In this document: positions 1 to 23,103 of the stretch, piece after piece
Numbering within the stretch: the first letter of the stretch is position 1
Layout: each line of letters begins with the position of its first letter
From: an uncultured bacterium
GTDB lineage: Bacteria; Armatimonadota; UBA5829; DTJY01
Assembly (NCBI GenBank): GCA_964466715.1
Contig: CAYXOC010000057.1
Coordinates: 1-23,103 of the forward strand
Direction of reading: 5' to 3'
DNA length: 23,103 bases
Notes under the pieces: generated by a model
Seen by the model: the letters and a program-made list of their open reading frames with translations, nothing else
The model's database searches: none
Told to the model about the DNA's origin: nothing
Position numbers and translations under genes: made by a program

Positions 1-227
1 TTGAACACCTCCTCTTTCTATTATACTCGGTGTCCACTTCTTCGATGGAAGGTCAAAGCGTGCATCTGCTCCGCGTGCCATCAGGGGAGGGGCTTAAGGT
101 CCTCTTCTCATTAGCGGTCCGAGGAGAGGCGATGAGGGAGTAACCCGCGCTCATAAGTCCGCCCATGCGCCGACCTTGCGACTCCACAGGCGGATGTCCC
201 GGTCATGATCGGCTGGGATGGGCTAGA

Positions 228-372
228 TATGGCGTGCGATGGCTCCGATTTGGAGTGCGACGGCTCGACGTCGCTCTGCATTCGGGCGGCTCGACGCCCA
301 TCCGTCCCCGGCGTGTCGAGCCACGCCTCCGAAAAGCGGTGTCAAGCCACCGCACTCCATGCCGGAGCCCCC
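228..372. repeat. Solo copy A of a ~130-bp nested-palindrome (REPIN-like) element; the same element flanks the RAYT gene at the window's right end
   Basis: Core GGAGTGCGACGGCTYGACGTCGC...GGCGGCTYGACGCCC...CCGGCGTGTCRAGCCACGCC...GCGGTGTCAAGCCACCGCACTCC, closely similar (not scored) to 22251-22409 and 22971-23103. Termini GGAGTGCG/CGCACTCC are inverted. The GGCTTGAC/GTCAAGCC motif occurs 4 times in alternating orientation. Track ORFs 165-419(+) and 203-415(-) are translations of this repeat. Confidence 0.6.
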
Positions 373-393
373 GGTATTCCATAGCCCGCGAGG

Positions 394-422
394 TTGACTC
401 AGCCGGTCGAATCATGTAGGCT
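394..422 (+). promoter_or_regulatory. Possible sigma70-type promoter for the GH94 gene
   Basis: -35 TTGACT at 394-399, 17-bp spacer, weak -10 TAGGCT at 417-422. It sits about 70 nt upstream of the ATG at 491. Confidence 0.25.
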
Positions 423-490
423 TGCTGGGTGAGAACCGAGTACGAGCGCGATCACGAGCACGAGTAAGCGCAGAGAAGCAGGAGGAAGCC

Positions 491-2887
491 ATGGGGCTTG
501 AGAAGTACGGTCACTTTTCCGAGGACGGTCGTGAGTTTGTCATCACCCGCCCGGATACACCCTCGCCGTGGGTGAACTACATCAGCAACACGCGATTCAC
601 CGGTCTGGTCACGAATTCCGGGGGCGGATACAGCTTCTACATCTGCCCGAAGGATTCGCGGATCACCCGCCACCGCTATAACTGCCTCCCGTGGGACCGT
701 CCCGGGCGCTACATATACCTCCGCGAGGACGACGGCAAGTACTGGTCGCTCACGTGGCAGCCGACTCCGAACAGGCCGATCGACTTCTATGAGTGCCGCC
801 ACGGACTCGGGTACACGACCATCGAGCAGGAGTACCGCGCGATCCGAAGCAAGGTCACATACTTCGTCCCGCAGGACGACGACCTGGAGATCTGGCGCGT
901 TTCGATCGAGAACAAGTCGCTCAAGACGCGGACGTTCGATGTCTTCTCCTACGTCGAACTCTGTCTAGGCCACGCGCTCGTAGACTTGATCAACCAGCCG
1001 AACGATCAACACTTCAACCTGGTCAGCTATGATGAAGATAACGAGATAATCTTTGCCACCAAGAACTACTGGGTCACGTATCGAGGCGCAACGGTCAAGC
1101 AGCCAAACCAGGCTTGGGACAAGTGCGTCTACTTCGCCTCCTCGCTCCCCGTGAAGGGCTTCGACGGGAAGAAGGACGCGTTCATCGGGCCCTGGAGATC
1201 GGAGTCCGATCCCGCGGCGGTCGAGGAAGGCTGCTGCCGAAACACGGAGATCACCGCGGGCGACGCATGCGCGGCCTTGCAGAGCAAGATCAAGATCAAG
1301 GCCGGCGAGACCCTGGAGTTCGTGATCCTTATGGGGGTCGTGGACAGCGAGACTTACGATGAGTCCGCCCCACCCCTCGTCGATAAGTACCGGGATCCGG
1401 CCAATCTCGATGCGGCTTTCGAGTCGCTCAGGAAGTACTGGGACGATTACATCTCGGTAGTGACCGTGGATACTCCCGACGAGAACATGAACCTGATGCT
1501 CAACGTCTGGGCGAAGCGCCAGGCGTGGGTCACCTTCCACATGCACCGCACGGCCGGCTACTATCACGGCGGACTGCTCTTCGGCACGGGCATAAGGGAT
1601 CAGTCCCAGGACCTGATGGGCCCATTGCTCGCCCATCCCGCCGAGATCGCCGACAGGATCTGCGACGTCATCTCCCATCAGTTCGCGGACGGAAGCACGC
1701 TGCACAACTACTTCCGCCTCACGGGCCAGGGCGAGAAGACGGGCCACTCGGATACCCCGCTGTGGATACCACTTGCGATCATCAGCTACCTGAAGGAGAC
1801 CGGCGACTTCAGCTTCCTGGACAGAGTCGTGCCCTACCATGACGAGGGCGAGGGCGACGTGCTGGAGCATCTCACGCGGGCGATCGATTACCCGCTGAGT
1901 CAGCTCACTCCGCGCCATCTGCCGAAGTTCGGCCCGGGCGACTGGAACGATACGCTCGACTACGTCGGCAGGCAGGGCATCGGCGAGAGCGTGTGGGTCG
2001 CGGAGTTCCTCTGCTACATCCTCCGAGAGGCCGCCGACCTGCTGGAGCGGATCGGTGCGCACTCGAAGGCGGAGAGATACCGCGTGGAGTACGATCTGAT
2101 CGCCGAAGCTCTGAACGAGATCGCGTGGGACGGCAACTGGTACATCCGAGGCACGAGAGATGACGGCAAGGTCATCGGGTCGAGCAGCAACGAGGAAGGC
2201 AAGATCTTCCTGGAACCGACCACATGGGCGGTGATCAGCGGCATAGCGTCGGATCAGCGGGCTCATGCGACGATGGGCTCGGTCTACCAGTACCTGAACA
2301 CGGAGCGAGGCCCGCAGATCCTCTGGCCGGCGTATCGTACCGTCGATCCGGGCATCGGGCTTGCGACTCGATGCGTGCCGGGCAAGAAGGAGAACGGCGC
2401 GATCTTCAACCACCCGGTGGCATGGGCGATCATGGCGGAGTGCATCCTGGGCAACGGCGACCGCGCTTACGAGTATTACCGCAAGACGAATCCCATCAAC
2501 CAGGCACACGATCCCGATATCTACCGGATGGAGCCCTACGTCTACTCGGAGTACGTCACGAGCCCCGAGCATCCGACCTTCGGCGAGGCGAGCCACTCAT
2601 GGCTCACCGGATCGGGCGTCTGGATGTACCGCGACGGGATCGACTACATCCTGGGAGTGCGCCCGACGTACGAGGGGCTGATCGTCGATCCGTGCATCCC
2701 GCATGAGTGGGACGGGTTCAAGATCACGCGAAAGTTCAGGGGAGCCGTCTACGAGATCGAGGTCAGGAATCCGAAGCATATCGAGCACGGGGTGGCATCG
2801 GTCAAGGTCGATGGCAGGAAGATCGAGGGCAACATCCTCCCGCTGTTCACTGAGGGGGTACATAAGGTGCACGTTCGGCTCGGATAG
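491..2887 (+). CDS. GH94 glycoside phosphorylase (cellobiose/cellodextrin/chitobiose-phosphorylase family)
   Basis: The N-terminus (...KYGHFSEDGREFVITRPDTPSPWVNYISN...) is GH94-like. The catalytic-acid region GPGDWNDTLD is present. Length (~800 aa) fits a cellobiose-phosphorylase-type enzyme. The track ORF starts at TTG 422; I chose ATG 491, which is preceded by GCAGGAGGA 6-8 nt upstream. Confidence 0.9.
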   Translation: MGLEKYGHFSEDGREFVITRPDTPSPWVNYISNTRFTGLVTNSGGGYSFYICPKDSRITRHRYNCLPWDRPGRYIYLREDDGKYWSLTWQPTPNRPIDFYECRHGLGYTTIEQEYRAIRSKVTYFVPQDDDLEIWRVSIENKSLKTRTFDVFSYVELCLGHALVDLINQPNDQHFNLVSYDEDNEIIFATKNYWVTYRGATVKQPNQAWDKCVYFASSLPVKGFDGKKDAFIGPWRSESDPAAVEEGCCRNTEITAGDACAALQSKIKIKAGETLEFVILMGVVDSETYDESAPPLVDKYRDPANLDAAFESLRKYWDDYISVVTVDTPDENMNLMLNVWAKRQAWVTFHMHRTAGYYHGGLLFGTGIRDQSQDLMGPLLAHPAEIADRICDVISHQFADGSTLHNYFRLTGQGEKTGHSDTPLWIPLAIISYLKETGDFSFLDRVVPYHDEGEGDVLEHLTRAIDYPLSQLTPRHLPKFGPGDWNDTLDYVGRQGIGESVWVAEFLCYILREAADLLERIGAHSKAERYRVEYDLIAEALNEIAWDGNWYIRGTRDDGKVIGSSSNEEGKIFLEPTTWAVISGIASDQRAHATMGSVYQYLNTERGPQILWPAYRTVDPGIGLATRCVPGKKENGAIFNHPVAWAIMAECILGNGDRAYEYYRKTNPINQAHDPDIYRMEPYVYSEYVTSPEHPTFGEASHSWLTGSGVWMYRDGIDYILGVRPTYEGLIVDPCIPHEWDGFKITRKFRGAVYEIEVRNPKHIEHGVASVKVDGRKIEGNILPLFTEGVHKVHVRLG

Positions 2888-3845
2888 CGGGCTGCAGAGC
2901 GGCGGCCCGTGACTCGCGCGCGAAGTGATTGAGTAGCCGGACCTCGCGGCAGAACCGGCGGTTCAGGAGATACTTGAGGCCCGAAAGGCTTCCCATCAGG
3001 CTGTTCCAGCCGATCGTCATCAAGGGGCGCTTCCCGCGAAGCGCCCCTCCGCACATCAGCCAGCCGAACTCATACGCGAGCTTGCCGGCCATGAGCAGAG
3101 AAGCGTGCAGGTCGCCGTATCTCACCCTGGCTCCGAAGACGGCCGCGACCGAGATGGAGTATCCGCGTTTCTTCTCGATCACCGACCGAAAGTCGTCAGG
3201 CTGAGCGTGGTAGACCACGGCATCAGGCAGGTAGGCGATCCATCCGCCCGCGGAGAGCACGCGGTAGAACAGGTCGATGTCGTCGCCGGCGTAGACGTGC
3301 GTGCCGACGCCGATCATCTCGTTGAACGCCCCCATCTTGAGCAGATCGTCCCGGCGGAAGGCCATATTGTTCCCCCGGCCGATGATGATCGGGTTGCACT
3401 TGCCGCGGAAGACTCTGTAGTGCCCGCAGTCCATTGTGGAGATCAGGGCTTGCCGGGGCCGGTCGTCGTGAGCCGCAGGTCTGGTTCTCCCACATACGCC
3501 GAGAACGCGCTTTCCGATGAGTCCCGATGCCAGCTTCTCGATCCAATCCTTGTCGACGATGCAGTCATCGTCGGTGAAGGCGATGATCTCTCCCCTGCTC
3601 ATCTTGATGCCGATGTTGCGCGCCTTGGTATGGCCGATGCTGCCGAGCCGCTGGTAGCGAAGCGGGATCTCGCCGCCGGAGTAGGATGCGACCAGATCCG
3701 CGGTTCGCTCGTCGGTGCTCTGATCGACGATCACGATCTCCATGGGCGGGCATTGACTTGCGAGGAGTGAGTTCAGGCATCCGCGGAGATACTCCGGCCG
3801 GTTTCGAGTGCAGATCAGAACGGAGACGCTCGGTTCCATAGCCAT
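2847..3845 (-). CDS. Family-2 glycosyltransferase (GT-A fold)
   Basis: VSVLICTRNRPEYLRGCLNSL...VIVDQSTDE...FTDDDCIVDKDW is a GT2 signature with a DxD motif. Start refined to ATG 3845 (MAMEPSV...), immediately before the GT2 core. The 3' end overlaps the GH94 3' end convergently by 41 bp. Confidence 0.85.
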   Translation of the reverse strand: MAMEPSVSVLICTRNRPEYLRGCLNSLLASQCPPMEIVIVDQSTDERTADLVASYSGGEIPLRYQRLGSIGHTKARNIGIKMSRGEIIAFTDDDCIVDKDWIEKLASGLIGKRVLGVCGRTRPAAHDDRPRQALISTMDCGHYRVFRGKCNPIIIGRGNNMAFRRDDLLKMGAFNEMIGVGTHVYAGDDIDLFYRVLSAGGWIAYLPDAVVYHAQPDDFRSVIEKKRGYSISVAAVFGARVRYGDLHASLLMAGKLAYEFGWLMCGGALRGKRPLMTIGWNSLMGSLSGLKYLLNRRFCREVRLLNHFARESRAAALQPAIRAERAPYVPPQ

Positions 3846-3861
3846 GCGCGTACCACCCTTC

Positions 3862-4665
3862 CTACACGGCGGACACCTCGATCTGTCCGGCGCCGTAGAA
3901 GCAATCGAGGTAGCTGCCGGCGACCTCTTCGATCGTGCCGTCCATGTGCACCGATCCGTCCCGGAGCCAGACTCCCCTGGTGCAGACCTTGCGCAGCGCA
4001 TCGATATCGTGGCTCACCATGACGATCGTGATCCCCTCGGCGATGGCGGACTGGAGCCGCTTCAGGCACTTGAGCCGGAATCCCTCGTCGCCGACCGCCA
4101 TGACTTCGTCGATGAGGAATATGTCGGGCGCGGCGCACATCGCAACGGCGAATCCGAGCCTGGCCTGCATTCCGGCGGAGTAGTACTTGAGGGGAGTGTC
4201 CATGAACCCCTCCAGCTCGGCAAAGTACTCGATGTCCGGCATGATTGAGGCCAGATACTTCTCCGACAGGCCGAGAATAGTGCCGTTGATGAAGACGTTC
4301 TCCGCCCCGGTCAGTTCGCCGTGGAATCCCGTCCCGATGCCGAGAAGGGCACAGACTCTGCCGACACGCCGCACCTCGCCGCTCGTAGGCTGGAGAATCC
4401 CGGCCATGAGCCTCAGGAGCGTCGACTTGCCGCATCCGTTCCGACCGAGGATGCCTACGGTCTCGCCTCGCCGGATCTCCAGGTTGATATCGCGCAGTAC
4501 GGTTCGGGTCTCGGTCTCCTTGCGCTTACCCAGGACCATGTCGAGCATCTCTCTCCGCAGCCACCGGTCGCGCCCCTGGTAGCGTCGAAAGTCCTTGCTC
4601 ACGTTCCTGAGAACGATGGCGGCGGTATCTCTATGCGGCAGACTAGATGACCTCAGCGAACTCAT
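3862..4665 (-). CDS. ABC transporter ATP-binding protein, polysaccharide-export type (Wzt/KpsT/TagH-like); no C-terminal carbohydrate-binding domain
   Basis: Walker A GILGRNGCGKST, ABC signature YSAGMQARLGFA and Walker B IFLIDEVMAVGD. At 267 aa it ends right after the NBD. The start overlaps the upstream permease by 23 nt. Confidence 0.9.
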   Translation of the reverse strand: MSSLRSSSLPHRDTAAIVLRNVSKDFRRYQGRDRWLRREMLDMVLGKRKETETRTVLRDINLEIRRGETVGILGRNGCGKSTLLRLMAGILQPTSGEVRRVGRVCALLGIGTGFHGELTGAENVFINGTILGLSEKYLASIMPDIEYFAELEGFMDTPLKYYSAGMQARLGFAVAMCAAPDIFLIDEVMAVGDEGFRLKCLKRLQSAIAEGITIVMVSHDIDALRKVCTRGVWLRDGSVHMDGTIEEVAGSYLDCFYGAGQIEVSAV

Positions 4666-5425
4666 GCTTATGCTCCGTGAACAGTATCCATCCGAATACG
4701 AACAGGCTGATTGAGAATGCAGCGGCGATGCCCAGAGTCGACCATGGCGGAAGCGTCCCCGAGTAGAGCGGGTCTCGGAAGCAGGCCGCGATATGGACGG
4801 CGGGGTTCATCTGATACAGGAAGCGGTACTGCTCCGGCACGTAGCTGACCGGATAGAAGACCGGCGTCAGGAAGAACCACGCGGTCATGATGATCGGGGA
4901 GATATACTGCGTATCTCTGTAGTACACGAATCCCAGCGCAAAAAAGAAGACCACTCCGGTGACGAAGACCAGATGCATGAGCATGACAAGCGGGAGGATC
5001 AGCGCCCCGGGGAAGATCGGCGCTCCCATCAGCACCAGTATCAACACGAACAGCCCCATCTCCAGGCAGAACTCCGAGAAGGCGGAGAGCATCCCGCTGA
5101 ATATCAGAGATTCGGACGGGAACGACGCGCGGTTGATGAGATATCCGCTCTGCCAGATGATCGGCGCTACGACCGATATGCATCTCACCAGGAAGTTCCA
5201 GGGCAGCAGCACCGGCACCAGGAAGAGCGGGAACCGGTCTACGCCCATGCGTATCACCATCGAGAATACGAAGGAGTATATGCCGATCATGACGAGGGGA
5301 TTGACCAGCGTCCAGAGGAAACCCAGGGCTGAGCGCTCGTATCTCAGCTTCAGATCCCGGATAGCCAAGTGCTTGACCAGATCACTGTACTCCGATGCGT
5401 GGGACAGCCGTCTCAACAGACCCAT
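4643..5425 (-). CDS. ABC-2 type polysaccharide export permease (Wzm/KpsM/TagG-like)
   Basis: The N-terminal ...LVKHLAIRDLKLRYERSALGFLWTLVNPLVMIGIYSFVF is the typical ABC-2 permease signature. About 6 predicted TM helices. Sits directly upstream of the ATPase. Confidence 0.85.
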   Translation of the reverse strand: MGLLRRLSHASEYSDLVKHLAIRDLKLRYERSALGFLWTLVNPLVMIGIYSFVFSMVIRMGVDRFPLFLVPVLLPWNFLVRCISVVAPIIWQSGYLINRASFPSESLIFSGMLSAFSEFCLEMGLFVLILVLMGAPIFPGALILPLVMLMHLVFVTGVVFFFALGFVYYRDTQYISPIIMTAWFFLTPVFYPVSYVPEQYRFLYQMNPAVHIAACFRDPLYSGTLPPWSTLGIAAAFSISLFVFGWILFTEHKHEFAEVI

Positions 5426-5434
5426 ATCGTACCT

Positions 5435-7594
5435 CTATCCTTCTGCAGATTTGCTTCCGTCGTCGCGATTTCTAACGGTGAATCCTTGCCAGAACCCACG
5501 CATCCCCGCCGCAACACCGGCGATCCCGGCAAGGAACGGCCAGTCAGGCGGATCGTCGCCGGCGGCCCCGAACGCCGGAGGATCGGTCCTGAGCAGCCCC
5601 GCCACCATCCGCAGGGCCTTGATCCTCGATCGTCCGCGCAGGCTCAGTCTCTCGGCGGCGGCTCGTCGGATCATCCGGGAGTGCTCGATCCCCATGCGCA
5701 GGACTTCCTGCACGCTACGCACCGGCTCCCGCCAGATTATCGCTCTGGGCTCGTAGACGACTCCCTGGTACAGGTAGAACATCGCCACAAGCGCCCTGGT
5801 GATCAGCTCCATCTCGTCGGACGACCGGTATGGGAGCGACTTGAGCGCCGATATCAGCGCATCCCTCCTGAACACCGGGCGGTGACAGCAGACCGGAAAG
5901 CCGCTCAGGATGTCGGCCGGCCGCATCCAGTCGCTCAGGCAGGTATGTTCCCATGACCTGACTCGCCCGAAACTCGCAAGCTGATGATATAGCTCGTCGG
6001 CCCTGCTGCACACGGAACGAAGGATGGCCGGTGTCAGCACACAGCCGATGTCCGATCGGGCGAAGCAGGCTCTCACGGCATCCATCCAGCCGGGGTCAGG
6101 TCGGTCGCTCGGCGAGAGGAATGCTACCAGGTCGGACCGGCGCTCCTCCAGCGCTCGCATCAGGCATGATCGAAGTCTGCCTGCGTCGGATGCGATCCGG
6201 ATGATATGGTGACGGCTCAGTTCCCGACTGGGACAGACCTCCTGCTCGGATAAGACGACCACCGAGATGGACAGGCGATGCTCCGGCGCAGGCCCGATAC
6301 GGCGTCGCGTCGAAGCATTGCGGCTCGACGGGAGACCTTTGGCTCTCGGGATAACCTCCCATATCGAGCACCGCTCGGCAGGCGATCCCTGTCTGGCCTG
6401 CTGCCACATCTCATGCCCGCACGACAGGGAGAGATGGCGCGCGAGTATCTCCGGGTGGAGTTCGTCCTGCGGAGAAGCCTCCACCCACTTGGCGGGCGGC
6501 CTACCCACGCGCGGCAGCAGAAAGAGCGTGTCGTGCTCCGGCTTGGGATGAACAGTACACAGCCCGGAGAACACGTCGACGTCTTCCACCACGATGCGTC
6601 TGCGGGCGCGATTGTCCAACTCCATGCTCTCTCTCAGCAAGTCCTCGAATCGACCCATACCGCCGCAGGCGGAGACCGCGCCCAGGAAGTAGACGGCGTT
6701 CCGAACGCACTCCCAGAGCTGTCGGTATCCGGGGCTAAGCAGACGGTCCAGGTTGCGCTCGAAGAATGAGCCGAGGACTCGGATCGCCGCCTGAGGTCGG
6801 CCGCAGACGGGGATGACCAGCCTGCTCATTCCGCAGCATACCGGGCTGATGCGCCACCACCGAGCCAGTGGAAGACTGTGGAATAGATCGGGATGCTTCT
6901 CGGCAAATCTGATGTCCGCTCGCCCGAATGTGTACCACTTGCGCAGCGAAGAACGCGGCGTGTTGGTCGGGTAGTGATATGCCAGCGCGCGAGAGGCATG
7001 GTCCATCGCCATGCCGGACTTGAGCAGCCTCGCGCCAAGCTCATAATCCTCACGGCCGTCCTTCTCGAAGCACTCGTCGAATCCCCCGACGGCCTCGAAA
7101 TCCCGCCGAGGAAGCGATATGTTTCCCGTGACGCAGTCCTCGTAGGTGAATCTGTGGCCGGGGTTAGCCATCTCTGTGAACCGCTTGTGCCACCAGTCGC
7201 GAATCATGAAATCGAGGGGATTGACGGGCATCTCGGGAGCATACGGATAGGGGCCGACCGCGATGAGCCTCTCTCTCGACTCCTGGGCTTGCAGGTGGGC
7301 GTCGAGCAGTCCCGGTTGGGGCATCACGTCGTCATCCATGAAGAGCAGGATGTCTCCCGACGATGCCTCCGCGCCCCGGTTTCGCGCCGCTGCGGCGCCG
7401 GCTCCCGGCGTCTCGATGATATTCACCCTGTGACGGTGGTCCACGGACTCGAGCGCTTGCCGAGTGTTGTCGGTACACCCGTCCAGTACGAACGTCACCT
7501 CGACCTGAGATCGGCATTCCAGGCGATCGAGAGCCTCCGCCAGGCGCACCACGGACCGAGCTCGATTGTGTGTAGGGACCACTACACTAAGCAC
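5435..7594 (-). CDS. GT2 glycosyltransferase with a ~400-aa C-terminal extension of unknown function (possibly a degenerate second GT-like domain)
   Basis: LSVVVPTHNRARSV...FVLDGCTDNT...LLFMDDDVMP is GT2. I chose GTG 7594 as start: AGGAGG lies 9 nt upstream and it overlaps the upstream gene's stop by 8 nt. The track starts (GTG 7672, ATG 7663) would overlap the upstream gene by ~80 nt and have no good RBS. Confidence 0.8.
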   Translation of the reverse strand: MLSVVVPTHNRARSVVRLAEALDRLECRSQVEVTFVLDGCTDNTRQALESVDHRHRVNIIETPGAGAAAARNRGAEASSGDILLFMDDDVMPQPGLLDAHLQAQESRERLIAVGPYPYAPEMPVNPLDFMIRDWWHKRFTEMANPGHRFTYEDCVTGNISLPRRDFEAVGGFDECFEKDGREDYELGARLLKSGMAMDHASRALAYHYPTNTPRSSLRKWYTFGRADIRFAEKHPDLFHSLPLARWWRISPVCCGMSRLVIPVCGRPQAAIRVLGSFFERNLDRLLSPGYRQLWECVRNAVYFLGAVSACGGMGRFEDLLRESMELDNRARRRIVVEDVDVFSGLCTVHPKPEHDTLFLLPRVGRPPAKWVEASPQDELHPEILARHLSLSCGHEMWQQARQGSPAERCSIWEVIPRAKGLPSSRNASTRRRIGPAPEHRLSISVVVLSEQEVCPSRELSRHHIIRIASDAGRLRSCLMRALEERRSDLVAFLSPSDRPDPGWMDAVRACFARSDIGCVLTPAILRSVCSRADELYHQLASFGRVRSWEHTCLSDWMRPADILSGFPVCCHRPVFRRDALISALKSLPYRSSDEMELITRALVAMFYLYQGVVYEPRAIIWREPVRSVQEVLRMGIEHSRMIRRAAAERLSLRGRSRIKALRMVAGLLRTDPPAFGAAGDDPPDWPFLAGIAGVAAGMRGFWQGFTVRNRDDGSKSAEG

Positions 7595-10154
7595 TTCGCT
7601 GCAGCCTCCTGCCTGCGTACACACGGCCGGCGAGCGCGCTCGCCCGGTGGAGGAAACCCGCATCTCGCCCACCCTCGCCCTTGGCGAGACCTCTTCGCTC
7701 CGTTCCCTCCTGCAGACGAACCTGCGAGACGTACGCTTTGGCTTTGAAGTAGCCGATCGGTCCCCGCAGGACCCCGGCGATCTCGGAGAGCGTCAGCGAC
7801 AGGGGAACGCGCCCACGTCCCGTCAGCCCTCGGATGAGATCGGGCAGATGGTGATGTCTGAACCAGGCGCAACCTATCAGGAAAGCTCTCGGTTCGCGGT
7901 ATTCGAGCAGTGCCTTAGTCAGGAAGGCATACGTGCCGGTGTTGTAGCACTCGAGCTGACGTCGGTACTCCTCCATGCTCCTGCGGTGGGTATGCCAGAC
8001 CAGAGCGCCCGGCTCGTAGCAGATCTTGTAGCCGCGTGTCAGGAGCCTGTAGAACATGTCCGGCTCCTCACCGCATCTAGCGGGAGTTCCGGGGCAGAGA
8101 GCCTCGTCCAGCCCGCCGATGACACCCAGCACCGATGCCCGGAAAGCCATGTTGCCGCCGACGCCGATCCTCCCGGAGGAAACGGGATCGAGGTTCGTCT
8201 TGTCGTAGATGCGGCGCTCATAGCCGCGCCGCATGCCGCCGTCACCCCACTTCTCGAACAGTTCCTGGGCTCGGGTCTCCAGTTCGTAGGGCATGATGAG
8301 ACCGGTGACACACGCGATCGCCGGATTGAGCCGGAACGCGCCTTCGATGGCGTTCAGCCATTCCGGATCTACGACCACATCGTCGTCCGTGAAAGCTATG
8401 ATCTCCGCATCCGCCGCACGGATGCCGGCATTCCGAGCGAAATTGGCTCCCCGCTTCTTCTCTCGCACGTAGCGCACGCCGAACTCCCGGCAGAGCGCAT
8501 ACGTCTCCTCGCAGTCCACGCCGTTGTCTACGACGATGACTTCCTTCTTCGGATACGCCAGCTTCGAGAGGGAATCGAGGCATCTGCGCAGATGATCGTC
8601 GGGCCTGGTCACCGGCACCACCACGGCTATGGAGGGAAGCGACTCCGGCGCAGGACGCTCCTTCGGAGGGATCACGGCCTCCTCTACCTGCAGGCGCAGT
8701 ATGCGATCGGTGAAGCGCGACTCGATCTGCTGGCGGAGCCAATCGGCGGGGATCGTCTTCTGATGAGTCTTGATCCATATGTCGCCGAGCGTGCTTCCGC
8801 GATAGGTGATCAGCGCGAACAAGCCTGAATGCCCGGACGGAAGCGGGATGTCGGTCAGACCGTCAGTGATCTCGATCCGGCGGACAAGGCTGGCCATCGC
8901 CGATCCGTATCTGGTGACATAGCCGTCGGAAGCAAAGGATGCTTCGACCTTGCGCGCATGCCTCCTGGATCGGAGGTAAGCGATCGGGCCGTGGAGCGCG
9001 CCCCACATCTCCACGAGCAGTAGGCTCATCGGCATGCGCTCCCGATGGCAAAGTCTCCGAACCACACGGCCTGCGTTCCAGCGAAGGTACGGTCCGAAAA
9101 GGTATCTGAGGATCAGCAGACGAGACCGAGGATCGCTGAGGAACGCTTTGGTCTGAAGCGCGATGAACGACTTGCCGTAGCCGTATAGCTGCCTGCGCAG
9201 TTCGTCCATGCTCCTGCGGTGGCAGTGATAGACCAGCGCTTCCGGCCTGTACTCGATCCTGCACCCGGCGCGCATCAGCCTGCGGAACATGTCGAGATCG
9301 CCGCAGCCGCCGGTGGGGGTGCCCACGTCGAAGGCGACGTCGAATACGCCGACCCTGTCGAATGCCTCCCGACGGAACGCCATGTTGGCCCCGGTGCCTA
9401 TGCTCGGCCAGCATGTCTGGTACTTCCGGAGCGCGCCGGGCTGGTATACTAGAGGCTCAAACCCCCTGCCGAAACCGCCGTATGCGATCTCGAACAACTC
9501 CTGGGCATAGGTCTCCAGTTCGGCGGGAAACACCAGACCGGTGACGCACATGGTCTCCGGATCGCGGAACCCCTCAGCTATGCCCTTGAGCCATCCGGTG
9601 TCCGCGTAGGCGTCGTCGTCTATGAACGCGATGATGTCGCCCTTCGCCTCGGCGATCCCCCGATTCCGCGCCCAGTCGAGCCCCGGCCTGGGCTCCAGCA
9701 CGTATCGGAACGGGTACTTCCGCAACAGATCTCTTGTTCCCGGACCGGAAGGCGCGTTGTCGATGATCAACACCTCGAAGTTGTGGTAGTGCAGGGCCTT
9801 GAGCGACTCGAGAGTGCCGCGAATGGACTCATGGCGGTCTCTCGTGCAGACGACCACGCTGATGAACGGCTCGTCGGCACGGTTGGCGCGCGACCTCCGG
9901 CGCTCCGAGGGTATCGATCGGCCCGCGAGTCGAACGTAGACTTCATCTCTGGCAAGATCGGGCCAGAACCTGTCGCTGATGGCGCGTGCTAGCTGTTCCG
10001 GACGGATTATGCCCGGGCATCCATGAAAGTCCACGACTCCCAAAGGCACTCCGTTGCGCATCACGAGTACGCGCGTGAACTCATAGCGGTCGACGTCCAC
10101 CACCACCGCCGGCAGGGGCTTGGTGACGTCCACCGGGACGATCTTGATTGCCAT
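7587..10154 (-). CDS. Tandem-domain GT2 glycosyltransferase (two GT-A domains) with a ~100-aa N-terminal domain of unknown function
   Basis: Domain 1 is FISVVVCTRDR...LIIDNAPS...FIDDDAYADTGW. Domain 2 is IAVVVPVTRPD...IVVDNGVD...FTDDDVVVDPEW. The first ~100 aa precede the first GT2 core and contain no GT motif that I recognise. ATG 10154 is preceded by GAAGGAAGG. Confidence 0.85.
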   Translation of the reverse strand: MAIKIVPVDVTKPLPAVVVDVDRYEFTRVLVMRNGVPLGVVDFHGCPGIIRPEQLARAISDRFWPDLARDEVYVRLAGRSIPSERRRSRANRADEPFISVVVCTRDRHESIRGTLESLKALHYHNFEVLIIDNAPSGPGTRDLLRKYPFRYVLEPRPGLDWARNRGIAEAKGDIIAFIDDDAYADTGWLKGIAEGFRDPETMCVTGLVFPAELETYAQELFEIAYGGFGRGFEPLVYQPGALRKYQTCWPSIGTGANMAFRREAFDRVGVFDVAFDVGTPTGGCGDLDMFRRLMRAGCRIEYRPEALVYHCHRRSMDELRRQLYGYGKSFIALQTKAFLSDPRSRLLILRYLFGPYLRWNAGRVVRRLCHRERMPMSLLLVEMWGALHGPIAYLRSRRHARKVEASFASDGYVTRYGSAMASLVRRIEITDGLTDIPLPSGHSGLFALITYRGSTLGDIWIKTHQKTIPADWLRQQIESRFTDRILRLQVEEAVIPPKERPAPESLPSIAVVVPVTRPDDHLRRCLDSLSKLAYPKKEVIVVDNGVDCEETYALCREFGVRYVREKKRGANFARNAGIRAADAEIIAFTDDDVVVDPEWLNAIEGAFRLNPAIACVTGLIMPYELETRAQELFEKWGDGGMRRGYERRIYDKTNLDPVSSGRIGVGGNMAFRASVLGVIGGLDEALCPGTPARCGEEPDMFYRLLTRGYKICYEPGALVWHTHRRSMEEYRRQLECYNTGTYAFLTKALLEYREPRAFLIGCAWFRHHHLPDLIRGLTGRGRVPLSLTLSEIAGVLRGPIGYFKAKAYVSQVRLQEGTERRGLAKGEGGRDAGFLHRASALAGRVYAGRRLQRSA

Positions 10155-10157
10155 GTG

Positions 10158-10979
10158 CTACGCCTTCCTTCGGAACGCGATTGCGCGGCTCAATCGCGGA
10201 CCCGGACTCCCTATCACGTATCCGATCAACGTGATCGGATACTGCATCAAGATGAGGCCAACCCTCACTTTCACGGGAAGCCTGGAGAAACCGATATCGT
10301 GCGCGATCACCGTCAGCGGGTTCAGATACGGGGCGACGCCGGTCGGCTCGCAGCTCGGGAAGAGCGCGATTACCTCGTCTTGCGTATAGCCCCGACGAAC
10401 GTGTCCCCATTGGTCCCAGATCTGCTGTTCGGTGTAGCAGAATAGCTTGAACGGCCACTTGTAGTAGGGATGACGGAAGTGCTCCGTCGGCGTCGATACC
10501 AGCAGCAGACCACCGCGTCTCACGACCCGCGCCAGCTCCCGCGCGGCCCGCTCGTGATCGGGCACGTGCTCCAGAACGTCAAACGCCGTCACGCAGTCAA
10601 AGCTCTCATCCTCAAAGGGCAGATTAGTGGCGCTGCCGGGAACGAGCCGTGCGGTCGTGTTCATCCACGGCCAGATGCGCGCCACCTCGGGATCGGAGTC
10701 GACGTTGGTTACCTGAGCCTCGGGGAAGAGCAGCGAACAGAGGGAGCTCCGACCGCCCCCGACATCGAGGACGGATGAGAACTCCTCGGACGGTATCAGC
10801 GATGCAAGCGCGCGCATCTTCTCGCGGTAGTACATGCCCAGAGTGTATCTGTGCGGGTGCGGGTTTCTGGACAGCAGCAGTCTGGTTGCGCTGGACTCCA
10901 TCAGTGTACACTCCAACAACCGAATGGACCGGCAGCAGTCGTGAGCAGGAGCAACGGCCGGCTCATGTATCGTCCGCAT
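10158..10979 (-). CDS. Class I SAM-dependent methyltransferase (Methyltransf_11/12-like)
   Basis: Motif I VLDVGGG, acidic VDSDP, motif post-I FDCVTAFDVLEHV, and RVVRRGGLLLVS. The start is ambiguous between ATG 10979 and ATG 10901 (MESSATR...). The stop is 3 nt from the downstream GT2 start. Confidence 0.75.
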   Translation of the reverse strand: MRTIHEPAVAPAHDCCRSIRLLECTLMESSATRLLLSRNPHPHRYTLGMYYREKMRALASLIPSEEFSSVLDVGGGRSSLCSLLFPEAQVTNVDSDPEVARIWPWMNTTARLVPGSATNLPFEDESFDCVTAFDVLEHVPDHERAARELARVVRRGGLLLVSTPTEHFRHPYYKWPFKLFCYTEQQIWDQWGHVRRGYTQDEVIALFPSCEPTGVAPYLNPLTVIAHDIGFSRLPVKVRVGLILMQYPITLIGYVIGSPGPRLSRAIAFRRKA

Positions 10980-11091
10980 TGATACCCACTTCGCGCTCCT
11001 CTTACACTTACCGATATATCTCCGTCCAAGGCATGCGCTTGCTTTGCATACGGGCTTGGCGAAGGTGATTAGCGGAGCCTATGAATGGCCT

Positions 11092-11811
11092 TCAGCCGGA
11101 GTCTCTGATGCCCAACCTGCTGAAGAACCCGCCTCCCGGTGTCGGGTGCGGGCGCATGAACACGCGGTGCGGCACCTCGGCGTTCACCGGCTCGACTTCG
11201 ATACAGCCGTCGGCCCCGTCACGGACCCAGTCGTCTATGCCCTCGTCTACACCGGGGTGAGGCACCTTGTCCCTCGGCCATGCCTTGTAGCCGGAGTCGT
11301 GGAATATGATGTGTCCGCCCGGCAGAAGGTTGGGCGCGGTCTGCGAGAGGTCGTAGCGAACCGAGTCCCGGGAGTGGTCGCCGTCGATGTGGATGAACCC
11401 CCACTTCATCCGTCTCAGGATGGGGGCGGCATGCTCCGTCGTGTGAACGATCGGGATCACATACTCCCTCAGCCCGTGCTTCTCCAGGAGAGAGAAACAC
11501 ATGGGCATCGCCTGACAGACGGACGGGTATTCGGGCAGAACGGCCCCACCCGCCTCGAAGGGCGGCTCGGCGTTCGGCCAGACGTGCCATGGGTCCACCG
11601 CGACGACGTACTGCCCCGCCTCCCTGGCGCCCAGAGCCAGGATCGCCAGAGACCGGCCGAGCCATGCGCCGATCTCGAGTATCGGCCCCGGGCTAGTGCG
11701 CGCGCACTCATAGAGCCTTGTCACGTAGCCTCTGAGGAGCCAGCTTTCGTGGCAGTCCAACTTGTCGTACCACTCCTGAATGTCCAGTCTGCCTCTGCCT
11801 TTGAGCAGCAT
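11092..11811 (-). CDS. Class I SAM-dependent O-methyltransferase, Methyltransf_24 (CmcI/TylF-like) family
   Basis: ILEIGAWLGRSL and the hallmark FIHIDGDHSRDSVRYDL. Start refined to ATG 11811 (MLLKGRG...), which has GGAGG 8 nt upstream. The track start 11865 lacks an RBS. Confidence 0.8.
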   Translation of the reverse strand: MLLKGRGRLDIQEWYDKLDCHESWLLRGYVTRLYECARTSPGPILEIGAWLGRSLAILALGAREAGQYVVAVDPWHVWPNAEPPFEAGGAVLPEYPSVCQAMPMCFSLLEKHGLREYVIPIVHTTEHAAPILRRMKWGFIHIDGDHSRDSVRYDLSQTAPNLLPGGHIIFHDSGYKAWPRDKVPHPGVDEGIDDWVRDGADGCIEVEPVNAEVPHRVFMRPHPTPGGGFFSRLGIRDSG

Positions 11812-11992
11812 ATCGCTAACCTCCGAATGATGATCCCCTCGATGTCTGTGCTGCATATCCCGCATGGATGCCGTGGGCGTCTCTAGCCGGTTGCGTCATA
11901 CCCTGTGCAGGCTACGGCAAAACAGCACGGAGCGCAGTGCGCCGACACGACCGAATGGATCCGGCATGAAGCTCTGACAGCCGGCGGAAGTG

Positions 11993-12021
11993 TTGCCTTA
12001 CTATCCGGCGTGTGATACAAT
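11993..12021 (+). promoter_or_regulatory. Strong sigma70-type promoter with extended -10, for the Cys-rich small protein gene
   Basis: -35 TTGCCT at 11993-11998, 17-bp spacer, TGaTACAAT (extended -10) at 12013-12021. The RBS AGGAGG lies at 12040-12046, ~10 nt before ATG 12056. Confidence 0.55.
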
Positions 12022-12055
12022 GCGTGGACGGACGGCAAGAGGAGGTCATCTATCA

Positions 12056-12250
12056 ATGGCATGCCCCAACACTGATTCCAACATGAGCCACTGCAACTGC
12101 AGCTATCCCGGATGCTCCCGCAAGGGGAACTGCTGCGAGTGCCTTCGGTACCACCTGAGCAACAACCAGCTTCCCGCCTGCGCGTTCCCGGACGACGTCG
12201 AGAAGACCTACGACCGTTCGTTCCGCCGGTTCGCGCAGATATACAGCTAA
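12056..12250 (+). CDS. Small (64-aa) cysteine-rich protein with 8 Cys; probable metal/Fe-S-binding small protein of unknown function
   Basis: [64 protein letters not shown]. Cys pattern is C-x9-C-x-C-x4-C-x5-CC-x-C-x13-C. A strong promoter and RBS sit upstream. The track ORF begins at TTG 11990, inside the -35 element. Confidence 0.7.
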
Positions 12251-12260
12251 CCTTGAGCCC

Positions 12261-12289
12261 GCTCCGGCGGACCCCTCGGTCGCCGGAGC
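12261..12289 (+). terminator. GC-rich hairpin downstream of the Cys-rich gene (terminator-like, no U-tract)
   Basis: GCTCCGGCG-(11-nt loop)-CGCCGGAGC is a perfect 9-bp stem 11 nt after the stop codon. The following sequence is not T-rich, so intrinsic termination is uncertain. Confidence 0.3.
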
Positions 12290-12472
12290 GACCGGTCCCC
12301 CTCATCGAGGAGGACGGCAGACGACATCCGGCCGTCACACCCCGGAGACCTGCAACAAATCGCGGCATCGCGAGTCTAACCACTATGGATGCTCATTAAA
12401 GCCATCCGGGAAGAGCCCACCCGGACCGGCATCACCCGCTGGTAAGCGCAACCGGAAGGGAGGCGTGTCAAC

Positions 12473-13174
12473 ATGGGACTGCAGGATATGCTTCAGTGGT
12501 GGAACCTGATCTACGTCATTCCGCTGTTCATCTCGGTGCTCTGGCTTGCCGCAACCGCGGTCGCCGGAATGCAGGAGGGAGCGGACCATGACGTTGAAGT
12601 GGATGCCGACCACGATGCGGACCTGGACCACGATGTAGACGCGGACAACGATGCGAATCTGGACCAGCACCATACATCGCACCACCTGGACGTGGAGCAC
12701 GATGGATCGCTCCTGATGAAGGCGATGGCAGTCCTGGGTCTCGGCAAGATGCCTGTAACCGCCATGTTCGGCATATTCCTGCTGGCATGGGGCGCGTTCG
12801 GCATGTTCTCCAACCAGCTGTTCGCGGCAGTGTTCGTCTATCCGGCGGTGTACATCTGGCCGTCGATGGCTGCGACGTTCTTCATAGGCGCGATCCTTAC
12901 CCGGTCCATGGCGGAGATATTCGCCAGGGTCATGCCGAGCAATGAGACGTACGGAGTCACAAGGATGCAGCTTATCGGGAACCTGGGCGCCGCCGTGTTC
13001 AGGATCACCGAGACGACCGGCACGATACACGTCAAGGATCAGTACGGGACTCTCCATCGCGAGCAGGCGAAGGTGGACCCCGGATGCCCCGAGATACCCG
13101 CCGGAAGTGACATCATAGTCGTTGACTTCGATGATTCGGACAAGCGCTTCATCGTGAAGCGAAGTGAGTTGTAG
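12473..13174 (+). CDS. NfeD/YqiJ-like membrane protein (N-terminal TM helices, acidic Asp/His-rich insert, C-terminal OB-fold) partnered with flotillin
   Basis: TM1 (IYVIPLFISVLWLAATAV), then an EGADHDVEVDADHDADLDHDVDADNDANLDQHHTSHHLDVEHDG low-complexity stretch. Two more TM helices follow, then a C-terminal beta-rich OB-like segment (IGNLGAAVFRITETTGTIHVKDQYGTLHREQAKV...IIVVDFD). The position upstream of an SPFH/flotillin gene resembles the E. coli yqiJ-yqiK arrangement. GGGAGG lies 9 nt before the ATG. Confidence 0.8.
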   Translation: MGLQDMLQWWNLIYVIPLFISVLWLAATAVAGMQEGADHDVEVDADHDADLDHDVDADNDANLDQHHTSHHLDVEHDGSLLMKAMAVLGLGKMPVTAMFGIFLLAWGAFGMFSNQLFAAVFVYPAVYIWPSMAATFFIGAILTRSMAEIFARVMPSNETYGVTRMQLIGNLGAAVFRITETTGTIHVKDQYGTLHREQAKVDPGCPEIPAGSDIIVVDFDDSDKRFIVKRSEL

Positions 13175-13189
13175 GAAAGGGAGGTTGCT

Positions 13190-15097
13190 ATGGGTGCTCT
13201 TGCACTGTTGCTGCTGGCAGGACTAGGAATGATCGTGCTGGCTCTGTTTCACCCGGCGATAAGCGCGCTCAGCCAGGGTATTCTGTTGGTGGCAGGGTTT
13301 GCTGTCTCCGCCATTACCGTGATCGCCATGATTGCCGTGAAGCTGTACCAGAAGGCATCAGCGGAGGAAGCACTGGTGAGAACCGGCCTCCGCGGGGCCA
13401 AGGTCGTAATCGACGGCGGTATCATCGTCTTTCCGGTCGTTCACAAGATCACACGAGTATCGCTGAAGGTCATCAAGCTCACATGCGTCCGTGAGGGCGC
13501 TGACGCCCTTATCACCAAGGACTACCTGCGCACGGACGTCCACTCCGAGTTCTACATGAGAGTCGGCGCGAGTCCGGAGCAGGTTCTGAACGCCGCACGG
13601 TCATTCGGCGAGCAGTCGGGCCAGGTGGAGGCTATCGATCAGGTCGTCGGCGAGAAGCTGATCTCGGCGCTCCGGTCGGTTGCGGCGAAGCATGAGCTCG
13701 CGGAATTGCACAGCGATCGTGAGAGCTTCGCCAGTTCGGTACAGGAAGTGGTCTCCAAGGAGATCGAGCCGAACGGTCTGATCCTGGAGACGGTCACCAT
13801 CTCCCGACTCGACCAAACCGATCCGTCGCACCTGAACGACAACAATGTCTTCGATGCTCAGGGCAAGCGGAAGATCACCGAAATCACGACCGCGGCTCTG
13901 GTCGCACGAAACGACCTCGAGCGCACCGCCGAGCAGGCGATGACCGAGAAGAACGTCGCCACCAGGAAGAGTGTCCTGACCATGCAGCAGGACCAGGCGT
14001 TCGCGGAAGCCGAGCAGAGCATGCAGGTCAAGAAGGCGCAGTCGGAGAAACAGCGTGAGGCAGACGTCTACCGCATTGAGCAGGAGCGTCAGACCCAGCA
14101 GGCGCAGATCCTCGCCGAGCAGAACGTCCGACAGACGGATGTTGCCAAGGAACAGGCGATCCAGACCGCTGAGGTCGAACGGGTGAAGGCCGTCGAGGTC
14201 GCCAACCGCGAGCAGGAGATCGCTGTCGCTCATAAGGAGGCGGAGCGCGCTGCCGCGGAGAAGGCCAGACTCGAAGCCGAAGCTGCCCGAGAGCAGGCGA
14301 ACCAGCAGGTCAAGACCGTCGAGGTCGTCGCAAGCGCCGAGCGAGAGGCAAAGCAGAAGCTCATCGCCGCGGAGAACGAAGCCCTGCAGGCTCTCGTCCG
14401 CAAGCAGAAGGATGCCGACGCCATAGCCTATCAGAAGATCAAGGAAGCTGAAGGCGAACTGAAAGCCGCCGAGAACCAGGCGAAGGCGAAGCTGACCCTC
14501 GCGGAAGCCGATGCCCAGGCGAAGGCCAGGCTCGCGGAAGGCGAGAGAGCCTACCAAGTCGTCCCGGTGCAGGTCGAGGCGGAGCGCGTCGAAGTTGCGC
14601 GCAAGCAGATGGAAGTCGACAAGGCGACCGCCGAGTTCAAGCAGCAGTTCGAGAAGTCCGCGATCGAATTCGAGCTGAACAAACTGGAGATCCAAGCGAA
14701 GAAGGAAGTCCAGATCGCCCTTGCGAACGCGATTGCCAGCTTCACCGAGAAGGGAAGCTACACCGTATACGGCACGCCGGACACGATGGCCGACATGATG
14801 GAGAAGTTCTCCAAGGGCCTCGGGATCGGGTCGTTCGTGGATGGACTCGGCAGCGGCTTGAACGGCGGCAACGGACACAAGAGCGCCGGCGAGACGGTAG
14901 ACGATCTCGCGGGGATGCTGGGATCGATCGTGAAGAAGGTGACCGGCAGGGATGTCAGCCTGTCCCCGGAGATGGCGCAGCAGATCGCATCGCTGGTGAC
15001 CGCGAATCTCCCGTCGGCGTCCGAAGCCGCGCCGAAGAAGGCCGATCTTCCCGCTGCCACCGCGGCTGACGGCGGCGAGAAGAAGAAGGCGAAGTAA
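13190..15097 (+). CDS. Flotillin-like SPFH (band-7) family protein (YqiK/FloT-like) with a long Ala/Glu/Gln-rich coiled-coil
   Basis: N-terminal TM segment, SPFH core (VIDGGIIVFPVVHKITRVSLKV...), then a ~300-aa EA-rich coiled-coil (AEQAMTEKNVATRKS...AKAKLTLAEADAQAKARLAEGE) and a Gly-rich tail. AAGGGAGG lies 5 nt before the ATG, and the gene starts 15 nt after the NfeD-like gene. Confidence 0.9.
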   Translation: MGALALLLLAGLGMIVLALFHPAISALSQGILLVAGFAVSAITVIAMIAVKLYQKASAEEALVRTGLRGAKVVIDGGIIVFPVVHKITRVSLKVIKLTCVREGADALITKDYLRTDVHSEFYMRVGASPEQVLNAARSFGEQSGQVEAIDQVVGEKLISALRSVAAKHELAELHSDRESFASSVQEVVSKEIEPNGLILETVTISRLDQTDPSHLNDNNVFDAQGKRKITEITTAALVARNDLERTAEQAMTEKNVATRKSVLTMQQDQAFAEAEQSMQVKKAQSEKQREADVYRIEQERQTQQAQILAEQNVRQTDVAKEQAIQTAEVERVKAVEVANREQEIAVAHKEAERAAAEKARLEAEAAREQANQQVKTVEVVASAEREAKQKLIAAENEALQALVRKQKDADAIAYQKIKEAEGELKAAENQAKAKLTLAEADAQAKARLAEGERAYQVVPVQVEAERVEVARKQMEVDKATAEFKQQFEKSAIEFELNKLEIQAKKEVQIALANAIASFTEKGSYTVYGTPDTMADMMEKFSKGLGIGSFVDGLGSGLNGGNGHKSAGETVDDLAGMLGSIVKKVTGRDVSLSPEMAQQIASLVTANLPSASEAAPKKADLPAATAADGGEKKKAK

Positions 15098-15103
15098 ACG
15101 CGT

Positions 15104-15168
15104 GGAGTGACGGAGTATCGGAGTGGCGGAGTATCGGGGAAACCCGGAATTCCGTCACTCCATACTCC
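15104..15168 (+). promoter_or_regulatory. Structured leader element: two direct 17-bp repeats, a GAAA-tetraloop mini-hairpin and an inverted copy; candidate alternative-structure riboregulator
   Basis: Repeats are GGAGTGACGGAGTATCG (15104-15120) and GAGTGGCGGAGTATCGG (15121-15137). The mini-hairpin is CGGG-GAAA-CCCG (15135-15146). The inverted copy CCGTCACTCCATACTCC (15152-15168) can pair with either direct repeat. The SD AGGAG of the downstream gene begins at 15169. Confidence 0.3.
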
Positions 15169-15179
15169 AGGAGACTCTC

Positions 15180-15650
15180 ATGTCCGACCCCTTCATCAGC
15201 TCCATCGAGTTCCGGGAGACCCCTGCCGACACCATCATCGTCTGCTGCTCGGACGGCCGCACCCGCCGCCACATTGCCGAATTCCTCGAGAAGCACGGCA
15301 TCGAAGCCGATATCTACGCCGTCCCCGGCGGGCCGCTCGTCCTGGTGCGCAGCGTCGAAGTCTTCCAGGACTCCATGCTCGCCCAGAAGAGGATCAGATT
15401 CCTCACGGATGAGCACAACACCAAGCGGATCATCCTGATCAGCCACGGGAGCGAGGATGAGTCGTGTCAGTGCGGGATGGCGAAACACCTGTGGCCCGGA
15501 CTGACGCCGTCGGAACGGGCGAAGAGACAGAGGGCCGAACTGGTCGAAGCCGCGAGACGCCTCCATGGCGTACTGTCCCTGCCGGTCGAGTGCTGGTACG
15601 CGAACGTGATCGGTGGGATGGTGCAGTTCGAGCGGATAGCGCACGAGTAG
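15180..15650 (+). CDS. Hypothetical protein (156 aa) with conserved Cys/His cluster; function unknown
   Basis: MSDPFISSIEFRETPADTIIVCCSDGRTRRH...ILISHGSEDESCQCGMAKHLWPG...PVECWYANVIGG. Start refined to ATG 15180 (CCAGGAG 7 nt upstream); the track start is TTG/ATG 15123. I recognise no family. Confidence 0.65.
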   Translation: MSDPFISSIEFRETPADTIIVCCSDGRTRRHIAEFLEKHGIEADIYAVPGGPLVLVRSVEVFQDSMLAQKRIRFLTDEHNTKRIILISHGSEDESCQCGMAKHLWPGLTPSERAKRQRAELVEAARRLHGVLSLPVECWYANVIGGMVQFERIAHE

Positions 15651-15677
15651 CCATCTCGCAGGGCAGCAAGAAACGGA

Positions 15678-15696
15678 AAGGGCGGGTCCCCCGCCC
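15678..15696. terminator. Perfect 8-bp GC hairpin between convergent genes; likely terminator for the minus-strand radical-SAM transcript, possibly bidirectional
   Basis: AGGGCGGG-tcc-CCCGCCCT. On the minus strand it is followed by a U-rich TTCCGTTTCTT. On the plus strand there is no T-tract. Confidence 0.5.
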
Positions 15697-15698
15697 TC

Positions 15699-15783
15699 CA
15701 ATCCACAATCCCAAGTCCAAAATCCGCAGTCGGCAATCCGAAATCCACAATCCACAATCCGCAATCCGCAATCCGCAATCAGT
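15699..15783. repeat. Heptanucleotide tandem array, ~12 units of AATCCRC (minus strand GYGGATT), abutting the radical-SAM stop codon
   Basis: The array reads aatccac aatccca agtccaa (a)aatccgc agtcggc aatccga aatccac aatccac aatccgc aatccgc aatccgc aatcagt. Strict 7-nt periodicity is broken only by one extra A. Track ORFs MRIADCGLWI... are translations of this array. Coordinates are +/-1 nt. Confidence 0.7.
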
Positions 15784-16723
15784 AGCTGTTCTTGTTCTTC
15801 AGGATCCACTTCCCGATTTCGAACTTGCGCTTCTTGATCTCGGGCGAGACGCTTCCGATCATCCAGCAGTTGCGACCGCAGTTGCGCGCCAACTTGCGGA
15901 CCTCCTCGGCGCGGGGACTGGTCCAGATCTCCTCGAAGGTCTGCTCCTTGATGTTCCCCATGCTCTCGTCGAGCACGTTGCACGGCTTGATATCTCCCCA
16001 GGGCTCGCAGAGGAAGATATCCTGCCCCATGTTGCACGGGAGCAGGCGATCATTGCCGTGGACGTAGTTGATGATCCCGTGGTTGAAGTAAGCGCGATAC
16101 CAGTTCTTCGGCTTCTTGGTCTTGAACAACTCGCGGATCAGCTTGCGGACGTTCTCCGAGACCTCTTCTTTCTTGGTGATCGCGTTGTCGAACTTGTGGA
16201 AGTAGTAAGCATTGTGAACGACGGCGGTGGCGAACTCGACTTCGAGGTGCTTGGCAAGCTCGAACAACTCCAGGACGTCGGCGGAGTTCCGGTCGGAAAT
16301 GGTGATGCCGAAGCCGATGTCCTTCATCCCCATGCGCTTGAGCTGCAGGAGCGTGCGCAGGCCGTGGTCGAAGCCGTCCTTGATGCCGCGGAGCTCATCG
16401 TTCGCCGCGGGAAGCCCCTCAATCGAGATCCGTACGCCGATGTCGCCGCAGAACTTCTCCGCCAGCGCAACTATCTTCTCCGTATAGTAGCCGTTCGTGC
16501 TGATGCAGATGCGCTTGCACTTCGGCTTGACGATCCTGACGATTTCCTCCAACTCCTCGCGCAGGAAAGGTTCGCCGCCGGTGATGTTGAGGAAGTCCAG
16601 GTTGGGGAACCTCTCGTAGTACTTCGGGTCCATCTCCTGCTCGGGTGTGGAGGGATACTGCCAGGTGTTGCACATATGGCACCGCGCGTTGCAGCGGTAC
16701 GTTGCTACCAGAATGCCTTCCAT
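15779..16723 (-). CDS. Radical SAM enzyme with C-terminal Cys-rich auxiliary (twitch/SPASM-like) region
   Basis: The CNARCHMC (Cx3Cx2C) motif lies at residues 11-18 and ITGGEPFL is present. The C-terminal cysteines are ...LPCNMG...FLCEPWGDIKPCNV...NCGRNCW. ATG 16723 has AGAGG 7 nt upstream. Confidence 0.9.
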   Translation of the reverse strand: MEGILVATYRCNARCHMCNTWQYPSTPEQEMDPKYYERFPNLDFLNITGGEPFLREELEEIVRIVKPKCKRICISTNGYYTEKIVALAEKFCGDIGVRISIEGLPAANDELRGIKDGFDHGLRTLLQLKRMGMKDIGFGITISDRNSADVLELFELAKHLEVEFATAVVHNAYYFHKFDNAITKKEEVSENVRKLIRELFKTKKPKNWYRAYFNHGIINYVHGNDRLLPCNMGQDIFLCEPWGDIKPCNVLDESMGNIKEQTFEEIWTSPRAEEVRKLARNCGRNCWMIGSVSPEIKKRKFEIGKWILKNKNSY

Positions 16724-16725
16724 AG

Positions 16726-16851
16726 CTAACCTCTTTCGCCCCAGCTCGAGGCCTGGGGAGTCTGCTCTAAGGATACATTATCGGAAGGAATAGTGCAAGA
16801 ATACAGGAGACAGGAGCCGGAAGTCGGAATCCGAGACGAGGCCGGTCCCAT
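16726..16851 (-). CDS. Putative 41-aa Cys-containing small peptide ORF (not in track), translationally coupled to the radical-SAM gene; candidate precursor peptide
   Basis: I manually translated the minus strand to MGPASSRIPTSGSCLLYSCTIPSDNVSLEQTPQASSWGERG. Tandem AGGAGTCAGGAGTCAGC precedes the ATG, so there is an SD 5 nt upstream. The TAG stop lies 2 nt before the radical-SAM ATG, and the radical-SAM SD is embedded in the ORF's last codons. The ORF begins 22 nt after the membrane-protein stop. Against it: codon third positions are T-rich, atypical for this genome, and small ORFs arise by chance in high-GC DNA. Confidence 0.3.
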   Translation of the reverse strand: MGPASSRIPTSGSCLLYSCTIPSDNVSLEQTPQASSWGERG

Positions 16852-16873
16852 GCTGACTCCTGACTCCTGACTT

Positions 16874-19012
16874 CTACTGCATGAAGCTGTACGTCGGCAC
16901 CTTCAGTATCCACCCAACCACCGGCCAGAGGCACCCAATGATGAAGTCGCCGAGCAGCAGGCCGATGAAGAAGTCCATCGCGACCCTGTAGAGCTTCATC
17001 CCGCCGTACCTGAGCACCAGGAACTTGGCGAGCCATGCGATGAACATCGGAAGCCAGAGCGTGCCGATCGAATAGCTGGTCGAGATGGCGAATCCCAGTG
17101 GATGGAACGGCCACCATCCGACCCTGAGCTTCATGAAGTAGAGGAAATAGGCGAACACCATCCCCCACCCGATCGCCAGCGTCGCAAGGATATCCGGCTG
17201 CTTCGGGACAACCAGCCAGTTGTGCAGCCGCCCGACGAACGCCTGGGAGCCGAAGTACGTTATGTGCCCCGCCATCCCCACTGATGCGCCTCTCGCATAA
17301 CCGAACTTGAGGAAGATCCAGAACCCGCTGATCACTGCGGCGACCGATGCAAGGCCGAGCGCAATCGCCATGTATCTCTGCGGAGTCTCGGTACGATGGG
17401 CGAGCTTGAAGCCGTCGAGCTGATATGCTATCGGGATGCTCCTGTAGGCTCGGTTGAACCAGAACAGCCAGTTCATGCTCGCGAGCTGCTGTGGAGAGAA
17501 TGCCGCGGGTCCGAGCGCGCCGATCAATACGACCTCCGGGCCGATGCCGTGCAGGTCGTGGGCCGGCGGCCCGAACTCGGCGTGCATCTTGGCGATCGCC
17601 AGCGCGAGGAAGAAGTACATCACCACGACGGCGACGGCTATGTACCATCCCATGCCGATCACCTGGAAGAACCACATCAGGGCGATCAGACCGACTGCGA
17701 TCCCGAGAAACGCGGTCCGATATCGCATCGGCCCGTTCGCCTCATCAGGATCATAGTGACCGTGGAAGGCGGCCCGATAAACCTTCGCCAGATGCTTCCT
17801 CGCCGACCATAGCGCGAACACGGCGACGAGGTAGTACGCTCCGAGCGCCTGCTGGTCCATGAACGGAAATGTCGGCGTAGACTGATAGATGCCGTACATG
17901 TCGCCGAAGATGCGGATCACCCTCCACATGACGTAGAAGAACCAGCAGGAGAAAAGCATATCGAGCGGGAGCAGGAAGCTCAGCCCGATGCCGTAGGGAT
18001 AGAACGAGATCGGCGTCCATCCGATCGCGCTCCACGGACGACCGGGCATGAGCGGCGAGATGTCCCACATCTTCACGTTCAGAGTCGGCAGCGACGGATA
18101 GAACAACTGCATGCCGTTGAGGATCGAGATGCCCGCCGCGATGGAAAACCCCGCCCACATCAGGCGGCTGCGGAAGATGCGCTGCCCCGGCTCCGTGATC
18201 TGGAGAGGAAGCTCGACGATCGGGAAGAGCAGCTTCTCATTCTGGATCCACTGCTGGCGGACGAGCGTATTGATGCAGTACATCACCGCCAGCATGATCA
18301 GGATCACGGCGGACCAGACTCCGATCGGCAGGAGCCAGTGGCGCATGATGCTCCATGTCAGGACGGTGTGTCCCTCGTACCAGCCGCGGACCGCCTCCGG
18401 GTCGCTCACGCTGATCCAACTCGGGATGTACGGAAGCATGATCTGCGCCCAGCGGTTCTCCGGCGTGGCGAACCGGAAGGGATAGGTGATCATCGGCATC
18501 AGGACGTCGAGGAAATCGATGCTCACGATGGCTGTGGAGACGGTGAGCATCGCGTAGATGACCAGGAGTTCCCCGCGCTCGAGGGCAGCGGAACCCCTCC
18601 CCGACCCTCCCCGCCACGGGGAGGGAGTTGATACTCCATCCCCGCCACGCAGAGCGTTGAATGAGGGAAATGCCGCCCCATCCACACCACCTGGAGGGTT
18701 GGGGGAGGATGATGCTACCCCCTCCCCGTGGCGGGGAGGGCTGGGGAGGGGTCCGATCCTCCCGATCAGGCTATTGACCAGCGTCAGGACTATCAGAAAG
18801 AGGATCGTATTGGCAAAAAGCGAGATCGTCGACGGATACGGGCCGGCGCCGGAGTTGCTCATGTTCCGGAAGCCGACCTCCATGTAGAGCAGGAAGTAGA
18901 CGTTGACCGGCACGAGGATCGTCCCGAGGATGATCGCTCGGTAGTGGCGCAGGAACCCCGTGAGCCTGCGCTTCTCGACTTGCCCTTGCATCTCTCTGAT
19001 ACCGCTCTCCAT
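16874..19012 (-). CDS. Large polytopic integral membrane protein (712 aa, >12 predicted TM helices), function unknown, with an in-frame low-complexity insert
   Basis: Hydrophobic helices occur throughout, e.g. ILGTILVPVNVYFLLYMEV and FFIGLLLGDFIIGCLWPVVGWIL. Residues ~88-150 (PLPSPPRHGEGV...STPSPWRGGSGRG) are Pro/Gly-rich and encoded by a TIR-bearing palindromic element. The start is ATG 19012, or ATG 18991 as an alternative. Confidence 0.8.
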   Translation of the reverse strand: MESGIREMQGQVEKRRLTGFLRHYRAIILGTILVPVNVYFLLYMEVGFRNMSNSGAGPYPSTISLFANTILFLIVLTLVNSLIGRIGPLPSPPRHGEGVASSSPNPPGGVDGAAFPSFNALRGGDGVSTPSPWRGGSGRGSAALERGELLVIYAMLTVSTAIVSIDFLDVLMPMITYPFRFATPENRWAQIMLPYIPSWISVSDPEAVRGWYEGHTVLTWSIMRHWLLPIGVWSAVILIMLAVMYCINTLVRQQWIQNEKLLFPIVELPLQITEPGQRIFRSRLMWAGFSIAAGISILNGMQLFYPSLPTLNVKMWDISPLMPGRPWSAIGWTPISFYPYGIGLSFLLPLDMLFSCWFFYVMWRVIRIFGDMYGIYQSTPTFPFMDQQALGAYYLVAVFALWSARKHLAKVYRAAFHGHYDPDEANGPMRYRTAFLGIAVGLIALMWFFQVIGMGWYIAVAVVVMYFFLALAIAKMHAEFGPPAHDLHGIGPEVVLIGALGPAAFSPQQLASMNWLFWFNRAYRSIPIAYQLDGFKLAHRTETPQRYMAIALGLASVAAVISGFWIFLKFGYARGASVGMAGHITYFGSQAFVGRLHNWLVVPKQPDILATLAIGWGMVFAYFLYFMKLRVGWWPFHPLGFAISTSYSIGTLWLPMFIAWLAKFLVLRYGGMKLYRVAMDFFIGLLLGDFIIGCLWPVVGWILKVPTYSFMQ
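18594..18751. repeat. ~158-bp MITE-like element with 32-bp imperfect terminal inverted repeats, inserted in-frame within the membrane-protein CDS
   Basis: Left arm CCCCTCCCCGACCCTCCCCGCCACGGGGAGGG (18594-18626). The right arm reverse-complements to CCCCTCCCCAGCCCTCCCCGCCACGGGGAGGGGG (18718-18751). Each arm is itself a hairpin (CCTCCCCG-CCAC-GGGGAGG). The reading frame continues through on both strands; track ORF 18558-18887(+) is the mirror translation. Confidence 0.5.
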
Positions 19013-19019
19013 ACCAGCG

Positions 19020-19049
19020 AGTATAGCGGTCAGGGCTCCGATAGGTCAA
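19020..19049 (-). promoter_or_regulatory. Possible sigma70-type promoter giving a leaderless or near-leaderless mRNA for the membrane-protein gene
   Basis: On the minus strand: TTGACC (revcomp of 19044-19049), 18-bp spacer, TATACT (revcomp of 19020-19025), 7 nt, then ATG 19012. There is no SD upstream of the ATG. Confidence 0.35.
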
Positions 19050-19126
19050 GAAACGCGTCACAAGTCGCGTTCATCCTGTTTAGCGGATCACGGCATCCGG
19101 GCGATAGAGAATATCGAGGGCGCGGG

Positions 19127-19154
19127 TTGCGCGCCCGAAGAGTTGTGGTATAAT
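19127..19154 (+). promoter_or_regulatory. Strong sigma70-type promoter with perfect extended -10 (TGgTATAAT)
   Basis: -35 TTGCGC at 19127-19132, 16-bp spacer, TG at 19146-19147, TATAAT at 19149-19154. It would drive the small ORF at 19192 and, through a ~390-nt leader, the phosphodiester-glycosidase gene. Confidence 0.55.
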
Positions 19155-19191
19155 CAACCCAGCAATCCAATACCGAAAGGAGGCGTCTGCA

Positions 19192-19311
19192 GTGGAGTCC
19201 ATGTTTCCAGGAATCCGTCAGCACAGAGTACGTCGCAACTGCTACTCTGTGGAACACATTGCCCGCCTCGTTTCGGCAGCTCTCGTGCATGATTGCAGCC
19301 GGATAGTCTAG
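19192..19311 (+). CDS. Putative 39-aa small ORF (uORF or small protein) downstream of the strong promoter
   Basis: AAAGGAGG lies 8 nt before GTG 19192. The translation is MESMFPGIRQHRVRRNCYSVEHIARLVSAALVHDCSRIV, with the stop TAG at 19309-19311. It is not in the track because it is under 60 aa. Confidence 0.35.
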   Translation: MESMFPGIRQHRVRRNCYSVEHIARLVSAALVHDCSRIV

Positions 19312-19546
19312 GGCCTTGCGCCCGTCCGACGCCCACGAGGGGCCAGGCTACCGTGCACAGATAGAGCCGCCGAATCCGTTCCCGACTCTACATCCGCCTC
19401 AGGAAGATCGAGGGATGAGCATTCCTCAGCGAGATCCTGCCCGAACAGCGAGATCCACCGCATGATGCGAGGATGATTGACGGCTCCGCTTGCCTAACAC
19501 TCCTGTAGGGAACAACCCAGTTCTCGCAGGAGGAACACGCACGCAA

Positions 19547-20689
19547 ATGGCACGACGCATTATCTTCGCACTCATCCTCATCGCTCTCTGCCTGACAGCC
19601 GGACTCGCGGGGGCACAATCCGACCGGAAATACCCCGAGGTAGGGCCCGGTCTCCAGTACACCCATGAGCGTATCGGAAACGTCCCCTGGGCGACGCACA
19701 TCCTGAAGATCGACCGCAGGGTCACGGACTTCCGATTGATATCGACCCTGGCGCAGGGCACGATCTACGGGCTGAGCGGTATCAGCAAGCACGTGGCCGC
19801 GGTCCCGGCGGATCTCGGCACGCCGGTTGCCGCCATCAACGGCGACTTCTACCGGATCGCCGTCGGGCCTTATCAGGGCGATCCGACCGGCCTGCAGATC
19901 ATGCAGGGCGAACTGGTGAGCGCTCCGACGGGAACAAGCTTCTGGATCGATCCGTCGGGCAAGCCGCGGATCGGAGAGGTTCGCTCGCAACTCAACGTCG
20001 CCTGGCCGAACGGGAGCGCGACTCCGTTCGGACTGAACGAGGAACGCAGCGACGACGCGGCGGTCCTCTACACGCCGACGCTCGGGCCGTCCACGCGCAC
20101 CGTCGGCGGACGGGAACTGATCCTGGAGCAGGTTCCCGGCGAGCCGTGGCTGCCGCTCCGTCCGGGTAAGACGTACAAGGCCCGCGTGCGCGAGGTCAAA
20201 GACAGCGGTGACACGCCGCTGTCCGCCGACACGATGATCCTGTCGCTCGGGCCGAAGCTGACGGAGGCTGTCCCGGCCGTGAAAGCGGGCGACGTCCTGC
20301 GGCTCACGATTGCGACTTCACCAGACCTGACCGGAGTAGACACGGCGATCGGCGGGCATCCGATACTCGTCGCCAACGGCAAGCGCATGCAGTTCGGGCC
20401 GAACGATCCACGCCATCCGCGAACGATGATCGGGTGGAACTCGCGCTATCTGTACTTCGTGGTGGTCGATGGACGGCAGCCGGGCCTCTCCGCGGGGATG
20501 ACGAACGCGGAGATGGCGTCCCTGATGCGAAGGCTCGGGTGCACGGACGCGCTCAACCTCGACGGCGGCGGGTCGTCGACCTTCTGGCTCGGCGGCATGG
20601 TGATGAACGTTCCGTCCGATGGTCGCGAGCGGTCGATCGCCAATGCGCTGGTCCTCCTGCGCAAGCCCGCCGTGTCCGCTGCCGAGTAG
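19547..20689 (+). CDS. Secreted phosphodiester glycosidase family protein (NAGPA 'uncovering-enzyme'-like domain)
   Basis: The C-terminal HPRTMIGWNSRYLYFVVVDGRQPGLSAGMTNAEMASLMRRLGCTDALNLDGGGSSTFW is characteristic of the phosphodiester glycosidase domain. Start refined to ATG 19547 (MARRIIFALILIALCLTAGLAGAQS, a Sec signal peptide). GCAGGAGGAA lies upstream. The track start is TTG 19490. Confidence 0.85.
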   Translation: MARRIIFALILIALCLTAGLAGAQSDRKYPEVGPGLQYTHERIGNVPWATHILKIDRRVTDFRLISTLAQGTIYGLSGISKHVAAVPADLGTPVAAINGDFYRIAVGPYQGDPTGLQIMQGELVSAPTGTSFWIDPSGKPRIGEVRSQLNVAWPNGSATPFGLNEERSDDAAVLYTPTLGPSTRTVGGRELILEQVPGEPWLPLRPGKTYKARVREVKDSGDTPLSADTMILSLGPKLTEAVPAVKAGDVLRLTIATSPDLTGVDTAIGGHPILVANGKRMQFGPNDPRHPRTMIGWNSRYLYFVVVDGRQPGLSAGMTNAEMASLMRRLGCTDALNLDGGGSSTFWLGGMVMNVPSDGRERSIANALVLLRKPAVSAAE

Positions 20690-20845
20690 CCGTCTCGGAC
20701 GGCCGGCTCAAGGTTCGCGCCGAATCGGCCGGGTAACAATTGCTCGACGCCGGGCATCTCGTTCAGACCCTCTCAGCGTGATCTCACGCCGAGAAGGCCG
20801 AGTTCGCGTCTTCGGAGATCCGGTTCCTGGTGGGCAAAGGAAAAA

Positions 20846-20878
20846 GGGCCCGGTTGTCGAGGCCGGACCCTTCGTTCT
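20846..20878 (+). terminator. Weak hairpin plus T-rich tail ~150 nt downstream of the phosphodiester-glycosidase gene
   Basis: GGGCCCGG-(9 nt)-CCGGACCC with one mismatch, followed by TTCGTTCT. It is flanked by an A-run upstream, so it may act bidirectionally. Confidence 0.3.
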
Positions 20879-20960
20879 AGGAGGTACATAGGTATGCCGG
20901 ATACATACTTGCCACTACATATCATCGGCGTTGTCGTGGCCGATCTTTAGGCCTGTCCTG

Positions 20961-20996
20961 AAAAAAAGCGAGGCGGCGTCCCGAGACGCCCGCCCC
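20961..20996 (-). terminator. Rho-independent terminator for the minus-strand hypothetical gene 21034-21696
   Basis: The minus strand reads GGCGGGCGTC-tcgg-GACGCCGCC followed by TCGCTTTTTTT. The plus strand shows AAAAAAA at 20961-20967 then the hairpin. Confidence 0.6.
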
Positions 20997-21033
20997 GCTC
21001 TCTTCTACCCATGTTGCACTTCCAACCATCCAC

Positions 21034-21696
21034 CTACGCGGCCATCGCGCCTCTCGCTGCGATCGTCGCCTCGAGCGACTCGTTGCCGATCTCGTCGGCC
21101 TTCGTGCCGCGGTAGCTGACCACATACGTGTAGTCCGCGCCCGGACCGGTGATCCGGTCGATGTAGGGCGATGCGCTCTGGAATGCGATCAGTTCGTAGC
21201 GCTCATCGCCGGTCCGCTTGCGGTAGATGTTGCAGCCCTTCGCCCACGACGGCTTCCTGTTGATCCGCTCGTTCAGCGGCTCGGTGCCGAAGTGGACCTT
21301 GACGCTGCCCGGAGCCGTCTCGACGAAGATGCCCGGGATCTCGCTTCCGACCGTCGCCAGGGTGCGAACCGTGTCGCTCCTCTCCGGCAGGCCCAGATTG
21401 CTCCGAAGGGTGTTCGTCATCCCCGGATGGTTGTTGATCCGGCGAACGAGCGGCCGCAGGACTGCGATCGCCGAAGCGCGGAAGTCCTTCTTGGTGCTCG
21501 ACTTGGTGGCCAGATCGTTCTTCGCCGCCTGGTACGCCGTCACCGCGGCGCCGAAAGCCGCCGATACGCCCTCGATCGGCGCGAGATCGTCCGGAGCCAG
21601 ACCGACTTCGGCGGTATGCGCGCTGAGTACGGTCACGAAGTTTGCGAGCCAAAGCTTGAACTGCTCATCGTTTGAGGACACGTAGTCCGTAGACAT
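21034..21696 (-). CDS. Hypothetical protein (220 aa), no recognisable domain
   Basis: Clean ATG 21696 with a perfect RBS (TTAGGAGGTATGTACT-ATG). Terminated by the hairpin/T-run at 20961-20996. It is preceded upstream by the 21-bp repeat array. Confidence 0.75.
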   Translation of the reverse strand: MSTDYVSSNDEQFKLWLANFVTVLSAHTAEVGLAPDDLAPIEGVSAAFGAAVTAYQAAKNDLATKSSTKKDFRASAIAVLRPLVRRINNHPGMTNTLRSNLGLPERSDTVRTLATVGSEIPGIFVETAPGSVKVHFGTEPLNERINRKPSWAKGCNIYRKRTGDERYELIAFQSASPYIDRITGPGADYTYVVSYRGTKADEIGNESLEATIAARGAMAA

Positions 21697-21788
21697 AGTA
21701 CATACCTCCTAACCGGAGAGATTCTGCTCCCCCTGATCGATCGGCGATCGATGCCGGCGGCCCCGGTCCCTCGTGTTCTCACACCCGC

Positions 21789-21956
21789 GATGCAGGCTTA
21801 CGGAACGGCAATGTAAGCTTACATTTCGACAATGCAAGCTTTCATTGCGCCAATGTAAGCTTTCATTGCGGGAATGTAAGCCTTCATTGCGGGAATGTAA
21901 GCCTTCATTGCGACAATGTAAGCTTGCATTCCGGGAATGTAAGCTTGCATTGTGAG
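21789..21956. repeat. Array of 7 (plus 1 degenerate) direct 21-bp repeats, each with a palindromic core AATGTAAGCTTACATT; iteron/operator/centromere-like
   Basis: Units start at 21810, 21831, 21852, 21873, 21894, 21915 and 21936: aatgtaagcttacatttcgac / aatgcaagctttcattgcgcc / aatgtaagctttcattgcggg / aatgtaagccttcattgcggg / aatgtaagccttcattgcgac / aatgtaagcttgcattccggg / aatgtaagcttgcattgtgag. There is a degenerate unit at 21789-21809. Exact 21-bp phasing and no spacers. Track ORFs 21709-22143(-) and 21773-21955(+) translate the repeats. Confidence 0.8.
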
Positions 21957-22061
21957 ACGGGAACGGGCCGACGGCGTTACGGAACTCGATGAAAGAGATC
22001 AGGAATGAAGGACAAGAGTGCATCCCGAAACCAGGAAGCTGTCTGCACATGGAGCAACCGG

Positions 22062-22103
22062 TATCCCCAAATCTGAAATCGCAAATCTCAGATCTGCAAT
22101 CCC
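22062..22103. repeat. Second heptanucleotide tandem array (~5-6 units, AAATCNS-like)
   Basis: gtatccc(c) aaatctg aaatcgc aaatctc agatctg caatccc. It is related in composition to the 15699-15783 array. Confidence 0.5.
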
Positions 22104-22250
22104 GATAGCGCTCCACGGACTCACCTCGTGGTGGTCTGATCAATCCCCGTCCGTAACTCTAGTTGTACAAGGAGCAGTTAGATCTCTCATTCCATGATCT
22201 GCATCATTTCTCTAGGTATTTTTACGTGGGAGCACAGGCTTTTTTCGGCC

Positions 22251-22409
22251 CTTGGAGTGCGATGGCTCGACATCGCCATGGAGTGCGACGGTTCCGATTT
22301 GGAGTGCTACGGCTTGACGTCGCTTTGGTCCCGGGCGGCTTGACGCCCACCCACCCCCGGCGTGTCAAGCCACGCCTCGGAAAAGCGGTGTCGAGCCACC
22401 GCACTCCAT
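22251..22409. repeat. REPIN-like nested-palindrome element, copy B, flanking the RAYT/Y1 transposase gene; contains an extra partial unit at its 5' end
   Basis: GGAGTGCGA occurs three times at the 5' side, then the core shared with copies A and C, ending CCACCGCACTCCATA at 22409, 13 nt before the tnpA stop. Confidence 0.65.
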
Positions 22410-22422
22410 ACGAGCCTCGATA

Positions 22423-22950
22423 CTAGAAATCGTCGTGGATATTCAGACGGTCGGTTCTAAAGCTATTAACCGTCTTGAGGAGCCCGTCAGGCGCAGTGCG
22501 CTCGAACCATGAGGCGGAGCACCACTGATAGTCGGCTGGTATGCTCACGATGCCATGCTTCACGGGATTGTCGTACACATACTTCAGCCGGGCGAAGTAG
22601 GACTCCTGGTAGGTGAGCTTGGTGTCGAAGTACTGAAACCAGACCTTGCGTCCGGGAGTGCTATCGAGCTTGTTGACCGCCGTAGCGGTGACGGTATGCA
22701 GGTGGCTCATGAACCTGGGGAGGTTCGTCGCATCCTCAGGCGAGTTGGCTATCAGGTGGTAGTGATTGCTGAAGACGGCCCAAGCCTGGAGCATCCACCC
22801 ATAGCGCTCTGCAAGCTGGAGGAGCGTGTCGTGCAGAACAGCGAGCCGATCATCGCCTCGGAAGTAGTGCTCCTTGTGGAGGGTTCCGCAGGTGATCATG
22901 AAGGCTCCCGCCTCGGACAAGCGGTGAACCGGCGCATGCGGCCAATCCAT
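22423..22950 (-). CDS. IS200/IS605-family Y1 (HuH) transposase, most consistent with a REP-associated tyrosine transposase (RAYT)
   Basis: HuH motif SNHYHLIANS and the C-terminal YVYDNPVKHGIV motif typical of the Y1_Tnp/RAYT family. 175 aa. ATG 22950 has AGGAGG 6 nt upstream. Flanked on both sides by near-identical REPIN-like elements. Confidence 0.85.
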   Translation of the reverse strand: MDWPHAPVHRLSEAGAFMITCGTLHKEHYFRGDDRLAVLHDTLLQLAERYGWMLQAWAVFSNHYHLIANSPEDATNLPRFMSHLHTVTATAVNKLDSTPGRKVWFQYFDTKLTYQESYFARLKYVYDNPVKHGIVSIPADYQWCSASWFERTAPDGLLKTVNSFRTDRLNIHDDF

Positions 22951-22970
22951 ATAGTACCTCCTGCATTCCT

Positions 22971-23103
22971 ATGGAGTGCGACGACACCAATATGGAGTGC
23001 GACGGCTTGACGTCGCTCTGGTTTCGGGCGGCTTGACGCCCCTCCACCCCCGGCGTGTCAAGCCACGCCTCGGAAAAGCGGCATCAAGCTGCCGCACTCC
23101 ATA
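22971..23103. repeat. REPIN-like nested-palindrome element, copy C (runs to window edge)
   Basis: ATGGAGTGCGACGACACCAATATGGAGTGCGACGGCTTGACGTCGC...GCGGCATCAAGCTGCCGCACTCCATA, in the same orientation as copies A and B. Confidence 0.65.

Follow-up and report, generated by a model that had tools for sequence, protein, structure and literature searches.

The window analysed here, a stretch of 23,103 nucleotides, raises the question of how a long palindrome comes to lie inside a protein-coding gene. The gene (16874-19012, minus strand) encodes a 712-aa polytopic membrane protein with DUF6785 and DUF6784 domains, as recognised from its open reading frame, Pfam matches, homologues and an AlphaFold model, and its reading frame is open straight through the palindromic element at 18594-18751. 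An earlier note had proposed that this segment is a MITE-like element inserted in frame in the manner of the Rickettsia palindromic elements (RPEs). Is the segment an insertion, and if so, of what kind of element?

The element is 158 nt long, GC-rich and without a protein of its own, and is bounded by two 32-nt arms. The left arm (18594-18625, CCCCTCCCCGACCCTCCCCGCCACGGGGAGGG) comprises an outer C-run, a GA linker and an inner hairpin at 18605-18625, giving the formula CCCCTCCCC-GA-CCCTCCCC-GCCAC-GGGGAGGG, to which the opposite arm is complementary. The right arm (18720-18751, CCCTCCCCGTGGCGGGGAGGGCTGGGGAGGGG) comprises the inner hairpin CCCTCCCC-GTGGC-GGGGAGGG, a CT linker and an outer G-run, GGGGAGGGG. 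Exact computation confirmed the claim that the arms are inverted repeats, as they are perfect complements except at the linker and loop bases; the right-arm sequence had been read correctly, but the 34-mer given for it begins at 18718 and the arm itself at 18720. An inverted-repeat search of the window returned arms at 18593-18643 and 18702-18752 (51 nt, 80% complementary, 58 nt apart). Each arm is also hairpin-forming, as had been claimed: the inner 21-mer CCCTCCCCGCCACGGGGAGGG, present at 18605-18625 on the plus strand and at 18720-18740 on the minus strand, folds by itself, and it has no further match in the 23-kb window (0.00 expected from dinucleotide shuffles). The variable interior (18626-18719) contains two degenerate copies of this hairpin unit, at 18636-18656 (81% identity) and 18678-18698 (76%), and the whole element comprises four hairpin modules at spacings of 31, 42 and 42 nt. 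The fold prediction that had been suggested as a check gave -124.6 kcal/mol for the element region as RNA, compared with -85.7 +/- 4.8 for shuffled sequences (z = -8.1; 0 of 200 shuffles equal). A canonical G-quadruplex motif, GGGGAGGGCTGGGGAGGGG, lies in the right arm (18733-18751, plus strand) with its mirror at 18594-18612 on the minus strand, and these are the only two motifs of that canonical type in the window. A promoter and terminator scan inside the element found nothing like either, and Rfam gave no family match at gathering score, returning only sub-threshold hairpin look-alikes (MIR820, 31 bits vs 196).

Comparison with orthologues bore directly on the proposal that the loop is missing from related proteins. 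In the syntenic orthologues P0001, P0002 and P0003, which share with the window the neighbourhood NAGPA ... DUF6785 ... radical-SAM/SPASM, the corresponding loop has 7-8 residues, compared with 7 + 53 in the window protein, as seen in both DNA and protein alignments. The extra block is 159 nt, or 53 codons (18593-18751, minus strand), and encodes residues 88-140, PLPSPPRHGEGV...PSPWRGGSGRG, replacing the earlier estimate of about 60 added residues. With the exception of one syntenic orthologue, all lack the block, including P0001, the sister gene, which has 87.1% identity and groups with the window gene with 99.6% bootstrap support. Among the 120 homologues listed, lengths are almost all 600-680 aa vs 712 aa in the window. 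The identical 712-aa protein recurs on six contigs from at least three assemblies, and the insert is therefore not an assembly artefact. These alignments identify the 53-codon block as an insertion, in agreement with what had been proposed. The empty orthologous sites, read by eye from the aligned sequences, are not palindromic, and a pre-existing palindromic target in the window gene was rejected on this ground. A common origin of the window insert and the insert at a second locus, L046, was also rejected, given a weak G-rich local alignment (score 26) and a gene tree that speaks against sisterhood.

Within the protein, the element occupies the short loop that connects helix 62-86 to helix 146-163. 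The Pfam DUF6785 match is split into two stretches, with the main stretch starting at residue 142. In the AlphaFold model (mean pLDDT 86.8, pTM 0.89), residues 87-145 are coil, with pLDDT <50 for 95-139 and confident helix on either side, and the loop is predicted to leave the fold of the membrane protein intact. The inserted peptide is rich in Pro, Gly, Ser and Arg, and its junctions with the host, as encoded, read ...LIGRIGPLPSPPR and GGSGRGSAALER (for example IGPLPSPPR and GSGRGSAALER). The reading frame is kept through the element, as the earlier note had stated. All six frames of the arms are free of stop codons (the whole element is stop-free in three of six) and the insert is 53 codons long, so that the gene stays open and the element is probably translated as a loop; it would also be neutral to its host. 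The opposite strand is open too, as had been noticed, in an ORF at 18558-18887 (plus strand) with the mirror-like peptide PLPDPPRHGEG...PSPWRGGLGRG.

The window element is one copy of a dispersed, multi-copy palindromic family, here called C4TC4, as the earlier reading of a mobile element had implied. The exact arm pattern, CCCTCCCCGNNNCGGGGAGGGNNGGGGAGGGG, matched 112 metagenome loci, ten of them, on nine contigs, from the window's own sample, Ga0116193. Tetranucleotide correlations of the same-sample loci with the window were 0.92-0.975; multiplicity within one genome is read from these same-sample contigs of similar composition, the source genome being absent from the GTDB representatives scanned. 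A locus from this sample, L160, carries the identical 32-nt left arm. Left-right arm pairs span 43-264 nt, interiors vary from copy to copy, and each repeat unit is a modular multiple of a single hairpin, with tandem arrays also occurring. A scan of GTDB species representatives with the 21-nt hairpin gave matches in proteobacteria, actinobacteria and firmicutes that share the hairpin only, often in a terminator-like context; the nested architecture was seen only in Chloroflexota, cyanobacterial and a few other copies, and related hairpins sit within long ORFs of cyanobacteria and Chloroflexota. The viral contigs searched had no match to the arm pattern. C4TC4 appears to be a previously undescribed family that occurs in an Armatimonadota lineage, and our literature searches found no earlier account of it.

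Residence inside genes is not a peculiarity of this locus. At least 15 of 26 distinct copies (at least 58%) lie in frame inside genes, with no frameshifts, and some copies of the arms lie in intergenic DNA. Where a copy has coding sequence of one strand to its left and right, phase is kept in 14 of 14 cases (GC3 0.72-0.94), for which the chance probability is (1/3)^14. The hosts in which Pfam domains border the element or run across it are a GH27 alpha-galactosidase, peptidase U32, an FHA protein, DinB, a GHMP kinase, HypE, class II aldolase, GH116, GT4, GH2 and MtnA. Among these intragenic copies the arm is read in all three frames. The suggestion of in-frame residence in unrelated proteins, as for RPEs, was thus upheld.

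We also examined the loci for signs of mobility. Target-site duplications, which the earlier note had asked for, were not found above chance: over the 25 distinct copies compared, the longest direct repeat in the flanks averaged 0.8 nt vs 0.64 nt at random positions, and a repeat of at least 3 nt flanked 1 of 25 copies vs 8% of random positions. A phmmer search of all locus ORFs with the window RAYT, a survey of arm pairs spaced 0.4-4 kb apart and Pfam matches of neighbouring genes revealed no transposase or candidate mobiliser beside a copy in the roughly 660 kb of loci covered; nor did any arm pair in these loci flank a transposase-like gene as in a parent IS. The window itself encodes a RAYT at 22423-22950, 3.7 kb from the element (NCBIfam NF047646, 78.5 bits vs a cut-off of 80). 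This RAYT is flanked by 140-nt repeats at 22271-22410 and 22964-23103, a further copy of which lies at 222-361; these are unrelated to the element, as the first description of the window ends had held. No RAYT homologue was found by phmmer in any other element-bearing locus examined. The arms start A-CCCCTCCCC and finish GGGGAGGG-AGT, with neither a GTAG nor a CGTC tag at either end. The short size, the terminal inverted repeats and the lack of an ORF of its own all suit the MITE label, but it is a loose one because no target-site duplications and no parent IS or transposase were found. The element is not a classical MITE, and it is not a demonstrated REPIN.

The observations are the insertion itself, the dispersal of the family in multiple copies, its in-frame position in many genes and the lack of target-site duplications. 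We consider, with a probability of about 80%, that the window element is a C4TC4 copy of a non-autonomous REP/RPE-like mobile hairpin, inserted in a permissive loop and translated as a tolerated selfish passenger. C4TC4 copies share conserved 32-nt arms, each with a hairpin and a G-quadruplex motif, around a variable interior made from decayed hairpin modules. On this reading, one copy entered the DUF6785/DUF6784 gene of an Armatimonadota-like bacterium at the short loop joining two transmembrane helices, where it would be translated as a Pro/Gly/Ser/Arg-rich disordered loop and tolerated like RPEs in Rickettsia. It counts against this explanation that no candidate mobiliser lay beside any copy in the loci searched, and that the mRNA would have to survive a -125 kcal/mol hairpin; a related genome has an RNase III gene. 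How the copies move is a more tentative matter: an HUH/RAYT-type enzyme with its gene elsewhere may possibly mobilise them in trans in the form of single-stranded hairpin DNA, inserting and excising them without duplications, in which case palindromic flanks would arise secondarily via hairpin-templated template switching.

Several known systems offer comparisons. As summarised in PMC10969869 and PMC3733652, RPEs (Ogata et al. 2000, 2002) are short palindromic dispersed repeats, many of which lie in frame inside genes. C4TC4 is likewise an in-frame palindromic repeat found in many unrelated genes and compatible with the fold, as seen from phase (14/14), Pfam and AlphaFold; both are palindromic dispersed repeats of about 100-150 bp with a large fraction in frame in genes that are unrelated and appear to be functional. 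The peptide encoded is in both cases conserved and tolerated at the surface or in loops, and no transposase is associated with either. C4TC4 differs in its unrelated sequence, which is GC-rich (C4TC4/G4AG4) and not AT-rich; in its host, a free-living Armatimonadota-like bacterium with a genome of about 5 Mb rather than a reduced intracellular alphaproteobacterium; in its modular nested-hairpin build, from a 43-nt single hairpin up to 264 nt; and in having arms open in six frames, three frames in use and palindromic flanks. Rickettsial genomes are AT-rich. Because of the GC-rich composition and the host phylum, homology to RPE-1 to RPE-10 is very unlikely.

REP/REPIN-RAYT systems and intragenic REPs have been described by Di Nocera et al. 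(2013, PMC3733652), the REPIN concept being that of Bertels and Rainey; intragenic REP dimers encoding 20-80 aa are documented, and different REPs are reported at about the same site in orthologous recB genes (PMC3733652), a parallel to the recurrence in the same loops described below. C4TC4 resembles a REPIN as an inverted doublet of a short self-palindromic unit that forms a long hairpin and has no target-site duplication, and its arm hairpin, CCCTCCCC-N5-GGGGAGGG, is an imperfect palindrome in the REP range of 20-40 nt, paired head-to-head. It differs in having no GTAG/CGTC tag and no RAYT flanked by C4TC4 arms in the loci searched, and in being mostly intragenic, whereas REPs are predominantly extragenic (PMC3733652). 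With the bacterial MITEs Correia/NEMIS, ERIC, RUP and Nezha (reviewed in PMC10969869), C4TC4 shares size, terminal inverted repeats, lack of its own coding capacity, strong secondary structure and occasional in-frame fusions to host ORFs. The differences from MITEs are the missing target-site duplications, the lack in our searches of a parent IS with matching ends, and an interior that is unconserved between copies. Yeast mitochondria contain GC clusters and byp elements, which are GC-rich hairpin modules, byp being bypassed and not translated; the phase conservation of C4TC4 copies argues for translation, unlike bypassed byp elements. Nematomorpha mitochondria contain coding palindromes, the arms of which encode conserved protein parts (PMC6649704). 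C4TC4 shares with these organellar systems long perfect inverted repeats in protein genes, with both arms translated or tolerated, and a GC-rich hairpin module able to spread through its genome; it differs in being bacterial, and in adding a loop where the Nematomorpha arms are conserved parts of the protein.

Other explanations of the locus were weighed against these results. A native low-complexity loop, palindromic by chance and never inserted, would account for the kept frame and for a peptide as Pro/Gly-rich as many natural linkers, but its absence from all syntenic orthologues but one, the 87%-identical sister included, the identical arms at more than 100 unrelated loci and the Pfam model skipping the segment leave it almost no probability. 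It is scarcely more plausible that the element goes untranslated, either because it is cut out of the mRNA or because the ribosome bypasses it. The extremely stable hairpin would suit this, and bypassing is reported for GC-rich byp elements in some yeast mitochondria (Lang et al. 2014), but excision or bypassing predicts no constraint on phase or stops, yet each of the 14 intragenic copies keeps phase and an open host frame. Co-option, by which the RNA or DNA hairpin or G-quadruplex would regulate the host gene (through mRNA stability, or translational pausing in membrane insertion) or the loop itself would be functional, is improbable: the exact allele is kept on six contigs from several samples and the structure is very stable, with G-quadruplex motifs on both strands, but the arms are shared by unrelated enzymes, are read in all three frames and are also found in intergenic DNA, the closest orthologues work without the insert, the peptide is predicted to be disordered and the interior is degenerate. 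We also regard as unlikely a REPIN in the strict sense, a REP doublet moved by its cognate RAYT, possibly that at 22423-22950. It is favoured by an architecture in which a short self-palindromic unit is present twice in inverted orientation and folds into a long hairpin, by the absence of a target-site duplication, by a RAYT encoded 3.7 kb away and by GTAG-type REP doublets in frame within genes of related genomes; it is opposed by the unrelated 140-nt repeat family bordering that RAYT, the lack of GTAG or CGTC tags on the arms (criteria in PMC3733652), the lack of RAYT homologues near other copies, and the at least 58% of copies that are intragenic, when REPs are predominantly extragenic (PMC3733652).

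The flanks of the copies bear on a further alternative. The unique flanks of many copies are mutually inverted, even within coding sequence, with perfect runs averaging 5.5 nt vs 0.37 nt at random and reaching 19 nt. Flank palindromy in the window's own lineage is weak, at 1-3 nt; at the window element, TCCG (18752-18755) is complementary to CGGA (18589-18592) on the far side of the element if A18593 is left as a one-base bulge. In all three genes checked, the loop in question holds another, different palindromic element in a related genome. A simple transposon model would predict neither the flank palindromy nor this repeated use of the same loops, and both count against the favoured reading. 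Addition of an inverted copy of one flank on insertion was rejected, since the mod-3 count agreed with it in only 8 of 15 intragenic copies; for this question the MtnA comparison (net +78 nt vs a core of 71 nt) is ambiguous, the loop being variable in length. Spread and growth might instead need no dedicated transposase, if the G-quadruplex or hairpin stalls replication and the palindrome is then pasted and lengthened through foldback or template-switch copying. Such copying would also yield palindromic flanks, and it agrees with the non-palindromic empty sites of the window gene, with units that are modular multiples of one hairpin and form tandem arrays, and with a G-quadruplex motif in every arm and no transposase found. 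However, identical 32-nt arms at more than 100 unlinked loci need distant copy-and-paste, which is hard by template switching alone, the hand-worked mod-3 test of a core plus inverted flank copy was at chance, and the flank palindromy in the window's lineage is slight; we think this rather unlikely. A similarly low probability attaches to the idea that a self-folding G-quadruplex/hairpin module is copied to new sites, where foldback or template-switch synthesis turns its flanks into inverted repeats, and may home preferentially to existing palindromic inserts. If that were true, protein loops would hold persistent palindrome hot spots in which element families replace one another across lineages, and a transposase-independent (or novel-enzyme) mechanism would add disordered loops to bacterial proteins in several phyla.

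Evidence for frequent in-frame selfish palindromes in proteins has so far come mainly from Rickettsia, plus scattered intragenic REPs. C4TC4 extends Rickettsia-like behaviour to free-living bacteria with large genomes; over half of its copies lie inside conserved enzymes, and its arms are free of stops whichever frame is read. The family makes testable the translation of such elements, their choice of permissive loops, their seeding of disordered regions and the agent that mobilises them. The repeats also have practical effects in the form of broken assemblies, split gene calls and inflated protein lengths: 34 of the 192 arms lay at contig or locus ends, indicating that assemblies break at the repeat.

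The 712-aa host ORF (16874..19012, minus strand) encodes a membrane protein with DUF6785 and DUF6784 domains, and its Pfam match falls into two stretches, the second starting again at residue 142. Translation showed that the ORF runs uninterrupted through the palindromic element at 18594-18751 and that the opposite strand is also stop-free across it, giving a mirror peptide, both as the earlier note had described. To examine the segment as an insertion, we compared the DNA with that of the three closest full-length orthologs (P0001, P0002 and P0003) and a relative on a 5.37-Mb contig; orthologs and window share the gene order NAGPA gene, DUF6785 gene, radical-SAM/SPASM gene. In P0001, P0002 and P0003, helices two and three are joined by a loop of 7-8 residues (ARWFDAA, ARRFGVA and ARGAFPRP). 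At this ortholog-empty site the window protein has GRIG, 53 residues and SAA, so that the added in-frame loop suggested earlier stands, at 53 residues relative to the orthologs rather than ~60. The extra block in the gene is 159 nt (18593-18751), equal to the 158-nt core and one base. P0001 is the sister of the window gene (87.1% identity; NJ bootstrap 99.6%) and lacks the element, and nearly all of the 120 listed homologs are 600-680 aa long. The segment is therefore an insertion. An assembly artefact is excluded, since six contigs, drawn from ENA and two JGI samples, encode the identical 712-aa protein. The AlphaFold prediction, which used 47 homologs, was confident overall (mean pLDDT 86.8, pTM 0.89), with residues 87-145 predicted as coil (pLDDT < 50 at 95-139) between helices 62-86 and 146-163, which fits a tolerated disordered loop. 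The loop is probably translated in the window protein.

The left arm (18594-18625, CCCCTCCCCGACCCTCCCCGCCACGGGGAGGG) and right arm (18720-18751, CCCTCCCCGTGGCGGGGAGGGCTGGGGAGGGG) are reverse complementary except for two linker bases, and each contains the hairpin CCCTCCCC-N5-GGGGAGGG. Exact sequence and an inverted-repeat search thus bore out the near-perfect, individually hairpin-forming arms already reported; the repeat grows to 51 nt with 80% complementarity once A18593 and T18752 are included. The arm-hairpin 21-mer has two sites in the window, both in the arms, with 0.00 matches expected from shuffles. Because two further, decayed hairpin units (81% and 76% identity) lie in the interior, the element consists of four hairpin modules, spaced by 31, 42 and 42 nt. 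Its predicted fold is very stable (-124.6 kcal/mol, z = -8.1 against dinucleotide shuffles). Each outer arm has a canonical G-quadruplex motif, the only such motifs in the window. A scan of the element gave no promoter- or terminator-like sites, and no Rfam family matched it at threshold.

The GTDB representatives do not include the source genome. The arm pattern CCCTCCCCGNNNCGGGGAGGGNNGGGGAGGGG matched 112 loci in a metagenome scan, making this a multi-copy dispersed family, which we call C4TC4; the pattern was absent from the viral contigs searched. The window's own sample, Ga0116193, contributed ten loci on nine contigs, with GC of 0.59-0.65 and a tetranucleotide correlation with the window of 0.92-0.975, the range of true relatives of the window organism. 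One of the matched loci, L160, has a left arm identical to that of the window. Many further copies came from the sister sample Ga0208826 and from dozens of short contigs belonging to a third organism (Ga0315273). Named host-protein homologs are annotated as Armatimonadota, and the lineage assignment depends on these names. Left-right arm pairs measured 43, 71, 80-92, 107, 125, 146, 158, 183, 186, 221 and 264 nt; the 43-nt form is one perfect hairpin, and longer forms have extra hairpin modules and variable spacers. Of 192 arms, 34 come within 70 nt of the edge of a contig or locus, as expected for an assembly-breaking repeat. Two loci carry tandem same-orientation arms (L082 2-285, 126 nt apart; L084 1763-1968, 58 nt apart), which suggests local amplification of modules. 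Nested hairpins with the same inner hairpin were also seen in L001, L004, L020, L028 (the cyanobacterium Aerosakkonema sp.) and L031 (a Chloroflexi MAG). The Aerosakkonema and Chloroflexi elements have outer arms that differ from C4TC4 (ACCCCACCCCC ... GGGGGTTAGGTT), and those of Aerosakkonema (genome 44-48% GC) lie inside ORFs that run for hundreds, even thousands, of codons without a stop; residence in frame may reach other phyla.

Fourteen of 26 distinct arm pairs are flanked left and right by high-GC3 coding sequence of one strand. Each of the 14 preserves phase and an open frame across the element, without a frameshift (chance, (1/3)^14), and a fifteenth intragenic copy lies close to the N-terminus of DinB. 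A protein-internal position is the rule for C4TC4 copies. Pfam domains flanking the element on both sides or spanning it confirmed the hosts GH27 alpha-galactosidase, peptidase U32, FHA protein, DinB (IMS domain split), GHMP kinase (N domain split), HypE, class II fructose-bisphosphate aldolase, GH116, GT4, GH2 and MtnA. The resemblance to Rickettsia palindromic elements (RPEs) proposed in the earlier note therefore held for in-frame residence. Across hosts the arm is read in all three frames (PLPxPPRHGEG, TPPQPSPLRGGG and NPSPALPATGRG), and the arms have no stops in six frames. The conservation of phase speaks for translation of the elements and against their bypass or splicing. In L066 (= L132), a DinB-like polymerase has its IMS domain interrupted by a 183-nt C4TC4 element (11419-11601), and the adjoining conserved motif is SASLECG vs SxSYEAR; nucleotide-binding residues may be lost and the gene inactive or remodelled. 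In L157, two consecutive in-frame elements (4411-4620 and 5990-6180) lie near the N-terminus of one glycoside-hydrolase-like gene, and another lies just 3' of its stop codon.

In each of the three host genes checked, the loop that holds C4TC4 is occupied in the related 5.37-Mb genome (ERZ25039554 contig_4527) by another palindromic element. Its DUF6785 loop holds a C-rich variant of the same nested architecture (arms CCGGACCCTCACCCCCGACCCCTCTCCCTCAGAAGGGCGAGGGG). The MtnA and U32 loops, which hold C4TC4 elements in sister lineages, contain an in-frame GTAG-type REP doublet with a perfect 28-bp repeat (L167 10330-10400) and two nested in-frame GTAG-type doublets (L169 10781-10927), respectively. 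These tagged doublets (e.g. CTGTAGGGGCGTGCCTTGTGCCGCC and its complement) have perfect 28- and 32-bp arms. The remaining close orthologs of the three genes have an empty loop. Insert-bearing genes are not sisters for DUF6785 and U32 (sisterhood bootstrap 0% and 0.4%), and are sisters for MtnA (99%). Either a few permissive loops were hit repeatedly and independently, or insertion is favoured where a hairpin is already present, or the relatives excised the element precisely. Such recurrence has precedent in Xanthomonas recB genes, where different REPs occupy about the same site (Di Nocera et al., PMC3733652). An in-frame TAG (L046 9983-9985; GW*EGH, others GWYEGH) interrupts the DUF6785 ortholog of the 5.37-Mb genome, so that this gene was called as two ORFs; either it is a pseudogene or the long-read consensus is wrong here.

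At many copies the unique flanks abutting the element are themselves mutually inverted repeats. The perfect inverted run averaged 5.5 nt, compared with 0.37 nt at random positions, and was longest in L090 (19 nt), L107 (13), L094 and L097 (12) and L123 (10). This palindromy also occurs at copies within coding sequence, where a few host residues are altered. The Ga0315273 organism shows it strongly and the window's lineage weakly (1-3 nt), the window element having CGGA / TCCG pairing with a one-base bulge. Empty sites in orthologs of the window gene are not palindromic, so the palindromy was acquired, and a pre-existing palindromic target was rejected. An assembly fold-back artefact was also ruled out, because complementarity ends at ≤19 nt and the host frame runs on for hundreds of codons. 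A length model of core plus inverted flank copy, calculated by hand, fitted no better than chance. Template-switch mutagenesis is known at quasi-palindromes, and we favour a process in which the hairpin would template its own extension into the flanks.

C4TC4 is thus a dispersed non-autonomous palindromic repeat, inserted without duplication and persisting in frame. Tolerance would follow from arms unable to bring in stop codons, survival within genes of only those copies that add whole codons, and the flexibility of a Pro/Gly/Ser/Arg loop located at permissive sites. Mobilisation may depend on an HUH/RAYT-type enzyme that recognises single-stranded hairpins and is encoded elsewhere (probability roughly 0.35), which would account for the conserved ends and free interior, the lack of duplications and possible precise excision. 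At the loci carrying the element, no RAYT homolog was found near any copy. The main rival, spread by transposase-independent foldback or template-switch copying, appears unlikely. The MITE label given earlier suits the palindromic structure with inverted arms, but no target-site duplications flank the copies and no arm pair at these loci encloses a transposase. Nor does the family match tagged REP/REPIN-RAYT systems: its arms carry neither GTAG nor CGTC, the tags by which the two REP super-families are defined (PMC3733652), its copies show no extragenic bias, and no cognate RAYT was found at these loci. It partially overlaps in behaviour with intragenic REPs (PMC3733652) and, as far as RPEs are outlined in PMC10969869 (Ogata et al. 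2000, 2002), is functionally the same phenomenon; its sequence is its own. No earlier description was found in the literature searched, which is not proof of novelty; flank palindromy and hot-spot loops could lift the family beyond a known kind.

The window encodes a 175-aa RAYT (22423-22950, minus strand; NCBIfam NF047646, 78.5 bits vs a cut-off of 80; HUH motif HYH), bracketed by 140-nt palindromic repeats (22271-22410 and 22964-23103), with a third copy at the opposite window end (222-361). These are unrelated in sequence to the C4TC4 element, in agreement with the distinctness from the window-end repeats noted earlier, and with the RAYT look like a separate RAYT/TIRYT-repeat unit. In intergenic DNA at 21785-21978, adjoining small ORFs (21034-21696 and 21709-22143), about nine 21-nt units follow one another in tandem; each is an inverted repeat (AATGyAAGCTTdCATT), and the array looks like iterated binding sites. 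About 13 tandem copies of the heptamer AATCCRC (15700-15794) abut the radical-SAM/SPASM gene (15779-16723, minus strand) at its 3' end.
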